Virus record (IMG/VR): IMGVR_UViG_3300034158_000041
Span: 1-59,999 of that record
Reading direction: 5' to 3' (one strand)
Source of the DNA: a virus
Taxonomy: Duplodnaviria; Caudoviricetes
DNA length: 59,999 nt
In this document: positions 1-59,999 of the stretch, in pieces
Numbering within the stretch: position 1 is the first letter of the stretch
Layout: each line of letters starts with the position of its first letter
Program-made: the position numbers and the translations under genes
Notes under the pieces: model-generated
The model's database searches: none
Seen by the model: the letters and a program-made list of their open reading frames with translations, nothing else
Told to the model about the DNA's origin: nothing

Positions 1-75
1 TTCCAACCGGGAACTAGATTCTTAATTGCCCTTCCTGGCTGGATAGCACTCTCCGGCCAATATGGATGATGGCAC
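1..75. repeat. Terminal direct repeat (identical to 59925-59999); circular or circularly permuted genome
   Basis: 75 bp ttccaaccgg...gatggcac identical at both window ends; a minus-strand ORF reads across the join. Confidence 0.95.
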
Positions 76-524
76 ATCACTTTGCCTTCATCGACGAAGT
101 ACCGTCTCTCCCTTGCGATTGGCAGGCCGTCAAATGCCTTGAATGGAGCGTATAGCGGCAAAAGCTCTCTGAATACAATTGCTTGCGGCCAAAGATCTCT
201 CATGAGGTGCCATTCGAATAGGCAAGCCAAATGGCCTAAAAGTTCTTTCTCGGAGGCCACACGACAAGAGTTCTCATAATCGTGTTTGGCGCTCCCTTGG
301 TCAGTCCTCATGAAAAGAGGGTAGCCGATCTTTGCCGCACTTTCCTTGATCTTATCAAAAAGCGCATCGGGGATCATTGTTTCGTCTAGCAATGCGACGA
401 TCTGCCATGCTTCGTCGGTGGTGATCTCCAATATCATCGTTCTTGGAACGGGCAGAACGTCTTTGATTTTTTGAAACCAGTTAAGCATGCTGGAATCTTG
501 TTGCATGTTGGTGATGGGCATCAT
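1..524 (-). CDS. ATP-grasp protein, R2K/Cdc123-like clade (N-terminal part; continues at 59924-59732; 238 aa; not in ORF track)
   Basis: Manual translation gives motifs GYPLFMRTDQGSAKH, RERRYFVDEGKV and YSVDFAQTEIGKWYMID; ATGA overlap with the upstream gene. Confidence 0.65.
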   Translation of the reverse strand, partial: MMPITNMQQDSSMLNWFQKIKDVLPVPRTMILEITTDEAWQIVALLDETMIPDALFDKIKESAAKIGYPLFMRTDQGSAKHDYENSCRVASEKELLGHLACLFEWHLMRDLWPQAIVFRELLPLYAPFKAFDGLPIARERRYFVDEGKVMCHHPYWPESAIQPGRAIKNLVPGW

Positions 525-853
525 TGGCATCCCTCCAGAACCACCACATCCGCCTCAAGCAGCTCCTTTCGATGCAAAGTCTCCTTAATGATCTCATCAC
601 AGGCCTTGATGCCTTCGGTGGCGCTGTCTAGTGCATCCTGGACAGATATCAGAGATTGCGGCTTCTCCTTGACAGGGCAGGCCAGGGCTCGGTTCCGCCT
701 GATGAATACCCGCCTGCCATATACCGGGATATTCTCAGCATGACCGGGAACCTGGTTGCATGTGCCTGGGCAGAGAGCCGGGATGGCATCGAGACCAATG
801 GCTAGGATCTCGGCTGCGATCTCTTCCTTTCCATAATGCTCTTTGGATTTCAT
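521..853 (-). CDS. Hypothetical protein (probable start MKSKEH)
   Basis: ATGA-coupled to neighbouring genes. Confidence 0.55.
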   Translation of the reverse strand: MKSKEHYGKEEIAAEILAIGLDAIPALCPGTCNQVPGHAENIPVYGRRVFIRRNRALACPVKEKPQSLISVQDALDSATEGIKACDEIIKETLHRKELLEADVVVLEGCQ

Positions 854-1191
854 TTGGTCAACTCCTTGAGGGCAGCCACATAGGCGGCGGTAATTGCTTC
901 TGCCTCGCTTTCCCCTGACCACGCCTGGTCTATTTCCTCATTATCCCAAATCGACGCGCCCGGTAAGAGGTCGCCGGTCTCGATGATAGAATCGTTGCCG
1001 TCTACCCCGACAGAATAGTACCACCCGCGTTCCTTAGTGGCCCGGCCAACCGCGCCTACAATGTGGTCTTGCACTTCAGGATCGCATAACCCCCTATCCG
1101 GCCCATCTCTTCTCATCATAAAGCCCATAATATCCCTCCAGAGAGGCCCGTCGAGGGGCTCCAGGAGAGCCAAATCCGATTTCAGACTCAT
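850..1191 (-). CDS. Hypothetical protein, phage ABA-sandwich-like C-terminus
   Basis: C-terminal GESEAEAITAAYVAAL; coupled ORF chain. Confidence 0.5.
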   Translation of the reverse strand: MSLKSDLALLEPLDGPLWRDIMGFMMRRDGPDRGLCDPEVQDHIVGAVGRATKERGWYYSVGVDGNDSIIETGDLLPGASIWDNEEIDQAWSGESEAEAITAAYVAALKELTK

Positions 1192-1502
1192 GCAACCTCA
1201 CATTCGAATATTTGCCCGATCTGATCACGGTAATATTGCAGCTTGTTGGCCGGCCATTGGCTCCGGATGGTGGTCCATAGTTGCCCCTTTCCTGACCCCG
1301 CTTGGAGCAAAAGTATCATGTATGCTCCGTGTGCGGGTAGGGCATAATGCTTGATTTCTCCGCCCTCTTCGTATGCAGTATCATATTCTAGGAAGAAGCC
1401 GCTTAACGTCAACAAATCAACTGGTATGACATCCAAGAGCATGGATAGCTCCGACCCTCGTGGCATCTTGAGATATCGATGGCTGAATTTAATCTTTCTC
1501 AT
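1188..1502 (-). CDS. Hypothetical protein (probable start MRKIKF)
   Basis: ORF with purine-rich upstream sequence; ATGA overlap. Confidence 0.55.
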   Translation of the reverse strand: MRKIKFSHRYLKMPRGSELSMLLDVIPVDLLTLSGFFLEYDTAYEEGGEIKHYALPAHGAYMILLLQAGSGKGQLWTTIRSQWPANKLQYYRDQIGQIFECEVA

Positions 1503-1584
1503 GTTTCTCTCCAGGCACAGAGCACCGGGTATCCCCACCGGGCGATCAGAAATAGCAGCAGTCCTATGCAGAAATAAATATAAT

Positions 1585-1851
1585 TCATGCTATTACCTCC
1601 AACTGCCGAATATCTGTCAACCGGGCCCCGCCCTCTCTAGGAAACAGGCAAGCATAGAACCTGATCCTGCTGCCTTCTGGTATCCCTTCGGGATACTCCG
1701 GGCCCGGGAAGTTCGCCCTCTCTCCATGAAGATAGGCATGGTCTCGTTTCATATCTCCGGTCAGGTCATGCAGCAGATAACAGCCGTGTTTGTCTTGCCC
1801 GGCATATGTGGCTGTGATGTGGAGGCCATCATTGATTTTTGGTTTCCTCAT
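1585..1851 (-). CDS. Hypothetical protein
   Basis: Coupled minus-strand ORF chain. Confidence 0.55.
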   Translation of the reverse strand: MRKPKINDGLHITATYAGQDKHGCYLLHDLTGDMKRDHAYLHGERANFPGPEYPEGIPEGSRIRFYACLFPREGGARLTDIRQLEVIA

Positions 1852-2153
1852 AGCAATCCCTCTTTCACAAGTTGCCCGCGCGCGCCCTTCCGGAATTCGT
1901 CTTTAAGTTTTTCCGCTCCGGTCACTTTCCATTGGGGGCCATAATTTCTTTCTGCTCGCTCTTCTATCAGGGCTTTCTCCAGATCTTCGATCCTGTCAAG
2001 GGCAGCATGCATGTGAGTCTTGCAAACTCTCTGCATTGCCGTAAAATCCGGCCACTTATTGGCGAAGGTTTGTGTTTGGCCTGGAACCGAAAAGAACCGC
2101 ATCGGATTTGCAAGACTTAAATCTTCTTTGGCTTTTTGCATATCGAATGTCAT
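1848..2153 (-). CDS. Hypothetical coiled-coil protein
   Basis: Coupled minus-strand ORF chain. Confidence 0.55.
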   Translation of the reverse strand: MTFDMQKAKEDLSLANPMRFFSVPGQTQTFANKWPDFTAMQRVCKTHMHAALDRIEDLEKALIEERAERNYGPQWKVTGAEKLKDEFRKGARGQLVKEGLL

Positions 2154-2342
2154 TCAGATCAGTCTCTCCAATAGAATTCTTTGCTCGTAAAGAGCGGTTT
2201 CATTTCTAAACTCGTATTCCCGATATCGGTTGTATTCATGTTCAGAAATTCTGCGTGTTGTGACCATGTTCTCAAAGAACATCGCGCCACATCGTTTGCA
2301 TTTCGCGGTGAGTAAGTTATGCACCAAGTCGTGCCCAAACAA
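2154..2342 (-). CDS. Small CxxC protein
   Basis: HDL...CKRCG. Confidence 0.45.
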   Translation of the reverse strand: MFGHDLVHNLLTAKCKRCGAMFFENMVTTRRISEHEYNRYREYEFRNETALYEQRILLERLI

Positions 2343-2354
2343 ACACCCAACATT

Positions 2355-2579
2355 CTAAATCCTCCTTTCAAATTCCGTCTCATTCGCCCGAAATTCCAGG
2401 CTCACATTCTGCTCTCCTGTCCCCTGCATGCTGACATTACCCGGGCCCTCCAGAACCATGGACCCATTGCCAGAGACATTGGTGCTGATATCAAGCCGGG
2501 CTTCTGTCAGGATGGTGAGCATTCCCACCAGCATGCAAAGCATGGCCAGGCAGACCAGGGCGAAGACTGCTCTCATCAT
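2355..2579 (-). CDS. Small membrane-anchored or secreted protein rich in N-glycosylation sequons
   Basis: N-terminal hydrophobic helix, then NVS, NGS, NVS, NVS, NET. Confidence 0.6.
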   Translation of the reverse strand: MMRAVFALVCLAMLCMLVGMLTILTEARLDISTNVSGNGSMVLEGPGNVSMQGTGEQNVSLEFRANETEFERRI

Positions 2580-2875
2580 CGGTTCTCCAGTATATAGATC
2601 ATAAGATCCATGAATGCTTTCTCCGGCGATGGCTTTGCGCGAATGGTGGGATCTGGATCCGGTTGGCTGAAATCTATGTCGGGCTGGATGAATACCTCAC
2701 CGAGATCCTGAACTCCAATTACCGTTCTCATCTTTTCTATCAGAGCCCGGGCGCGATCGTATTGCATTCCGGTTTGATAGATAATGAATTCTTCAATATC
2801 GCGCTCCAGTTCGGGTGTCATGATGAGCGGATATCTCCCTAGATTTCTAATTGGTGGTGTTTCAAGTTTCCTCAT
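2576..2875 (-). CDS. Hypothetical protein
   Basis: ATGA-coupled ORF. Confidence 0.55.
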   Translation of the reverse strand: MRKLETPPIRNLGRYPLIMTPELERDIEEFIIYQTGMQYDRARALIEKMRTVIGVQDLGEVFIQPDIDFSQPDPDPTIRAKPSPEKAFMDLMIYILENR

Positions 2876-3069
2876 GCTCTTATCCTCATGGTGTGGATAG
2901 TGTCCTTGCCCCGGTATATGATCTCACATCCTTTCAACTCTGGAAAGGACACCTGCAGCTTCTGTATGGCCTCTTCGGGGTCTTTGCCGCATTCCCAGGA
3001 AGCCCGATCATTGGCAATGGTTGCCATCCAGTCGTTGGCCCGGTGGTATAGATCGATTTCTTTCCTCAT
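2872..3069 (-). CDS. Small protein with HicB-like N-terminal motif
   Basis: ECGKDPEEAIQKL; SD GGAGAGG. Confidence 0.4.
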   Translation of the reverse strand: MRKEIDLYHRANDWMATIANDRASWECGKDPEEAIQKLQVSFPELKGCEIIYRGKDTIHTMRIRA

Positions 3070-3363
3070 GACATCCTCTCCTTAATGCTGATCCTTTCCA
3101 CTCTTAGCTTCTCGTGAATCTTGCCCTGCAGTTTCCCCGCCCAAATAAGCTGTCCTCCGCCCATGGTATCGGACCATTCTGCCAGGTCGTGTGCGAGTGC
3201 TCGCAGGTGGGCGGGATTCATGCAATCTGCTCCTTTAGATCGCATTTCTTTTCAGTATCTATCGAACAAATGCAGTATCCCTTTGTTACTTTCGGATTGC
3301 TGCAATAGTTGTGTGGACGGGTTTCATTGCCATCCACATGCCAAACACATGTTTTTATTGCCA

Positions 3364-3552
3364 TTAGCATCCCAACCTCTTGCAAACTTCCAATATCTCC
3401 TTGCCCACATCTGCCCCCCGGCACTCCTGGATGAGCAGGCCTTCCAGGGTTGCGCGCAACGCTTGCGCGCCCGTTGCTGGCAGGCTTCTTTCAGCCTTCA
3501 GAAAGTCTTGTGGCATCATGACATCGTATGGAGATGCGTAAGTGACCTGCAT
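3364..3552 (-). CDS. Hypothetical protein
   Basis: GAGGTGG SD upstream. Confidence 0.45.
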   Translation of the reverse strand: MQVTYASPYDVMMPQDFLKAERSLPATGAQALRATLEGLLIQECRGADVGKEILEVCKRLGC

Positions 3553-3622
3553 TCAGGCCACCTCTTCGTCTTGATCTTCTTTCTTGAAGTCCTGCCAGAA
3601 TTCGTCGTATTTTCCTATCATC

Positions 3623-3940
3623 TCAGGCCGCCTTCAGCTCTAAGCAATTGAAGCATATTATCTTGGTTCCACAATCCTCGCAGATTATCATATCATATTT
3701 CTCGCGATCTGCCTGATTGTCTGGGTCCAAGAGAGCCTTTCCGCATTCATCGCAGTTGAGGCCAACGATCTCTTTCAGGTCTTCTTCTGTCAAGGATTCC
3801 CTGGCTTCAATATCCTCTTTGGTCTCGCAGAATTGGCAGTCGGTTTTCTGGCGCTCTGGGAACATGCCTATGCAGCTTTCGCAGCTTCCGAGGTCGCAAA
3901 GCGTTGTATTGTTTCCTTCGATTTCATGTATGCATCTCAT
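3623..3940 (-). CDS. Cys-rich multi-CxxC zinc-finger protein
   Basis: CESC, CQFC, CDEC, CEDC, CFNC; SD AGGAGA. Confidence 0.6.
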   Translation of the reverse strand: MRCIHEIEGNNTTLCDLGSCESCIGMFPERQKTDCQFCETKEDIEARESLTEEDLKEIVGLNCDECGKALLDPDNQADREKYDMIICEDCGTKIICFNCLELKAA

Positions 3941-3984
3941 TTTCTGTCATCTCCTTTTCTTGTACTCTCCTATGTGTCACTATG

Positions 3985-4035
3985 CCTATTTATAAGTTTC
4001 GATACAAAATTTATAACCGAAATCTATTAATACCT
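3985..4035. promoter_or_regulatory. Divergent archaeal promoters (BRE-TATA ACCGAAATC-TATTAATA on +; TTATAAAT elements on -)
   Basis: AT-rich strand-switch region; + TATA about 24 nt before ATG 4056. Confidence 0.65.
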
Positions 4036-4055
4036 ATAAAGATAACATAAGGAGC

Positions 4056-4205
4056 ATGAAGATTAAGAAGACTTCAAAGGGCTATGAACTCGATGCCTTG
4101 ATCACCACCAATGGAACAATCACCATCCCAGTTAATCTTCGGGAATTGGTAGGCAAAGGACTCGGAGACACGATACACGTAATAGTGCCGGAGAAACAAG
4201 CATGA
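4056..4205 (+). CDS. AbrB/MazE-type DNA-binding microprotein (49 aa, not in track)
   Basis: ITTNGTITIPVNLRELVGKGLGDTI; AGGAG SD. Confidence 0.7.
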   Translation: MKIKKTSKGYELDALITTNGTITIPVNLRELVGKGLGDTIHVIVPEKQA

Positions 4206-4408
4206 ATTCGATTCCAATATTAACCAAGGGCTCAGATGTGATAATTCGTCTGTATTGCGATATGAATATGCCCATAATAGGAAAGGTGTTCTGTCAGTCA
4301 TTGGACGGTGTCATGGTCGAAACCGAGTATTATATGTGGTCGGTATCGATTAACGATATTGCCACAATCGGACAGTCGAAGGCCACGCCTCTGGAGAGCA
4401 AGCAATGA
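4202..4408 (+). CDS. Small beta-rich hypothetical protein
   Basis: ATGA-coupled to the AbrB gene. Confidence 0.5.
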   Translation: MNSIPILTKGSDVIIRLYCDMNMPIIGKVFCQSLDGVMVETEYYMWSVSINDIATIGQSKATPLESKQ

Positions 4409-4761
4409 CCCTGATTGAGCAGGCTTCTGATTTGAAGAAGCTGGAGCAGAAAGCCGCCCCTGGTGAATGCATCGCAATCGAAGATGACGACAGATCCGGC
4501 GATTTCATTTTCATCCAGAACCGGGAACATTGGGCCTGGAACGATGGATCTAATTCACCCGACGCAAAATATCTCGCTGCCTTGCGGAATGCTGCTCCGG
4601 ATCTCCTCAAGGTCGCGGGGATGTTCCAGCCAGAAGATAGCCGCATGATCGGCGAAGTGATCAATGCGATTGATTCCTATTTCGGAGGATACTATAAGCC
4701 GCACAAGGCTGCCTTGCGTCGCCTGCAGGAAGCGGCCCAGACAATGGAGGCAAAGAGATGA
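4405..4761 (+). CDS. Ead/Ea22-like phage protein
   Basis: DAKYLAALRNAAPDLL motif. Confidence 0.55.
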   Translation: MTLIEQASDLKKLEQKAAPGECIAIEDDDRSGDFIFIQNREHWAWNDGSNSPDAKYLAALRNAAPDLLKVAGMFQPEDSRMIGEVINAIDSYFGGYYKPHKAALRRLQEAAQTMEAKR

Positions 4762-4889
4762 AGTTATGTAAAAAATGCGACTTACAAAAACCGGAAAGCG
4801 CGTTTTTCAAAAAGAAAACCGGTCTGCGTCCATATTGCAATGAAGAGGCTTGCGAAGCCCTGGATAAAATCAAGGAAGGAAAGGTATAA
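4758..4889 (+). CDS. Zinc-finger microprotein (not in track)
   Basis: MKLCKKCDLQKPESAFF...YCNEEAC. Confidence 0.5.
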   Translation: MKLCKKCDLQKPESAFFKKKTGLRPYCNEEACEALDKIKEGKV

Positions 4890-4916
4890 ATAGTAATAAA
4901 GCTACTATCTTTATTA
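4885..4916 (+). promoter_or_regulatory. TATA box (TATAAATA) plus inverted-repeat operator TAATAAAG-N7-CTTTATTA
   Basis: Perfect 8-bp inverted repeat between the TATA box and ATG 4916. Confidence 0.6.
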
Positions 4917-5062
4917 TGGGAAAGTATTTCCAGTATAACAGATCAGCCAGCATTGGAAAAGAGCTGGATGAATGGCTGGATGCGAATCCAGATGAGAGCT
5001 TTTCGGAGATTGCCCGGGAAGCGCTGACCAGAAGAAAGGAAGAGAAGGAAAGGAAGGGATAG
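4916..5062 (+). CDS. Ribbon-helix-helix regulator (48 aa, not in track)
   Basis: RSASIGKELDEWL...SFSEIAREAL. Confidence 0.65.
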   Translation: MGKYFQYNRSASIGKELDEWLDANPDESFSEIAREALTRRKEEKERKG

Positions 5063-5066
5063 AAAG

Positions 5067-5480
5067 ATGGATCTTGAAATGCAAATCAACGCCGTCCGAG
5101 ATCGACGCCTAATCGTGGCCGATCAGAAGGCAGCAATAGACGCCCGGCAAGCCGTGTTTGATAAGGAAAATGAATTGCTTCTTTCGTGTTATCAACAAGA
5201 AAAGGTAGATCTTGCCACGGATGAGAACAAACTACGGGAACTGACATTGGCAGCCTACGCCCTAACAGGCAATAAGAAGCCTGCGCCAGGCATCGGAATC
5301 CGTATCATGAAAGAACTTGATTATGAAGAGGATCAAGCTATCGAGTGGGCGGTGGAATCCGGTGCTGGCAATTGCTTGAAGCTTGATAAGAAGAACTTCG
5401 AGAAGGCAGCCGAGGCACTGGCATTGGATTTTGTGACTATCAATAATGTCGCCCAGGCGACTATTGCAAAGGAGTTATAA
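5067..5480 (+). CDS. Siphovirus Gp157/Gam-like coiled-coil protein
   Basis: Coiled coil, then GIGIR...AIEWA...KLDKK. Confidence 0.45.
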   Translation: MDLEMQINAVRDRRLIVADQKAAIDARQAVFDKENELLLSCYQQEKVDLATDENKLRELTLAAYALTGNKKPAPGIGIRIMKELDYEEDQAIEWAVESGAGNCLKLDKKNFEKAAEALALDFVTINNVAQATIAKEL

Positions 5481-5482
5481 AA

Positions 5483-6334
5483 ATGTCTGGAAAAGAAATC
5501 ACCAAAGACGACCTCAAGCAGGCCGTCACCAAATACGCATCACAGAACGATTTGACCGTATCAGAGTCCGAGAATGGCTTCTGCCTCATGCCTGGAGATG
5601 TCATGGTGAGCTTGGAGAAGGGCAAGCCGAAATGTGCCAGCCAGAGCATCAAAGAGGGCATCTATGAAATCATCCTGGATATGATCGAGGAGGCTCCCAA
5701 GGGATCAAATTTGGCCGTTAGATCATCTGGCCGCATAACTAGCCGATCGCAGGCCGGAAGTGTGCCAGGAAGCGCCCTAAGCGAGGTCAGAGCCTGCCAG
5801 GCAACGGAGAAACCATCATATTCGACTGGCGGAGGCAAGAGAGCCGCAAGCGCCAAGACCAATATAGCCGCACTTATCCAGGCAGGCGGATCCCTGGAGA
5901 TCCTCGCAATGACCCACAACAAGGACTATATTGAATACCATGTCCGGGCCGTTATGGGCAGCCAGCACGTGGATAGCTCAATGGCCGTCGATAGGATGCA
6001 GTACCTTGCAAAGAAAGCATGGGATTGGATACCTAAATATGCCATTGAGGATCCCACTCTGGTAATTGGCACAGATGAAAACCTTCTTCCTACATTCCGC
6101 GAGGGCGCGGTCATTAAGACCAGAGTCCGAGACGGTGAAAATAGCCTTGTGGTCCCTCTTCCGGCGCCTATAGCAATGTTCAAGGAACTTGCCAGGGAAT
6201 GGCAGAGTGCTGGCAGGGTCTGCGAGACGAAAGCATACAACAGGGCGGCTGATATGATTCTAAGGCAGGACTTCCAGAGTCGGGAAGAGTTGGCAGAAGA
6301 GCAGAGCGAGGTCGATGCAATCAGAGGGGCTTAG
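5483..6334 (+). CDS. Hypothetical protein, possibly ssDNA annealing or recombination
   Basis: RVCETKAYNRA near the C-terminus recalls Rad52/Sak-type helices; lies in recombination context. Confidence 0.35.
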   Translation: MSGKEITKDDLKQAVTKYASQNDLTVSESENGFCLMPGDVMVSLEKGKPKCASQSIKEGIYEIILDMIEEAPKGSNLAVRSSGRITSRSQAGSVPGSALSEVRACQATEKPSYSTGGGKRAASAKTNIAALIQAGGSLEILAMTHNKDYIEYHVRAVMGSQHVDSSMAVDRMQYLAKKAWDWIPKYAIEDPTLVIGTDENLLPTFREGAVIKTRVRDGENSLVVPLPAPIAMFKELAREWQSAGRVCETKAYNRAADMILRQDFQSREELAEEQSEVDAIRGA

Positions 6335-6364
6335 TTATCGCCCCCTTTTAGGAGAGAAGAAGAC

Positions 6365-7474
6365 ATGATAGAAAAAGGAATTGGATTGTTGAAGGCGCTT
6401 GCAGAGACCTTTTCGCCTGATGTAGACGAAGATCAAGTTGTGTCTGGTGGGGTTGTCAGAAATAAAATCGAGTTCATAATAGACGAACTGGAAGGACGGC
6501 CGAAGACTTTTGAGATCGGGCAGAAGGTCAGGATCATAGGCCCCCATATCCCCGGTTATATACCCGTCGGAGGTGTGTCGGAATTTGTGATTTCCCAGAA
6601 AAATAACGCAGAGGACGAAGGCCCGACATATCGAGCCGCCGGGTTGCCGAGATATCCTGCCAGTTCCCTGGAGTTGGTCGATGATCTCAAGATCGGGGAT
6701 CTGGTTGAGATAGTCGGTCCCGCCGAGTATGGGGCAAAAGATCAAATCGGAAGGCACTTCAAGATAAGCGATATTCCAGATGGCAATAGATATCGGGGAT
6801 GGTTCTCGGCGAATGATACATCATATTGCTATCCTGCCAGCAGCCTCCGGAAGATCGACCCCCGCGAAAAAGAAACCATCGGCTACAAAACACAAGAATG
6901 TGTTGATGGCATCGAGAAAGGTATGCAGGCCATCCGAGATCTCCTGAAGCCGTTGGTGGATGATAGACTGTCAGGCATCGAGAAGCAATTGGCCGATCTG
7001 AAAGAAGCCTTCCAGGAGAATGAGCGCCAGGACATGCTCTCCATGAAGTACCGATCCGAGGGCATGGCAGACCATAGAGGAAGGATTCAGAAGCTAGAAG
7101 CCAAGGCAGAACAGCATGACGAAGAGATCAAAGGCATCTATGACATTCTAGCGATTCATGAAGAAGTTCATGAAGAGCAGGATACCTATCGCCAGACCTT
7201 CGCGGGCTCCTGCCAGGAGATGACAGAGAAAATGTTGGCCATAAAGAGAGATCTGGAGTCCAAGATCCTGGATGAGCAGAAGATCCAGGTGGGCGATTGG
7301 GTCCAGGTCATGGGAAGCCAGGTTCATGTCTTCCGGGTATCCAGTATATTGCCGCACGCCAGGCACGGATACTTATATTCAGGAGACACCGAATCGGGCT
7401 GGCATATGGGAGGGAACTTGCAGAAGCTTCCCGAGGTCGAAATCTCGGCCCGGCTGAATGGGGGACAACCATGA
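6365..7474 (+). CDS. Protein with three SH3/KOW-like repeats and a coiled coil
   Basis: FEIGQKVRIIGP..YPASSL, LKIGDLVEIVGP..YPASSL, IQVGDWVQVMG. Confidence 0.55.
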   Translation: MIEKGIGLLKALAETFSPDVDEDQVVSGGVVRNKIEFIIDELEGRPKTFEIGQKVRIIGPHIPGYIPVGGVSEFVISQKNNAEDEGPTYRAAGLPRYPASSLELVDDLKIGDLVEIVGPAEYGAKDQIGRHFKISDIPDGNRYRGWFSANDTSYCYPASSLRKIDPREKETIGYKTQECVDGIEKGMQAIRDLLKPLVDDRLSGIEKQLADLKEAFQENERQDMLSMKYRSEGMADHRGRIQKLEAKAEQHDEEIKGIYDILAIHEEVHEEQDTYRQTFAGSCQEMTEKMLAIKRDLESKILDEQKIQVGDWVQVMGSQVHVFRVSSILPHARHGYLYSGDTESGWHMGGNLQKLPEVEISARLNGGQP

Positions 7475-7759
7475 ATGATTGGATTGCCGTTGCCATATTT
7501 ATAGCAATTGAGACTGGTGTAATTATGTTGTGGCGGATAGGAAATGTATTGGAGAGACGGGCATGACCGAAGCTAATGCGTGCGACGATTGGGGCAACCC
7601 AATCATATTGTCAGTAAGCGATCATTGCGGGTCCGATACTGTTAGCCTTCCGCCATGCAAGCAACGGGAATACAAGTGCAATCAGCGAAAGCAGATATTC
7701 ACCGGGGATCAGGTTGAGCTGGAATGTAGGCTTTGTGTATGTGACTGCAAGGGGCAAGC

Positions 7760-7942
7760 ATGATGCCGGGATTCCGATCCCAGCTTGCCCACCATATAGC
7801 TTTCTTAATCGGAGGAGATGACTACAAAAGAGCAATCTATGGAATCGCTGCATTGGCCGAGATGAAGCGGAATGAACTCGAAGAGGCCGGCCAGGATATA
7901 GATGAAGAGGTCGCGAAACAGATAGCTGGATGGAAGACATGA
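7760..7942 (+). CDS. Hypothetical protein
   Basis: ATGA-coupled ORF. Confidence 0.45.
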   Translation: MMPGFRSQLAHHIAFLIGGDDYKRAIYGIAALAEMKRNELEEAGQDIDEEVAKQIAGWKT

Positions 7943-8721
7943 ATCAGAAAATCCAAGTCCTGATGCATACAAATGAAAAAGGATCCGGCCGAGATACCGC
8001 CCTGGCTAGAGCCATCATGGATGACCCCAGGTTCAGCCTGCCAGAGTTTGTGTCCGATATCAATGTGGATGTGCAATTCAGATATGGCGGCCATAAATGG
8101 ATTCCTGAATTGGTCGGGAAACTCGGAAGAAAGGATTATGACGATGCGGTATTCTTCAACTGCGAGCTGAAAGAAGCGCCTGATTATGTCAGCACCGTTC
8201 TAGGGCCAAATGGGCATGGTGCCATGCAATACCTCGATATGGCCGAGGCAGGGCAAAGATGCATGTTTCTGGTGCTGGGATCAGATGCCGATGTCAGCAA
8301 TGCCATCATGGATAGCCTCAAGACCCGCTATAGAGGCTCAGAGCTAGGATATCAGATTGCCAGCTATGAGAAGAGGTTGATAGACTTTGAGGCACAATGC
8401 GAGGCTCTGGGGTGCCCTGTACGAAGGTGGAAGGCCATGCCATATAGTAGGTTGCTATCCACAACACACAAGATCTTGACCGGCGCCTCTCTGGCTGGAT
8501 ATGGCCCGAGGCCGAAGGCCAATGAGAGAGAGGTCTTTGCGGCCAACTGCCTATTCAGAGGCATTGGAGAGAAGACCCTGGCAGAAGTCCTGAAGGAGTA
8601 CCGGCTTGCCCTGGTCCCAAGAGGCCAATATGCCAGGCCAGTTGAGGAGATCAAGGGCGTGGGTGAGAAGAGGGCGAAGGATTTGAATAGCAGGATTGTA
8701 ATGTTTTATGGAGCGATCTGA
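7939..8721 (+). CDS. ERCC4/XPF-like structure-specific nuclease with tandem HhH motifs
   Basis: DVQF...CELKEAPD (ERKxxxD-like); GIGEKT and KGVGEKRA HhH motifs. Confidence 0.65.
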   Translation: MNQKIQVLMHTNEKGSGRDTALARAIMDDPRFSLPEFVSDINVDVQFRYGGHKWIPELVGKLGRKDYDDAVFFNCELKEAPDYVSTVLGPNGHGAMQYLDMAEAGQRCMFLVLGSDADVSNAIMDSLKTRYRGSELGYQIASYEKRLIDFEAQCEALGCPVRRWKAMPYSRLLSTTHKILTGASLAGYGPRPKANEREVFAANCLFRGIGEKTLAEVLKEYRLALVPRGQYARPVEEIKGVGEKRAKDLNSRIVMFYGAI

Positions 8722-8722
8722 A

Positions 8723-9700
8723 ATGAAACTCATCATAGCAATATTTGCCCTTGTGCTGGCAATTGCGCCAGCCATGGGGATAAGTGTATCGGCATCGGAT
8801 AATCAAGGCGCCATCACTACCAGCTACTCCCTGGCTGGAGATAGCAGCCTCCGGGATAGTACTTCCCTCTCCGAAGAGGGGATCTATCGTGAGATGGCCG
8901 TATCAGGCCCTGCCCAGATTGATCTAGCGGCCTCAGGCGGCTCGCAGAACTTCCGGGCATCAATTGCAGGCCCAGACATAGAAAGCTCTCTAGCCGCGGG
9001 CAAGGGTGGTGTGGGTGGCAAGGTAGATGTGGATGGCAATGAGATCTTCACAGAACAGGATGTTGCCCACCTGGCGACTAATCCAGATGCGTTTATAGGC
9101 ATCGGGCAGGCCACAGTGAAGGGCTCGACCATCCAGGCCATGGGCGGCAACTATCCGCGAGACGGGTCATTCGATCCCACCCAGCCCTGGTATATCGATC
9201 CTGCCGTAGATACCAAGTTCACAATGTCAACCCAGGGGCGGATAGATGTCTTGGACCCACGAAACCCGTTTGGTTCCAATTATATCGATATGACCAGATT
9301 TAAGAATGAATTGGTGGTATCAGGAAATACCTGGAATGGCCAAATAGGAAAACCGATATTCGACGGCGTAAAGACTAGCAGCAGCCTGAAATTGGATTTC
9401 TATGATTATACCAACACTGTGATGATCATCCCCGCCTTCGCCATGCGGAACGCCTGGGCACAAACCAGGATCGCGGGCATTGGGAGAGTTGTAAAGGATG
9501 TCGATACCGCATACAGCGATATCATAGCATCCCCGACAGGCGGCAACCCTGCCATATTCTCAATGGTCACATTGCACGAGATGGGCGAGGGCCTGGGACT
9601 GAAGCATGATCCGTACTATAACACGGTCATGAACCCGTATCCAAAGAATAATATCTTGGGCAATTCTGCCTATTGGGCCTGGCTGAAGTACAACAATTGA
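8723..9700 (+). CDS. Secreted matrixin (M10)-like metalloprotease with a variant zinc motif
   Basis: Signal peptide MKLIIAIFALVLAIAPAMG; HEMGEGLGLKH; Met-turn TVMNP. Confidence 0.7.
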   Translation: MKLIIAIFALVLAIAPAMGISVSASDNQGAITTSYSLAGDSSLRDSTSLSEEGIYREMAVSGPAQIDLAASGGSQNFRASIAGPDIESSLAAGKGGVGGKVDVDGNEIFTEQDVAHLATNPDAFIGIGQATVKGSTIQAMGGNYPRDGSFDPTQPWYIDPAVDTKFTMSTQGRIDVLDPRNPFGSNYIDMTRFKNELVVSGNTWNGQIGKPIFDGVKTSSSLKLDFYDYTNTVMIIPAFAMRNAWAQTRIAGIGRVVKDVDTAYSDIIASPTGGNPAIFSMVTLHEMGEGLGLKHDPYYNTVMNPYPKNNILGNSAYWAWLKYNN

Positions 9701-9704
9701 AGGT

Positions 9705-9734
9705 CTCCAAGCTGAAAAAGAGCAGAGCTTGGAG
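9705..9734. terminator. Hairpin between convergent genes
   Basis: CTCCAAGCT...AGCTTGGAG 9-bp inverted repeat. Confidence 0.5.
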
Positions 9735-9757
9735 CTAAGGAGAATTGCAAGAAAAGC

Positions 9758-9985
9758 TTATACGTTGCCGATGAGGGCCTTGATGGCATTCTCCTCGGCC
9801 TTGATTTTTGCGCCAATTGTTGTCAGATCGGCATCTCTTTGGGCCTCAATCGCTACTATGTCCTCCCTCTTCTTCTGTAGCTGATTTTCGGACTTGTTTA
9901 TGATGTCCTGCATTTTAGCTTGCAAAATCGCAATCGTTCCGCGTGCCTTCATCGAGGCTGAGATATCTTCGTCTGTAATTGGCAT
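9758..9985 (-). CDS. Small coiled-coil protein at the end of the fibre operon
   Basis: Heptad pattern; GAGGT SD. Confidence 0.55.
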   Translation of the reverse strand: MPITDEDISASMKARGTIAILQAKMQDIINKSENQLQKKREDIVAIEAQRDADLTTIGAKIKAEENAIKALIGNV

Positions 9986-9995
9986 TTTATGACCT

Positions 9996-10652
9996 CTAAA
10001 CTAATAATCCTTTTGAATAAGCATACCATCGTCTAATATCTTGATCTGTCATGACATAGGGCAAAAGTAAAATACTATCAACTGCGCCTGTTAAATACGC
10101 CGAATAATTGGCGCTCGCGTCTTGTCTAACTCCAATCATTGGGTATTGTGTCGCGGTATATGTTAATGTCGCTGTCCATGCAGTAGAACTTTCGAGTTTT
10201 CCATCCAAGTATATTTTTATTGTAGTACCATCAAAGGTTGCCGCGATCATATGCCAAACATCATTAGTAACAGATGTAGATGTTGCCGCCGCTTTGATAT
10301 CACCATCTGCTGTTCCGGTGCCTTTGGCTAAAATTACACGAGCAACACCGGACAAAATGTCTAGAAAGAATCCATAATATACCGAACTTGTCAGATTCCA
10401 ATTTTGGATAATAGTCCCGTCGCCCGTTCCTTTGTACCAAGAAATAATTGTTGGTGTTGCAGGCTTCAGACTCGCATTATTTGGTAATGCTATCCTCGAT
10501 GTTGAACCATTAAAAATTCCAGCATCTCCAAATCTGCCCAATCCATAGGACATATTGGAGTCGGTGCCATTATTCGAGTTTCCCGATATATCATTAGAAT
10601 TACCATCTAGCGGCCAATTGCCCACCGAAATACCCGCATACCTTCCCATCAT
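9996..10652 (-). CDS. LamG/concanavalin A-like lectin domain protein
   Basis: WPLDG..D..GNSNNGT, WHMIAATFDGTTIKIYLDG, LTGAVD. Confidence 0.85.
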   Translation of the reverse strand: MMGRYAGISVGNWPLDGNSNDISGNSNNGTDSNMSYGLGRFGDAGIFNGSTSRIALPNNASLKPATPTIISWYKGTGDGTIIQNWNLTSSVYYGFFLDILSGVARVILAKGTGTADGDIKAAATSTSVTNDVWHMIAATFDGTTIKIYLDGKLESSTAWTATLTYTATQYPMIGVRQDASANYSAYLTGAVDSILLLPYVMTDQDIRRWYAYSKGLLV

Positions 10653-11911
10653 GTTCTATACCTCCAAGAATATGGCATGGAATAGAGGATCACGTAAGCG
10701 TCACTGCCAGGTGTCGTGGCGTGCCCTGAGTCATAATCAAGCGTTACCGCCGATCCAGCAGCTACGACAGTCAGAGCCGTATCCAAGATGCAATCTGATA
10801 TTTGGTCTGCTCCGGTGTTGGCTGTGGCGGCTATTTCTGGTTTGGATGTGAAAATGCTGGTGCCGTCATCATTGACATCCCACACGCCCTTGGTGGTTGC
10901 ACACGCGGTCTTATACCTCACCAGGGCCGAAAATACGAGCCTGTCATCAGGCCACCAGATAGTTTTTCCGATATCAGTAGATGCGGCAGCAGGCAGTTTT
11001 CCAGGGACTATAAAAACATCCATCTCAGCTGGCTGGATGCAATACTTCATAAGCGTAAATCCGGCTACCAGATCGTTTCCAAGGATATCGATGGTGACTG
11101 CGTTGGTCCCATATACAGACTGCTTAATCATCGCGCACTGGAATCCACCGCCAGATTTCTCCCATTTAATTACTGTGCCTTTCGGGAAAGCAGTTGCATA
11201 TTTGTTTGCTTCGCTTGTATCGGTTATGGTGAATTGGCTATCCGAGACTCTGGTAGGTGATCCCGGGAAGGTTCGCCACATGCTCATGACAGTGGCGGCG
11301 GAATTGCCTTCCAGGAAACTGGTGTTTAGGTGTGCCACGACGGTCTCGGATGCGATGACCAGGGGCGCGGTGCCCGTCGCGACATCACTCTCGAACGTCT
11401 GCGCTCTGATCTCATAGCTGCCCGCGTCCCAATCAGCCGAAAGAGCAACCGTGCCTGCTGCCTTGAGAAAGGCGGTATCTGCGAGACCATTGAGAGCATC
11501 CGAATTTGCGGCATGTAGATTCGCGCAAACCGTGGTGCTGGCGCACTTAAATGGAGCCGTCCCGGTCGCCTGATCTGACTCGAATTTCAGGGCCTTGACC
11601 TGATAGCTACCGGCGTCCCAATCAGCGGCAAGTGTAAATGGTGCCGATGGATATGTCTGCCACCAGACAGCAGCGCCCGCGGTCGCGACCTTGCATACCC
11701 ACGCCCGGCCCGCGGTGGTGTTGAGCCATGTAGATCCGGCAGAATACCCGTCGGCGGAGTCATCGCCCACTCCTGGATCTGTGGCCGCGGCGAAGTTGCA
11801 TTTCGCGAGAGCGGCATCTATCGTCTGCATGTTCGTATTGGTGCCATACGGAAAATTGATATCTGCCGATCCATGGATGAGCAGGCCATTTCGGGTTGTT
11901 GTGGTCGTCAT
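10649..11911 (-). CDS. Tail fibre or receptor-binding protein with an internal ~45-aa duplication
   Basis: DPGVGDDSADGYSAGSTWLNT fibre motif; repeat LxADWDAGSY..FESD.ATGTAP. Confidence 0.7.
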   Translation of the reverse strand: MTTTTTRNGLLIHGSADINFPYGTNTNMQTIDAALAKCNFAAATDPGVGDDSADGYSAGSTWLNTTAGRAWVCKVATAGAAVWWQTYPSAPFTLAADWDAGSYQVKALKFESDQATGTAPFKCASTTVCANLHAANSDALNGLADTAFLKAAGTVALSADWDAGSYEIRAQTFESDVATGTAPLVIASETVVAHLNTSFLEGNSAATVMSMWRTFPGSPTRVSDSQFTITDTSEANKYATAFPKGTVIKWEKSGGGFQCAMIKQSVYGTNAVTIDILGNDLVAGFTLMKYCIQPAEMDVFIVPGKLPAAASTDIGKTIWWPDDRLVFSALVRYKTACATTKGVWDVNDDGTSIFTSKPEIAATANTGADQISDCILDTALTVVAAGSAVTLDYDSGHATTPGSDAYVILYSMPYSWRYRT

Positions 11912-11919
11912 AGGGTCAC

Positions 11920-11936
11920 ACCGTAACATTTATATT
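11920..11936 (+). promoter_or_regulatory. Archaeal BRE-TATA ACCGTAACA-TTTATATT (leaderless mRNA)
   Basis: About 23 nt before ATG 11959; near-identical to 50042-50058. Confidence 0.7.
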
Positions 11937-11958
11937 CTAGTAACAAGTAGTACAGTAT

Positions 11959-12228
11959 ATGCCGGAAAGCAAAACGAGAGTGATCCGGATATTCGAAGAG
12001 GATTACAAAAAGATCGCTTCGGAAGGCAGGTTCGGCGAATCTCAAGCCGAAGTTGTCCATCGGATGTTGAACAGGATCGAAGAACTTAAAAGCCAGATAA
12101 GCGCACTTAAGCAGGTGGCGTTTGATGGTCCAAAGGATTATGAGAAAATCGTGATCCCTGAATTGAAAGCGAAGATAGCAGAGTTCGATAAGAAATATCC
12201 CAAATTCGAACTTTTGACAAAAATATAG
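11959..12228 (+). CDS. RHH/antitoxin-like DNA-binding protein with a coiled coil
   Basis: TRVIRIFEEDYKKI...GESQAEVVHRML. Confidence 0.6.
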   Translation: MPESKTRVIRIFEEDYKKIASEGRFGESQAEVVHRMLNRIEELKSQISALKQVAFDGPKDYEKIVIPELKAKIAEFDKKYPKFELLTKI

Positions 12229-12241
12229 TAGAGATGTTGAA

Positions 12242-12445
12242 ATGAAGATTCGCCTTGAAAACTGTGATCTGGAAATCTGCTATATCGGCACAAGAGAAGA
12301 GATCGATATGCAGATCTTCATTGATCAACTCATGGATTGGATTCCAGATTTCGGAAACTCTATCTCGGTCGCTCTTATGGAGATGTGCAATGCCATAGGA
12401 GATTGCTTCCATGATCTGGCAGAGAGTTTCAGGAGCGAAGAATGA
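12242..12445 (+). CDS. Hypothetical acidic protein
   Basis: ORF within the coupled cassette. Confidence 0.5.
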   Translation: MKIRLENCDLEICYIGTREEIDMQIFIDQLMDWIPDFGNSISVALMEMCNAIGDCFHDLAESFRSEE

Positions 12446-12573
12446 GCCTCATATCAATGATCTATCGGGCCTTGCGCCTGCATAATGACATCAATGCAGT
12501 CAGAAAGGGCCGCATAGGCAAGAGGCTTGTGAATAAGGGAATTGGCCGGATGGCCGGGAAGCTGATGAAATGA
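12442..12573 (+). CDS. Small basic amphipathic protein (43 aa, not in track)
   Basis: MSLISMIYRALRLHNDINAVRKGRIGKRLVNKGIGR; ATGA overlaps on both sides. Confidence 0.55.
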   Translation: MSLISMIYRALRLHNDINAVRKGRIGKRLVNKGIGRMAGKLMK

Positions 12574-12740
12574 AAAGGATCGTTACAGGCGTTGATCTGT
12601 GTGGCCCGCCCAATGCAGTTGCGTATCTGGATAAGATACCCGAAGGCTGGACAATATGCGACGGCCAGAACGGAACGCCAAATGTAACCGATGAAGGAAT
12701 AGCAAAGTTGAATCTGAAATTGGAGAGTGAAACTAAATGA
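12570..12740 (+). CDS. Stand-alone tail-collar-motif microprotein (56 aa, not in track)
   Basis: IPEGWTICDGQNGTPNV; ATGA-coupled on both sides. Confidence 0.65.
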   Translation: MKRIVTGVDLCGPPNAVAYLDKIPEGWTICDGQNGTPNVTDEGIAKLNLKLESETK

Positions 12741-13105
12741 AGACTATCGTAGCACTAATGGTATTAATGGCACTCATCGTGCCCGGTATCGCAATGGACC
12801 AGAGAGATGGCAGCAATGGAGTCCCATTCCTGGCACCGGACCCTAGCCTGAAGACCACCGATAGGTTCCTGGCTAACATGGGCGGCCAATACATCGGCGA
12901 AGTATCCCAGGCATACCAGTTGCCCCCCATATTCGGTGGACCCATGCCAGCAACTGAGTCCGATGATCCTGCCTGGATGAACCTGACAGCCCATAACCAG
13001 AAGCTCAACAACGAAGGCAAGCTCTATATCGGCTCTGCCTACGACATGACCGAAGAGCAGCTTGGAAGGGCTGGTATTGAACTCGGAAAGGAGGCCTGGT
13101 TATGA
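12737..13105 (+). CDS. Secreted hypothetical protein
   Basis: Signal peptide MKTIVALMVLMALIVPGIA. Confidence 0.65.
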   Translation: MKTIVALMVLMALIVPGIAMDQRDGSNGVPFLAPDPSLKTTDRFLANMGGQYIGEVSQAYQLPPIFGGPMPATESDDPAWMNLTAHNQKLNNEGKLYIGSAYDMTEEQLGRAGIELGKEAWL

Positions 13106-13368
13106 GGCAGGTATTAGCCTTCATATCCCTGCTTATCCTGGCAGGTAGTGCCTATGCAATGACGGACACACAAGCCGCGTACCTGGAAGGCTTTAATGAT
13201 GGCTGGGAAATCTGCTATCTCAGGCTGACCAATGCGACCGCCTACAATGAGACCATCCAGGCCTACAATGATGAGCTGAATGCAAGCCTGAATGCGACAG
13301 AAGCCGCTGCTCTCTGGCTTGCTCCGGCCTATCCGATAGCTTATGAACTGCCCGAGGTGTTCAGGTAA
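13102..13368 (+). CDS. Secreted small protein with four N-glycosylation sequons
   Basis: Signal peptide ending AYA; NAT, NET, NAS, NAT. Confidence 0.65.
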   Translation: MRQVLAFISLLILAGSAYAMTDTQAAYLEGFNDGWEICYLRLTNATAYNETIQAYNDELNASLNATEAAALWLAPAYPIAYELPEVFR

Positions 13369-13717
13369 GATGGAAGCAACCCCGTTCACGCTCATAAACG
13401 GCAAGGCCCTCCAGATCATGAACTGGTCCGGGTCCGTAATACCAGACGGTTGGGTGCCGCTCGATGGAAGAACCATCGACGGCGTGATACTTCCAGATCG
13501 CAGGGCAAACTTCATTTACGGAACTCCAATGGATAACGCAGCAGATACGAGAACTGTCTATGTTATCACGGAAATTGTCAAGCTGCATGACCTGGTGATG
13601 GACGGCGAATTGAAGATTCAAGGCATATTCCCGGCGTTGCCTATGACCGAGGAAGAAGAGAACGCTATCAAAGAGCATCAAAGAGCATGGATGGAGAAGC
13701 ATTATGGGACTGGCTGA
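13343..13717 (+). CDS. Protein with a degenerate tail-collar domain
   Basis: WSGSVIPDGWVPLDG...LPDRRANFIYG. Confidence 0.55.
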   Translation: MNCPRCSGKMEATPFTLINGKALQIMNWSGSVIPDGWVPLDGRTIDGVILPDRRANFIYGTPMDNAADTRTVYVITEIVKLHDLVMDGELKIQGIFPALPMTEEEENAIKEHQRAWMEKHYGTG

Positions 13718-14054
13718 AGAGACTATATTGATCGAGGATAACCGCACCGCACACGAAGAGATGGCTAGACTAGACGCTCTGGCAGTCGAGGCCGAAATCA
13801 AGAACCGAGATGCTAAGATGGCATTCGAGGAAGTCCAAGATGAGATGAATTACCGCTATAAGGAATTTATCAAGTCCGATCCAATCGGTGCCAAAATGGA
13901 AGTCCGGAAGGGGACCGCTTCAAAATTCGCCGAGTGGGTACAAGCCGAAACCGAATGGTGGAAGGCAAAGCTCGCATACAGGCAAGCGGGTTACAAGGTC
14001 GATTGCATCAAGAATGAAATCGAACTGCAAAAATCGGCTCTTGGAACCCACTAA
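13704..14054 (+). CDS. Helical coiled-coil hypothetical protein
   Basis: Last ORF of the + cassette, followed by a T-tract. Confidence 0.55.
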   Translation: MGLAEETILIEDNRTAHEEMARLDALAVEAEIKNRDAKMAFEEVQDEMNYRYKEFIKSDPIGAKMEVRKGTASKFAEWVQAETEWWKAKLAYRQAGYKVDCIKNEIELQKSALGTH

Positions 14055-14060
14055 CTCTTT

Positions 14061-14774
14061 TTAGGCAGTCTTTTGGATATAACAAAGGGCATAGTAGAAA
14101 GGTAGTGATGCCACAGCGTTTCCGGTTAGTGCTGTTCCTTCTGCGCTGCTGTGCCCGTGACCTGATCCACTTCCGGCGCTGGATGTCGTGCCATTTTGTG
14201 TTAGTGCCACCGCCATCGATGTATTGAGATCGGAAGTCGCATCTTTCGGCGTTCCATTGTTATCCATGAAGGAATGTCGGTGTGTGCCCATTTCAGCAGA
14301 AGATAATACATGAGCATCGACTGTGATGGTTCCGGCTGCTGTGAATGTGGCAGAACCTCCTGTGGTGCCGGGATTGTATGTGTTGCCAGCCCCGACAACA
14401 AACCGCCCTCTTAGGTCTACTGTGCCGCCAGATCCATTGCAAAGAGCCCAGCCAGATGGGATGTCTCCGGTTGCCCCATACCATAGAATTATGATTCCGG
14501 TTGGCACTCCGAGGCCATAGAAGCTTGCGCCATGAAGGTTTCCGCCAGATTTGTAGAGAAGATCGGCATCTGCTCCAGATCCCGGCCCATCATTGCCCGC
14601 ATACCAGTATGAAGCCTCCAGCTCTGCCCTGGTAAGGTAGATATCATCGTGGTTGTGTGCGGTGAAATATGAGTACGATTCATCGTATATGGTCTCAAGG
14701 TTATCCAATTTCGCGGCGGTAATTACCGTATCGGATGCCCATTCTGCATTAGGAGTGTATGCCATGTTATTCAC
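14061..14774 (-). CDS. Tail collar-domain fibre protein 3
   Basis: PTGIIILWYG..IPSGWALCNG..VDLRGRFVVG; HxH motifs; LPFYYALCYIQK. Confidence 0.85.
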   Translation of the reverse strand: MNNMAYTPNAEWASDTVITAAKLDNLETIYDESYSYFTAHNHDDIYLTRAELEASYWYAGNDGPGSGADADLLYKSGGNLHGASFYGLGVPTGIIILWYGATGDIPSGWALCNGSGGTVDLRGRFVVGAGNTYNPGTTGGSATFTAAGTITVDAHVLSSAEMGTHRHSFMDNNGTPKDATSDLNTSMAVALTQNGTTSSAGSGSGHGHSSAEGTALTGNAVASLPFYYALCYIQKTA

Positions 14775-15474
14775 ACTTCATGATATAATACAATGAGTAC
14801 CAAGCTGGGCGGGGATCAATCGCTGTAAAGCTTGCCGTTGATCCGGTGTGACCATGCGCACTGCCTCCGGTGTCTTGGTTTGCTACCGAGGTGCTGCGGC
14901 TAGCGGTTCCGTAATAAGTATCATCGCCATATAGCGATCCGCGTCCCAAAATTGGTCCGTAGTTTTCAGTATAAGTGTGGGTATGTGCTGGCAGTTCGGC
15001 CGTTGTGACGGCATGGTCTCCTATGGTCACTGACCCGGTTGGTGTGATGGTGCCGTTCCATGTGGCAGGCCCTCCGGTTGCATTTACGGAATAAGACCCC
15101 CCTGCCCCAATGACAAACCGCTCCACAAGATTGGGTGTGGTCTTGCCCGCGTGAGCATTGCCATCGCAGACATACCAAGAATCTGGGACATCACCATCTG
15201 ACCCACTCCAGATCATAATGGCCCCAATGGGCAGGATGGATGACACCAGGCTGGAGAGTTGCGCCCCATCGATCAGATCAGCATCAAATCCTGTATAATA
15301 GGTCGTGCTAAAGAAGGTCGTATCCGCCAGAGCCTTGGTGTAATACCTGGTATCATGATTATGGGCGTCTGCGATTGCCTTCATTAAAGTCCATTGGCTC
15401 TCTATGTTATTCATTGCCTGACTGGTGATCGGGTCCGTGTTAGCCCAAGCTACATAATTTTTAGTATATGTCAA
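14767..15474 (-). CDS. Tail collar-domain fibre protein 2
   Basis: PIGAIMIWSG..WYVCDG..TPNLVERFVIG; HTH/HGH; RPAWYSLYYIMK. Confidence 0.85.
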   Translation of the reverse strand: MTYTKNYVAWANTDPITSQAMNNIESQWTLMKAIADAHNHDTRYYTKALADTTFFSTTYYTGFDADLIDGAQLSSLVSSILPIGAIMIWSGSDGDVPDSWYVCDGNAHAGKTTPNLVERFVIGAGGSYSVNATGGPATWNGTITPTGSVTIGDHAVTTAELPAHTHTYTENYGPILGRGSLYGDDTYYGTASRSTSVANQDTGGSAHGHTGSTASFTAIDPRPAWYSLYYIMKCE

Positions 15475-15479
15475 TCAGA

Positions 15480-16187
15480 TCACCCTTTCATTATATAACA
15501 TAGAGCATAGAACGGTGGTCTCTTGTCTTGGTTCGCGGTTCCTGTGAAGCTCGCAGTATGCCCGTGCGCGTCTCCGCTGCCCGTGTATGAGGTATAGACT
15601 TTCGTCTCTACAATTGGAGCAACGAGGTAGCTATAACCATATGATCCGGGGCCATAATTTCGCAAGCTGGCCGGATATGAATCTGTGATGGTGCCGTGTG
15701 TATGCTTGGGTGTCTCAGCTTCTGTAAGAGCGTGCCCGGACACAGTGACAGTGGCCTGTGCAGTGACAGTATCCGAGCCCCCGGTGGACCCAACTGTATA
15801 GTTCCCTCCAGAACCCACAACAAACCTATCCTGCAGGTTTGGCGTGCTATTCAGCCCATTGCACAGATACCAGCCGGCTGGGATTGTGCCCACGGTCGAA
15901 GACCAGATCGCAATGCATCCTGAAGGCGTGCCACTATCAATGATCTGTTGAGCTGTGAGACCATCGAGGGTGGCGGCTATCATCCCGGAATCGGCACCAT
16001 CAGTGTCTGCTGTAAAGAACTTAGCAGCAACCTCGGCATCGGTATAATACAATGCCCCGTGCAGGATGGCATCGATATAATCGGCAACCTCGCTGTATAG
16101 GGTCTCAAGATTGTTTAGGGCATCGACCTTATTCTGGGTGGTCATGCCCGTTTCAATCCAAGTTGTCAGAGTGTAGGCCATGATCAC
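15480..16187 (-). CDS. Tail collar-domain fibre protein 1
   Basis: PSGCIAIWS..IPAGWYLCNG..TPNLQDRFVVG; RPPFYALCYIMK. Confidence 0.85.
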   Translation of the reverse strand: MIMAYTLTTWIETGMTTQNKVDALNNLETLYSEVADYIDAILHGALYYTDAEVAAKFFTADTDGADSGMIAATLDGLTAQQIIDSGTPSGCIAIWSSTVGTIPAGWYLCNGLNSTPNLQDRFVVGSGGNYTVGSTGGSDTVTAQATVTVSGHALTEAETPKHTHGTITDSYPASLRNYGPGSYGYSYLVAPIVETKVYTSYTGSGDAHGHTASFTGTANQDKRPPFYALCYIMKG

Positions 16188-17998
16188 CAGTCCTTCAGGT
16201 CAACGAAATCGAATTGCAGCGACTCCAGGGAGTTCTTGGTTTTCGCATAGGCATATTTGCTCATCTCAATCCCGGTTCCGGCCACGCTGGAACATGCATC
16301 CCCGCCCCATAGGCCGACATGTGAGATAACCTGGGAGTTGCCTTCTGCCGCCAGGAAGAGAACCGTGGTATCAATCTCTTCGGCACCGATCACCTGAGCA
16401 GTAACGATCTTGCGAGTGAACTCTACCCCGGCCGAATATAGGACACAATAGGATAGCTTGTCGTCATCGGCCAGGCATGGGAAGTCCACATCAGCGGGGG
16501 TTGCTGTTCCTGGATAGACAGCGATGAAGGGATTTGGATGGTCTGTTGAAGCCCAGTCTTTTGAGAACTCCTCCAGGCCTTGGACCACATCGGCTTCGCC
16601 TGCACTGGCGGAAGCCTGTTTCTTCATCTCCTGGACAATGCCGCAGAATAGGTTCTGCCATGAATCATTTACCGGGCCCTGGCAAACTTGGATGGTTCTG
16701 GTGGTGACCGCATCCGGCCAAGAAATGACCATGCTGTAAATCAGCATATCAGTTGCAGCGAACCCTAATATTGGCAAGGCAACATTCTGCATGGTGCCCA
16801 CCGACAGCCCCCCGGCCATGGTATCATATTCAATCTGAATCCCGACAGTTGCATAATGGGCAAGCTTGGCTTTGGCCGCCTCCAGTGCGGTGCTCTGGCT
16901 TTTCAGGGAAATATCTTTATAGGATTTCTCGATCTTTCCAGTGCCAAACCCCTGAGCCAATCTTTGCCTTGTGACCTCGGCGCTTTGGGTAACCTTCGTG
17001 ATCAGCTTGTAATATCCGATGTAGGTTATTTCCAGATCATCGGATGCGGTTGGGACCGTGCCGGCCTGATCCTGGAAGATGGTATTCTCGCCCTCATTCC
17101 AATAGAAATCATAACCAGAGACATCCACGCCCTTGATGCCCACGGTCTGAGCAACAGAATTTAAAGTTATGGTGGGCTCTTTGGCAATCGGGAAGCCTAC
17201 TGTGAACGTCTGGTTCTTGCCATCGCATCCAATCGGCTCAGTTCTCTCTGATGTTTCCGCATTGCTGGATTGCAGATACTGAACATTCCGGTATTCTGGA
17301 TTGCCATAGGTGATTACAGGCAGGGGATTAAGAAGGATCTCGGCGCCAGTGACTATATTCCAGGCGGCCGGATAGGTCGCCCTCTCCAGGAAATAGAGCT
17401 TCTTTTCTTCACTGACAAACCAGGTAAAGCCGGAGCGCTCGCAACAGGTTTGCATGGCCTCAGCGCAGCTCACCCCATTGAAGGTGATGCGTTCCAGCAA
17501 TGGGCCAACCTGGATTAAACCCTCTGTAACCCCCTCTTCAGCCAGGACTGCGAGGATATCCCTAACGATAGTATCCGAGGTCGCAGACTCATAGGCATAG
17601 AAGAATTGCCTTCGGTCAGCCAGGGCCTGGTAGTCTACGCAAGTGACCGAATAGCAGAAGCCCGCCTGCCCATCGGTGGATATGGGGAACTTCTGGTAGC
17701 TGTCTATCACCCCCCCGAAGATCACATCAGTATCATCGGTTCCCCTGATAATGACTTCCTGCCCATATTCCAGGGTATGATGGTTGTCCTTGTCCCAGAT
17801 CTCAAAGGTTGCGGTGCTGCGTTCCTCCAATTGGAACGCAACCTGGGGGGTCGGATCGAGGAGAATATGGGTATTACGGAGCGCGCACATCTCGGCAACG
17901 GTCAGGGCATTGAGCTCTGCATAGGACATGGACGCCAGGGTGCCAGCCGTCTCGCCGGTTCCAAGTGGCTCACCGCCCACGGTGACAAAAATGCTCAT
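16184..17998 (-). CDS. Tail tip / baseplate hub protein
   Basis: Directly follows the tape measure; IFGGVI..VTCVDY..WFV...LYF hub-like pattern. Confidence 0.7.
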   Translation of the reverse strand: MSIFVTVGGEPLGTGETAGTLASMSYAELNALTVAEMCALRNTHILLDPTPQVAFQLEERSTATFEIWDKDNHHTLEYGQEVIIRGTDDTDVIFGGVIDSYQKFPISTDGQAGFCYSVTCVDYQALADRRQFFYAYESATSDTIVRDILAVLAEEGVTEGLIQVGPLLERITFNGVSCAEAMQTCCERSGFTWFVSEEKKLYFLERATYPAAWNIVTGAEILLNPLPVITYGNPEYRNVQYLQSSNAETSERTEPIGCDGKNQTFTVGFPIAKEPTITLNSVAQTVGIKGVDVSGYDFYWNEGENTIFQDQAGTVPTASDDLEITYIGYYKLITKVTQSAEVTRQRLAQGFGTGKIEKSYKDISLKSQSTALEAAKAKLAHYATVGIQIEYDTMAGGLSVGTMQNVALPILGFAATDMLIYSMVISWPDAVTTRTIQVCQGPVNDSWQNLFCGIVQEMKKQASASAGEADVVQGLEEFSKDWASTDHPNPFIAVYPGTATPADVDFPCLADDDKLSYCVLYSAGVEFTRKIVTAQVIGAEEIDTTVLFLAAEGNSQVISHVGLWGGDACSSVAGTGIEMSKYAYAKTKNSLESLQFDFVDLKDW

Positions 17999-20900
17999 CT
18001 TATGGATAGCCCCCTGGATTGCATGGACTCGGCGCCGATCCTGAAGACCTGCTCGGCAATTTCCCTATGGTTCAAATGGATATGATTGTGCACTTCCTGG
18101 ATGGCCTGCCCCTTGGCACCGCCTGACGCGGTCAGATCTATGATGGTCCTGGAGATGTCGGAGGGCAGAACCAGTTCTGTGCCCCTTTCGCCCACGGTGA
18201 TTGCCCTGGGGCCTTGGTTGGCTAGGTAGCCTTTAGCCGCGAAGATGGGCGGTAATTGTACACCTGCCCCGGCATTGCTATATGAAGAGCTTTTCGATGA
18301 ACTGCCAGATCCTTGGTAACTGGATATGCCCCCATTCTCCTGGAAGGTCATGGGATTGATGTAGCTGGTATATCCTTGCGGATTGGTGTATTTCAGGCCA
18401 TTCACCAGGACTGTATCACCAAGGCAGGTCATATCATTGAAGTTGCCATTGACATCGGCGCCATTCATGTTTATTGCCTTGCCAGAACTTCCGCCTCCTC
18501 CAGATCCTCCAAATATGCTGCTGCCCATACCTGCCAGGGTTCCGGCAAACTGCCCGAGGGCCCCTACAATGCTGCCCACGCCCGTTGCCAGATCAGTGGC
18601 TGCCTTTGCGCCAGAAGTTGCTAATTGATCTGCAGATCCTGATATCTTGCCCGCGCTTGAGTTCCATTGGGAGGCAGCGTTGGTGGCGGTGCTCATGCCT
18701 ATGGAGCCCTGCTGGTTAGCGGTGTTTATTCCCACCGAAGCCTGCTGATTAGCGGCATTGATGCCTATGGCTGCCCCTTGGTTCATTCCGCCAATGATGG
18801 CCGTTCTGCCATCTATGCCACCCAATCGGACAGCCTGCCCGGCATCGGTGGTAAACTTGGCCCCTATCTCAGCACCTAGCCGGAGTGCCGTGGCTGCATA
18901 GCCGGAAGCCTGAACCTGGACGGCGGCATTGGCCTGAGCCGCTGCCTGAGACGAAGATGCTGCAGCTTGGGCGGCTGATGTGGTTGTATTGAAAAATCCA
19001 GTTGCTGCGCCGTCTACGCCGGTTTTGAAGTTTAGGGTGGTGGTGTTCATGCTGGTTTCAGTGCGGTTCAGAGCACCATTCAAACCAACGGCGAAAGCGC
19101 CAACGCTGTTACCTACGCCCTGAAGGGCAACCACATTGCTTTCTCGTGCGCTCACGACATTAATTTCAGACGAGGTTTTTGCACTTGTCGTGGTAATTGT
19201 GGCTGCTTCTTTCGCAGCACCTACCTTTCGGTTGGCGGCTTCAATTGCGGCTGTCTTGGTAGAATACGTCCCTTCCATATAGGCTTTTGTTATATCATCG
19301 TATATCCGGAATTCCTTGTCTCCGGTTTGGCTGATGCTGTACTTGGAGGTGTCGTAAGTCTTTGGTGTGTATCCAGAAGACCCCGTGCTACTGCCACCAG
19401 AATAGTAGCTGGAGGATTTTCCATTGGTCACTTGACCGGACCAATATTTTTTGATATCTTCTAACTGTTTGTCACCCATACCGATGTTGATTTCTTCCTC
19501 TTTTCCTCCGAATGTTGCCCACGATGGCAAGGTAAACGTAGTGCTGACCGAATGCAGGCCTTCAGCGAGTGCGACCACAATAGAACCGACAAATCCTTTG
19601 CAGAATTCGTTTGCTGCATCCAGCCCAAGAGTGGCCCAGGATACCCCCCCGCCCGGAGATAGAACGCTTTTTATTGCAGAGTTAAGTTCGTCCGCAATCC
19701 ACAATCCGATATCCAACGCGGTTTTTATGGCATCAGCAAGCAAGGTTCCAGCCGTTGCTCCTAACGCAGCGGGTGAGCCAGAATCTACCCACGTCTTGAT
19801 ACTAGACTGAATCCCCGTTGCATAATCATTGATAGTGTCAATTCCACTTCGGATAGCTTTGCCAATATCTTCGCCGATTGGACCCCATTTCACCGTTTCC
19901 TTGATGCCCTTAACAATGCTGGAAGCCCAGCCGGATATAGTGCCTATCCCGGACTTGATCTTTTCCGCCAGGCTGGAGCCTTCCGTTCCCCATGTATGCC
20001 CGGATATGAACTTGGCGATCTTGCCACCGATGTCTTTCAGTGTATCGATTCCGGTGTTAATGGCATTGCCTATGGTTTGGCCCACACCTTCCCATTTCAC
20101 ATTGGCTAGGTAATCCCACACCCGTTGACCGATATTAGAGAGAGTGCCGATAGCTCCGCTTATGGTCGTGGTTATCGTTGTAGCAACGGCATTCCAGTTG
20201 ATGTTTGCGAATGCATTGTAAAGCGTTGTGGCTATGCCGGTCCAGTAGTCCTTAAGAGTGTTCAGATATCCGACGATAACCGATACCAGGCCGGTCCAAT
20301 TAATCCCAGCGATAGCATTGTATAAAGTTGTGCCTATACTGATAAACGCACTCGCTGCCTTAGTGCCAACGCTATTCCAATTGATGCCTTGCAGATATCC
20401 GAGCAATTGACCGCCAAGGCTCTCCAGTTCCTTCCATACGCCCTTTATGCCGGTCACTATGTAGCTGCCTACTCCGGCCCAATTGACGCCCCTGAGCCAA
20501 CCATAGAGCTGGCTGCCCAGTCCCTTCAGTTTCTCCCATCCGGTCTTGATTGCAGACGATATCGCATCTCCAACTTTCTTCCAGTCTCCTGATGTGAGTG
20601 CTTTGTAGAAATTTCGAAGAGCCGGAGCTCCGGTGGAAGAAAACCAATCCAGTGCCGCCTTGATGGTAGGCGTAAGGTCTTGCCCTATGCCTATGGCTAA
20701 ATCTACGGCAGCGCCCTTGGCTGCATCAAAGGAGCCTTTCAGAGTATTGAGCATGAGCTTTGCCATGCGTTCGGCCGCGCCCGTCGAAGTGTCCAGTTTG
20801 GCCTCGAACCCGTCTATTTCTTTGGTGGCTCCCGCAAGACCATAAATCAGGCCGCCACGAACTCCAAAGATCTCAGTGAATGCCTTGAGTCCATCACCGG

Positions 20901-21816
20901 ACGCATCGGCTTTTTGTTTCAGGGTTGATAAAACATCGGCAAAATCATGCGTTCTTGGATCAACGTCTTTGAGGGCGACCCCGATTCCGGCCATTGCCTT
21001 GCTTGCGGTGCTGGTGGGCGCTACCAACGTATTCATTACATCGACTAACGCAGTCCCTGCCTTTTCGCCCTTTATGCCGCTGTTCGAAAATACTTCAAGT
21101 GCCGCAGTTGTTTCTTCTAAAGATACCCCGGCCGCTTTCGCAACTGGCCCAGCATAAGATAGGGCATATTGCAGATCTTCCATACCCAATGCGGAATCAC
21201 CGCATGCCTGGGTGAATACATCGGATATCGTTCCCAAATCGTTGATCGATAGGCCATACTGGTTCATGGTGGCCATTGCCATAGACGCAGAACTGGCGAG
21301 ATCATAATTGGTGGCGGTTGCCAGGGAAAGAATGGGAGTTAGATTTTTTGCGCTAGCTGTCGCTACGTCAAAACCACCGGCGGCCAACCCTGCCAGAGCA
21401 GCCGCTATCTGGGTGGGATCAAATGCATTGGTGTTGAGCTGACCAAGTTCCCTAGATACCGCTATTACATGCTCTTTAACACCGTCGAATGCGGAGGATA
21501 ATGAAGTTCCATTCTTCTGAGCAATAGCAGAAAGATCCATCTTGCTTGCGGCATCGGCGGCAGCACTCTCGATGTCCATATAGGACTTGACGCCAAGCGT
21601 TGCCACGCCTGCCAGAGCAACGCCCAGAGCGGCAACGCCAACCATGAGGGCTTTGCCCATAGCCGCCCCGGCACTTGCTGCTCGACCTTCCAGGCCGGAG
21701 GCGAAAGACGAAAATTTGCCATGCGCCGATGACATGCCGGAGTTCAGAGGTCCATCATCAAGCTTGATGGTTGCGTATGCACTGCCTACCTGTTCACCTG
21801 GAATAAGAATCACCAA
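17995..21816 (-). CDS. Tail tape measure protein (TP901-like core)
   Basis: 1273 aa, Ala/Gly-rich; DLQYALSYAGPVA..GVSLEET..GIKGEKAGTAL; Trp-spaced repeats. Confidence 0.93.
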   Translation of the reverse strand: MVILIPGEQVGSAYATIKLDDGPLNSGMSSAHGKFSSFASGLEGRAASAGAAMGKALMVGVAALGVALAGVATLGVKSYMDIESAAADAASKMDLSAIAQKNGTSLSSAFDGVKEHVIAVSRELGQLNTNAFDPTQIAAALAGLAAGGFDVATASAKNLTPILSLATATNYDLASSASMAMATMNQYGLSINDLGTISDVFTQACGDSALGMEDLQYALSYAGPVAKAAGVSLEETTAALEVFSNSGIKGEKAGTALVDVMNTLVAPTSTASKAMAGIGVALKDVDPRTHDFADVLSTLKQKADASGDGLKAFTEIFGVRGGLIYGLAGATKEIDGFEAKLDTSTGAAERMAKLMLNTLKGSFDAAKGAAVDLAIGIGQDLTPTIKAALDWFSSTGAPALRNFYKALTSGDWKKVGDAISSAIKTGWEKLKGLGSQLYGWLRGVNWAGVGSYIVTGIKGVWKELESLGGQLLGYLQGINWNSVGTKAASAFISIGTTLYNAIAGINWTGLVSVIVGYLNTLKDYWTGIATTLYNAFANINWNAVATTITTTISGAIGTLSNIGQRVWDYLANVKWEGVGQTIGNAINTGIDTLKDIGGKIAKFISGHTWGTEGSSLAEKIKSGIGTISGWASSIVKGIKETVKWGPIGEDIGKAIRSGIDTINDYATGIQSSIKTWVDSGSPAALGATAGTLLADAIKTALDIGLWIADELNSAIKSVLSPGGGVSWATLGLDAANEFCKGFVGSIVVALAEGLHSVSTTFTLPSWATFGGKEEEINIGMGDKQLEDIKKYWSGQVTNGKSSSYYSGGSSTGSSGYTPKTYDTSKYSISQTGDKEFRIYDDITKAYMEGTYSTKTAAIEAANRKVGAAKEAATITTTSAKTSSEINVVSARESNVVALQGVGNSVGAFAVGLNGALNRTETSMNTTTLNFKTGVDGAATGFFNTTTSAAQAAASSSQAAAQANAAVQVQASGYAATALRLGAEIGAKFTTDAGQAVRLGGIDGRTAIIGGMNQGAAIGINAANQQASVGINTANQQGSIGMSTATNAASQWNSSAGKISGSADQLATSGAKAATDLATGVGSIVGALGQFAGTLAGMGSSIFGGSGGGGSSGKAINMNGADVNGNFNDMTCLGDTVLVNGLKYTNPQGYTSYINPMTFQENGGISSYQGSGSSSKSSSYSNAGAGVQLPPIFAAKGYLANQGPRAITVGERGTELVLPSDISRTIIDLTASGGAKGQAIQEVHNHIHLNHREIAEQVFRIGAESMQSRGLSIR

Positions 21817-21843
21817 TCCTAAATTATTATATCAAAAAAATAA

Positions 21844-22242
21844 TCAGGGAATCCGCAAACCTATTGCGGCCCCTTGTCTTTTCAGTTCTTTCTTTTCATC
21901 CGGGCTTATTTCTTCTGGATAGAATTTTGAGAAGCTCGGAAACTTGTTTTTCTCACTCAGAAGAGAAGCCACAGCAGATCGAATCAGAACCACGGTAGCA
22001 TAATCCTCGGATGCCTTGCGTTTCTGTGCCCGGTTCCAAGCCAGAACTTTGCAGTTAATTTCGCCCGGAGTAAGTTCTAAAAATTCATGCGGAGATAACC
22101 CTAGATCTCCTATACAGAACTCTGCGGCTCTGTCCCAGTCCCATGCAGTTTTATTCTGGCATCGATTAGTTCTATCAGGGTCTTCTCCTTCTCCGCTTTC
22201 TCCTTCTTCTGGTCCTCTTCCATCTTCTCCTTGAGCTTTTTT
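21844..22242 (-). CDS. Tail assembly chaperone GT extension via programmed -1 frameshift (not in track)
   Basis: Slippery A AAA AAG at 22236-22242; -1 frame open to TGA 21844 and encodes LGLSPHEFLELTPGE. Confidence 0.8.
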   Translation of the reverse strand, partial: KKAQGEDGRGPEEGESGEGEDPDRTNRCQNKTAWDWDRAAEFCIGDLGLSPHEFLELTPGEINCKVLAWNRAQKRKASEDYATVVLIRSAVASLLSEKNKFPSFSKFYPEEISPDEKKELKRQGAAIGLRIP

Positions 22243-22601
22243 CCGTCCGCACCTCGCGCGGCAGATACGGCCAAAGATAGGATCTCACAAAGAGCTTCGT
22301 GCTTTTCGCCGGTGTCGAGCTCGCCCTCTTCCAGGAACTGATCTCGGAGTTCTATCGCTTCCTCAAACTTCATGCCCCGGTGTTCGGGCATTCCGCCTTG
22401 AATGCCCTTCCAGAGAAGATAAGCCTGGGTTTCGGGATCGCCCAGATTTTGGAGTAGGTTTTCCAGACCGAACTTCTGATTATCAACTCTTCCAAAGAGT
22501 TCCTTGCCAACTGTCTTGGAAATGCTGATCTGTACCAGGCCAGGATATCTTAATCTGTATTCTGTGCCATTGATTGTTATAGGCTCAAATATGTCGCTCA
22601 T
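22110..22601 (-). CDS. Tail assembly chaperone (gpG-like)
   Basis: ITINGTEYRLRY; located before the tape measure; contains the slippery site. Confidence 0.8.
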   Translation of the reverse strand: MSDIFEPITINGTEYRLRYPGLVQISISKTVGKELFGRVDNQKFGLENLLQNLGDPETQAYLLWKGIQGGMPEHRGMKFEEAIELRDQFLEEGELDTGEKHEALCEILSLAVSAARGADGKKLKEKMEEDQKKEKAEKEKTLIELIDARIKLHGTGTEPQSSV

Positions 22602-22624
22602 GTCTATTTCTCCCTGTGATAAGT

Positions 22625-22873
22625 TCATCTGTTTAAAATTTTCAAGCTATGAATAGGATAATATTCGGTCGTTTCTTTTACGTGATCCGCGTCCGGATAG
22701 GCAACGATTGGCCGATCACCCACTAGGATCAAACGATCAACTTTCAAGATAGGAAATTCGTTTCCAAATCCCCATTCGATTGAGAACCCACGAACTCCTT
22801 TCTGGAAATCGTCGCCTATATAAAGGTGAGACTTCCAAGGCCCGGGTTCATTGATGATAGTTATTTCTGCCAT
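22625..22873 (-). CDS. Hypothetical protein
   Basis: GGGGGA SD; within the tail operon. Confidence 0.55.
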   Translation of the reverse strand: MAEITIINEPGPWKSHLYIGDDFQKGVRGFSIEWGFGNEFPILKVDRLILVGDRPIVAYPDADHVKETTEYYPIHSLKILNR

Positions 22874-23006
22874 ATTTCCCCCTGTTCTAAGTACCTATTT
22901 TGAATTAAAGTCGCTTAAAATCGATTACACGAATTATAAAAGTAACAAGAAAATAAATAGCAGGGAGACCCTCGGGTCTTGGTAGACCGTCATTGGGGCT
23001 CTCTGT

Positions 23007-24002
23007 TCACACTTCGTGATACAATAGCGGCCCTATGCCTTGGAGCTGCAGGTCAGACTCATACAGCCCTTCCAGCTTCATGTCCATTGGCAAGCCTGTC
23101 AGGTGGCACAAGCCAGAGACCATCTTCAAGGATCCCGTGGTGATATCCAGGTATGCCCTCACCAGGATCATGGTTCCAATCTTGTCGAAATCGGCATCCT
23201 GGTCTCGGCCTCCGGTCATCATCACAGCCGATTTGGCGTTCACAATCGCGGCCCCTGTCTTGCCCGCCGGATAGTCAACACTCACCAGAGCATTGAGCAC
23301 AGAGTCAGCTTCCACATGAGCCTTGATTGCGGCTGCCGTGCTGGTTGGGTTGGCCCCGGTGGTTCCCACGGTCACTGTATATTTGTGGGTTCCTGCATTG
23401 TACGCAACTTGCAAAGTTGCGTCATTTCCTACAATGTACTCCACCGATCGCAGGTTTCCTGGACTGCCCCAGCTCTTCTCGGCCCATATGAGGTCAGAAT
23501 TGTCGAGCGTGCAATCCAGCAACGCCCATGCCCGGCCATAGAAGAAATGCCTCTGTGCAGTTCCATCCCATGTGAGAAGGGTCTTGATGTAGGATCGCCA
23601 GATCACAGGATCATTGAGGGCAGTCGCAAAGACGGTTACGTCCTTGGTATCGGCTTTGCTATCAAAGTTGAACCCATAGACTCCGCCCAGGGCCTGTGGA
23701 GTATGCCAATAGACATCACAGGTCACATTGCCCGATGTATAAGTTCCTGGCTTGAACTCCACGAACCCGGCCGCATGATAGACCTGCAGGATGTCAGCCG
23801 CGGGCACTGGTGTGGCCCCGATATAGAAGGTTGTGGCCTGGTATGGATCCCAGAATGAATGATCTGTGGGCGATGCTCTGGCAGTGATATAGAACTGTTG
23901 AGTGCTTCCCAACCTAGTCATCGCTTCACCGGTCGCAGCCGTTGAGGTGCCGGTGGTCGAAAAAAGGGAGGCGACTTGGCCGCTCCTCGGCTCTCCGGTC
24001 AT
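23007..24002 (-). CDS. Tail tube protein paralogue with inserted domains
   Basis: GGVYGFNFDSKADTKDVT..WRSYIKTL aligns with the 24015-24467 protein. Confidence 0.65.
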   Translation of the reverse strand: MTGEPRSGQVASLFSTTGTSTAATGEAMTRLGSTQQFYITARASPTDHSFWDPYQATTFYIGATPVPAADILQVYHAAGFVEFKPGTYTSGNVTCDVYWHTPQALGGVYGFNFDSKADTKDVTVFATALNDPVIWRSYIKTLLTWDGTAQRHFFYGRAWALLDCTLDNSDLIWAEKSWGSPGNLRSVEYIVGNDATLQVAYNAGTHKYTVTVGTTGANPTSTAAAIKAHVEADSVLNALVSVDYPAGKTGAAIVNAKSAVMMTGGRDQDADFDKIGTMILVRAYLDITTGSLKMVSGLCHLTGLPMDMKLEGLYESDLQLQGIGPLLYHEV

Positions 24003-24014
24003 CTATGACCCCCC

Positions 24015-24467
24015 TTAGCTGTACCCGCCGAGCTGCAGGCCGTCAACATCCTGGATCTGCACGTTCACGCTCATGCCTTCGCCTTGAACCCCGTCCAGCT
24101 TTGCCCCGACCGGGAAGGAAGTTGCAATGCAATCTGCATACAGGTAATGGGTCGTGTCCTGGTAGAATCGGATCTCAGCAACCGCGTTTGCTGTGGTGAA
24201 CAAAGTCCACAGAGCTTTCTGCCCGGGATCATCCAGCGCCAGATACTTGAATGAGATCGTGCCCGATGCATCTCGCAGGGTGGCTATGTAGGACTTCCAG
24301 GTCACAACTCCGGCTGCTGTTATTGCCGCGCAAGTTGTTTCTTTGCTGTCCACCTTGTTATCGAAATTCCATCCATCCACACCAGAGATGAAGGTCTCAG
24401 ATCCTGATAAGGGAGTGATCGAAACCTTTAGAGTTTGGCCGCTAATTGGGCCTGTTATGTCTGCCAT
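24015..24467 (-). CDS. Major tail tube protein
   Basis: ISGVDGWNFD..DSKETT..WKSYIATLRDASGTISF..DPGQ. Confidence 0.8.
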   Translation of the reverse strand: MADITGPISGQTLKVSITPLSGSETFISGVDGWNFDNKVDSKETTCAAITAAGVVTWKSYIATLRDASGTISFKYLALDDPGQKALWTLFTTANAVAEIRFYQDTTHYLYADCIATSFPVGAKLDGVQGEGMSVNVQIQDVDGLQLGGYS

Positions 24468-24533
24468 TTAAATACCTCACATATTGCAATATGTTCGCAT
24501 CTCCGGCATCGTCGCGACAATGCCATCACAGAA

Positions 24534-24548
24534 GATAAAGATAAATAG
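24534..24548 (+). promoter_or_regulatory. Putative BRE-TATA for the tRNA-like RNA pair
   Basis: GATAAAG-ATAAATAG about 22 nt before G24570. Confidence 0.5.
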
Positions 24549-24569
24549 AAGAAACGCCTATAATTTCAT

Positions 24570-24652
24570 GCTCTGATAGTGTAGTCCGTTCTAACACATC
24601 ATGAGGCGAAAGCCGTGGAGTGATAACATGGGTTAAAATCCCATTCAGAGAC
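24570..24652 (+). ncRNA. tRNA-like RNA with a kink-turn/GAAA hairpin in place of the anticodon loop
   Basis: Acceptor CTCTGA/TCAGAG, D stem GTGT/ACAC, T arm ATGGG-TTAAAAT-CCCAT; central ATCAT-GA-GGC-GAAA-GCC-GTG-GA-GTGAT. Confidence 0.75.
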
Positions 24653-24695
24653 ATGCCGCCAATTTCCTGAAGTACAAGGGAGAAAGGGCGGCAAA

Positions 24696-24822
24696 GAGAA
24701 TCGTAGTCGAATTGGTAAGACACCGGCCCGTCTGGGGCCGAGCCCGTAAACGGCAAAAGCCGGAGTATCCGAAAGGACTCTACGGTAGCTGTGTAGTGAT
24801 GGTTCGAGTCCATCCGATTCTC
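24696..24822 (+). ncRNA. tRNA-like RNA with an 8-bp acceptor and a giant branched extra arm
   Basis: GAGAATCG/CGATTCTC; TA-GTC-GAATTGGTAA-GAC D arm; GATGG-TTCGAGT-CCATC T arm; ~75-nt folded insert. Confidence 0.75.
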
Positions 24823-24862
24823 ATAAGAAATCGTTAAATATCAGAAGATTCTATAAGATATC

Positions 24863-25039
24863 ATGAAAAAGAATCTAATTTCGAAGCTTTTCGAAGCTTT
24901 CAAGTCTGGAGAGATCCTGAAAGATGGAGCAGAGTTCTATAAGATAACTGAATTCAATATAACACTGCATCCCGATTTTGTCCAGCAAAGACAGATTGTC
25001 GTAGCAATTGCGCAGACCAATGAGACGGGGGAGCTATGA
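24863..25039 (+). CDS. Small hypothetical protein (58 aa, not in track)
   Basis: TTAAATA box upstream; ATGA overlap with the next gene. Confidence 0.5.
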   Translation: MKKNLISKLFEAFKSGEILKDGAEFYKITEFNITLHPDFVQQRQIVVAIAQTNETGEL

Positions 25040-25521
25040 AAACCATCGACCTAACAGATCGAGATGTAAAAATCGAAATATCGCAAGACAGCGTGTCATT
25101 CAGTTCATGGAACAACACATACAAACCAGACCCCGCCTGGTGCTTACAGGATAGCGCCGGCCATATCCATAGATGGGACTTAGCAGCCAAGAAAGTGCAC
25201 ACCATCAAGACCGTTGTAGATGAGGTCTTCGAGCACTGGGATGACGGGGACTATTGGACCACCGAAGAGACCCACCAGGAGTGCGTCCGATGTGGTGAGC
25301 GCATCGAGCCGGGATATTTGGTTGATGTTCCCGCGGGGCAGATTGTGCTGGTTCCAACCTTAAAACGCTTATCGGGAAGCTATGCACTTGGAGAGAATGA
25401 TATATTCCCGGAAATGGGAGAACGGTATGCGTTCATAATTTACGGGGAAACATATGAAGCATACATAACCGAAATGTCGGCGTGCGCTCATGGGCCGATT
25501 ATGATATCTTTTGGAGCATGA
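25036..25521 (+). CDS. Hypothetical protein with a possible zinc site
   Basis: GHIHRW and CVRC; GGGGGAG SD. Confidence 0.6.
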   Translation: MKTIDLTDRDVKIEISQDSVSFSSWNNTYKPDPAWCLQDSAGHIHRWDLAAKKVHTIKTVVDEVFEHWDDGDYWTTEETHQECVRCGERIEPGYLVDVPAGQIVLVPTLKRLSGSYALGENDIFPEMGERYAFIIYGETYEAYITEMSACAHGPIMISFGA

Positions 25522-25625
25522 GTTATGAATTTCAGAGATGCTAAACTGACAAGAGATCTTGATAAGCTGGAAAGCCTGATTCGCAACCTATCAAAAGAGG
25601 AATGGAAAGAACTCTGCGATCGGTT

Positions 25626-25970
25626 CTAGCCAACGTGTTTTTTGATGTATTTGGGAAGCTTACTTATATTCGATTGTACCGTATCTCCGATAAAACCAGC
25701 GTGCCCCGTTGTATGATGCAACGATCGATCCATTTCCTGTTTGAATATATACGCCTTCGCTGCTCCTCCGCCCCCCACATAAATACACCGGTTTTTATCA
25801 TCCCTCTCATATCCCAGAGAGTTCCGCATAGTTCCGCCATTTACCGGAGCGACCGGGCAATTGATCTTTGCTTGGGGAAGCCAGACAACAAGGGCGAACT
25901 CTTCCAGGCCATCCATTCCAGCCTTGATGACCCGGTTCTTAAACGGCCCATCGTTCCAGGTAACACTCAT
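25626..25970 (-). CDS. HK97 gp10-like tail completion protein
   Basis: AKINCPV..GGTMRNS..AYIFKQE..H..GHAGFI. Confidence 0.7.
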   Translation of the reverse strand: MSVTWNDGPFKNRVIKAGMDGLEEFALVVWLPQAKINCPVAPVNGGTMRNSLGYERDDKNRCIYVGGGGAAKAYIFKQEMDRSLHHTTGHAGFIGDTVQSNISKLPKYIKKHVG

Positions 25971-26908
25971 GGCAATATCTCACCAGGGCGCGTCGGACCG
26001 CTGCCTTTTATCGTCAGCTCTGCCAATTCATCGGTTACTCTACTCTTTAGAGAAACGCCTTTCTTGGATTCTTTCGGCTCTTTGGCAACCTTCGATTCTT
26101 CTTTTCTCTCTGCAACCTTTGGCATGTATGGTTTGGACGACTTCGCAACTACGATATTTGTGCATCTGCATCGGTTATGCAATGGCGGGCCTCTGCCATC
26201 TCCTGGAAAGTTGCCGCCAATCGCGGCTCTTTTGCCTTGCATACCGCCACATTTCGAGCATCGGTGGTCGTCTGCTGCTGTTAGCCATTCCTGCTCATAT
26301 TCATCCTTGCTTATGATGCCCCGCTCTACCGCGTTTTCGTTTACCTGTCTGCTGCCTTCGTTGGTCGCGGTGTGGCTTTCGGTGAGCCCGATGTTGTCAG
26401 CTCTCAACTTAATATAGAACTTAATTCTTTTTGCAACTAATCGTTCCACTGATATCTGATCCATACCAGAATCTAAGAGCGCCTTTCGATAATTCTCCGC
26501 TGCCTTGGCGTGTTGTGGCAAAATTCCTATATGTTGCCTAATAAGTTTGCTTTGCTCTTGCGGAGATAAGCCTTCTTCCAGTCCTCTTCTTGTTATATCC
26601 CGGATGGTTGCCTTGGTGGTATCGTTTATAAGTGTGATCTGATTGGCCCCATATTCCTTAATCCAGGCGATTGCTTCAGGCGATGTGATATCGAACTTGA
26701 TTCCAGTTCCAAGGATCTTTCCAAGCTCTCCTAATTGAGCTTCGCCTCCTTCATAAAACGCAGATTCTATGAGCGGTGTAGGATCAAATCTTATGATCTT
26801 GGTATTGGCACGCCCGGTTTTGGCTACTTCATCAGCCCACGATTGGAACTCATCTGAGATGTTTTTGGCCCACTTGTCTCCAATCGTCTGGATGGGAGTT
26901 TCTATCAT
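25967..26908 (-). CDS. MuF / SPP1 gp7-like minor head protein
   Basis: RADNIGLTE; EWLTAADDHRCSKC; PPLHNRCRC. Confidence 0.85.
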   Translation of the reverse strand: MIETPIQTIGDKWAKNISDEFQSWADEVAKTGRANTKIIRFDPTPLIESAFYEGGEAQLGELGKILGTGIKFDITSPEAIAWIKEYGANQITLINDTTKATIRDITRRGLEEGLSPQEQSKLIRQHIGILPQHAKAAENYRKALLDSGMDQISVERLVAKRIKFYIKLRADNIGLTESHTATNEGSRQVNENAVERGIISKDEYEQEWLTAADDHRCSKCGGMQGKRAAIGGNFPGDGRGPPLHNRCRCTNIVVAKSSKPYMPKVAERKEESKVAKEPKESKKGVSLKSRVTDELAELTIKGSGPTRPGEILP

Positions 26909-27324
26909 GTCCGAACCTTGACCAGCCCGAAATCGACCGAGAACCTGTAAGCGGGCCCGCCTACCATCTCCAGATCGCTTGTCACTGTCAGGTCATCTGG
27001 TATGGATCGGTTTGTGGCCAATGCGACATACCCAGTGGGCGGATTGAAGTCCAGCCACTTCCTGATATCTTCTGCAATCGCGAAAGCGTTGTGCGGATCG
27101 GTGTAGCGGACCTGGACCTGGACACCAGGATAGTCCAGAGCCCCCGCATTGCCTGAGCCGTTTGTGAAGTGACCGCTGGAGACTCCTATGTTTCCGCCCA
27201 CGCCCCCGCCAGTAGGAAACACTGCTATGCAGTTGATGACATCGGCGGGGAATTGCATGGGATATATAGGAAGCACCTGGTTGGGCATATCCGCGAGCCA
27301 ATTTGCAATATCGGTAATAAGCAT
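26905..27324 (-). CDS. Tail terminator / minor capsid-family protein
   Basis: IAVFPTGG..YPGVQVQVR..RFSVDF. Confidence 0.7.
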   Translation of the reverse strand: MLITDIANWLADMPNQVLPIYPMQFPADVINCIAVFPTGGGVGGNIGVSSGHFTNGSGNAGALDYPGVQVQVRYTDPHNAFAIAEDIRKWLDFNPPTGYVALATNRSIPDDLTVTSDLEMVGGPAYRFSVDFGLVKVRT

Positions 27325-27759
27325 GATAACCTCACTCATAGGAAGAAGGGCCACTGGCTGCAACACCAGCACGCGCCCGCAATCCTATGGTTTCCCCTCT
27401 TGGTTTATGTACCTTGTCACGCTTAAAAGGTGACTATGATGTAGATGTTGAGTATATATGCGTCTCTCCGTTTCGATCTTCGCAAAATTCGACGCATTCC
27501 ATCAATTTCAGGTAGCTATGGCAGTTGTCATAAATAGTGCAATCATCGCAAGCGCTCATTTACTCCTCCCAAAAAGGATCTCGAAAGTCCGGCTCAAGTA
27601 TATCATAGATATACAATATCCAAATGCCCTCCAGTAGAAAGGCAAAGAACCGGACGCCCATAGTATCCTCATTCCCTGGCTTTCCTTTCCCGTTCCTGGC
27701 ATATCGGGCAGATCTCGGCCTTGGCCGGCATCAGGTGATCGCCATGCTGCTGGTGGGGC

Positions 27760-28002
27760 TCAGGCATAGAAGAGCCCCGTTGTGTTGGTTAGGTTCAGGC
27801 TGCTATTGTTTCCCAAGAATGCCCATATCCCGGCCAACCACGTATCGTGTTGCCCCGCCAGGTCTTGTGGGATGGCAATTATGGAACTTGTGGCTTGAGA
27901 CATCGCGTCAGGGAACACAAGCGGCCCGGTGTTGACAGTTGCCATGTCTGCGACCGGGATAGTCGCATTCATGAGCAGTGTAACCATGAGAATCGAGATC
28001 AT
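27760..28002 (-). CDS. Small exported protein with N-glycosylation sequons
   Basis: Hydrophobic N-terminus; NAT, NNS, NSS, NLT, NTT. Confidence 0.5.
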   Translation of the reverse strand: MISILMVTLLMNATIPVADMATVNTGPLVFPDAMSQATSSIIAIPQDLAGQHDTWLAGIWAFLGNNSSLNLTNTTGLFYA

Positions 28003-28553
28003 ATAGTCCACGCCAACCCTCTGCCAGCGTCTGCTATTTTGCGGCGCCCCTTCCAGGCAAGAAACAGGAGAACCGCTATCGATCCGATCAGTGCCAACGT
28101 GATATGCAGGCCCCATTCTGCAATCATCTCATTGAGCCCCGGCCAATACACGCGGGCAGTTATTGCACTTAGAAGGAAGACAATAAAGGCCAAAACCGGG
28201 CTACTCGTTACGGTCTTCCATCCCACGCCCACAAGCCCTTTCTGGTAATCTACTATTATTCGCTGTTCCCTATAACATTGTAATTCCGTTTTTATTGGGC
28301 CGATTTCATCCATTAAACGCTGGTGGTTGGTAGCTATCTCGACGCGAAGTACCTCATTATTGGCACGGTTACGGGCATCGAACTCCTCCATGAGCCGCGT
28401 GCAATTATCTTGCCCGACTATGCGTTTATCCATGCCAGAAACCGCGTCTCGAAGCTTCTCGAAGTCGTGGCTCAAAGCTTCGTTGCTTTCTTTCCCGTCA
28501 TTCTTGACATCTTCGAGATTTGAAAGAATTAACTTTAGAGTGTCGCCGTCCAT
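27999..28553 (-). CDS. Coiled-coil membrane protein with two C-terminal TM helices (holin/lysis-like)
   Basis: Coiled coil, then VLAFIVFLLSAITA and LHITLALIGSIAVLLFLAW. Confidence 0.55.
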   Translation of the reverse strand: MDGDTLKLILSNLEDVKNDGKESNEALSHDFEKLRDAVSGMDKRIVGQDNCTRLMEEFDARNRANNEVLRVEIATNHQRLMDEIGPIKTELQCYREQRIIVDYQKGLVGVGWKTVTSSPVLAFIVFLLSAITARVYWPGLNEMIAEWGLHITLALIGSIAVLLFLAWKGRRKIADAGRGLAWTI

Positions 28554-28559
28554 GCAGCC

Positions 28560-29210
28560 TCAAGAGAATGGCAATTGTGCCAACTCAGAGGCAGTACCCC
28601 GGATTTCCGCATTCTGGCTAGGGATATAGTATCTGGTCCAATAATAAGCATAGTAGCTTACTTGGTCCCTAGGAGCGGCTGGATGGCCTCTGAGGGCAAG
28701 GTTCAGCAACCAAGGCCAAATGCCTCTCTGGATGCCAGCTATCAGCACAACCCAGGCTAACTCATTTTCGCCACAGGCTGACCAAGATATGACTTGCGCA
28801 CCCGGGACTTCATGGATTCCAGCTCCATAGCAACAGCCAAAGAAGAGGTCGCAATTCACGCCGGGCCGGAGCCCTCGCAGGATGGCATCTACCTCATAGT
28901 CCCACACCAGCCCTCCGGATTCCCAGTCAGAAGCGCACAAGCATTCTGATGTGCCGTCGGGTTCCGCGCTCGGAACTTTGCCACCATGCCCGAAGAAGCC
29001 GAAGCATATCGAATCTCCTGCATATGAGGTATTTACCAGGTCACGCAAGCCGTTTATGATCGTGGCCTTGGATGGATTCGATTGGCACTGAACCACCTGG
29101 AAGCCTCTCTGCAATAGGCTTGTCCTTGTGTCGTTCATATCATTGATATTATTTTTCATGGTATAGGGAGCCCGATAGGCGTCCACCGCTGCAAGAAATG
29201 CCCTTTTCAT
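28560..29210 (-). CDS. Metacaspase (peptidase C14)
   Basis: KRAFL..VD.Y; IND; GD...FFGHG (catalytic His); EPDGTSECL; FGCCYG (catalytic Cys); WSACGENE.A. Confidence 0.85.
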   Translation of the reverse strand: MKRAFLAAVDAYRAPYTMKNNINDMNDTRTSLLQRGFQVVQCQSNPSKATIINGLRDLVNTSYAGDSICFGFFGHGGKVPSAEPDGTSECLCASDWESGGLVWDYEVDAILRGLRPGVNCDLFFGCCYGAGIHEVPGAQVISWSACGENELAWVVLIAGIQRGIWPWLLNLALRGHPAAPRDQVSYYAYYWTRYYIPSQNAEIRGTASELAQLPFS

Positions 29211-29257
29211 GAATGGCCTCCATAATTGAAATTATTATTAGCAAAAAATAATAGAAG

Positions 29258-29512
29258 CTATTTACATTTAGCTTCAAGTTCTGCGATCTTTTCAGCCTTC
29301 GCGCCCTGAGTCATCACAATGATTCCGCCGCCGTACTTGCGGGCAATCATGACAATGATGAATATCAGAGCGGAAATAGCACTTATCTGTTCCACTGTTA
29401 CTTGTATTCCAGTGATACCAAGTGCTGAAAGAGCAGTTATGATAAGCCCGATCGTTGCGGCGATCTCCGTCTTGGAATCCCACGGCATCTTAACTTCTGA
29501 TTCGTCTACCAT
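29258..29512 (-). CDS. Putative holin (two TM helices)
   Basis: PWDSKT motif, two hydrophobic helices, charged C-terminus. Confidence 0.6.
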   Translation of the reverse strand: MVDESEVKMPWDSKTEIAATIGLIITALSALGITGIQVTVEQISAISALIFIIVMIARKYGGGIIVMTQGAKAEKIAELEAKCK

Positions 29513-29797
29513 TTAAATCATACTCCTTGGATCAGTCACGAACTGGATTGCGCCCATGTATGCAGCCTTTGCAGGGACATAATTGGATGGGATCTTTCCA
29601 GCGTCTCCTATGTCCAGAACCTTGGACTGTTCCTTTGTGGCTCCGACGCTTGCAAGATCTCCGCTCATGCCGGTATCCATGCCTTTGATCTCATCAAATG
29701 AAATCTTGGAGAGCTGAACAGTTCCGTTTTCCATTGGCCATGCCGAGGCCATACCGATTGCAGCGAGTGCAACCATAATTATCAGAATTGTCTTCAT
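29513..29797 (-). CDS. Secreted small protein
   Basis: Signal peptide MKTILIIMVALAAIGMASA. Confidence 0.6.
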   Translation of the reverse strand: MKTILIIMVALAAIGMASAWPMENGTVQLSKISFDEIKGMDTGMSGDLASVGATKEQSKVLDIGDAGKIPSNYVPAKAAYMGAIQFVTDPRSMI

Positions 29798-30225
29798 TTG
29801 TGAACACCTGTATCAAAGGGCTCCGCGCCCATGCTTGGATTGAGGCTCATGTGGATCTTCGGGTCGACCCCATACGTCCACATGTAGGTTCGCCTATCGA
29901 GAAGAGGGCCGTTCTGGCCTGCGCGATACCGCTTAAATGCTAAATCACCAACTGATCCACCGGGAATCTTGGCCTGCTCCTCATCCATGAGTGGCACGCA
30001 GCCCAACCAGTCATCGTTCTCTGTGATGGTCGCGATCCATTGGCCGATTCCTTTTTCAGGAACATCCGGAACTTCCAGCACTCGCGCGCACTTAGGACAG
30101 CCCACAAGTACTTTTCCCTCGGTCTTGCCGCGTTGAACCGATGCCAGCTTCAAGTCTTGCGCTGAAATCGAGATCTCTTCTTCGCAGACCGGACAAATTA
30201 TTTCCAAGTCGGGTATTTTTATCAC
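29794..30225 (-). CDS. Zinc-ribbon protein
   Basis: CPVC...CPKC. Confidence 0.6.
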   Translation of the reverse strand: MIKIPDLEIICPVCEEEISISAQDLKLASVQRGKTEGKVLVGCPKCARVLEVPDVPEKGIGQWIATITENDDWLGCVPLMDEEQAKIPGGSVGDLAFKRYRAGQNGPLLDRRTYMWTYGVDPKIHMSLNPSMGAEPFDTGVHK

Positions 30226-30252
30226 CTATTATTGAAAAAGGATAATAGCCGC

Positions 30253-30504
30253 CTATTGAACAGGCGGAGTTTCGGGGTCTTCGTCTCCCTCGGGGCGTGC
30301 CACTACAACGGGGGTATCCTGGAGGGGAATGTTCAGTGTGGGTATGATAACTTCGTCGATGAACTTCTTCGCCCGATCGCGAGTGAAATCATCAATTCCG
30401 GCGCCATACATCCGGGAGCCGCTATTCACAACTTCTTTCATCAAGGTCTCGAAGTACTCTCCGAGGGTGTTGACGGTATCATTTTTTCCCTTTTTGAAAA
30501 CCAT
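30253..30504 (-). CDS. Hypothetical protein
   Basis: GAGGTGA SD upstream. Confidence 0.55.
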   Translation of the reverse strand: MVFKKGKNDTVNTLGEYFETLMKEVVNSGSRMYGAGIDDFTRDRAKKFIDEVIIPTLNIPLQDTPVVVARPEGDEDPETPPVQ

Positions 30505-30698
30505 TTGTTCACCTCAGCTATTAGCTGATTATTATTCATCCCGTATAGACAGCCTATTATTGTTGTTTTCATATTCGGTTATCCTGATTTTCAGTCTCAC
30601 AATATCGCTTTCTCGGCCTTCTCGCAAGGCCCGAATGACCACGAGAACATCTTCTCCAGATAGATCTTCCAGGGACATGTGACCTCAGAAAAATAGAA

Positions 30699-31850
30699 CT
30701 AGCTGGAATTACCAGCCAATTCGTTTGGCGACGAATTGTCGCCCATTTCGATGGTTTTATTCAGGATGATCGGCTCTTCTATAGGATCCGTTTCATTGAT
30801 GGTCGGTTCTACCGCAAATACCGATTCATCAACTTCTGCCATTGTCTTCAGAGCGGGGGGATTGGTTATAGTAACCCTCAACGGAGCCTCCCAAATCTCT
30901 TCCGAGCACTGACCAAGTGAATCAACCGCAATGACCCGCACATCGAAGAATCCTGCGTTGTTCCAGCTATGAGAAGCCGTCACCACTGCACCGGAAGGAT
31001 AAAAGCCAGTGGTTTCTGTTGCGTCACCCCAGCAGAATATATACTGGATAGTATCTCCATCAGGATCGGTGGCACTTGTGGTGTAGCTATAAGTTACGCC
31101 TGCGATGCCCGAAGTTGGACCGACTGGAGTAGATGCCGTAGTGGGGGGATAATTTATTCTCGGACCCAACACGTTTACGACTCTGGCAACGGACCATCCA
31201 GAGGTTGCTCCATGTTCGTCTGTAGCCGTAGCACGCACGTTAAATGTCTTCTGGGTGTTGGGCGATACCGTCCATCTATGAGACGCGCTCGATTCTGTCC
31301 CAGAGGCCACCAGCGCGGTCGTGGTTGTGGTTCCGTCTCCCCAGTCGAAGGTGTACTTCACCCGGTCTCCATCAGGATCGATTGCATATACAGAGTAACT
31401 ATATGTGTTACCGGATTTGGCGGCTGTTGTGCCCCAAGGAGTATATGGGGCGTATGGTGCTTGATTTGTCGCGGCCTGATCTGAAATTGTCACCAATGTG
31501 CCTTTCTGTGAAAAGGTAGACACTGACCCAAAGCTATCTATTGCCTTGACGTACACGTTGTATGTCTTGGTTGTTCCAGTTACCGGCCATTTATGGGAAA
31601 CTGTCACGACCTGACCAGATGGGAAAAGGCCGGTGGTTGTCGTGGTGCGATCTCCCCAATAAAACACATACTTGACTTTATCTCCATTGGGATCGATTGA
31701 ACTGGTGGAATAGCTGTATGAAGTGCCTGATATGCCCACAGTCGGGCCACTTGGAAGAGAAGGAATTGAAGGGGGGCGATTTAACGCAGTGCATGTTGAC
31801 ATCATCGCGAGGATGACCAAAAAGATTAATATTTTTCTCATCTCGATCAC
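30699..31850 (-). CDS. Secreted protein with three PKD domains
   Basis: Signal peptide; 3x DP(N/D)GD..(K/Q)Y.F.WGD.T..SH.W. Confidence 0.9.
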   Translation of the reverse strand: MIEMRKILIFLVILAMMSTCTALNRPPSIPSLPSGPTVGISGTSYSYSTSSIDPNGDKVKYVFYWGDRTTTTTGLFPSGQVVTVSHKWPVTGTTKTYNVYVKAIDSFGSVSTFSQKGTLVTISDQAATNQAPYAPYTPWGTTAAKSGNTYSYSVYAIDPDGDRVKYTFDWGDGTTTTTALVASGTESSASHRWTVSPNTQKTFNVRATATDEHGATSGWSVARVVNVLGPRINYPPTTASTPVGPTSGIAGVTYSYTTSATDPDGDTIQYIFCWGDATETTGFYPSGAVVTASHSWNNAGFFDVRVIAVDSLGQCSEEIWEAPLRVTITNPPALKTMAEVDESVFAVEPTINETDPIEEPIILNKTIEMGDNSSPNELAGNSS

Positions 31851-32818
31851 CCGTAAAGCTTCCAGATGCCGGTCTTGTCACCATTTCCAAGTGTGCGCTT
31901 TTCGACGGTGTAGTAATGCATCACCTGTCTGGTGTCATACTTGAACTCAGGCTTGGTATAAAGATCTCCTAAGCCAAGCGTATGTCCCATCTCATGCAAT
32001 GCTACCGACTGGACATCAACGCCGATTGTAGAGCGATCGGTGCGCCACTTGTAATCTGTATTGAAGACCAGATCCGAATCCAGAGCCGTATTGTATCCAT
32101 CGACCTTTTTAAAGTTGTAATAGGTTCTGGCGTAAGCTAAACAGTATGCGTTGCCGAACGGGCTCCAACTGACGGTGTTTATTTTGTTATATTTTTCGGC
32201 AACCACATTAGGATTCAAAGTGACCAAGCCGCTATCTGCGAAAAGGTTCTGGTTTGTGGCATCATCCCATGAGTTGGCTGCATTAGATATGGCGCTCTGC
32301 ACCGCACTGGTGGTTATTCCCTCTGCCGCCATGTTTGCGTCATTCTTCAACACCCATTTGAGTTGAGGATCTTTTATATTCCATCTATAACCGAATAAGG
32401 TATAGGCTTCTGCCCTTCCACCATCTGAAGTAAATGCCGGACCTGTTATCAGGTTAGTAACCCGGCCATCCATCATGTGGAAATTGATAGACTGAAGACC
32501 TTCATCTGCATCAATCAGGATACCATTGACCTGCCCTTTCAGAGAGCTATCTGTGACTTCTATATCTGCATCCAGGTCGCCCTTTGCTGCAATCATCAAG
32601 CCATTGGCCTCAATGGAGGCCTCGCCAGTTCCTGCAATCTCCCTGGAGCCCGACATTTGGCCACCTGCCAGAGTTGTGCTACCTGTCAGGCCGGCCTCTG
32701 GACTGAGATCATAGGATTCTCGTATTTCATTACCTTGCCCGTCGCCCATGGAAATGGATATGGCCGAAGCGGCATTGATCATAGCTGCTAGGATAAGCAG
32801 CGACAGTATATTTTTCAT
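31847..32818 (-). CDS. Secreted matrixin (M10)-like zinc metalloprotease
   Basis: Signal peptide; DVQSVALHEMGHTLGLGD; QVM Met-turn; LGNGD..GI..LYG. Confidence 0.85.
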   Translation of the reverse strand: MKNILSLLILAAMINAASAISISMGDGQGNEIRESYDLSPEAGLTGSTTLAGGQMSGSREIAGTGEASIEANGLMIAAKGDLDADIEVTDSSLKGQVNGILIDADEGLQSINFHMMDGRVTNLITGPAFTSDGGRAEAYTLFGYRWNIKDPQLKWVLKNDANMAAEGITTSAVQSAISNAANSWDDATNQNLFADSGLVTLNPNVVAEKYNKINTVSWSPFGNAYCLAYARTYYNFKKVDGYNTALDSDLVFNTDYKWRTDRSTIGVDVQSVALHEMGHTLGLGDLYTKPEFKYDTRQVMHYYTVEKRTLGNGDKTGIWKLYG

Positions 32819-32842
32819 CTATTATAAAAAAAAGAATGACCC

Positions 32843-34273
32843 CTAAGGAGCCACATTATCGGGTGAATTGCCAGACATGCCGGAGAATACGAAGTTCGAC
32901 CAGTAGATAGCACCGCCCATCTCGCCAGCCACATTATTCGTGATGGTTCCGCCAGTTCTAATGATGGTATTCCAGGCATTCATGACGCCACCGCCCATCA
33001 TTGCAGCAGTATTATGGTCTATAGACCCGCCTAGAAGTTTGAGCGTGCCCTCGAACTCTCGATCAGGGGAAACGTCCATGAATATGCCACCTCCATTAAA
33101 GACCGTGGCATTATTGTGGTCTATGGAGCCGCTTATCAGGGTCACGTTGGCCTCATCACTGTAGATAGCGCCCCCACTGTTGGCATTGTTATAAGACAGC
33201 GTGCTGCCATCGATCACCAACATCGAACTGCGATCATGAAACACGGCGCCGCCGATTCCGGCAGTATTGTGTGTAATCAGCGTGCCATTGCAGTAGGTGG
33301 TTGCGAAGTTATCATCATAGATCGCGCCTCCATATATGGCTGTATTGTGATCTATAGAGCCCGCATTCAAATATGCGGTTCCAAGTGTCTCGTGGTAGTC
33401 CTGAGCATCATTGTAGATGCCGCCGCCCGAGCCCAGGTTATTGGTGACTGTGTTGTATGAAATGGACCCCCCATTCATGATAAACAAGCCCCAGGTATAG
33501 ATGCCGCCACCGTACCAGTAACCGGTATTGTGGGAAATCGAGCCGTTCATGGTAAAGCTAGAACCACCATCGGAATAGACGCCCGCGCCGCTCCGAGCAG
33601 TATTGTAGTCTATCTTGCCACCGATCTGGTTTACCTCACCCCAGTTATAGATGCCGCCACCACCATACGTGGCCGCATTATTGGATATGTTGGCATTGTC
33701 TAGGAGAACATCACCAGTCGCAGCGTTGCAAATTCCGGCCCCATTTGGTGCTGTATTTTCCGACAACTCTGTGTCAATCAAATCAAGATCGCCAGCGTTA
33801 TAAATAGCTCCGCCGTCGCCCTCGCTTGATACGGTATTCTCGGATAATAGGCAATTTTCAAATGTTGCGTCTCCTGCATTGAGAACTCCTCCCCCATAAG
33901 TAGCGTGATTATCAACTATGGAAACGTCCTCTGCGTCCAAATTGCCATTATTTCGAATGCCTGCACCAGACGGAGAGCTACCATTTCGAATGGCAAACCC
34001 GGATAGAACCAAGCTCTTGCCAGCATCTATCAAGATGCATCGGCCAGAAAGTGATCCATCCAGAATGGCGTCATCGCCATATATGGCTAGGTTTTTGTTT
34101 ATAGTGAGATGCTCGTAATATGTCCCCGGCGCAACCAGAATCGTATCTCCAGCAGAACTTGCCGTGATCGCGCTCTGAATCGTGGTGTATGTTTGTGTGG
34201 GTGACACATGCAGTTCCGTGCAGTCGACCACAGATATCATGGCCAGTAAAATAATAAATAGAAATGTCTTCAT
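32843..34273 (-). CDS. Secreted right-handed beta-helix (Pmp/pectin-lyase-like) surface protein
   Basis: Signal peptide; YTTIQSAI..GDTILVAPGTY; many N.A..GGAIY/GGGIY repeats. Confidence 0.85.
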   Translation of the reverse strand: MKTFLFIILLAMISVVDCTELHVSPTQTYTTIQSAITASSAGDTILVAPGTYYEHLTINKNLAIYGDDAILDGSLSGRCILIDAGKSLVLSGFAIRNGSSPSGAGIRNNGNLDAEDVSIVDNHATYGGGVLNAGDATFENCLLSENTVSSEGDGGAIYNAGDLDLIDTELSENTAPNGAGICNAATGDVLLDNANISNNAATYGGGGIYNWGEVNQIGGKIDYNTARSGAGVYSDGGSSFTMNGSISHNTGYWYGGGIYTWGLFIMNGGSISYNTVTNNLGSGGGIYNDAQDYHETLGTAYLNAGSIDHNTAIYGGAIYDDNFATTYCNGTLITHNTAGIGGAVFHDRSSMLVIDGSTLSYNNANSGGAIYSDEANVTLISGSIDHNNATVFNGGGIFMDVSPDREFEGTLKLLGGSIDHNTAAMMGGGVMNAWNTIIRTGGTITNNVAGEMGGAIYWSNFVFSGMSGNSPDNVAP

Positions 34274-34282
34274 AGTTTTCTC

Positions 34283-35485
34283 CTATGCCCTAGTCAAGGG
34301 CAAACTTCTGTATCTAGGGTTGGTAAGACCTTTGTCAAATTCATCGATTGTGACGCATTTGATTTTACGCTGAACGGCGTAGTCGATCAATGCTTGAAAA
34401 TCGGCTGTTACCCACGTTTCCGCGGCAGCCTCTTCTGCAAACATGTGGCCCATGAAGACTATGGTAGTTCCAGTCGTGATTGCGGTATCAATGGCTGCCT
34501 TGCAGGACGCAAGGGTCGTGCCTGTAGTTAATGCTTTAGTAACCGGGAAGTCATACGCAGAATATCGGAATGGATCAACCGATCCGACTCTGACAGACCT
34601 TGCGATGATGACTCCTGCAGCCACAGCAGCAGCATCGACTGTTGCATTGCGCTGTCCGCCTGGATGGGCCATATAATTGGCAGCCCTGGGCATTCCGTTG
34701 GCAATTAGATAATCACGACATGCCTCTAGGTTGGCCTGACACGCTGCCTGAGAAAGCTCAGTAAGATTGGCATGGTCATAAGCATGATTACTAATAGCCC
34801 ATCCATTTGCATATGCCTCTTGACACTGGGCAAGAGTCCAATACCCTTCAGTACCAAGCACAGTAGGAACGACAAAAACCGTGCCAACAATGCCCTTCGC
34901 ATCCATGTAGGCTTTGGCAACAGTATAAGATGTCGTCTTTGGGTCATCGAAGGTAAACAGGCACCTGGGTTCAACGGTTTGGTTGTAGTAAACAGCGCCA
35001 AATGTTATGGACGGCATTTTATCAGCCGCCCCACCAATGCGAAGGCGCGCGCGGATCATTGTATCGCTGGGGAGTCCACCGCCCGATGCGGTCATCGCGG
35101 AAGGCGCGATGGTAATTCTATTCCAGCCAGCATATATGATGAGCGGTCGCAGAACAGCGATCATCATTCTGGTCAACCCTGCATCAGCCGCCAACGCAAA
35201 ACTCATGTCGCTGATATCTGCGAGAGCAGAATGGAGGTAGACCCATATCGTAATGCTCTTGACACTGCTGAGATCAAGCGCCGAGATTGTCCGGGAATAA
35301 ACCGCACTCCCGGCCGGGGTCGTGGGGGTCATCCTTATGCCCTGCGTCCCAACCTTATAATTGGTGGTATCGGCCGCAAAAGTTCCTGCGTTGACGGCAG
35401 TCCAATCAGCCGTGTTGCCAAACGCCTCTAATAGAGTACCTTGATCGCGAATATTGTTTTGAGGCAACGTCGGTCTTGTCGTCAT
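34283..35485 (-). CDS. Polysaccharide deacetylase (NodB/CE4) with an N-terminal beta-sandwich
   Basis: FTFDD, SNHAYDH, AHPGG, FMGH motifs. Confidence 0.85.
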   Translation of the reverse strand: MTTRPTLPQNNIRDQGTLLEAFGNTADWTAVNAGTFAADTTNYKVGTQGIRMTPTTPAGSAVYSRTISALDLSSVKSITIWVYLHSALADISDMSFALAADAGLTRMMIAVLRPLIIYAGWNRITIAPSAMTASGGGLPSDTMIRARLRIGGAADKMPSITFGAVYYNQTVEPRCLFTFDDPKTTSYTVAKAYMDAKGIVGTVFVVPTVLGTEGYWTLAQCQEAYANGWAISNHAYDHANLTELSQAACQANLEACRDYLIANGMPRAANYMAHPGGQRNATVDAAAVAAGVIIARSVRVGSVDPFRYSAYDFPVTKALTTGTTLASCKAAIDTAITTGTTIVFMGHMFAEEAAAETWVTADFQALIDYAVQRKIKCVTIDEFDKGLTNPRYRSLPLTRA

Positions 35486-35492
35486 TTCCGCC

Positions 35493-36047
35493 TCATGCGT
35501 TGAATGGCTGGACCTTGCAGGTCACGGTTGCCCCGTCGTCTGTCTCTGTCGCAGTGATCTTCACATAATCCGGGATGTTAGAGATCACGAAATATCCGCT
35601 TATGTCAGTTGTGATGCTAGACATTGCGGTGCCATCCGCGGTATTCAGAAGAGGCACGAAAGTTAAGCCGCTCCCTGTAGCACCAGTAATCGACAGTACC
35701 CAGGTCTTATCTGTTGCAGAAGAGACCCAATGGACCAATAGGCTATTGAATCCAGAGCAATTGATTTCTGCACTTGTGGCGGTGGCTGTTATCGCATTAT
35801 GGGCGGTAGTGACAGCGCCCTTAGACTTCTTCGCAACATCTATAGAATCAATGGCAGAACTTAGGGGAAGTATGGTTATGCCATTTGTCTCCAGGTTCGC
35901 GTCTATGCTGCCCAGGAGCACGTTGGCCACGTCTAGCTTGGTGCCTGCCGCGCTATCTGCCACAGGCAAGTTTCCGCCTGTCAAAATGTCTTGATTTACG
36001 CTATTTGTCAATCTAACCGGTTGTGCCATAGTTCCACCTCCGACCAC
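35493..36047 (-). CDS. Putative virion structural protein
   Basis: Thr/Ala/Ser-rich beta composition; within the late operon. Confidence 0.5.
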   Translation of the reverse strand: MVGGGTMAQPVRLTNSVNQDILTGGNLPVADSAAGTKLDVANVLLGSIDANLETNGITILPLSSAIDSIDVAKKSKGAVTTAHNAITATATSAEINCSGFNSLLVHWVSSATDKTWVLSITGATGSGLTFVPLLNTADGTAMSSITTDISGYFVISNIPDYVKITATETDDGATVTCKVQPFNA

Positions 36048-36078
36048 CTCTATGGCTAAAATGTTTATTCACTCAATT

Positions 36079-36636
36079 CTATGCAAGATAAGTATAATAT
36101 TCGACTTCCCCGCCAAGCCCCTCGTTATCATCGGTCTGCTTGATGGTGTAATTTTTCGTGCCCTTTCTCACAATATCGTTTACTGCAAGCAAGGTATCCG
36201 AGAATATCTGAGTATCATTAATCGTAGTCCAAATTCCAGACGCATCTGAATGGCCGCTTTGATGAGGCTCGATCCTGGTCATGATGGCCGTTGTTGTCTC
36301 GACCTGAATGGGAGCCCCGCCAGAATTGATGCATTCGATCAAGACATGACAATCCAGGCCTGAATATGTCACAACAGGCAAAGCAGAAAGATTTGTAGTC
36401 GTCTGCTTGGTCCCGGCCTGAAGAAATGTCAGTGTCTCAGTGCCAAGCGTTATTGTGCCCGCGCAGTCAGTGTGACCAGTTGCCACCGAAACAGTAACCT
36501 TGCAGCGAAATGCCGTGCTTGGAGCCGATCCTAGAAGAGTAAGCGGGCTTGTGGGCGGAACCGCATCATAAAGCTCCTTTGGTGCGGTTGTGACCTTGTA
36601 AGCTCCGGTGGTCAGATACATATCAATCAGGGACAT
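36079..36636 (-). CDS. Head closure (stopper) protein with an inserted beta domain
   Basis: C-terminal TRIEP..NDIV..NYTIK..GLGGEVEYY; position in operon. Confidence 0.55.
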   Translation of the reverse strand: MSLIDMYLTTGAYKVTTAPKELYDAVPPTSPLTLLGSAPSTAFRCKVTVSVATGHTDCAGTITLGTETLTFLQAGTKQTTTNLSALPVVTYSGLDCHVLIECINSGGAPIQVETTTAIMTRIEPHQSGHSDASGIWTTINDTQIFSDTLLAVNDIVRKGTKNYTIKQTDDNEGLGGEVEYYTYLA

Positions 36637-36639
36637 GGA

Positions 36640-36936
36640 TCACGTACCATAGAAATCATAATGAATGTAAGTTCCCGTCTCTCCATAAACCGAAAGCGAA
36701 GTGTTGCCCGAAAGGTAAACCTTCCGAACCATGCCTTCAGCAACTATCAAAGAGGATGCCGAAGTGGCGACCACATCAACGGCGAACCTGCCATCGCCCG
36801 CTTCCGCGACTAGATCAACGTATCTGGTGCCCGATGGTATGGTTACGTCTTGCGCCGCGCCTATCATCGTTTTCCTTCCTCCCGACAAATGCTTTGCCCG
36901 GAGAATGAAATTATCCAATTCCTCCCACGTAGACAT
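36640..36936 (-). CDS. Small putative structural protein
   Basis: Beta-rich; lies between connector genes. Confidence 0.5.
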   Translation of the reverse strand: MSTWEELDNFILRAKHLSGGRKTMIGAAQDVTIPSGTRYVDLVAEAGDGRFAVDVVATSASSLIVAEGMVRKVYLSGNTSLSVYGETGTYIHYDFYGT

Positions 36937-36943
36937 GACAACC

Positions 36944-37474
36944 TCAAGGCACAGGTCTCACCGCGCCCGCAATATACTGCTTCATGAAATCATAAGCTTC
37001 CTGACTATGCAAGCCCTTCCATTTACGGGCTGCTCCAGGTGCATAGGTCTCAGATAGCTTTCCAAGCGAAAAGCTGGTCACTCCCTGCTCCTGGAGCTTT
37101 CTGCGTTTCTGATCTCCTGGAGAGGAAACATAAGCATCATAGAGAGCTAATGCTTCCTCCAGACATGCTTTCTTAACCTCTTCTGGCACCAGTTCAGCAT
37201 TCCCGGTATAATCCCAATTATAGACCCTGCCATTGATGACCCTGGGGAATTGGCGAGCCTGATAGCCAGTGGGAGGATTGAGCTGGTCTATGGGATAGTA
37301 AGTTGATCCTTTCAGATATAGGGAATCTATTATTGCTGTGGCTTTCTGTAAATACCAGGTCTGGATGGCATCGCTCGCGGCCAAGAGCGCGATTGCCGAT
37401 GGCCTGGGGTCTGATGCTAATCTGGTTTCGAGATCGGCTATAGTCAGGATGTATGAATCGGCAACGTCAACCAT
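36944..37474 (-). CDS. Head-tail adaptor protein
   Basis: DSYI..ID..KG..Q.RQFPR..VPEEVKKACLEEA..GVTSFSLGKLSETY. Confidence 0.8.
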   Translation of the reverse strand: MVDVADSYILTIADLETRLASDPRPSAIALLAASDAIQTWYLQKATAIIDSLYLKGSTYYPIDQLNPPTGYQARQFPRVINGRVYNWDYTGNAELVPEEVKKACLEEALALYDAYVSSPGDQKRRKLQEQGVTSFSLGKLSETYAPGAARKWKGLHSQEAYDFMKQYIAGAVRPVP

Positions 37475-37505
37475 TTATTATCCCTCTTTATTATATGAAA
37501 CGGGC

Positions 37506-37667
37506 TTAAATGCCCGTCTCGGTCTTCTTATGCTTCTTCTCTTTCACCAGATCCGCCAGGGCTCTAGTCACAAGCTCTCCCTCGATGTCGTCAGGCAAAC
37601 CATCGATCTTGGTGCCAATTGGGATGTTCACCGTTCCCAACTTCATGAACTTTCTTGTGACTATCAA
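37506..37667 (-). CDS. Small post-capsid protein (not in track)
   Basis: TTG start overlapping the upstream stop; Lys-rich tail. Confidence 0.4.
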   Translation of the reverse strand: MIVTRKFMKLGTVNIPIGTKIDGLPDDIEGELVTRALADLVKEKKHKKTETGI

Positions 37668-38278
37668 TAGAACCACACCGTTATGGTATTGCCATCCAAG
37701 GCGCTTGAGAGGTCGATTGTGTTCAGTGATATGACGGTCGAGCTTGCGGTCACTGTTGGGGCCGTGGTCTCTTTCACGCCATTAAGCGTTGCCATGATCA
37801 CCCTTGTATTGCTTGCCAGAGGGGTATTCAGTCCAAGAGCCTGGCCATATCCGAGATTAAATGAGTTTGCTGCTCCGGTGGTACAGTTAAAGCTCGTGAC
37901 GGCGCTAAATGCTTTGGTGGTGTATTTTCCGAGATCACTTGATACCCAGGTCAATTTCTCAGAAATGACATTTCCATAGAAATCCGTGCCATTAATCAGA
38001 ACATTGCCGGTTATGGCGCTTCCCGGGGCGACGCCCACAACACGCGGCACGTCTGGTGATGGGTCTTTGCCGGCGATTGCTATTTCGGCTGCAGTCTTTC
38101 CGACGGTGAGATTACATGAGAGCGTGTTCCAGATGTCAGTAGAACTCTGCAATCCTGCGCCTCGGATGGTCTGGACGGTCACAGGAACCTTATAGTTCCC
38201 GGGAGCCAGGCCATACCAAGCGGCACCACCAATCCCGGCCAGTATCATCAGGACCAAAAAGATAGAAAGATATTTCAT
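37664..38278 (-). CDS. Putative capsid-associated protein with an N-terminal signal/TM segment
   Basis: Directly after the major capsid gene; MKYLSIFLVLMILAGIGGAAW; beta-rich body. Confidence 0.55.
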   Translation of the reverse strand: MKYLSIFLVLMILAGIGGAAWYGLAPGNYKVPVTVQTIRGAGLQSSTDIWNTLSCNLTVGKTAAEIAIAGKDPSPDVPRVVGVAPGSAITGNVLINGTDFYGNVISEKLTWVSSDLGKYTTKAFSAVTSFNCTTGAANSFNLGYGQALGLNTPLASNTRVIMATLNGVKETTAPTVTASSTVISLNTIDLSSALDGNTITVWFY

Positions 38279-38287
38279 CTTTCCACC

Positions 38288-39295
38288 TCACGGCACAAGG
38301 ACGGCGAAGGGATAGCGGCTTCCATCGGTTGTCTGGATCTGGTTTTCAGGATTGGGCAACTGCCAGCCTAACCTGCAAGTGACTCTCATGGCCAGCATAT
38401 CCTGTTGCATCAAATTGAAGACAACGGCCCCGCTGTCATTGGTCACTACGCCCTGGTCGAAGATCTTGAAGGTGATGTCCTGTCTCCAGGAGTAGACCGC
38501 CTTCTTCCAGTCGCCTGCAATCAGGAGGGCATCAGATGGGTCAAAGGCTCCGTTAGCTGGGAAGCTGACAGGCACGCCGGCGATGCTCATCTTTGTGGCG
38601 CTGGTCATATCCTGCTGGAAGAGAAGCTGGCCATCTGTGCCTCTGATTCCTCGGAGGGCTGCCTTCTGAGACAGAGCACCAACGATACCATTGACCTCAT
38701 AGCCATCAGCCTCTACCAGGCTGAACAGGCCGCCTTCTCCCAGGATTGCATCATAGAGATCCGGGAAGGTCAGGCCGGTGCCCACAGCAGCAGACTTATC
38801 GATAGTCTGGGATGCGGTCGCGGCGGCGTCCACAATGCCATGCGGCCAGGACGCGGGCGCGTTGGTGTCATGGATGATAGCGGCATCGATTGCCTTGCCG
38901 ATTGCTTCTGATAGCCTGGGCGCAATTTCGCCCCATGCATCATAGCCGCCTCCGGCCATGTCGTCCACTACAGCGGCCGGGATGGGCACAATTACAGCCA
39001 ATTCCTCGGCGGTGATGGTGGCATAGGACCAGTTCTGGGTTGTGGTCTTCTTCAGGCCCTTGTCGTAGGTGTAAGAGCCACCATCGGTTCCGGCCTCACC
39101 AGAGACGAAGTAGGCCGTGGGAAACAGGCTCATGATGGGAAGCTGAGTTACCTTCGTAGGCATGTTGCTCAGCCTGGTCATCATGGGCAAGCAGAAGCTG
39201 CTCTGGATGGCGGTCTGGATGATCTCTTTGCTGTAGGTTGTCGGGATCAGGTTGCTAACGCCTGCCCGCGTAATAATGTTGTCGTAATCTGTCAT
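38288..39295 (-). CDS. Major capsid protein (HK97 fold)
   Basis: LIP..SKEII; AYFV.GE; EELAVIVPIP; AIGKAIDAAI; GDW; NLMQQDMLAMRV..RLGW. Confidence 0.93.
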   Translation of the reverse strand: MTDYDNIITRAGVSNLIPTTYSKEIIQTAIQSSFCLPMMTRLSNMPTKVTQLPIMSLFPTAYFVSGEAGTDGGSYTYDKGLKKTTTQNWSYATITAEELAVIVPIPAAVVDDMAGGGYDAWGEIAPRLSEAIGKAIDAAIIHDTNAPASWPHGIVDAAATASQTIDKSAAVGTGLTFPDLYDAILGEGGLFSLVEADGYEVNGIVGALSQKAALRGIRGTDGQLLFQQDMTSATKMSIAGVPVSFPANGAFDPSDALLIAGDWKKAVYSWRQDITFKIFDQGVVTNDSGAVVFNLMQQDMLAMRVTCRLGWQLPNPENQIQTTDGSRYPFAVLVP

Positions 39296-39305
39296 TCAAA
39301 TACTC

Positions 39306-39896
39306 CTATCGGCCTCCCCTACCAGCCACTGCCATGATTTGATCATTCATGAAAGCGTTCTTATTCGGAACCGCTTCGGTTCCTGCTGGGGTGGAATTGC
39401 CAATGTTCTTACGTTTCTCCACTTTCGCGCCGAAATCGGCGGCAATGGATTCTATACTAGCAGCGATGGATTTCTCATCGGTGCCGGTTACATACTTCAT
39501 GAGGCCAATTGGCAGGGACTGGCCATCCTTGGTTTTGTACTCAGAATACATATTGATCCTGAGTTCTTTAGCTCCGAAATCCGCGAGCTGGTTCTTGATG
39601 GCGTCTCTTTCCTTTATGGCCTCTTCTTTCTCTTTCTGAAGCCTTTCAGATTCCGACAGCTTGGCATCCTCGATTTCCTGAATCTTCTTTTTCAGGTCGT
39701 CATAATCCTTGAACTGGGCAGCCACGGTTTTGCGTTCTGCCTTTCGTTCTGCCGAGATTATCTTGCCAAGCTTCCTCTTCTGCTCAGGCGTAAACTCGAT
39801 ATCATCAGATTCATTCGGCTCTGACGGGTTCGCCGGTGCACCAGATTTGTTATCCTCTGGCGGCTGGTTCCCGCCATTAAGCTCTTGATCTGTCAT
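39306..39896 (-). CDS. Capsid scaffolding protein
   Basis: FTPEQ..DYDDLK..LSESERLQ coiled coil; C-terminal FMNDQI; precedes the capsid gene. Confidence 0.8.
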   Translation of the reverse strand: MTDQELNGGNQPPEDNKSGAPANPSEPNESDDIEFTPEQKRKLGKIISAERKAERKTVAAQFKDYDDLKKKIQEIEDAKLSESERLQKEKEEAIKERDAIKNQLADFGAKELRINMYSEYKTKDGQSLPIGLMKYVTGTDEKSIAASIESIAADFGAKVEKRKNIGNSTPAGTEAVPNKNAFMNDQIMAVAGRGGR

Positions 39897-40028
39897 TTAA
39901 GTCACCAAACTTTAACGCAAGCTGGAAGCGAAGTGACATTGCTAACGGGCAATGTCGAAACCGAGATGTATTGTACTGATTATTATCTATCGAAAGCTTG
40001 ATATATCTTAAGATACCTTATTATTATC

Positions 40029-40199
40029 ATGGAAAATGAAACTTTTTGTATCAAGATACCGTATTGCACTGGAGAAAAGCGAGACGCTTCCTTTTGGAGA
40101 GCGATAACGCATTTGATCGGCATCACATTAGAGGATAAGCAACACGAATTGGGGGATGTAATGCAGATTGAAGTACACTTGATGGAAGTGGAGATTTAA
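40029..40199 (+). CDS. Small hypothetical protein (not in track)
   Basis: BRE-TATA ATCGAAAGCTTGATATAT upstream. Confidence 0.5.
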   Translation: MENETFCIKIPYCTGEKRDASFWRAITHLIGITLEDKQHELGDVMQIEVHLMEVEI

Positions 40200-40330
40200 T
40201 GCCAAACGTCTACATTTCAGAACAGGCTTACTTAGAGCTGGAGAAGTACCGCTTGAAAGTGAATGAGCAAACCGGGATAGCCTGCGATCGAAGTCAGGCG
40301 GTTTTGAAGCTGATCAAGGAGAAAGCATGA
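40199..40330 (+). CDS. Ribbon-helix-helix microprotein (not in track)
   Basis: MPNVYISEQAYLEL...DRSQAVLKLI. Confidence 0.55.
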   Translation: MPNVYISEQAYLELEKYRLKVNEQTGIACDRSQAVLKLIKEKA

Positions 40331-40518
40331 GATGGAATGTTCACCAAGACAGGCTTAACCAGGAAATGCATTTCGAGATCTGCCTTAATGATTCCGATGT
40401 GAGACGATTCCAGGAATTGGGCCTTGATCGAATAGAGAACATTGATTTGGAGACATTCATTCGATACATGATTTATATATCGGAGCATTTCGGAAAGGGG
40501 ACAATCAAGCCCATTTAG
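40327..40518 (+). CDS. Small hypothetical protein
   Basis: ATGA-coupled; followed by a T-tract. Confidence 0.5.
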   Translation: MRWNVHQDRLNQEMHFEICLNDSDVRRFQELGLDRIENIDLETFIRYMIYISEHFGKGTIKPI

Positions 40519-40535
40519 GCTTGCTTCCCCTCTTT

Positions 40536-41894
40536 TCAGAACAGCCCCCCGCCCTGCGTCGTGGCTTCCTTGGCTATCTGCTTCTGATCTTCTTCGGATT
40601 GCTCATCGGACAACCTGTAGATCCTCTTGGCAGCAGCCTTGGTTGAAGTGATCTTATTCATCACTGCCATCTGCTCGATCTGCATCTGCTGATATTCATC
40701 ATTGGGCAGGCCGTCGTGCCAGTCAATCCCGATCTCCTGCTCTTCCAGTTGGATGCCGTCAAGTTGGGCGGCCAGCCAGATGATCTTCTTGATAGCTGGA
40801 TCGATGTTCAGCCGTAAGCGCTCGACGCGCTTCAAGGGCGCCATCATGCGAAGCCTGAGAGATGTTCCAGACTCTGCTCCTCCAGTCATGCTTTGGCCGA
40901 AAGCCTGCGGACAGGTCTCTGAGATGGCATATAGCTGGCTCATCAAGAATTCTATTTCCTGGAAAGATGCGGTTAGTTGGCCGTCCCAGGTGACATAAAA
41001 AGGCGGGGCTTGCCCCTCTGCCATGGGGAAAACTTTCAGGTTACTATCATAATGGCCCTCGCCCGTGTTGGGGTCTTTGCCTATCGCGTCCTCTGGCACG
41101 CCCATAACCGGTTCGCTGTGAGCATCCAGTATCCTGCCAAGCCTTGTCAGCCTGGTCTCCAGCCTTCTTATGATAGGGTCCAGGGGGGTGTAATCATCGC
41201 AGCCCCATTGGTTTGTGGTGGTGGTCAGGTTGAGAAGAGGAACTACCAGGAAGTCATCTATCTCAGTCTTGTCGATTTGGACATCTTTCTCATCCGAAGC
41301 TATCTTGCCCTGAATAATGTCATACTTGCGGGTTTCAACTTCGCCCCGCCTATGGATCTCTACATGGAGATATGATTGCAGAACATGATTTACGAAATCC
41401 TCCGAGGTCCAAGCCAGAACATGTTCTATAATCTGCCCGCCAGGTGCCTGGATGGGGAACCATTTGGATGGCGCTATGGCCTGAATGTGAACCCTGTCAT
41501 CTTCATCTTTGTAGATCTTGACGGGCCCTACACCGAACCTAGACATGTCCAGAAGGCCCTTATAAGCCTCCGGCCACAAGCCAGTATCACGCCGGAGTTC
41601 TTTGACAGCATCAGAATTGGCGTCATCTACCTTGACATCTGGGGTCTCCCCTATGAGCAGATCCGGCCAGAGGCAGGACAGCCTGCGATGCCAGTTTAGG
41701 ATCAGAATAATCTTCTGGTGTTCTGCCGCACTATTGTGGAAAAGCCTGAGCAGACCAGTATAGACTTTGGTATGATTGCCTTCGAATAGGTCTTGGTTTT
41801 GGGAATAAAGGGTCAATCTGGATTGTTCAGATGCCGGAGGCCACGGCGCGCCCTTATAAAGTATAGATTCCGTATCGTAGATAATTTTAATCAC
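40536..41894 (-). CDS. Portal protein (SPP1 gp6-like)
   Basis: LNWHRR...LIGE.P; GCDDY; YVTWDGQL; AESGTSLRLRM; IDWHDGLP.D. Confidence 0.9.
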   Translation of the reverse strand: MIKIIYDTESILYKGAPWPPASEQSRLTLYSQNQDLFEGNHTKVYTGLLRLFHNSAAEHQKIILILNWHRRLSCLWPDLLIGETPDVKVDDANSDAVKELRRDTGLWPEAYKGLLDMSRFGVGPVKIYKDEDDRVHIQAIAPSKWFPIQAPGGQIIEHVLAWTSEDFVNHVLQSYLHVEIHRRGEVETRKYDIIQGKIASDEKDVQIDKTEIDDFLVVPLLNLTTTTNQWGCDDYTPLDPIIRRLETRLTRLGRILDAHSEPVMGVPEDAIGKDPNTGEGHYDSNLKVFPMAEGQAPPFYVTWDGQLTASFQEIEFLMSQLYAISETCPQAFGQSMTGGAESGTSLRLRMMAPLKRVERLRLNIDPAIKKIIWLAAQLDGIQLEEQEIGIDWHDGLPNDEYQQMQIEQMAVMNKITSTKAAAKRIYRLSDEQSEEDQKQIAKEATTQGGGLF

Positions 41895-42727
41895 CCTATG
41901 CTGTCAAATCGATCTTTTTTTCTCTGCAACCACGGTGCATTGCCATCATATAGCCAGTTTCTAATTCGCAACGCATTATTTCTTCCGCTATATCGCAATT
42001 CGGATATTTTACCTTTCGATCTGATTTTTATAGGGTTTAATCCCAAATCGGATACTAACACGCTCATGACATCATTTAAGAATGGAACGGTACCAACCAG
42101 AGCAAACGTTGGTTTCCCGCTTTTATCAAAATATATTGATCCATCGCCGTCGAAATACCCACGGATGTAACTATTTATGAGACGACGCGGAACCTGTTTG
42201 CAGAATTCGAGCGTCAACGACTTTTGGGGGGTTATTCCCAAGCGTTTAAGTGATGATATTAAGGTCAGATTGTCGATAACAACACGAGCAAAATTCAGAT
42301 TCTTCGATTTTCCGCCCATAGAATAATAAATAGATTTATTGCTTTCAACGTCTTCGAGAAAGCCGTTTAAGATGATAGAATCTTTCGCGCTAAGACGGAT
42401 GGCCAATCGGTTCTTTTTTCCACTGTTTATACAGCCGTCCGCTGAAATGAACCCCAGCCAGTACGCTTTTTTCTCGTTGTCTATAACATCGAAAAAATTT
42501 TCGTTTAATGTGTACCGTTGGTGTGCGTGACTATCATCTCTCCTTTTTACTCTCATCCGATCTAATGCGTAATAAACCGCCGGCGTGGTTACATCATATT
42601 GCCGCGCGATCTCTGGAGCATCAACTCCATTTTTATAAAGTTCAGCGCATCCAAAATACCATTCTTTCGGTATGTATTTTGTAGGAGACACGATCTTAAT
42701 CGAGATTATTCTATTTTTGTTTTCCAT
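41891..42727 (-). mobile_element. Free-standing LAGLIDADG homing endonuclease with an N-terminal HTH
   Basis: KAYWLGFISADG and YIRGYFDGDG; AT-rich; own TATA box (TATATATA ~42750-42757). Confidence 0.88.
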
Positions 42728-42796
42728 ACACTATCAATGGCGCGCATACTATATATACTCATGCTCCTTTGTAGAGAATGGAATCGGTGGAATAGA

Positions 42797-44062
42797 TCAT
42801 GTTATTAGCCTCATTTTTCTAAGCTCTCTGGCAGCCTCGCGAGATATATAACGGTTGCAATCGCAAATGTGGTCAGGACTTCCCGATCCACCTTTAATAA
42901 ACATGTCAATGCCCTGCGCCTGCTTCTTCTCGTCCCATCGCAGATCGCTTAAGCCCCAGATGGTCTTCTCGCATTTGTTAAAGATCTTCCAGCGACCCAG
43001 TGATAGCAATGTCGTGACGTCCTCAACACCGGGCAAAATGGCATTGTCGGCACTATGAACGCCCTGCAATTGGGGATATTTGCTTTGTCGGATCTCACGT
43101 TGAAATCCTGGCTCTTCTGGAGGTACTAAGATCTTTTGGGGAAACACCGGCTTGTCCTTCCAGTAGCAAAGCCTGGCCAGGTCTGCTATGTACTCTGAAT
43201 TGGTCTTTTGCTTCTGTTCGGTCTTGGAATCCCAATAGACCTCTTTCAGGCAGTACCAAACACCGCCCGACAGGCCCCAAAGAGCAGCACAGAAGGGGTT
43301 ACTGATTCCATAATCCATGCCCACAAGGTATTCTATGAAATTGTCAGGAATCTGGGAGACAACAAACCCCGCATTGGGATCTTCGTCAAAGAATGAGAAT
43401 ACCCGGCCTTCGGCAGCTACCCACAGACCCTCGATGAATCTCCTATAAAGGACGGTGCCTTTGGGATATTTCTTTTTCAGTGACGCAATATAAGAAGGAT
43501 CTAGGAAAGTGTTTTCATCCAGGATGAACCGCCAGGATCTCAGTTCTTTCCTGCCGTCCAGGGCGAAGCCGAGCTCATCTTCTCGATCTATAAGCTTCTT
43601 GATATAATGCTGAGGCGGGCCCGGGTTCATTGAGCCGATGAATACAGATCCTGTAGCCGATAGCCTGGTATCAAGCATCTCATAGAAGTTCTGAGGCCAC
43701 AGCACGACCTCATCACCTATCGCAATAGGTGTCTCCATGCCCTGAATACGTTCAACAGCGCCTTCGTTGGTGGCCCCTTCCACCCAGCACTCGCGACCGA
43801 ATACCTTCAGGGTCTTGGAGCTGCGATTGTATTTTACATGACCGGGGAATTTCTGTTGAAGAGGAATAATGAAATTGCGTTGAAGGGAGCCCTGTGTTTT
43901 GCCGATAAATATCGGGTGGCCCTTGGTAAGATTCTTAATTGCTTTCAGAGTGCAATATTGCTGGATCTCCGTCTTGCCGCTTCTCACAGACCCGTACATC
44001 AGGGTTTGGCGGGTCTTCAGGCAATCCAGGTACACATCGGCCTGTTTGGGTAGAAAGGGCAT
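42797..44062 (-). CDS. terL: Terminase large subunit (PBSX-like)
   Basis: Walker A GSVRSGKT, Walker B AIGDE, MNP, RFIEGLWVAAEG, nuclease GMDYG and DH..D..RY. Confidence 0.93.
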   Translation of the reverse strand: MPFLPKQADVYLDCLKTRQTLMYGSVRSGKTEIQQYCTLKAIKNLTKGHPIFIGKTQGSLQRNFIIPLQQKFPGHVKYNRSSKTLKVFGRECWVEGATNEGAVERIQGMETPIAIGDEVVLWPQNFYEMLDTRLSATGSVFIGSMNPGPPQHYIKKLIDREDELGFALDGRKELRSWRFILDENTFLDPSYIASLKKKYPKGTVLYRRFIEGLWVAAEGRVFSFFDEDPNAGFVVSQIPDNFIEYLVGMDYGISNPFCAALWGLSGGVWYCLKEVYWDSKTEQKQKTNSEYIADLARLCYWKDKPVFPQKILVPPEEPGFQREIRQSKYPQLQGVHSADNAILPGVEDVTTLLSLGRWKIFNKCEKTIWGLSDLRWDEKKQAQGIDMFIKGGSGSPDHICDCNRYISREAARELRKMRLIT

Positions 44063-44507
44063 GGGTCTCTAACGCATCCGTGAATTGGGAAAGCAGCTTT
44101 TCATCGCCGTCTGGGTCTCCGGGCTCTTCCTCTCTCCTCTGTTCTAAGAGACGTTCCAAGGCAGCAGACCATTTGTCCATCTTATAGGGGTCTGCTATGC
44201 CGGCCAGGAGCCCTTTGTGGATTGTGATGGCTTCATCGATGAGGGAAAGCCTGGCGTCGGGGCCAAAAGTAACTATTTTTATGGGCTTATCAGATTTCGG
44301 TTTTTCCTGCGATACTTTGGGCGTGTTACTTCCGTTGTGCTTTCCACGCCTATCTTTACGAGAAAGGCCGTTCTTGATGGCTATTCTGCTTATAACCATC
44401 TTTCTTGTATGATCGCCTAAACGCTTTGCAGCGATCTCTTCATAATCAAGCCGATCTTCCTTCAGATCATCTATGATTGCTTGCTTGATTTCTTCAGAAA
44501 TTGCCAC
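43935..44507 (-). CDS. terS: Terminase small subunit
   Basis: N-terminal HTH; directly upstream of and overlapping terL. Confidence 0.65.
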   Translation of the reverse strand: MAISEEIKQAIIDDLKEDRLDYEEIAAKRLGDHTRKMVISRIAIKNGLSRKDRRGKHNGSNTPKVSQEKPKSDKPIKIVTFGPDARLSLIDEAITIHKGLLAGIADPYKMDKWSAALERLLEQRREEEPGDPDGDEKLLSQFTDALETHALSTQTGRCVPGLPEDPPNPDVRVCEKRQDGDPAILHSESN

Positions 44508-44607
44508 ATGGAATCAATCCTATAAAGTAGAAAATCGCCGGTTAGCCCAGCATGTCAATTTAGTCAGTTTCCCGACAATTCAAGTTTCCTGTCGTAACAA
44601 GGTTAAA

Positions 44608-44681
44608 AGCCATCTGCATGATTCGAACATGCGACCTGCAGTTTACCGAACTGCCACTCTAACCAACTGAGCTAAGATGGC
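44608..44681 (-). tRNA. tRNA-Thr(GGT), no encoded CCA, U32-C33 loop
   Basis: GCCATCT/AGATGGC acceptor, GCTC/GAGT D stem, GCAGT-TCGGTAA-ACTGC, GCATG-TTCGAAT-CATGC, U73. Confidence 0.88.
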
Positions 44682-44853
44682 GATAAGTAGGATAGGCAGC
44701 GGTTAGACCGCCGCACGATTGAAGTTTCCTACGAACGAGGAAGATCGGCCTGGAAAGGAGAGATAGGAAACCAGGCCGCTTTGCTAGATAATCAGTGAAA
44801 GCCGATGATCGGTCCACGCCCGATACACGCAGGCCATGATACCCCCGTATCAC
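44682..44853 (-). ncRNA. Putative structured ncRNA or leader of six consecutive hairpins upstream of the tRNA
   Basis: TATAAATA at 44881-44874; stems GTGATAC/GTATCAT, ATCGG/CCGAT, ATCGG/CTGAT, CGGCCTGG/CCAGGCCG, TTCCT/AGGAA, GCGGCGGT/ACCGCTGC. Confidence 0.55.
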
Positions 44854-44883
44854 TACAAATCTTGTTTCCTGTCTATTTATACC

Positions 44884-45123
44884 TTAGCATTTGGGACACT
44901 TATTATAACAATATAGCCAATTGCACACCCTTTGGCAAGGGCCCTGGCATCGGCTGCGCGGAACTATGGGCATGTGTGGGCTCTTGGTCAAGGAATCAGA
45001 AGATCCTTCCAGAGTCATGTCACAGGCAGTGCAGGTTTCTGACTTCTGATATGTGGTTGCATATGCTGCAATACCAATAGCCATGAGTACAATCAAGGCT
45101 GCTATCAAGAGATATTTTCTCAT
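44884..45123 (-). CDS. Secreted Cys-rich peptide
   Basis: Signal peptide MRKYLLIAALIVLMAIGIAAYA; 8 Cys in the mature part. Confidence 0.6.
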   Translation of the reverse strand: MRKYLLIAALIVLMAIGIAAYATTYQKSETCTACDMTLEGSSDSLTKSPHMPIVPRSRCQGPCQRVCNWLYCYNKCPKC

Positions 45124-45163
45124 ACCATCGGATAGGTTTCTGGCTATAAATAACTTTCGCCTG

Positions 45164-45352
45164 TCAGATAGTAAAGGATCTATTAAGATCTTCATATGAG
45201 ATATGACCGACGTCTCGCGAAAACCTTTTGGCTTCTGCTGCTATCTTCGGGTCTCGGAGTATTCGCTTAAAGGAACAGGCAAAACATAATCCATCCTTCC
45301 CAGCTTCCTTTTCCGATATATCCTTTCCGCATTTGCATTTCATGCCTATCAT
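45164..45352 (-). CDS. Zinc-finger microprotein
   Basis: CKCG...LCFAC. Confidence 0.55.
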   Translation of the reverse strand: MIGMKCKCGKDISEKEAGKDGLCFACSFKRILRDPKIAAEAKRFSRDVGHISYEDLNRSFTI

Positions 45353-45519
45353 CCCACATGATGCTTTCTAAATCTCTTGACCTCATCAGGTTCCGGGTCT
45401 CGCAAGAAAACAAAGTTCGGCGAAGTCATGACGCGGGGCTTTTCATCAGATGGATTGGAAGAGGAAAGCATGTGGACCTCGATAGCATACGCTTCAGCGC
45501 GATTGCTCGCGCCTTCTGG

Positions 45520-45876
45520 TTATACCGCACCAGGCACGGAAGAATTAAACTTAATAGCCTTTAGGAAATCGCGATCTAGGTGAGACTTTTTAGGACTAGA
45601 ATTGCCATCGTTGTAAATTTGACATTGACAAAACGCATATCCGCGCGAGTCATATCGTATGACTTCATTGCATTTTCTGCAAGATTTAGGGCCCGCGTTT
45701 AGCTTAACTTCTTCGGAACCTGTAAAATAAGGATGATCTGTTTTAGTATCATGCCAGGAAAGCAAGCATACAGACGCTTCTATTGCCTTCCAGGATGTGC
45801 CAACCTTCGACTTATGGCCTTCGTGGGCTAATCGCCCGCGCGCTTTGTACTCTTTTCCACTAGAGTTGGCATGCAC
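45520..45876 (-). CDS. Hypothetical zinc-ribbon protein
   Basis: CRKC...FCQC. Confidence 0.5.
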   Translation of the reverse strand: MHANSSGKEYKARGRLAHEGHKSKVGTSWKAIEASVCLLSWHDTKTDHPYFTGSEEVKLNAGPKSCRKCNEVIRYDSRGYAFCQCQIYNDGNSSPKKSHLDRDFLKAIKFNSSVPGAV

Positions 45877-45907
45877 AAAATGTAATTGAAACTATTACTA
45901 TAAATAA

Positions 45908-46405
45908 CTACCTATCGTCTGGAAAATTCAAGCAACTAAATGCTTTGAAAAGTTTCCTAGCCTCCGCATCGTATGCCAATGCCGCATCTATCTCGGTATC
46001 GAAGTATCCTATATGTATCCGAGACCCATTCATTTTTATTCTGGCCCGCCATCTCTTGTCTCGGGCTTCCCAGTCAACCCCTTTATATTTGCTGCTAGTG
46101 ATACGATTCTGTTTCCTGCTGTTCTGGCAATTTTCTCGACACGTCGCGATTCTAAGATTTTCTCTCCGATTATCCAAACCATCGTGGTTTATATGATCTA
46201 TCTGTTCGTCGTCGCGAAGTTTTCTATCCAGCATCCGTTCCATAATCACGCGATGCATCAACACGCCAGCCACACGCGTTGACATCCGCATTGCATATGC
46301 ACGCGTGTTTACGTGACTGCGACACGCGCACCATTTCTCTTCGCTTAGTTCAACGTCTTCCCGACTTATTGTCACCATTTTGCCACCCGCAAGACGAATT
46401 TTCAT
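45908..46405 (-). CDS. HNH endonuclease with an AP2 domain
   Basis: MHR..IDHINHDGLDNRRENLR..EN..N; SKYKGV.W..RWRARI..GYFDTEIDAALAYD. Confidence 0.92.
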   Translation of the reverse strand: MKIRLAGGKMVTISREDVELSEEKWCACRSHVNTRAYAMRMSTRVAGVLMHRVIMERMLDRKLRDDEQIDHINHDGLDNRRENLRIATCRENCQNSRKQNRITSSKYKGVDWEARDKRWRARIKMNGSRIHIGYFDTEIDAALAYDAEARKLFKAFSCLNFPDDR

Positions 46406-46530
46406 TTGATGCCCCGCACGCGTTCCTTATTCCAGTACGGGCTTTTGCATTTTGGGCAATTCTTTGGAGGCTTGTCGCTCCGAGGAATCCAGGAATGACC
46501 GCAGCGATTACAGGAAAGATGAGGAAGCAT
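46402..46530 (-). CDS. Archaeal zinc-ribbon microprotein (not in track)
   Basis: CNRCGHSWIPR..PKNCPKCKSPYWN. Confidence 0.7.
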   Translation of the reverse strand: MLPHLSCNRCGHSWIPRSDKPPKNCPKCKSPYWNKERVRGIK

Positions 46531-47293
46531 CAAACCTCCTGTCCGTCTTTATCGAAGACCATTGATCCGAGATGTGAATGCACCGTCACAAAATCGTCTT
46601 TCTTCCTTGCACTGAAACAGATTGTGCCGACTTCTCCAAATCGATCACAGTAGGCATAATACATTTTGCTTTTGATTTCATTAGATACATCTGATAAATT
46701 TATCATGCTTTTCCCTTGCAACTTGCCACCGCGTCTATGCAATTATCGCACGCCGGGTAGTACACTCGCGTCTTGATACCTTCTCTGATCTCATACTTCC
46801 ACATCTTACCGCCCCCCATATCACAATTCGAACCGCAAAAGTGACATGAGGATGAACCTCTGACATGAATAATCGGATGCTTCATGCTTTCCTCTTCAGC
46901 ATACAATCGTATGCGTGGTGGTCCCACATAGCACACCCTTCCCGTTGGCATCTATCATCGAGTAAAATATCCATCGCCCTTCCGATAAAACGAAGAGGGC
47001 ATATTGCATCATCTTTCATTTACGGTACCCCATATGATAAAGATACACGATCCCGTCTCTTTCTTCAGATTTCACCATTTCTTTGTTGCGAAACGGTTTC
47101 CCGCATTCGTTACAAATAAAATCGGTTGTGGGGTTCACAGCACAACACCGTCCATTGCGATCCTCACTCCACAAACATCAACTTGATTTTCGCCGTACAA
47201 ATTCCTGAAATACTGCATTGCTTCCTGTGGTGTCTTGTCTTCTGTTATCGAATCGATGCTTTCCCCGTTTACCATTAAATCGTACTTTGCCAT
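46530..47293 (-). CDS. Array of five coupled microproteins, mostly Cys-rich (47293-47135, 47138-47016, 47019-46882, 46885-46703, 46706-46530)
   Basis: ATGA/GTGA overlaps; CxxC motifs; BRE-TATA at 47333-47317. Confidence 0.5.
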
Positions 47294-47316
47294 AGATACT
47301 ACTATACGCCTATGAG

Positions 47317-47333
47317 CATATATACTTATCGGT
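47317..47333 (-). promoter_or_regulatory. Archaeal BRE-TATA ACCGATAAG-TATATATG
   Basis: About 24 nt before ATG 47293. Confidence 0.7.
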
Positions 47334-47366
47334 ACGGTCTGCTGCCTAATCTGGCAGGTCTTGGAT

Positions 47367-47711
47367 TCATTTCAGGCAATGTATCAACCTCCCCGCATGA
47401 TTATTAGTCATATTGCACTCCATAGCCACATCACTTGCAGTTGCTCCTGGATTGCGCTCCATATAGGCCCGAACTTCCTCCAGATCTCCCACAGCCGCCT
47501 TCATGCTGGTCTTGTGTGTCTCGAATCCTCCCCTCCTGCTGTCATCGCGCAGAGTGCAATCCGGCACTCGGCCCTCTTTCCAGGCCCTGATGTTCTTGGA
47601 TGTCTGGGTGGCTTTGATACCCCATAGCCTGCCGATGTCGGACAGAGGCCACCCAAAATCATATAAGAGCGCCATACCGGCATACTGGTCTCGCTGGACC
47701 TTGGGAGTCAT
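47367..47711 (-). CDS. Double HTH protein
   Basis: GWPLSDIGRLWGI and NPGATASDVAMEC. Confidence 0.6.
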   Translation of the reverse strand: MTPKVQRDQYAGMALLYDFGWPLSDIGRLWGIKATQTSKNIRAWKEGRVPDCTLRDDSRRGGFETHKTSMKAAVGDLEEVRAYMERNPGATASDVAMECNMTNNHAGRLIHCLK

Positions 47712-47911
47712 GCCTTCCTCCAGCCGACTGTTCTTGGAGCTCCTTGAGCTCCCTTGACCCGAATCTCAACCTTCTGCATCTTGCCGTCTTTGGCAAGACC
47801 CCTCAGAACCTGCCTCAGATAGCTATCAGCAATATCGAATTGTTTCACAAGTTCCTGGATGGTACAGATTCCATCTGGCATTTCAGCCAAGATTTGCTCT
47901 GCTCTGGTCAT
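47708..47911 (-). CDS. Winged-HTH protein
   Basis: TIQELVKQFDIADSYLRQVLRGLAKDGKM. Confidence 0.65.
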   Translation of the reverse strand: MTRAEQILAEMPDGICTIQELVKQFDIADSYLRQVLRGLAKDGKMQKVEIRVKGAQGAPRTVGWRKA

Positions 47912-48164
47912 AGTCCCATTTCCCGTTTAATCATATTCAGCCTTAAAATTCGCTGCATATTTATTCCCGTTTTCGCGAAGAAGTAGCGAAACTTGGCGGC
48001 AAGCCCTCCATCTGAGTGTGCCCAGGCCCAATCATCCATGTTGAAGCCGTCCACTTCTTCCAGGAGCCAGTAAGCATGCGTCTGGAGCTGCCAATACCAG
48101 AACACGCCATCACACCGCGGTTTCATCTCTTCTGGAGAAGAGTAGGTTGTGCCTGCCCAGCCGC

Positions 48165-48434
48165 TCATAAACATTTCTCCGGCAGGTCTACGCAATGATT
48201 CTTTCCCTCGGTATTCTTTCCTTCCAGCATTGCGCGGGCCTCTTCCATGTAACACCAGGATCCGATCTTGTGCCCATTGTAGGATGGCGCAGTTCTATGT
48301 TTCGCTCTCTTCTTCCCGGTGTGCCAGTCACCATCACATTTTTTGGAGCAAAACTTATGGTCGCTTCGCCGTACCAGATATGGCCACCGTTCGAATGGTT
48401 CTCCGCACTCCTCGCAAATAACTGATAGCTTCAT
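48165..48434 (-). CDS. Treble-clef zinc-finger protein
   Basis: CEECGEPF...KFCSKKC. Confidence 0.55.
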   Translation of the reverse strand: MKLSVICEECGEPFERWPYLVRRSDHKFCSKKCDGDWHTGKKRAKHRTAPSYNGHKIGSWCYMEEARAMLEGKNTEGKNHCVDLPEKCL

Positions 48435-48652
48435 ATCCATGCATCCATGATTACCTTGTGATATGGCCCCTCTTTCCAGGCATTGACCGCGCCTGCCAAC
48501 CTCTTGCCCTTCTTGGCAATTATGCCATTTGCATGCATCCTCTGAATGCACCCTCTCCCAGGCTTGATGAACTCACATTTCGCGAGCATTTCTCTTGTTA
48601 TGCCATGCTCTTCCATCCAGATTATTTCCCTGGATGGTTGCTTGCCCTTCAT
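48431..48652 (-). CDS. Small winged-helix-like protein
   Basis: Coupled ORF; MHANGII.K. Confidence 0.45.
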   Translation of the reverse strand: MKGKQPSREIIWMEEHGITREMLAKCEFIKPGRGCIQRMHANGIIAKKGKRLAGAVNAWKEGPYHKVIMDAWI

Positions 48653-49509
48653 GCTGTCAGCTCCTTAATCCTTGCCCTGATAACCCCAACTTGCATGGGA
48701 TAACCCGATCGATCCAAGACCTGTTTGATCTCAAAGTCAAAGTCTCCAGCCTCATGCATGTCTAGCATGATTAGGTCGGCTTCTGACAAAGGAGATGAGG
48801 GAATCATAGGTTTCTTAGGAGATTTGGCTTCCTTGGGGCTCTGGTGAGATCCTAGAGGCTTTTCGAGGTATATCTCGGAGCATTCTTTCATGGTATCTCT
48901 AGCAATCTCCAGATTCTTCTTCTTGATGGCTCCCATATAGCCACCCAGCTTCTGGTGACTGATCTCGATGGAATGTTCAGAAGCCAGATGTTCCAAGATA
49001 GCCCGGGGTGTGAACTGATGGCTCATATAGCCTTCTATCAGGCCCCTGACATCTGGTATCGTGATCTTTGAGAAATCCTCCTCACATTGCACCGAACAAA
49101 AGGGCACCAGTCCGCGGGGATGCTCCATATTAAGATCGAAAGACACCCCGCAATAGGCACAGGACTTCATGTGGCTTTGCTGGCTGACAGATCTGCCAAA
49201 AGGCATGTACTTATCTGGATCTTCCTTTGCGTCGAGCCTTGGGGCTTTGGCGGGCTTCTGTGAGTATTCCTTCTCGCACTCGTAATTGCAGAAAAATTCG
49301 CCGTCTTCCATGATCGCGTTGGGTCCGCGTGGATTCTTGCCACAGTTCTCACATGTTATTTTAGGAAACTCTGACACGAAATTCTTGCGCGGTCTGGAGA
49401 AATCACCCTTTTCGGGTTCTCCTGCGAACTGTCCGTGGGGTTGCCAGGCTGCTATCTGGGCATCGATCTCGGCCTGGGTGCCGGAGAATATGACTTGGAT
49501 GGGAATCAT
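48649..49509 (-). CDS. Protein with two TRASH/MYM-like zinc fingers and HTH-like segments
   Basis: CENCG..FCNYEC and CAYCG..FCSVQC. Confidence 0.6.
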   Translation of the reverse strand: MIPIQVIFSGTQAEIDAQIAAWQPHGQFAGEPEKGDFSRPRKNFVSEFPKITCENCGKNPRGPNAIMEDGEFFCNYECEKEYSQKPAKAPRLDAKEDPDKYMPFGRSVSQQSHMKSCAYCGVSFDLNMEHPRGLVPFCSVQCEEDFSKITIPDVRGLIEGYMSHQFTPRAILEHLASEHSIEISHQKLGGYMGAIKKKNLEIARDTMKECSEIYLEKPLGSHQSPKEAKSPKKPMIPSSPLSEADLIMLDMHEAGDFDFEIKQVLDRSGYPMQVGVIRARIKELTA

Positions 49510-49696
49510 GCACTCTCCCCAATCCACAACAGATCAGCAACCTGGAAAGAAATGTCTTTCTCGCCGTCATATTCCGCTACAAGAGTAACGGTCTCGCTCC
49601 CCCATATTCGGGAAGTAAAAGACTCAAACGACTCCGCGCCCAAATTAATTGTTGCATAGATTCGGCTTATGCCGTTCTTAAACTGAAATTCAAGTT

Positions 49697-49837
49697 TCAT
49701 GCTTTGCCCTCCAGCCAGGAGTGGACCGCATTCCTAACCTTCTCACTCCAGCTCCCGGGCAATCCTGCCAGATGGGCCTCATCAGAGGCATATAGCTTGA
49801 TGCCATGGCAGGGGCCGAGATCTTGTTTTTTCCTCAT
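49697..49837 (-). CDS. Ribbon-helix-helix microprotein (not in track)
   Basis: HGIKLYASDEAHL..SWSEKVRNAVHSWL. Confidence 0.55.
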   Translation of the reverse strand: MRKKQDLGPCHGIKLYASDEAHLAGLPGSWSEKVRNAVHSWLEGKA

Positions 49838-50041
49838 ATATCAGTCTCCTTAATCCAGCAGATCTCTGCCTTCTCATATCCTGGTTTGCTTCTTATATAG
49901 TCCATCGCCGCGTTCTTGTCTGCGGCGAAGAATTTCCAGTTCTCGGAGAACTTGGTTCTCTTGGTTTTCAGAAAGCAAGCCTCGAAGAGAGGTTGCCCGC
50001 TTGCATTGTAGGATGTCATACTACCCTATAGGCAGGATGAG

Positions 50042-50058
50042 GATATAAATCTTACGGT
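50042..50058 (-). promoter_or_regulatory. Archaeal BRE-TATA ACCGTAAGA-TTTATATC
   Basis: About 23 nt before ATG 50019. Confidence 0.7.
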
Positions 50059-50062
50059 AAGA

Positions 50063-52954
50063 TTATCCTTTTATCCAGCTCGGCACCGCCTCTTGGAATC
50101 CTATGCTCTTCAAATATGCCTCGCTGTCCATCGGTTTCATCTCTCCGCCCATATCTTTGATTCTCATGGAGAGGGTGAAGGGGGTTAGCTTGCCTTTGTT
50201 GAGCAGAATGCTCTGTAATGCTCTATTTGGTACATCATTGTCCTTTTCTGGTGTTTCCTCTTTGGCCTCTTTAGCCTCAAACGATGTTTCATAACGATCT
50301 TCTAGGGTATCGTTGACCTCTTCTATGGGCCGCTTGATATCGATTTTTTCCTCTGTAACGATTACGTCGATCTTTTCAACCAAGTCCTTTCTACTATATG
50401 CTTTATGGCAATTATTTGTACGTTTCAATAAGTCGTTAAAGATCGTTACATTCGTTACAATCGACCCACCGCTATTGCTTATAGTATCGTTACTAATCGT
50501 TTCAAGATCGTTCAAGATAGTTACTAAAGGAGTATTAGAGTACTCAATCGTTTTCTTGCCTATAAAGGCTTTAAATTCCTTTTCATCGAACCTAAGACCT
50601 TTAAATCCTCGCATCTCTGCGCCATCGACCCTAATTGTAACCGATGGTTGACCATTCTTCCCCCCGATATATCTGGAGAACTTTTTGCGACTCATCTTTG
50701 CCCCGACCGCGAACCGAGTGTACTCTTCGAATTTTGAGTATAACAAATCGGCAGAAATCTTATTGAAATCGTTATCTCTGTCGTTTGGTTCAAAGGTCAC
50801 AAATTGATCAATAAAATCCGAAATTGAATGACTCTGTATCTCATAAGCCTCAAAGTCGTTCTCCCTTCGGTGAATTTTGCGGTCTGGTATGATCGCCTTT
50901 GCCCGTTCGATTATCAGGTTAAGAATGCCGCTTAGTTCCGATTCAGTACAAAGCCTTGTCTCTAGGTTCGGGTCTTTTTGCCTTTGCAGAGGGTTCAAAG
51001 GATCTGGATTATCCACGAATTCATAAGGATGGTTTACTCTCGTGAACCTGCGAATAAAGCCATAGCTATTGTCCTCAAAGATCGGCATCGAGTTGCTATC
51101 AAATATCATCTGCAAAAATGCCCGGAACCTGATCCTGTCCTTGTTTTTGACATCAGCACTGAGCCAATCATTGCCCGATATCTTCTTAATAAGCTCGGTC
51201 TTTGCGCGGTCTGGGTTGGTTTCTGTTGATATGCACATCCTGGCCCGTCTCAGGTATCCGAGAGCAAAGTTTGATTTGGTCAACTCCTCTAAGCTTATCG
51301 CTTCTGTGAACTCTTCCCCGAAAAACGTCTGCAAGAGCGTCTCGTAGATCCTTTTTCCATTGCTGCCGTGCCCTGTTAGGAAGAGGAGATACTCGAATTC
51401 TACCAGACAGGCACAAGCTACTATCCAGTCGATGAGGGTAAGCCTGTCGCTGTCGTTTGATAACGATCCCTCTATAAATTCCACAAACACCGGGCAGGTC
51501 GCCGCCTTGTTATAGGTCACTTTGCAAGGCATTGTCATATAATATTCGGGCGAATGATCCGAGAAGGTGCCTGTCTTGAGGTCTACCACACCATTCTTGC
51601 AGCACAAAAGATAAGGATTTTTGTCAAGTTCATTAAATTCTACCAATGTTCTTAAATAAATCTTTTTAAGAGTTTCCACGCCTGCATGAATATTATAACA
51701 GCTCGCGGCCACTCTTTCAAATGTCTGCTCTATAATTGTTTCCCCATCCGGCCTATAGTATCCGTTTTCATATACCCATATCCTTTTATCTGGCGTAGTG
51801 ACGATATGCAAGTATTGGCAAACGGCATCTGCTGCCCGGGATGGATTGAATTTGACTTTATCAAATTGCCCGCCCTCATCATATTCGATGTCGGCAACAT
51901 CTTCAAGCCGGAGTTCTAATGCCAGGGTCTTTGGTCTTTTTGGCTGCTCAAATATCGGTTCGTTTCGAACCTGTCTGGGTTCATACAGTTCCCTCAGATC
52001 GCGCCAGCCTTTGCCTGTGCATCCATTGTGCTGGCAACCCGCGACCACCGCGCCAGATGGGTACTGAATCACCCACGCCGATCTATCAACATGTGATGAG
52101 TCCCACGGGCAGGTATCGAGCACATGGATAGTTCCGCCACCGTGTGCGGTCTTTCGTTTAACCACATCAAGACCGTGAGACGAAAGCCATTGCTCGATAT
52201 CTATCTTATCAGTTTGTTTTTCGTACCTTTCCGCATGTTCCTTTTGCTTGAAGCCCCATCCTAGACCCGCCAGGAGCTCTTCAGGCACGGGCTTAAGTTC
52301 TGCCGGCGCTTCTATGATTGCCGACTTTCTCCAGGGCCTCTCTGGCACGTTCGCGCCCTTGCGCGCCGTGGTGCCGTATGCCTTCCAGATCCGGGCCGCG
52401 TTGTAGTTTTTGCCATCAATCTTGACCTTATCATCGGAGAAGAGAGCATCCAGGGCTTTCAAAGCCAATTCCACTGATTCGGTGGAGGCATCATTGTTTG
52501 GCAGATCTATTGGATATATCAGGTGCGCGCCGTTGCCAGAGTCTGCGTATATGGGGTCCGGCCATCCTAATGTTTGGAGATGTTCGCGAACCTCTAGGGC
52601 CCTCTTCAGAGCCGCTTCATGCTCTTCATCGGTTGATGAGATCTCCGCCGGCCTGGTAGGGTCAAAGTCCACTGGCAGCCAATAGCGCCTCTCTATATCG
52701 GCATCTGATGTAGTTGCCATGCCCTCGCGCGGAGAGCTGAGGGAATCCGGCCGCCTGGCATAAAGGGCCGGGTTAATCTTGTTTAGAATGAAATATATGC
52801 CTTTGTGTTCTCCGGTTTTATCAAGGATATTAATGGTCTCTTCCAGCTTCTTAAAATCCTTATAATACCCGCTCTGGACGACGTTCTTTTGCTTGCCGAG
52901 GGCTCGCATTTCGATAACATGCCCCGGTTTGAAAAAAATACTCAAATCATTCAA
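50063..52954 (-). CDS. Primase-helicase (AEP-like primase, Zn finger, D5_N, SF3 helicase)
   Basis: VDFD and DSGNGAH primase motifs; CPW..H..C.H..C; CKNGVVDLKTG.F..HSP; GHGSNGK; IKKISGND; RRF. Confidence 0.88.
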   Translation of the reverse strand: MNDLSIFFKPGHVIEMRALGKQKNVVQSGYYKDFKKLEETINILDKTGEHKGIYFILNKINPALYARRPDSLSSPREGMATTSDADIERRYWLPVDFDPTRPAEISSTDEEHEAALKRALEVREHLQTLGWPDPIYADSGNGAHLIYPIDLPNNDASTESVELALKALDALFSDDKVKIDGKNYNAARIWKAYGTTARKGANVPERPWRKSAIIEAPAELKPVPEELLAGLGWGFKQKEHAERYEKQTDKIDIEQWLSSHGLDVVKRKTAHGGGTIHVLDTCPWDSSHVDRSAWVIQYPSGAVVAGCQHNGCTGKGWRDLRELYEPRQVRNEPIFEQPKRPKTLALELRLEDVADIEYDEGGQFDKVKFNPSRAADAVCQYLHIVTTPDKRIWVYENGYYRPDGETIIEQTFERVAASCYNIHAGVETLKKIYLRTLVEFNELDKNPYLLCCKNGVVDLKTGTFSDHSPEYYMTMPCKVTYNKAATCPVFVEFIEGSLSNDSDRLTLIDWIVACACLVEFEYLLFLTGHGSNGKRIYETLLQTFFGEEFTEAISLEELTKSNFALGYLRRARMCISTETNPDRAKTELIKKISGNDWLSADVKNKDRIRFRAFLQMIFDSNSMPIFEDNSYGFIRRFTRVNHPYEFVDNPDPLNPLQRQKDPNLETRLCTESELSGILNLIIERAKAIIPDRKIHRRENDFEAYEIQSHSISDFIDQFVTFEPNDRDNDFNKISADLLYSKFEEYTRFAVGAKMSRKKFSRYIGGKNGQPSVTIRVDGAEMRGFKGLRFDEKEFKAFIGKKTIEYSNTPLVTILNDLETISNDTISNSGGSIVTNVTIFNDLLKRTNNCHKAYSRKDLVEKIDVIVTEEKIDIKRPIEEVNDTLEDRYETSFEAKEAKEETPEKDNDVPNRALQSILLNKGKLTPFTLSMRIKDMGGEMKPMDSEAYLKSIGFQEAVPSWIKG
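50280..50553. repeat. Iteron-like ATCGTT(AC) array, putative replication origin within the primase-helicase gene
   Basis: About 12 exact or near copies; spaced 9-11 bp at 50432/42/51 and 50486/96/507/517; mostly inverted on the left of an AT-rich core. Confidence 0.6.
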
Positions 52955-53059
52955 CTTTCATCGCCCCGCAGTTCTCGCACTTCCCATCACATACCGGGGC
53001 TCCGGTGCTCTCATCATCGGGATCCGCGCCTATGCAGCAGTTGCCCTCATAGCAGTAAA

Positions 53060-53794
53060 TCATCTCATCGCCTCCGGGAATTCTTTCCTTAGACTCGACT
53101 TCTTTCCAGCTAACATAAGTTGCGCCGCCGTGAGACCCGATAATGGCAGAAGGTTGTCCTTGAGAAATACCGGAACGCCCCATATTTCGGCCTCATCTAC
53201 GATGTAGTTGATCCATTGCTTTTCAGGAACGATCTTATTTGTCCGGTTGCCCGTCTCCATGCCAATGATCGCCCATTCGATCCCTTCCAGATAAGGCAGG
53301 ACGGGTCCATGCAAGGGCTCAAAGGATATGAACCGATGCTTATCAACTGCTTTCCTCAGCGCCGCTATTCTCCAAGCATCACCCTGGTGAGTCACAGATA
53401 CGCCAAACCAAAGGTTGTCCGGTATGCCAATATTCATTTCCTGGAGCACTCCCATTCTATCGGGCCGCTTAGTAAGAACTAAGAAATGATGCTCCGGCTT
53501 CTGCCATGCCATCCACACAATAGATTCTATCCAGTCTTTTTTGACTCCAGGAGAGAACCAATCCGACATGCTGTCAAGGAATACCCGCTTTCCCTTTCCG
53601 CCCAAATTCTGTATATCGCGAAGCTTATCGGAATGGAACGCAGGCCCAAAGGGTTCGTCCTCTGGATAGCCGAACCTGCCTTTTAATCTGAAAGCCATCT
53701 TCCGGGCATAACAATATTCACACCCATTCAAGCATCCTGTTATCGGGTTTATGGTGTCGGTGCACCATCCGATTGGGTTGCTCATGCTACCCAC
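53060..53794 (-). CDS. Phage Gp37Gp68 / DUF5131 radical-SAM-like protein
   Basis: IGWCTDTINPITGCLNGCEYCYA; VF..SMSD.F; LTKRP; N.W.GVSV; FISFEPL; PVFLK. Confidence 0.9.
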   Translation of the reverse strand: MGSMSNPIGWCTDTINPITGCLNGCEYCYARKMAFRLKGRFGYPEDEPFGPAFHSDKLRDIQNLGGKGKRVFLDSMSDWFSPGVKKDWIESIVWMAWQKPEHHFLVLTKRPDRMGVLQEMNIGIPDNLWFGVSVTHQGDAWRIAALRKAVDKHRFISFEPLHGPVLPYLEGIEWAIIGMETGNRTNKIVPEKQWINYIVDEAEIWGVPVFLKDNLLPLSGLTAAQLMLAGKKSSLRKEFPEAMR

Positions 53795-53854
53795 CGAAGC
53801 CTATAAATACCCTCGGCCCTATTTATCTTATTGTCCATCTAGCATCTCTCCTTT

Positions 53855-54016
53855 TTAGGCTCCTTCAGGGGCCTTCTGCTCTTCCTTTTCTAAATATGCT
53901 TTCAAGGCATCTTCGACTACCTTGGATTGCCCTCTGAAAACCCCATATCTCTTCAGTGTAAAATCGCGCAGCTTTGCGGCGGTATCGTCGCTTATATCTA
54001 TTCCAATTTTAGCCAT
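53855..54016 (-). CDS. Ribbon-helix-helix regulator (not in track)
   Basis: KIGIDISDDTAAKLR..QSKVVEDALKAYL; divergent TTTAAATA boxes at 54039-54088. Confidence 0.7.
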   Translation of the reverse strand: MAKIGIDISDDTAAKLRDFTLKRYGVFRGQSKVVEDALKAYLEKEEQKAPEGA

Positions 54017-54248
54017 GTTTTGAAGTTGGTTCTCTTCTTATTTAAAGATAGTGCTAATGGGTTAATTGACTAGAGAAAGGTTTAAATAACCATAAGATAA
54101 CTAGGATGCTATGAGAAAGATGACCGTTGAAGAAGGCAAGCGTCTTGGAATGGAGCATCAAAAGGCTCGCGAAATGGAAGAGAATGAGATCAAGACGCAG
54201 AACTTTATCACCAATTCTATGAGCAGATTTTACCAGGAGAGCATGTAA

Positions 54249-54560
54249 ATGGGAAAAATTAAAGAACGGCTTCGCGAATTCGCGGCAGAACGTGATTGGA
54301 CTCAATATCACACACCAAGCAACCTGGCCAAATCAATCAGCATCGAAGCCGCCGAGTTGCTTGAGCTATTCCAGTGGCAGGACGCCCCAAAAGAAGACCC
54401 CGCCCCGGAAATGGCCGATGTGTTGATCTATCTCATCAGGTTGGCTGATGTCATGGGAATAGACCTGGTGGCAGCAACATGGGCAAAGATCGCCAGCAAT
54501 GCCGCCAAGTATCCGGTTGAGAAATGTAAAGGGAGGTCAGATAAGTATGACAAGCTATGA
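54249..54560 (+). CDS. MazG-like nucleotide pyrophosphohydrolase
   Basis: ERDW.QYHTP.NLA.SI.IEAAELLELFQW..EMADV..N..KYP. Confidence 0.92.
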   Translation: MGKIKERLREFAAERDWTQYHTPSNLAKSISIEAAELLELFQWQDAPKEDPAPEMADVLIYLIRLADVMGIDLVAATWAKIASNAAKYPVEKCKGRSDKYDKL

Positions 54561-56769
54561 AGAATTCCTGAAATCAAAGCAATTCGCTGCAAAGCCATCC
54601 GGCTTCCATGCCACAGATATCAATCCAAAGCTCTTCCCCTTTCAGCATGATATAGTATCATGGGCATGTCAGAAGGGCAAGGCGGCCATTTTTGCAGGCA
54701 CTGGTCTCGGCAAGACACCAATCCAACTGGAATGGGCCAACCAGGTCTGCAAGCATTCTGGCGGCAATGTCCTGATCCTGGCTCCTCTCGCAGTCGCACA
54801 GCAAACCGTTGAAGAGGGAGCAAAGTTTGGCATCGAGGTCCATCTTTGCAGGAAGCAGGCCGATGTTCTGGAAGGCATCAATATCACCAACTATGAAATG
54901 CTGGATCATTTCGACCCGTTGCAATTCGTAGGAATTGTCCTGGATGAGAGCAGCATCATAAAGAGCTTTGAAGGCACGGTCAGAACTCAAATCATCGATT
55001 CCTTTCGAGACACGCCCTATAAGTTGGCTTGCACAGCAACCCCGGCGCCAAATGACCACATGGAGCTAGGCAATCATGCGGAGTTCATGGGCGTGATGAG
55101 CAGAACCGAGATGTTATCCTGCTATTTTGTGCATGACGGCGGCCAAACCAGCCAGTGGCGGCTCAAGGGACACGCCAAAACGGCATTCTGGCGATGGGTC
55201 GCGACATGGGCGGTAATGCTTCAAATGCCTTCTGATCTCGGATATGAAGACAACGGCTTCAAGTTGCCGCATCTGACCATAGATCAGGTGGTTGTGGATA
55301 AGACTGGCTACATAGTCCGAGAGGCTTTGACCCTCCAGGACCGCAGAGGAGCCCGGAAGAATAGCCTGGTTCCAAGGGTTGCAGAAGCCGCCAGAATCGC
55401 CACATCTTCACCGGGGCCATGGCTGGTCTGGTGTGATCTGAATGTTGAGGCCGATGCTCTGAGAAAGGCCATACCAGGATCAATTGAAATCAGAGGTTCG
55501 GATGATCCTGAGAAGAAAGCGCAAGCTGCCAGAGATTTTGCCAATGGAAAGATAAATATACTAATCAGTAAATCTTCAATATTTGGCTTCGGCCTCAATT
55601 TCCAAATTTGCCATAAGATGATATTCACCGGCATATCGGACAGCTTCGAGCAGTATTATCAGGCGGTTAGAAGGTGCTGGCGATTTGGCCAAGAGGAGCC
55701 TGTCGAAGTCCATGTTATAACCTCCGAAGCGGAGGGAGCAGTAGTTAAAAACATAGAGCGAAAAGAGAAGGAGTTTGAGAAAATGCTGACTGGAATGATT
55801 GCAGAAACGCAAGAACTGACAAAAGAAAACCTGAAATCCACTTTCAGAGAGACAGACGAATATAAGCAGGGCGTTCAATCCGGTGATGGGTGGGAAATGC
55901 GAATGGCCGATAGCTGCGAAGAGATCAAGACCATTGCAGACGGATCTATCCACTTCGAGATATTTTCTCCGCCTTTCTCCAGCCTATACACGTACAGCAA
56001 CAGTGAAAGAGACCTCGGAAACTGCAAAGGAGACGGCGAATTCTTCAAGCATTTCGGATTCATAGCACCCGAATTGTATCGGGTTCTCATGCCTGGTAGG
56101 TTGCTTGCGGTTCACTGCATGGATTTGCCACTTCAGAAAGCCAGAGATGGGATCATCGGCCTAAAAGACTTCTCAGGAGAATTGATAAGGATATTCCAGA
56201 ACGCCGGATTCGTCTACCATACCAGGATAACAATTTATAAAAATCCTGTGACAGAAATGCAACGCACGAAGGCACTCGGACTTCTCCATAAGCAACTGAA
56301 GAAAGACAGCAGCATGTCCCGGGTGGGATTGCCTGATTACATGTTGGTTTTCAGGAAACCGGGAAACAATCCGGAACCTATAACACACACCGCCGAAGAA
56401 TTCCCAGTTGCAAAATTCCAGGAATGGGCTCAGCCTATCTGGATGGATATCAATCAAAGCAACACCCTCCAGAGGAAATCTGCCAGGGACGACAAAGACG
56501 AAAAGCACATCGCGCCTCTCCAATTGGAAGTTATCAAGCGATGCATAGAAATGTGGACCGCCCCCGGCGATCTGATCTTGGACCCGTTCGCAGGTATAGG
56601 CAGCACTGGATATGAAGCCTTGCGAAATAAGAGAAGCTTCATAGGATTTGAATTAAAGGAAAGCTATTATGATCAGGCCTGCAAGAATCTAAAATTGGCC
56701 GAAATATCCCCGGTTGGACCGCCGCAAGTTGATCTATTTCAGTTCGAGAAAACGGAGGAAACGGTATGA
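54547..56769 (+). CDS. SNF2-like helicase fused to a beta-class amino DNA methyltransferase
   Basis: GTGLGKT, LDESS, TATP, QAVRRCWRFGQ; FSPPF (motif IV) before DPFAGIGST (motif I). Confidence 0.9.
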   Translation: MTSYEEFLKSKQFAAKPSGFHATDINPKLFPFQHDIVSWACQKGKAAIFAGTGLGKTPIQLEWANQVCKHSGGNVLILAPLAVAQQTVEEGAKFGIEVHLCRKQADVLEGINITNYEMLDHFDPLQFVGIVLDESSIIKSFEGTVRTQIIDSFRDTPYKLACTATPAPNDHMELGNHAEFMGVMSRTEMLSCYFVHDGGQTSQWRLKGHAKTAFWRWVATWAVMLQMPSDLGYEDNGFKLPHLTIDQVVVDKTGYIVREALTLQDRRGARKNSLVPRVAEAARIATSSPGPWLVWCDLNVEADALRKAIPGSIEIRGSDDPEKKAQAARDFANGKINILISKSSIFGFGLNFQICHKMIFTGISDSFEQYYQAVRRCWRFGQEEPVEVHVITSEAEGAVVKNIERKEKEFEKMLTGMIAETQELTKENLKSTFRETDEYKQGVQSGDGWEMRMADSCEEIKTIADGSIHFEIFSPPFSSLYTYSNSERDLGNCKGDGEFFKHFGFIAPELYRVLMPGRLLAVHCMDLPLQKARDGIIGLKDFSGELIRIFQNAGFVYHTRITIYKNPVTEMQRTKALGLLHKQLKKDSSMSRVGLPDYMLVFRKPGNNPEPITHTAEEFPVAKFQEWAQPIWMDINQSNTLQRKSARDDKDEKHIAPLQLEVIKRCIEMWTAPGDLILDPFAGIGSTGYEALRNKRSFIGFELKESYYDQACKNLKLAEISPVGPPQVDLFQFEKTEETV

Positions 56770-57845
56770 AAATGTTATTGGTTGAGCCAAAGATCCATTC
56801 ACCTTTTCCGCCATATGGGTTGCTGAAGATAGCTACCCATCTACGCAATGAAGGCCACGAAGTTGAGCTTATCAGGCAAGGGTATAAGCATCCCGGATAC
56901 ACGCCGGATAAGATTTACATGACTTCTCTGTTTACATATTCATGGAAGCCGGTATGGGAAGCGGTGAAATTCTATAAGGGTGCGTTCCCCAACACGCCCA
57001 TAGAATTGGGCGGTATATATGCCTCTCTGATGCCAGAGCACGCCCGAAAATCTGGCGTTGATAAGGTTTTCTCCGGGCTGTGGGATGAAGTTGATAATCT
57101 GGTTCCTGCCTATGACCTGGTGCCGGAATGGGATGGAAGCATCATATTTACGCAGCGGGGATGCATTAACAGGTGTGGGTTTTGCGCCGTCCATAGAATC
57201 GAAGGCCAAATGCGATCAACCGGGCCAAGCATCAAACCGTATATCTACCCCGGCCACACCAAGATATATCCATATGACAACAATATTACCAACGGGCCCG
57301 AATGGGATCGAGTTTGGCAGGAGTTGAAAGACTCCAAGCTGAAGATAGATATCAGAAATGGTATAGATTCCAGAACCGTTGATGATAAGATCGCAGGGCA
57401 AATGAACGATCTTCGATTGCTGAGGTTGCAGACATCTTTTGACAGTATCAAGGATTGGGATAAGGTCGAGAATGGCATAAGTCTATTGAAAAAACACATG
57501 ACAAAAAAGTATAATATCGTGGTTCTTATATTATACAACTTCAACGATACACCGGATGAATACTTTGAGAGAATGAAGGTAGTACTTGATTGGGGGTGCT
57601 TATGCTACCCAATGCGATATCAGCCACTGGATACACTAAAAAAGAACTCCTATCTATCGTCGAAGTGGACAGAAAAGGAGCTTTTGGCCGCGCGAGCCTT
57701 CGTCACTAACCACGGCATCATGAGCTTTACCTACAAATGCAAGCGCCTGCCAGAGACGTTTTTTGAAGCAAAAGATTTCAACGAAGGCGTGATGCAGTAC
57801 TACAATAAGAAGGATCAAACAGAATTAACGGTGTGGTGTGGATAA
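56766..57845 (+). CDS. Radical SAM enzyme with an N-terminal B12-binding-like domain
   Basis: LLVEP..PPYGLLKIA..G..V; TSLFTY; LGGIYASL.P; TQRGCINRCGFC; YDNN. Confidence 0.85.
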   Translation: MKMLLVEPKIHSPFPPYGLLKIATHLRNEGHEVELIRQGYKHPGYTPDKIYMTSLFTYSWKPVWEAVKFYKGAFPNTPIELGGIYASLMPEHARKSGVDKVFSGLWDEVDNLVPAYDLVPEWDGSIIFTQRGCINRCGFCAVHRIEGQMRSTGPSIKPYIYPGHTKIYPYDNNITNGPEWDRVWQELKDSKLKIDIRNGIDSRTVDDKIAGQMNDLRLLRLQTSFDSIKDWDKVENGISLLKKHMTKKYNIVVLILYNFNDTPDEYFERMKVVLDWGCLCYPMRYQPLDTLKKNSYLSSKWTEKELLAARAFVTNHGIMSFTYKCKRLPETFFEAKDFNEGVMQYYNKKDQTELTVWCG

Positions 57846-57875
57846 GCTTATATAGTTATAGGTATAGTATCTAGT

Positions 57876-58076
57876 ATGGCACAGATTGAGATATCCAAAG
57901 TTGGGAAGAGATGGGTAGCAAAACTCGGAGAAACTGGAAGCTTCGGCGAAGCTCAGATGTTTGTTCGTGAGCATCCGATAAAAGATGCTAAAATTAGCAT
58001 CCTTCCAGACGACAGCGGGGCATGTGAGATCATGGCCGTTTGGACTAAGAACCCTGGTGAGGTACAATGGCGTTAA
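57876..58076 (+). CDS. Small hypothetical protein (leaderless; TTATATAG box at ~57848-57855)
   Basis: TATA box about 21 nt upstream. Confidence 0.55.
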   Translation: MAQIEISKVGKRWVAKLGETGSFGEAQMFVREHPIKDAKISILPDDSGACEIMAVWTKNPGEVQWR

Positions 58077-58204
58077 TAAAGCGAAATGTGACCATAGAAA
58101 AGCAGCATGATGATTGGTTGAAGCTTCATAAAAAAAGTTTTAATTTTTCCGATCAGGTGCGAACGTGGTTAAGCAATTACATAAAAGCACACGATGGTGA
58201 TTAG
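58067..58204 (+). CDS. Ribbon-helix-helix microprotein (not in track)
   Basis: KRNVTIEKQHDDWL..NFSDQVRTWL; GGTGAGGT SD. Confidence 0.6.
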   Translation: MALIKRNVTIEKQHDDWLKLHKKSFNFSDQVRTWLSNYIKAHDGD

Positions 58205-58205
58205 T

Positions 58206-58457
58206 ATGGAATGCAAAATCTGCGAAAAGGAAAGAGAGATTTCCAAACATTTTAAGCATAGTCCGAGACTTAGAATATGCGATGAATGTGTCGAATTGAT
58301 GGGATACAATCATCAGAGAATTGGAGAGAGAATCTATAATCAGTATAAAAAGAACCTGGACAAATCACTGAAAGAAGAGGTTCAAAGAACCCTGCCTATG
58401 ATTATTGAAAAGCTAATGACAGAATCCGATCTAACATTTGAACTGAAGGTGTGCTAA
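58206..58457 (+). CDS. Zinc-finger protein
   Basis: CKIC...ICDEC. Confidence 0.55.
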   Translation: MECKICEKEREISKHFKHSPRLRICDECVELMGYNHQRIGERIYNQYKKNLDKSLKEEVQRTLPMIIEKLMTESDLTFELKVC

Positions 58458-58458
58458 A

Positions 58459-59184
58459 ATGCAATTCAAAGTCGTAATTTCCCCAACCACAATGAAAGAC
58501 ATAATCAATGCCATCAAAGATGTAGCCGAAGAAGTCAGAATCCAAGTCTCGGAAACCGGCCTGAAAATCCAGGCCGTTGACCCGGCAAATGTCTGCATGG
58601 TATTCTTGGATGCACCCCAGGATGCATTCGAGTACTACAAAACCGATGCCGGAGACCTAGCACTCGATATGATCAGGCTGGACCAATTCACCAACGGATC
58701 TGACAGCATCTCCATGGAATTGGACCCCGAAACCCACAAGATGGCCGTGGACCATGGCCGGTCCAAGTTCTCCATGTCTATGATAGACCCAACTGCAATC
58801 AAGGGCGCCCCAAGAGTCCCCAACCTGGATATGCCATGTAGCATTGTGATATCAGGCGCTGATGTCTATGATGCTATCCAATCGGCTATCAAGGTCTCTG
58901 ATCATGCCATCCTCGAACAGGACGAAGAGAACTTTGTGCTGGAGGCCAAAGGAGACATTGACTCCGTGAGAACTGCTTTCCAGTTGTCGGAACTGACCGG
59001 TATTAGGCAAGGCATGTCTAGGGCCGTGTTCTCACTCGATTACCTGGCGGATATCGCAAAGGTGGCTAGAAAGGTATCGGCGGTCCAGATCGAAACCGGG
59101 ATAGATTATCCCACTGTGATATCCTTCGGGATGGGAAAAATTTCTGTTCGTTATATGCTCGCCCCGCGCATCGAACAGGACTGA
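58459..59184 (+). CDS. pcn: DNA sliding clamp (archaeal PCNA)
   Basis: GLKIQAVDPANVCMV; AFEYY; VFSLDYL; GIDYP; YMLAPRIE. Confidence 0.95.
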   Translation: MQFKVVISPTTMKDIINAIKDVAEEVRIQVSETGLKIQAVDPANVCMVFLDAPQDAFEYYKTDAGDLALDMIRLDQFTNGSDSISMELDPETHKMAVDHGRSKFSMSMIDPTAIKGAPRVPNLDMPCSIVISGADVYDAIQSAIKVSDHAILEQDEENFVLEAKGDIDSVRTAFQLSELTGIRQGMSRAVFSLDYLADIAKVARKVSAVQIETGIDYPTVISFGMGKISVRYMLAPRIEQD

Positions 59185-59188
59185 AATC

Positions 59189-59216
59189 CTTTTTCTTAAA
59201 TTTTTTGAAAAAAAAT
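59189..59216. terminator. Bidirectional oligo-T/oligo-A terminator
   Basis: T-tracts followed by A8 between convergent genes. Confidence 0.55.
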
Positions 59217-59304
59217 TAAATCCATCTTATGCCGCTTCCGACCTGCCACACAAGTGGATAGCAGAATATCAGATATATCCTGCCATTCTCACTTATGGTG
59301 CAAA

Positions 59305-59553
59305 TCATGCTCTCCTCTCCGGGCGTGGTGTCCTTTCAAATTCCTGCTCTATCTTCATTGCATCCACCTCAGAGCCCCGGACCTTGAACACCATCCCAAA
59401 CGCCGGCAACGTGAACTCTGCAATTCCTCTGGAAAGCAACTCATCACCATAGGCTTTCCTGCGCTTCTCCGCGCCCCACGGCAGGTCACTGGTTTCGTTT
59501 GCGGATTCCTTTGTGTATAGCCGAATGAGTTCGGCGTCGGGTAGATCTTTCAT
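59305..59553 (-). CDS. Hypothetical protein
   Basis: GAGGAGGAG SD; ATGA overlap. Confidence 0.55.
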   Translation of the reverse strand: MKDLPDAELIRLYTKESANETSDLPWGAEKRRKAYGDELLSRGIAEFTLPAFGMVFKVRGSEVDAMKIEQEFERTPRPERRA

Positions 59554-59735
59554 GCTCCTCCTCTGCCACCCTTCGGCCTGCCCGACTTACATATCTTAGC
59601 CGGCCTCCACATAGATCCCATCTTGCCCTCCAGGTCCGCATGATCTTCGAAATAGCATTCCCCGGTAAAGTTCAGATATTGGGCTTGGCATTGGCGCCGG
59701 CGTGCCCATTCACATGAGCCACATTTGGCGGTCAT
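59550..59735 (-). CDS. Small Cys-rich protein (start MTAKCGSC)
   Basis: ATGA overlap with the ATP-grasp stop codon. Confidence 0.5.
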   Translation of the reverse strand: MTAKCGSCEWARRRQCQAQYLNFTGECYFEDHADLEGKMGSMWRPAKICKSGRPKGGRGGA

Positions 59736-59924
59736 GCATCCTCGTGCTCTGGATGATATGACAGTTCGCCCCTCGCGGCATCTATCATGTACCATTTGCC
59801 TATTTCCGTTTGGGCAAAATCGACCGAATAGAAGCCTGGGACACATTCATTGAAGTCTTCGGCCATTCTGGTCAGGCAGGCAACCTCGAGATAATCTTCC
59901 TGGTTGATCTCAGCGAGCTTCTTT
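59732..59924 (-). CDS. C-terminal part of the junction-spanning ATP-grasp protein
   Basis: In frame with 524-1 after removing the 75-bp overlap. Confidence 0.65.
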
Positions 59925-59999
59925 TTCCAACCGGGAACTAGATTCTTAATTGCCCTTCCTGGCTGGATAGCACTCTCCGGCCAATATGGATGATGGCAC
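59925..59999. repeat. Terminal direct repeat copy
   Basis: Identical to 1-75. Confidence 0.95.

Follow-up and report, generated by a model that had tools for sequence, protein, structure and literature searches.

A tRNA-shaped gene whose anticodon arm is predicted to be closed, and whose variable loop is taken up by a giant branched arm, lies in the genome of a virus assembled from peat. The window analysed here is the whole of the virus record, 59,999 nt, and represents a complete 59,999-bp virus with direct terminal repeats at the genome ends; within it the gene, which we call RNA 2, occupies 127 nt of the + strand (24696–24822). As judged from its sequence, RNA 2 is tRNA-derived. Our preferred reading, which we put forward tentatively from sequence comparison and folding models, is that RNA 2 may be an expressed, processed and non-decoding tRNA mimic, rebuilt from a tRNA of the Gln(CUG) type. 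It adjoins a second aberrant gene of tRNA shape, RNA 1 (24570–24653, + strand), and each of the two passes the tRNA model, its changes being confined to the anticodon or variable region.

A preliminary description of this DNA had proposed for RNA 2 a tRNA shape in which acceptor, D and T arms are joined by a giant branched arm and a canonical anticodon loop is missing, and this shape was borne out: every helix and element that it listed was found in the sequence, including a TCT-centred loop with G33. The acceptor helix comprises 8 bp, GAGAATCG/CGATTCTC (GAGAAUCG/CGAUUCUC in RNA letters; 24696–24703/24815–24822), and is separated by UA from the D arm GTCGAATTGGTAAGAC (24706–24721), which has a 3-bp stem, GTC/GAC, and a 10-nt loop, GAATTGGTAA (GAAUUGGUAA in RNA). 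The remnant of the anticodon arm follows at 24724–24740 as CGGCC-CGTCTGG-GGCCG, with a stem like that of tRNA-Gln(UUG) and pair probabilities of 0.97–0.996; RNAfold draws it as 6 bp with a 5-nt loop, GUCUG (CGGCCC-GUCUG-GGGCCG), and the pairs that close the loop have probabilities of 0.995–0.996. In a working decoder a 5-bp stem carries a loop of 7 nt, with U33 and with a purine in position 37; what RNA 2 offers is either a loop of 5 nt on 6 bp or one of 7 nt with G33. The branched extra arm takes up the next 50 nt (24741–24790; pair probabilities 0.56–0.92). Its base is formed by AGC/GCU and CCGUA/UACGG with a UA bulge, and it carries the hairpins CGGC-AAAA-GCCG and GAG-UA-UCC-GAAA-GGA-CUC in a three-way junction. 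A 7-nt linker, GUGUAGU (24791–24797), leads to the T arm GATGG-TTCGAGT-CCATC (24798–24814), which is also present in the alignment to the tRNA model, and then to the 3′ acceptor strand CGATTCTC plus A (24815–24823). C24822 can be read as the discriminator C73 paired to G-1, or as part of an eighth pair with A24823 as the discriminator; a CCA end is not encoded in the gene. Together, the acceptor and T helices measure 8/5, or 13 bp and not 12. By eye, the nucleotides of the elbow are in place (U8, A14, G18G19, U54U55C56, A58 and G53-C61), and a T-arm-like motif whose stem contains G+C is found just three times across the 60 kb of the genome, in RNA 2, RNA 1 and tRNA-Thr. All of the 40 designated pairs, spread over nine helices, are Watson-Crick, with no G-U pair and no mismatch. 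Zero G-U pairs would also be expected of a young palindromic DNA insertion that was never selected as RNA.

The structure of RNA 2 is well beyond chance. The whole RNA gave z = −4.26, with none of 200 dinucleotide shuffles folding equally well, and the anticodon-like hairpin alone gave z = −3.26 (1/200 shuffles). For the extra arm alone the minimum free energy (MFE) structure was the described fold (−16.5 kcal/mol, z −2.61, 2/200 shuffles). The five-way fold of the complete RNA, at −50.4 kcal/mol, lies 0.5 kcal/mol from the MFE structure at −50.9 kcal/mol, in which the helices of the insert are all retained and the D and T stems are exchanged for a D-loop/T-loop duplex. The preliminary description had taken the pairing of every helix to argue for selection. 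The pairing itself stands; since no homologue was found, it is suggestive of selection only.

We found that RNA 2 matches the tRNA family RF00005 with 44.7 bits (E 6.2e-09, 24697–24822) and RNA 1 with 33.6 bits (E 5.1e-06, 24570–24652), both above the gathering score of 29. A match to a known Rfam family had been named in the preliminary description as an outcome that speaks against its reading, and for both RNAs this outcome was obtained. The matches appeared only when little sequence was scanned at once. An Rfam scan of all 59,999 bases at gathering thresholds returned nothing, missing also the genuine tRNA-Thr(GGU) of the virus (44608–44681, − strand, called by ARAGORN), which by itself scored 64 bits, and a scan of 401 bases in E-value mode returned a partial tRNA-Sec match only (16.9 bits). 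Evidently the scan filters drop matches that contain long insertions. ARAGORN in its default run likewise made no tRNA call for RNA 2.

The alignment to RF00005 uses seven acceptor pairs, with 24697–24703 as positions 1–7, and thereby leaves G24696:C24822 as an eighth pair of the G-1:C73 type. It had been suggested that the eight-pair stem reflects either the 8/5 geometry of bacterial tRNA-Sec or the G-1:C73 pair of tRNA-His. Both the pair and the geometry were confirmed, and neither identity was: the tRNA-Sec model (RF01852) reached 16.9 bits against a gathering score of 47, over the 3′ part only and with no UCA in the loop, and the GUG anticodon of tRNA-His is absent from the anticodon-like loop, although G24696 does pair with C24822 as in that tRNA. 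RNA 2 resembles bacterial tRNA-Sec in its 8 + 5 bp geometry, in the length of its extra arm and in the 6 bp of its anticodon stem; it differs in its D stem, which is 3 bp with a 10-nt loop in place of 6 bp with a 4-nt loop, and in having no UCA. Other family models that the preliminary description had proposed gave no match, these being tmRNA (none in ARAGORN tmRNA mode at an 80% threshold, none in Rfam) and the Y RNA families of Rfam. The allo-tRNA geometry, 8/4 or 9/3 and 12 bp, was also rejected, RNA 2 being 8/5 and 13 bp.

RNA 2 looks, from sequence comparison, to have descended from a glutamine (CUG)-type tRNA. We searched the genomes of 185,579 species for exact occurrences of its D arm followed by its T loop at the distance usual in a tRNA and recovered 13 genes, all in bacterial records: 12 tRNA-Gln(CUG) and one Saccharibacteria tRNA-Ser(UGA). 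This search was defined by the D arm and T loop, and the likeness of the anticodon arm is independent of it. The stretch GACACCGGCC is common to RNA 2 and tRNA-Gln(UUG). In two of the matched genomes (G001 and G005) tRNA-Gln(UUG) reads GAC-A-CCGGC-CUUUGGA-GCCGG, and the counterpart in RNA 2 is GAC-A-CCGGC-C[CG]UCUGG[G]-GCCG, with an identical stem. The loop of RNA 2 retains UCUGG, the U33-CUG-G37 of the CUG isoacceptor, and its changes are two bases added after position 32 and G for A38; with the two added bases, the anticodon loop zips shut. Where the relatives have a 5-nt variable loop (AAGCU), RNA 2 has AGC, a 45-nt insert, AGCU and GUGUAGU. Its acceptor sequence shows no relation to those of the tRNA-Gln genes: U1 and G73 are missing, and the discriminator is C or A. 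Relative to a canonical tRNA-Gln(CUG/UUG), then, RNA 2 keeps the D arm and T loop, a CCGGC-type stem and a UCUGG loop, and departs in its length (127 nt against ~75 nt), its closed enlarged loop, its 45–50-nt junction with a 7-nt linker, and its eighth acceptor pair.

The neighbour had also been described as a second aberrant tRNA-shaped RNA, and the RF00005 score of RNA 1 agrees, as does its MFE structure, which is a cloverleaf (z −3.15). It contains a G1.A72 mismatch, and its D loop, which is without GG, faces a T loop of UUAAAAU (TTAAAAT), where by eye a U19-A56 swap is possible. In place of the anticodon loop stands one of 17 nt that contains a GGC-GAAA-GCC hairpin, the region reading AUCAU-GA-GGC-GAAA-GCC-GUG-GA-GUGAU; ARAGORN at a 90% threshold called RNA 1 His(GUG) with a 10-nt insert, the GUG sitting in the enlarged loop. 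At 24598–24624 RNA 1 has the layout of a K-turn (C stem, 3-nt bulge, G.A/A.G, NC stem) and agrees with the consensus at each defined position. A custom script found 65 equally good layouts on the window's + strand alone (1.08 per kb), and at this frequency the K-turn counts as a lead only; in an archaeal host such a sequence motif would suggest that RNA 1 binds L7Ae. The single K-turn candidate in RNA 2 requires a broken T stem and was rejected.

Both RNAs stand at the start of a + strand island of ~1.15 kb (24480–25630) that is flanked by minus-strand head-module genes, and they are followed there by three small + strand open reading frames (ORFs) of 58 aa (24863–25039), 161 aa (25036–25521) and 34 aa (25525–25629). 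A promoter-like, TATA-box-like motif, ATAAATAG, lies on the + strand at 24541–24548, 22 nt upstream of RNA 1, a gap that equals the spacing of an archaeal TATA box. The motif occurs 11 times in the window against 1.77 expected, a count reached in none of 100 shuffles, and it usually follows purines and lies upstream of several genes, including the tRNA-Thr unit. By eye there is also a perfect TATAAT at 24559–24564, 5 nt before RNA 1; a sigma-70 promoter scan found none for the RNAs. From these signals the RNA pair appears to have its own start signal, and since there is no terminator after RNA 2, transcription may run on into the ORFs. A 95-aa minus-strand ORF (24526–24813) that runs across both RNAs was set aside as spurious, judged from its translation alone.

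The preliminary description had gone further and proposed that the RNAs form a system of tRNA scaffolds with putative cargo domains, with the ORFs as possible partners. The partnership found no support in the related loci. A search of 5.8 billion proteins gave three relatives of the 161-aa ORF, and neither of the two loci fetched for them carries a tRNA-like RNA upstream. Its similarity to the Pfam family DUF7129 is below threshold (16.4 bits against a cut-off of 30, E 0.0079), and its AF2 model, all-beta with a pLDDT of 79.9, had no fold match in the PDB at E ≤ 0.001. Neither RNA was found in any of seven related-virus loci, two reached via the 150-aa protein and five via the head-morphogenesis protein; ARAGORN called no tRNA in these seven or in the two loci of the 161-aa ORF. 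The closest related contig (L004; 73% identity in the head-morphogenesis protein) has at the island position a 225-nt spacer with a small membrane ORF only, and the leader in another related locus (L010) is not notably structured (z −1.43). That related viruses are without RNA 2 suggests that it is dispensable and probably recent.

Searches beyond these loci found no homologue of RNA 2 or of its arm in phage records (distant blastn, and megablast of 10 kb), a single 33-nt chance match in plasmids (E 0.8), and no match in viral-contig pattern searches for RNA 2 or its arm, or for RNA 1. When both RNAs were compared by blastn with 138 other loci, only tRNA words of the D arm or T arm were shared. 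The insert has no second copy in the window, and the region is identical, without variants, in the contigs of the two DNA sequencing runs, out of four, that cover it. Over-long tRNA-shaped genes as such are frequent in viruses. Searching viral contigs for one D-loop word and a T loop 55–85 nt apart, which is beyond the normal range including class II tRNAs, we obtained at least 116 stretches. Among the 119 matches listed, which fall into 53 sequence clusters, 100 close at least six of the seven acceptor pairs and 83 close all seven; in 5 of the 119 the D arm is followed by an ordinary hairpin of 5 bp and 7 nt whose second loop nucleotide is U. Rfam scans of 14 of the listed loci gave six tRNA matches of 121–126 nt with 36–44 bits. 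Some of the listed genes are intron-bearing tRNA-Tyr with the insert at 37/38, and none of the matches listed is a sequence relative of RNA 2. In the main texts of openly accessible papers, our searches met neither a viral tRNA whose variable arm branches nor an account of over-long tRNA-shaped genes as a class.

The gene content of the virus points to an archaeal host. One ORF encodes an archaeal-type PCNA sliding clamp (Pfam PCNA_N and PCNA_C; NCBIfam NF002222, 224.6 bits against a cut-off of 207) whose nearest solved structures are the clamps 1rwz from Archaeoglobus (1e-43) and 3hi8 from Haloferax (2e-41). It matched 21 records of the phage collection, every one of them an archaeal virus, 20 being haloarchaeal by the first word of the organism name and one having a host in the Methanomicrobiales, and the top match of the primase-helicase is a virus with a host in the Methanosarcinales (1e-73). 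The capsid and terminase are closest to those of phages of Firmicutes and Actinobacteria, so an archaeal host is likely and not certain; on this genomic evidence the host is probably a methane-making archaeon (methanogen). Among the codons of the virus, CAG accounts for 62% of Gln, and AGA and AGG for 51% of Arg, with AGA at 26%; the joint share of AGA and AGG also speaks for an archaeal host. We found no integrase, RNA ligase, L7Ae, Ro, aminoacyl-tRNA synthetase or CCA enzyme among 73 ORFs of the window scanned with Pfam, PHROGs or NCBIfam. The body of RNA 2 looks bacterial and the host archaeal, a combination that suits a stray acquired gene as well as a mimic.

Several known systems resemble RNA 2 in part. 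Beside its tRNA genes phage T4 has a pair of small, stable and neighbouring RNAs with no known function, species 1 and species 2 (rnaC and rnaD; 139 and 119 nt); rnaC has a tRNA-type T arm, like RNA 2, and unlike RNA 2 the T4 RNAs fall short of the tRNA model, with a best match of 17.5 bits to tRNA-Sec. Bacterial Y RNA (YrlA) and viral tRNA-like structures are mimics that are read by tRNA enzymes and not by the ribosome. The mimic reading of RNA 2 has this functional idea in common with them; RNA 2 differs in ending at the acceptor stem, not on the anticodon side. Peat and forest soils have yielded polycistrons of irregular tRNAs, some of which bear G-1 and, although HisRS charges them, take no part in translation (Mukai et al. 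2017, PMC5389517). These irregular and allo-tRNA-like genes share with the present pair adjacency, irregularity and a peat origin, and some have extra loops and possible five-stem junctions (PMC5389517; review PMC7609411). Their geometry is 8/4 or 9/3 and they are ascribed to acidobacteria, whereas RNA 2 is 8/5, belongs to a probable archaeal virus and has a much larger branched arm, in a comparison made with their main text. The archaeal tailed virus HFTV1 (Haloferax tailed virus 1) has a tRNA gene whose anticodon region is interrupted, the vtRNA-Thr, where a 5-nt insertion accompanies two expressed RNA species and co-sedimentation with ribosomes (bioRxiv 10.64898/2026.09.13.751334). There, removal of the 5-nt insert restores the loop; in RNA 2 the insert is in the variable loop and no excision yields a clean cloverleaf.

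With a probable archaeal host, splicing had to be weighed for both RNAs. RNA 2 would be an intron-bearing pre-tRNA if ~51 nt were excised by an archaeal endonuclease and ligase to give tRNA-Arg(ACG), or if excision within the long loop of the Rfam alignment gave another tRNA. We consider this very unlikely. Allowing introns, ARAGORN does call tRNA-Arg(ACG) with a 51-nt intron, RF00005 does pair CCGGC with a second GCCGG 31 nt downstream (24759–24763), and tRNA introns are common in archaea. The ARAGORN call, however, places the intron at 32/33 and leaves an anticodon stem in which one pair is a C.A mismatch and another is G.U. The conformer of the Rfam type costs 5.2 kcal/mol and has a pair probability of 0.002. 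The archaeal splicing signal is a bulge-helix-bulge, with 3-nt bulges flanking a 4-bp helix at the exon-intron borders. In a custom scan of both RNAs we found 12 loose layouts and none with bulges at the borders given by ARAGORN; the sole layout inside the insert is flanked by 2 bp on each side and could form only if the strongest helices came apart, and the bulges of the Rfam-type conformer are 3 and 5 nt, with 4 further unpaired bases. With no fitting bulge-helix-bulge, an archaeal-type intron is unlikely in RNA 2, and 50 nt is too short for self-splicing of the group I kind. The preliminary description had named removal of the insert as an intron among the results that would overturn it, and by these tests such a result is unlikely. 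Less probable still is that the sequence matters at the level of DNA, as an attachment site modelled on a tRNA gene of the host, or that the structure arose by chance. Archaeal viruses do have tRNA-like attP sites (HF2, PMC8707807), but the genome has direct terminal repeats and no integrase was found among the 73 ORFs scanned in the window; an attP would copy a host tRNA exactly and would not bear a 50-nt arm, and chance is excluded by the tRNA-model score and the shuffles.

Two further readings keep the tRNA and differ over its use. In the one that weighs most beside a mimic, and that we would still call somewhat unlikely, RNA 2 is a decaying gene of tRNA-Gln type, possibly bacterial-type, whose loop was lost by the 2-nt insertion, whose variable loop received a short palindromic insertion and whose RNA, if made at all, is inert. 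Such a gene would be an orphan, as RNA 2 is, missing from all related loci and with no homologue found; its anticodon loop is unusable as it stands; and the arm, bounded by eye by the inverted repeat CCGTA/TACGG with AGC on both sides and free of G-U pairs, fits a recent insertion. Archaeal viruses with tRNA pseudogenes have also been reported (PMC13532342). What decay leaves unaccounted for is the lack of any mismatch in nine helices with the elbow nucleotides intact, the second and unrelated aberrant tRNA-shaped gene alongside, the enriched promoter-like motif directly upstream, and an insert without another genomic copy; the identity of the sequence in two samples tells against it too, though with little weight over a short time. 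We give a distinctly small chance to the converse, a working decoder with an expanded variable arm whose loop opens on the ribosome and reads CAG (as CUG, in a 9-nt loop) or AGA (as UCU, in a 7-nt loop with G33), and which, if charged through G-1:C73 with His or through the long arm with Ser, would be a missense tRNA. Its scaffold is intact and above the tRNA threshold, the virus uses CAG and AGA at the frequencies given above, and natural tRNAs of odd geometry with long arms translate (PMC5389517), and the HFTV1 tRNA with its insertion is expressed and co-sediments with ribosomes (bioRxiv 10.64898/2026.09.13.751334). Against decoding, the 7-nt loop has no U33, the loop pairs are predicted to be closed (0.995–0.996), the acceptor and T helices measure 13 bp and not 12, and the GlnRS-type acceptor features U1 and G73 are missing.

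The non-decoding mimic, tentatively preferred here, could work as follows. The RNA pair would be transcribed from the ATAAATAG motif, ahead of the three small ORFs, and host RNase P, 3′ trimming and CCA-adding enzymes would release a stable small RNA; we infer the expression, the ends and the CCA addition of RNA 2 from its DNA. RNA 2 retains the parts that tRNA-handling enzymes read, namely the acceptor helix, D arm, elbow and T arm, and its three-way junction sits in the variable loop, the one position where an added domain can stick out while the L shape stays intact. Given the G-1:C73-type end, HisRS may bind or even charge RNA 2, with no entry into translation. The working surface would be the extra arm, or in RNA 1 the K-turn-like hairpin, and it might hold a host or viral protein or act as a decoy for a tRNA-directed enzyme.

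A broader proposal, which we regard as speculative and hold rather doubtful, is that methanogen viruses and many others use the tRNA fold as a carrier, its core of acceptor, D and T arms recruiting host enzymes for processing and stabilisation while a foreign module, grafted into the variable or anticodon position, does the work, such as the three-way junction here or a K-turn-like hairpin for L7Ae. The two RNAs would then be the first archaeal-virus cases of a broad undescribed class, comprising at least 83 viral-contig genes with perfect acceptor closure. There is also a practical gap in annotation, as both RNAs escaped ARAGORN at its default and Rfam at 401 or 59,999 bases, and a simple pattern search finds over-long genes. 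If RNA 2 is merely a decaying gene, it is ordinary. If a stable transcript does exist, RNA 2 would be nature's equivalent of the engineered "tRNA scaffold" and a rare candidate for a non-coding RNA of methanogen viruses, whose tools for host takeover are almost unknown.

When the whole window (1–59,999) was scanned at once, Rfam returned no matches at gathering thresholds. With little sequence per scan, the genuine tRNA-Thr(GGU) gene scored 64 bits, the tRNA-like RNA with a branched extra arm (24696–24822(+)) 44.7 bits and its tRNA-like neighbour (24570–24653(+)) 33.6 bits, against a gathering score of 29 bits for the tRNA model (RF00005). Because a real tRNA and both tRNA-like RNAs score only on short input, negatives from whole-window Rfam scans as run here may be false. 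An ATG-initiated ORF of 95 aa (24526–24813(−)) runs antisense across both tRNA-like RNAs. On its translation alone we judged this ORF to be spurious, but gene callers can probably be expected to annotate it, and such a call would therefore hide both RNAs.

A pattern search of viral contigs for one D-loop word and a T loop 55–85 nt apart, beyond normal tRNA spacing, found that tRNA-shaped genes of 100–131 nt are frequent, with at least 119 matches. Among the matches listed, which fall into 53 clusters, the acceptor closes with 7 perfect base pairs in 83 of 119, and the inserts are heterogeneous, lying in the anticodon loop in some genes and in the variable region in others. Three tRNAs from these loci (L048, 3037–3110; L075, 1841–1916(−); L109, 8215–8288) combine a class-II-type D arm with an anticodon arm of ordinary form whose anticodon is GUU (Asn), and each has a variable region of 29–31 nt, a discriminator G and an encoded CCA. 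They may have serine identity with an asparagine anticodon.

The octamer ATAAATAG is six-fold enriched in the window, with 11 copies (3986, 4886, 22953, 24541, 27530, 33800, 34254, 42171, 42326, 44873 and 53819) versus 1.77 expected, a number reached in none of 100 shuffles. Purines usually lie 5′ of the copies, and the octamer is probably a TATA/BRE-like viral promoter element. At 22953(+) it faces a G+C-rich hairpin in a spacer with minus-strand genes on either side, and this copy may mark the start of an antisense or small RNA. The motif also lies upstream of a 17-codon ORF that precedes tRNA-Thr(GGU) (44608–44681(−)). On either side of this tRNA, in the region 44590–44745(−), lies one copy of an imperfect direct repeat some 20 nt long, AGGAAACTTCAATCGTGCGG preceding the gene and AGGAAACTTGAATTGTCGGG following it.

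Elsewhere, the window carries a free-standing LAGLIDADG homing-endonuclease gene (41891–42727(−)), with the gene for the large terminase on one side and that for the portal on the other, and an HNH-AP2 endonuclease (45908–46405). It also encodes a caspase-like Peptidase_C14 domain protein and, in the virion module, several consecutive proteins with putative surface or enzymatic roles, featuring a matrixin-type metalloprotease, PKD domains, Chlam_PMP repeats and a polysaccharide deacetylase (together 28560–29210, 31847–32818, 30699–31850, 32843–34273 and 34283–35485, all (−)).

The capsid and terminase are nearest to those of Firmicutes and Actinobacteria phages, unlike the replication proteins. 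All 21 phage-collection records matching the archaeal-type PCNA sliding clamp (58459–59184(+)) are archaeal viruses, and the primase-helicase is nearest to that of a Methanosarcinales virus. Taken together, the PCNA and primase-helicase sequences point to a methanogen host in peat.

Follow-up and report, generated by a model that had tools for sequence, protein, structure and literature searches.

A candidate clamp-docked DNA modification module in the replication region of a head-tail virus, probably of a methanogen

The window, that is, the whole 59,999-nt stretch of DNA analysed (IMG/VR record IMGVR_UViG_3300034158_000041), is a complete 60-kb head-tail virus in which a helicase-methylase and a small radical SAM enzyme (rSAM), both ending in putative clamp-binding motifs, are encoded upstream of a viral PCNA (Table 1). 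We give about an even chance to the reading that the PCNA-docked helicase-methylase and rSAM, perhaps with a primase-helicase, mark the replicating viral DNA, the rSAM altering a base and protecting the genome. Gene content, motif conservation, clamp synteny and domain fusions are the observed basis of this proposal; from them we infer that the tails bind PCNA, that DNA is modified, what kind of chemistry is used and that the mark protects the genome.

The locus could represent an operon for DNA metabolism linked to replication, in a head-tail virus of Methanothrix type. The viral PCNA would be the docking ring for three or more viral enzymes with C-terminal docking tails (D5 primase-helicase, helicase-N4/N6 methylase and rSAM), which would thereby travel with the clamp behind the replication fork. 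Nascent viral DNA would be methylated by the helicase-methylase during replication. The rSAM, a member of a large, uncharacterised and putatively DNA-acting family, would most likely use a 5'-deoxyadenosyl radical, possibly aided by a corrinoid, for alkylation or some other change of a base, the foremost guess being cytosine or a base that already carries a methyl group. Related archaeal islands with DndB-like, GHKL and HerA-NurA genes might have this mark as their 'self' label, and in the virus it might shield the genome from restriction of that type.

Table 1. Features of the putative replication module (positions in the window)
Feature	Position	Strand	Basis or remark
D5-type primase-helicase, 963 aa	50063..52954	-	PF08706 D5_N E 1.1e-18; DUF5906; phrog_864 and phrog_1829 (DNA primase) E about 1e-50
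Primase-helicase PIP-like tail QEAVPSWIKG, last ten residues	50066..50095	-	translation, motif scan
DUF5131 protein	53060..53794	-	PF07505 E 2.5e-44; own CxxxCxxC motif
MazG-like nucleoside triphosphate pyrophosphatase, 103 aa	54249..54560	+	PF12643 47.1 bits (cut-off 27); phrog_3301; operon's first gene
SF2 helicase fused to beta-class N4/N6 DNA methyltransferase	54499..56769	+	PF01555 N6_N4_Mtase 89.4 bits, residues 489-727; Helicase_C 33.3 bits; phrog_16 E 1.3e-76; SPPF motif seen in translation
Helicase-methylase tail motif QVDLFQFE, residues 743-750	56725..56748	+	translation; conserved in homologues
rSAM, 359 aa	56766..57845	+	phrog_9298 E 1.9e-52; CxxxCxxC
rSAM tail motif QTELTVWCG, residues 351-359	57816..57842	+	PIP-like, extreme C-terminus
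66-aa ORF	57876..58076	+	function unassigned
Zinc-ribbon protein, 87 aa	58194..58457	+	weak zf-C4_ClpX match, E 0.004; immediately 5' of PCNA
Viral PCNA sliding clamp, 241 aa	58459..59184	+	NF002222 224.6 bits (cut-off 207); best solved structure 1rwz, E 1.1e-43

Gene module and probable host

A sequence-only reading of this DNA had described MazG-like, helicase-methylase, rSAM and PCNA genes; all four ORFs are present on one strand, and the two tail motifs that it had pointed out, QVDLFQFE and QTELTVWCG, lie where it had placed them. The helicase-methylase counts 756 aa from its first ATG (740 aa in the database copy), its stop overlaps the rSAM start as ATGA, and PADLOC Type II MTase models cover only its C-terminal half. 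The rSAM and PCNA genes are 613 nt apart, a spacing that contains two small ORFs, of which the 66-aa ORF had no match in Pfam, NCBIfam or PHROGs and the other encodes the zinc-ribbon protein. In a second archaeal virus, L092, a CxxC...CxxC ORF also stands immediately 5' of PCNA, its likeness to the zinc-ribbon ORF being judged by eye and unscored.

In an alignment of 54 PCNA sequences, the viral PCNA conforms to the invariant columns, among them A-P-R-I at the C-terminus. Its closest named cellular relatives are Methanothrix/Methanotrichaceae PCNAs (42-44% identity), which makes a methanogen host likely, as had been supposed; the virus probably infects Methanothrix or other Methanosarcinales.

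Clamp-type tails and clamp gene order

The helicase-methylase tail was expected to be conserved in homologues as a PIP- or QLxLF-type motif, and QxxLF and/or Qxxhxx[FYW] is indeed kept in 128 of 184 anchored homologue tails, about 10-20 residues beyond the last methylase helix. Within the last 30 residues, Qxx[LIVM]xx[FYWL] occurred in 72/120 homologues (shuffle mean 5.6, max 13), and Qxx[LM]F was found in 50/120 (shuffle mean 1.0, max 6). The beta-clamp motif has been given as QL(S/D)LF at the C-terminus and the PIP box as Qxx[I/L]xxFF (PMC9690074); QVDLFQFE fits a beta-clamp-type QxxLF as well as a PIP-type QxxLxxF. Counted against clamp docking were its glutamate, not an aromatic residue, at position 8 and its acidic flanks, since negatively charged motif flanks likely prevent binding according to a human PCNA study (PMC6881253). 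The helicase-methylase loci themselves encoded no clamp (0/80), and therefore the docking partner there would be the host clamp. A literature search for clamp-binding phage or prokaryotic methylases found none.

The rSAM motif sits at the extreme C-terminus, as archaeal PIP motifs do (PMC6881253). Its proposed conservation holds in the nearest clade, where Q351 is constant and 9/9 members have QxxL/I while the flanks vary, one member terminating in canonical QSDLRVFF; it does not extend to most family members, which have no such tail. Across the family, Qxx[LIVM]xx[FYW] was found in the last 25 residues of 10/150 representatives (shuffle mean 2.14, max 7, 300 shuffles), and the loose motif in 9/120 nearest homologues, which is not significant (shuffle mean 3.5, max 10). 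None of the five rSAMs from named phage or virus records (four isolated phages and one metagenome-assembled virus genome) carried a clamp-type tail. Position 8 of QTELTVWCG is cysteine, not aromatic, which was also counted against docking, and in the AlphaFold2 model (pLDDT 93, pTM 0.90) the tail is disordered, with residues 355-359 below pLDDT 50.

In the window, Qxx[LIVM]xx[FYW] falls within the last 20 residues of 4/100 non-overlapping ORFs (shuffled-tail mean 1.18, P(>=4) = 0.028), one being a doubtful 56-aa ORF and the other three the neighbouring replication-module genes for the D5-type primase-helicase, helicase-methylase and rSAM. The primase-helicase tail is paralleled by QEASPSWVRG in the helicase of L092, so that it is kept in a related locus. 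Taken as sequence patterns, these results support the view that the helicase-methylase and rSAM tails behave as conserved clamp-binding-type short linear motifs.

Gene order ties the rSAM family to both kinds of clamp, in line with the link first drawn from this single locus. A DnaN-type beta clamp (phrog_947 E 6.5e-20, PDB 4tr6 E 8e-19) lies <=5 kb from the rSAM in 16/80 viral loci and directly downstream in 12, the latter in bacterial phages (15/72 and 11/72 groups after copies >=95% identical were merged), and the beta-clamp-linked rSAMs, with genes overlapping or nearly abutting, span at least 3 separate deep clades. The rSAM, helicase-methylase, zinc-ribbon and PCNA genes are consecutive in L092, and L027 reads DnaB, rSAM, helicase, MTase, MazG, beta clamp, PolIII alpha; L093, one of three PIP-type-clade loci seen in context, has no PCNA in 5.7 kb downstream. 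Such adjacency could reflect merely a common replication module. The supposed partnership of rSAM and helicase-methylase is not a regular one, as an rSAM lies <=10 kb away in only 1/80 helicase-methylase loci, and of 170 rSAM loci just a few have a full-length helicase-methylase nearby.

The rSAM might instead modify DNA after replication untethered to the clamp, as other DNA-modifying enzymes of phages do, its tail being a clade-specific accident or binding another partner. This would fit the scarcity of clamp-type tails in the family, the different conserved tail (DWR...K[QR]W) shared by rSAMs of archaeal-cell islands, and fusions and neighbours that indicate DNA and are silent on the clamp; we nevertheless consider it rather unlikely, given the constancy of QxxL/I in the nearest clade despite variable flanks, the family-wide enrichment of the motif and the overlap or near-abutment with beta-clamp genes in at least 3 deep clades.

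A further possibility is that the rSAM, being translationally coupled to clamp genes, modifies a protein, such as the clamp or another replisome component, much as B12-type radical SAM enzymes in methanogens add methyl groups to methyl-coenzyme M reductase (MCR). The MCR glutamine C-methyltransferase model is matched weakly (E 0.0011, cluster motif only), which points the same way, yet the match spans just about 20 residues around CxxxCxxC, a clamp gene was near archaeal-cell homologues in 0/88 loci outside the PIP-type clade, and the rSAM fusion partners are DNA methylases, so that a protein substrate seems very improbable.

The radical SAM family and its probable substrate

The rSAM family comprises 5230 cluster representatives at E<=1e-3, and our literature search found no description of it. 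C133, C137 and C140 of the CxxxCxxC motif are invariant across 83 sequences. The designation 'B12-type' stays tentative, as the N-terminal B12-binding-like domain scores 27.5 bits for PF02310, under the 32.1 cut-off, and many phage homologues, with a short N-terminal region, align from residue 128 on only. The single solved-structure match was TsrM (6wte; E 0.041, residues 3-41), and the best hit when a profile was searched against solved structures had E 0.21.

A C5-cytosine DNA methylase (PF00145) is fused, on either side of the rSAM, in 6/20 long family members scanned. DNA methylase genes are near the rSAM in 18/80 viral and 9/90 other loci, DndB/DpdB-like, GHKL, NurA or HerA neighbours occur in 56/90 metagenome or genome loci, and L043 has a ParB-like gene and a PAPS-reductase/DUF3440 gene between rSAM and clamp. 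Because of the C5 methylase fusions and the DndB-like and ParB-like neighbours, DNA is the likely rSAM substrate, as had been proposed, and the relatives elsewhere suggest that the family chemically marks DNA during replication. This virus has no C5 methylase, and therefore a 5mC-dependent reaction is excluded here unless the host supplies 5mC.

Alternatively, the rSAM could act before replication on free nucleotides or nucleosides and, together with MazG and nucleoside-deoxyribosyltransferase (NDT)-like proteins, yield a non-standard precursor inserted by the polymerase. MazG-like genes recur in the module (L027, L043, L062), the start of the rSAM is overlapped in both L092 and L093 by an NDT-like gene (DUF1937/DUF4406), and the relative vir525 has an NDT gene downstream of its helicase-methylase. 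This route is nonetheless clearly unlikely in view of the fusions to C5 methylases, which act on DNA, and the DndB/ParB-like DNA-binding partners; a pool enzyme, moreover, would not need a clamp-type tail.

Relation to known modification and defence systems

With its predicted PCNA binding, the helicase-methylase tail resembles a prokaryotic or viral counterpart of Dnmt1, a clamp-binding DNA methyltransferase that prefers PCNA-loaded, newly replicated DNA (PMC9690074). Dnmt1, however, is a C5 maintenance methylase with the motif inside a long disordered region, whereas the viral enzyme joins a beta-class N4/N6 methylase to an SF2 helicase and has the motif near its C-terminus. Radical SAM enzymes working on DNA include spore photoproduct lyase (SPL) and the thymidine hypermodification isomerase gp53 of phage M6, presented in its source as the first radical SAM enzyme installing a DNA modification, and there described as SPL-like, lacking a B12-like domain and acting on 5-hmdU-derived bases in a kinase/transferase pathway (PMC8989533). 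That pathway is absent from the window virus, and gp53 has no reported clamp link.

Class B (cobalamin-dependent) radical SAM methyltransferases such as TsrM share with the rSAM a Rossmann-like domain at the N-terminus and, after it, a radical SAM core with CxxxCxxC, but the TsrM chain has 575 aa against 359 aa, and the Pfam B12-binding score of the rSAM is below cut-off. We know of no class B radical SAM enzyme with a DNA substrate. In the available portion of a 2026 review on radical SAM enzymes, DNA is mentioned in general terms only.

The archaeal-cell rSAM homologues adjoin helicases, nucleases and a DndB/DpdB-like DGQHR protein (PF14072 E 3.3e-13; PADLOC DpdB E 1.1e-15), an arrangement of modification enzyme, ParB-like partner and restriction genes that is typical of Dnd (phosphorothioate) and Dpd (7-deazaguanine) systems. 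Unlike those systems, the islands have no DndA/C/D/E or DpdA, the rSAM filling the slot of the modifying enzyme, for which PADLOC holds no matching model. The window rSAM clade nests within the archaeal island clade (support 0.98), and Marinitoga camini virus 1 has a 39% identical rSAM adjoining HerA and NurA, so the gene might serve in defence or superinfection exclusion, carried by the virus as effector or sensor of a HerA-NurA-island-like system, instead of protecting the viral DNA itself. We give this only a small chance, as no DndB-like, GHKL, HerA or NurA gene adjoins the rSAM in the window, where it is translationally coupled to the methylase within a replication operon beside PCNA.

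The DUF5131 protein gave a partial match to TIGR04471 'radical SAM mobile pair protein A' (128.6 bits, cut-off 355), and a relative of it is close to the rSAM in 7/80 viral loci.

Clamp-type tails of the operon proteins and of methylase relatives

All open reading frames (ORFs) and both tail motifs of the sequence-only reading were found at the positions claimed for them, confirming the observation itself. The operon runs in the order MazG-like gene, helicase–N4/N6 methylase, radical SAM enzyme (rSAM), a 66-aa ORF, an 87-aa zinc-ribbon ORF and the PCNA sliding clamp; the MazG-like and methylase genes overlap, and the methylase/rSAM junction is an ATGA overlap. Upstream, on the opposite strand, lie genes for a DUF5131 protein and a D5-type primase-helicase. 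The clamp is matched in both domains (PCNA_N and PCNA_C; NF002222, 224.6 bits against a cut-off of 207) and by structure 1rwz over residues 5-240 (E 1.1e-43), and the methylase domain reaches 89.4 bits for PF01555 against a cut-off of 26.7, its translation containing SPPF (motif IV) and PFAGIGS (the FxGxG SAM-binding motif). The PCNA, the PF01555 methylase and MazG are ordinary components. The SNF2 label proposed for the helicase is not borne out: PF00176 gave no match, Helicase_C passed its cut-off, and DEAD and ResIII fell short of theirs; the domain can safely be called SF2. A precomputed PF00176 label is found on some helicase-methylase homologues.

Features of the virus genome located in this analysis
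Feature	Position	Strand	Remarks
Terminal repeat	1-75 and 59925-59999		exact, 75 nt; unique genome length 59,924 nt
Direct repeat	11364-11448 and 11553-11637		85 nt, 72% identical, spacing 189 nt
ORF holding the direct repeat	10649-11929	-	426 aa
tRNA-Thr(GGT)	44608-44681	-	one tRNA-Thr; between packaging and replication modules
HNH endonuclease genes	45908-46405, 48649-49527	-	phrog_99, E 2e-39, and a weaker one; between packaging and replication modules
DUF5131 protein	53060-53794	-	own CxxxCxxC motif; divergent from operon
Helicase-methylase	54499-56769	+	tail QVDLFQFE
rSAM	56766-57845	+	359 aa; tail QTELTVWCG; phrog_9298
PCNA	58459-59184	+	viral sliding clamp

Both tails had been taken for PIP boxes. 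Tested as Qxx-psi-xx-theta-theta, the definition in the available part of PMC6881253, they have glutamine at position 1 and an aliphatic residue at position 4 (Q351/L354 in rSAM, Q743/L746 in the methylase) and an aromatic residue at position 7 (W357; F749), but position 8 is non-aromatic (C358 or E750), and they are therefore PIP-like motifs rather than canonical PIP boxes. The rSAM motif occupies the final 9 residues and the methylase motif ends 6 residues short of the C-terminus; the archaeal PIP motifs treated in that part of PMC6881253 are all at the very C-terminus. The flanks of the methylase motif are acidic, and negatively charged flanks argue against binding among human PCNA clients, according to the same part of PMC6881253. 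In the AlphaFold2 model of rSAM (pLDDT 93, pTM 0.90), residues 355-359 fall below pLDDT 50, so that the last five residues, as modelled, would fit a flexible docking tail. The available text of PMC9690074 gives QL(S/D)LF at the C-terminus as the beta-clamp motif and Qxx[I/L]xxFF as the PCNA motif. QVDLFQF of the methylase fits both in their looser versions, QxxLF and QxxLxxF, but has V at position 2 where the beta consensus has L, and the clamp of this virus is a PCNA, not a beta clamp.

Of 100 non-overlapping ORFs of the window, four carry Qxx[LIVM]xx[FYW] within their final 20 residues, compared with a mean of 1.18 for shuffled tails (P(≥4) = 0.028). The four are the primase-helicase, the methylase, rSAM and one doubtful 56-aa ORF; the three credible ones all neighbour PCNA, which was noticed only after the fact but is striking. 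The predicted complex of PCNA (54-row alignment) with rSAM residues 296-359 (9-row alignment) scored 0.00 in both runs, in which the controls were unfolded and the fold of the partner was uncertain, so that the score counts neither for nor against binding.

The helicase-methylase family is very large, with all 7999 of the 7999 scored database candidates significant and matches in 308 phage records of one collection. The best 120 of the 7999 are 58-100% identical, and almost all of them end in KPxQxxLFxFE, PKQVGFDYF or terminal QxxLF, 10-20 residues past the last methylase helix. Within their last 30 residues, Qxx[LIVM]xx[FYWL] occurs in 72 of the 120 (shuffle mean 5.6, maximum 13) and Qxx[LM]F in 50 (mean 1.0, maximum 6), the latter being found once in the protein bodies. 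Adding 80 helicase-methylase loci from viral contigs, of which 64 with a complete ORF and an anchor helix were kept and 16 dropped, gave 184 tails: QxxLF only in 31, Qxxhxx[FYW] only in 54, both motifs in 43, xxLF without Q in 14, and none in 42, several of the last being near variants such as QGELV and QTSLL. Judged from these alignments, the tail is a conserved short motif, and its expected conservation among homologues is borne out by 128 of the 184 tails with QxxLF and/or Qxxhxx[FYW]. Terminal QxxLF is present in many phage copies, and a clamp gene lay within 10 kb in 0 of the 80 loci; those phages would therefore need the host clamp. Dnmt1-PCNA, as described in the available part of PMC9690074, is the eukaryotic analogue of a clamp-tailed helicase-methylase; for phages and prokaryotes, the literature searches turned up no report of a methylase that binds a clamp.

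The rSAM family and its tails

The cluster-binding cysteines of rSAM (C133, C137 and C140; CxxxCxxC, [4Fe-4S]) are invariant in 83 sequences. PF02310 reaches 27.5 bits in the window rSAM, below the cut-off of 32.1, and 'B12-type' is a tentative label; many homologues carry a precomputed PF02310 label, and residues 1-110 of the model form a beta-alpha-beta domain. In many phage homologues the match begins only at residue 128, and these may be short forms without the B12-binding-like domain. Against solved structures, the sole match of rSAM was TsrM (E 0.041 over 39 residues), and a profile of the 83 sequences gave nothing better than E 0.21. A protein atlas look-up returned only unnamed 'B12-binding radical SAM' clusters, and zero PADLOC models match rSAM. 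An auxiliary Fe-S cluster as in MiaB/RimO was considered and rejected, the N-terminal domain having no conserved cysteine and the MiaB/RimO matches covering the cluster motif only.

A profile search of 1.84 billion representatives gave 5230 family members at E ≤ 1e-3, and more distant relatives occur in isolated phages, namely Bacteroides LoVEphage and BKO1-TP3, Clostridium phiCT453B and Marinitoga camini virus 1. Some members, such as P0393 and P0396, are interrupted by inteins (Intein_splicing and LAGLIDADG), and about ten more match the profile in two stretches, the first of which ends near CxxxCxxC in several. Literature searches, with the gene tables of survey supplements outside their scope, found no paper on this family or on a clamp-linked rSAM enzyme.

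The nearest eight of the best 120 rSAM homologues (47-51% identical to the window protein) share with it an ending of QxxL/I followed by 1-7 residues, with Q as an invariant column (9/9): QTELTVWCG, QLSLEDI, QRQLV, QATLGSW, QKTLLDL, QRSLSDL, QKTLLDLWGNL, QSDLRVFFSEA and QKDIYAYTTS, among which QSDLRVFF is a fully canonical PIP. The tails of the remaining 111 of the 120 are of other kinds, often with DWR...K[QR]W as a conserved ending, so that the loose motif is not enriched over the best 120 (found in 9; shuffle mean 3.5, maximum 10). It is enriched in a broader, less redundant sample of the 150 best representatives at 50% clustering: Qxx[LIVM]xx[FYW] is found in the last 25 residues of 10 (shuffle mean 2.14, maximum 7 in 300 shuffles) and Qxx[LIVM] in the last 12 residues of 29 (mean 13.6, maximum 23), and several end in the motif itself (for example QTQLPDF, QKDLGIF, QRVLNQY and QIEMF). 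The archaeal cell subfamily (L082-L171, about 383 aa) ends in a conserved DWR..V....L[SA]K[QRK]W, and this tail may dock another partner in islands of DndB-like, GHKL and HerA-NurA genes.

Sliding clamps, methylases and archaeal islands around rSAM genes

Neighbour clustering recovered a clamp-like protein of about 340 aa near rSAM in 16 of 80 viral loci. It belongs to phrog_947 'processivity factor' (E 6.5e-20), and its profile matches bacterial beta clamps over nearly the full length (4tr6, E 8e-19). The clamp gene directly follows the rSAM gene in 12 of the 80 loci, with spacings from a 13-nt overlap to a 254-nt gap; after merging copies ≥95% identical, a clamp is present in 15 and directly downstream in 11 of 72 groups. 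These viral loci also encode a DnaB-like helicase (in 18), PolIII alpha (in 16) and a clamp loader (in 6). Clamp-adjacent enzymes fall in at least three separate clades of a tree of 159 rSAMs (6 Fitch changes, 19 clamp-linked tips; twelve ORFs <250 aa or >480 aa left out), and the linked clamps are mutually only 17-25% identical. One viral locus, L027, has the order DnaB, rSAM, helicase, methylase, MazG, beta clamp, PolIII alpha and is a bacterial version of the window gene set. Starting from one phage beta clamp, a search found only the clamp's own two contigs, and a clamp search of phage records returned distant clamps only, those of 9g-like and other phages.

The clade of the window rSAM is represented in only 2 of 90 metagenome or genome loci. 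L092 has the order NDT-like gene, rSAM, helicase-methylase (79% identical), zinc-ribbon ORF and PCNA (53%), with a separate helicase ending in QEASPSWVRG; L093 has the NDT-like gene, rSAM and helicase-methylase, without PCNA in the 5.7 kb examined downstream. PCNA was found in 0 of the 80 viral and 0 of the 88 other metagenome or genome loci. The rSAM and helicase-methylase, which had been read as acting together, are not an obligate pair, since rSAM occurs in 1 of 80 methylase loci and the related virus vir525 encodes the methylase but no rSAM.

Two further observations concern neighbouring genes. A DUF1937/DUF4406 (nucleoside-deoxyribosyltransferase-like) gene overlaps the rSAM start in both archaeal-virus relatives, L092 (4277-4606) and L093 (156-593), the corresponding upstream position in the window being held by MazG, and a DUF5131 relative lies near rSAM in 7 of 80 viral loci and occurs in 2 of 80 helicase-methylase loci.

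A GFG[LFIV] patch was seen in the C-terminal 60 residues of seven rSAMs (L009, L023, L024, L025, L043, L045, L059). It is present in 7 of 16 beta-clamp loci against 1 of 64 other loci (background 0.006 per tail), as a pattern defined after the data had been seen; patches like it are also seen in small proteins encoded nearby and in one methylase C-terminus, and the patch may be a docking motif for divergent phage beta clamps.

Several associations point to DNA as the substrate of the family. A Pfam scan of 20 long members found PF00145 C5-cytosine DNA methylase in 6, N-terminal to rSAM in P0412 (E 5e-57), P0510 (6e-53) and P0485, and with the C-terminal part of the methylase lying C-terminal to rSAM in P0431, P0445 and P0478; the extension of P0401 bears a weak resemblance to a ParB-like protein encoded near an rSAM (E 0.002, one pairwise comparison). 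A DNA methylase gene lies near rSAM in 18 of the 80 viral loci and in 9 of the 90 others, and in L010 a C5 methylase gene abuts it. Between rSAM and clamp, L043 and L062 encode ParB-like proteins, a PAPS-reductase/DUF3440 protein (DndC/IbrA kind) and MazG. In isolated Bacteroides phages the genes around rSAM encode PAPS reductase, Dam-type methylase and NTP-pyrophosphatase, and Dulem virus 39 has MazG, C5 methylase, a 'reductase' and rSAM in a row. The C5-methylase fusions prompt one idea among others, that the methyl group of 5mC is itself methylated; this could not apply directly to the window virus, in which HMM searches found no C5 methylase. HMM searches of the virus also found no family B DNA polymerase and no PAPS reductase.

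The window's rSAM clade nests (support 0.98) in a clade of Bathyarchaeia, Thermoplasmata, Methanospirillum and other MAGs. Archaeal rSAM neighbours include a DndB/DpdB-like DGQHR protein (18 loci), GHKL ATPase (17), NurA (14), HerA-like ATPases (13 and 9) and SF1 helicase (10); 56 of the 90 loci (49 of 78 groups) have one or more of the DndB-like, GHKL, NurA and HerA genes. As annotated, the loci are laid out like a modification-restriction island in which rSAM takes the position of the modifier. In Marinitoga camini virus 1, an isolated temperate virus of a thermophilic bacterium (L172; KP836355.1 37383-41209), a 39% identical rSAM lies beside genes annotated HerA and 'Rad50/Mre11-associated single-stranded exonuclease'. 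We read the latter as a putative NurA, and the island type would therefore travel on viruses too.

Taken together, the interpretation first proposed is partly supported: the tail motifs, the clamp synteny and the DNA-linked fusions favour it, but rSAM and the methylase are not an obligate pair and their tails are not canonical PIP boxes. The best explanation, for which we consider the chances evenly balanced, is that the viral PCNA serves as a docking ring for tailed enzymes including a DNA-modifying rSAM, where binding, substrate and chemistry are what we infer. Precedents exist both for radical SAM enzymes that act on DNA, namely SPL and M6 gp53 (PMC8989533, in the part available), and for clamp-tethered methylation, namely Dnmt1. 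The clamp-type tail on a widespread phage helicase-methylase, the rSAM family and the rSAM-clamp coupling are all undescribed in the literature searched. If the explanation is true, the sliding clamp recruits a very common phage helicase-methylase, prokaryotic viruses have replication-coupled methylation like that of eukaryotic Dnmt1-PCNA, and the protection of phage DNA immediately on synthesis is explained. A large unnamed rSAM family (5230 representatives) would gain a DNA substrate and a testable role, based on the methylase fusions, the clamp synteny in two domains of life and the archaeal defence-island context, pointing to a DNA modification and a modification-dependent defence system that are both unknown so far.

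It is conceivable, if rather unlikely, that phrog_9298 and its archaeal relatives form a new class of DNA-modifying rSAM enzymes, used as a self label in archaea and clamp-wired in viruses. A DNA base would be alkylated in a radical reaction; a methylated cytosine, for instance, might be extended or re-worked. The mark would label archaeal DNA as 'self' within a restriction-modification-like system, so far undescribed, of DndB-like, GHKL and HerA-NurA proteins, and viruses of both domains would have captured rSAM and wired it to their own clamp (PCNA or beta), so that each new genome copy could be marked at the fork. This would make it the first clamp-coupled radical SAM enzyme, with a new natural DNA modification.

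The virus genome and its host

The 59,999 bases are the whole virus record, and an HK97-type major head protein (phrog_10, E 1e-39) together with a large terminase identifies a head-tail virus. Its PCNA is closest to a metagenomic PCNA clade (48-88% identity) that is probably viral, and the nearest named cellular PCNAs are those of Methanothrix/Methanotrichaceae (42-44%). The related virus vir525 is a 60-kb record with a helicase-methylase 66% identical to that of the window and Methanosarcinales as deposited host. The earlier guess of a methanogen host is reasonable on account of these PCNA relatives and the vir525 host label. Helicase-methylases labelled as Omnitrophica or Synergistaceae MAG proteins (P0133-P0158) have the same PPQASLFTF... 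tail as that of vir525, and these labels are unreliable, probably because viral contigs were binned with the wrong organism. The 85-nt direct repeat probably represents a duplicated protein domain of a tail/fibre-like gene.
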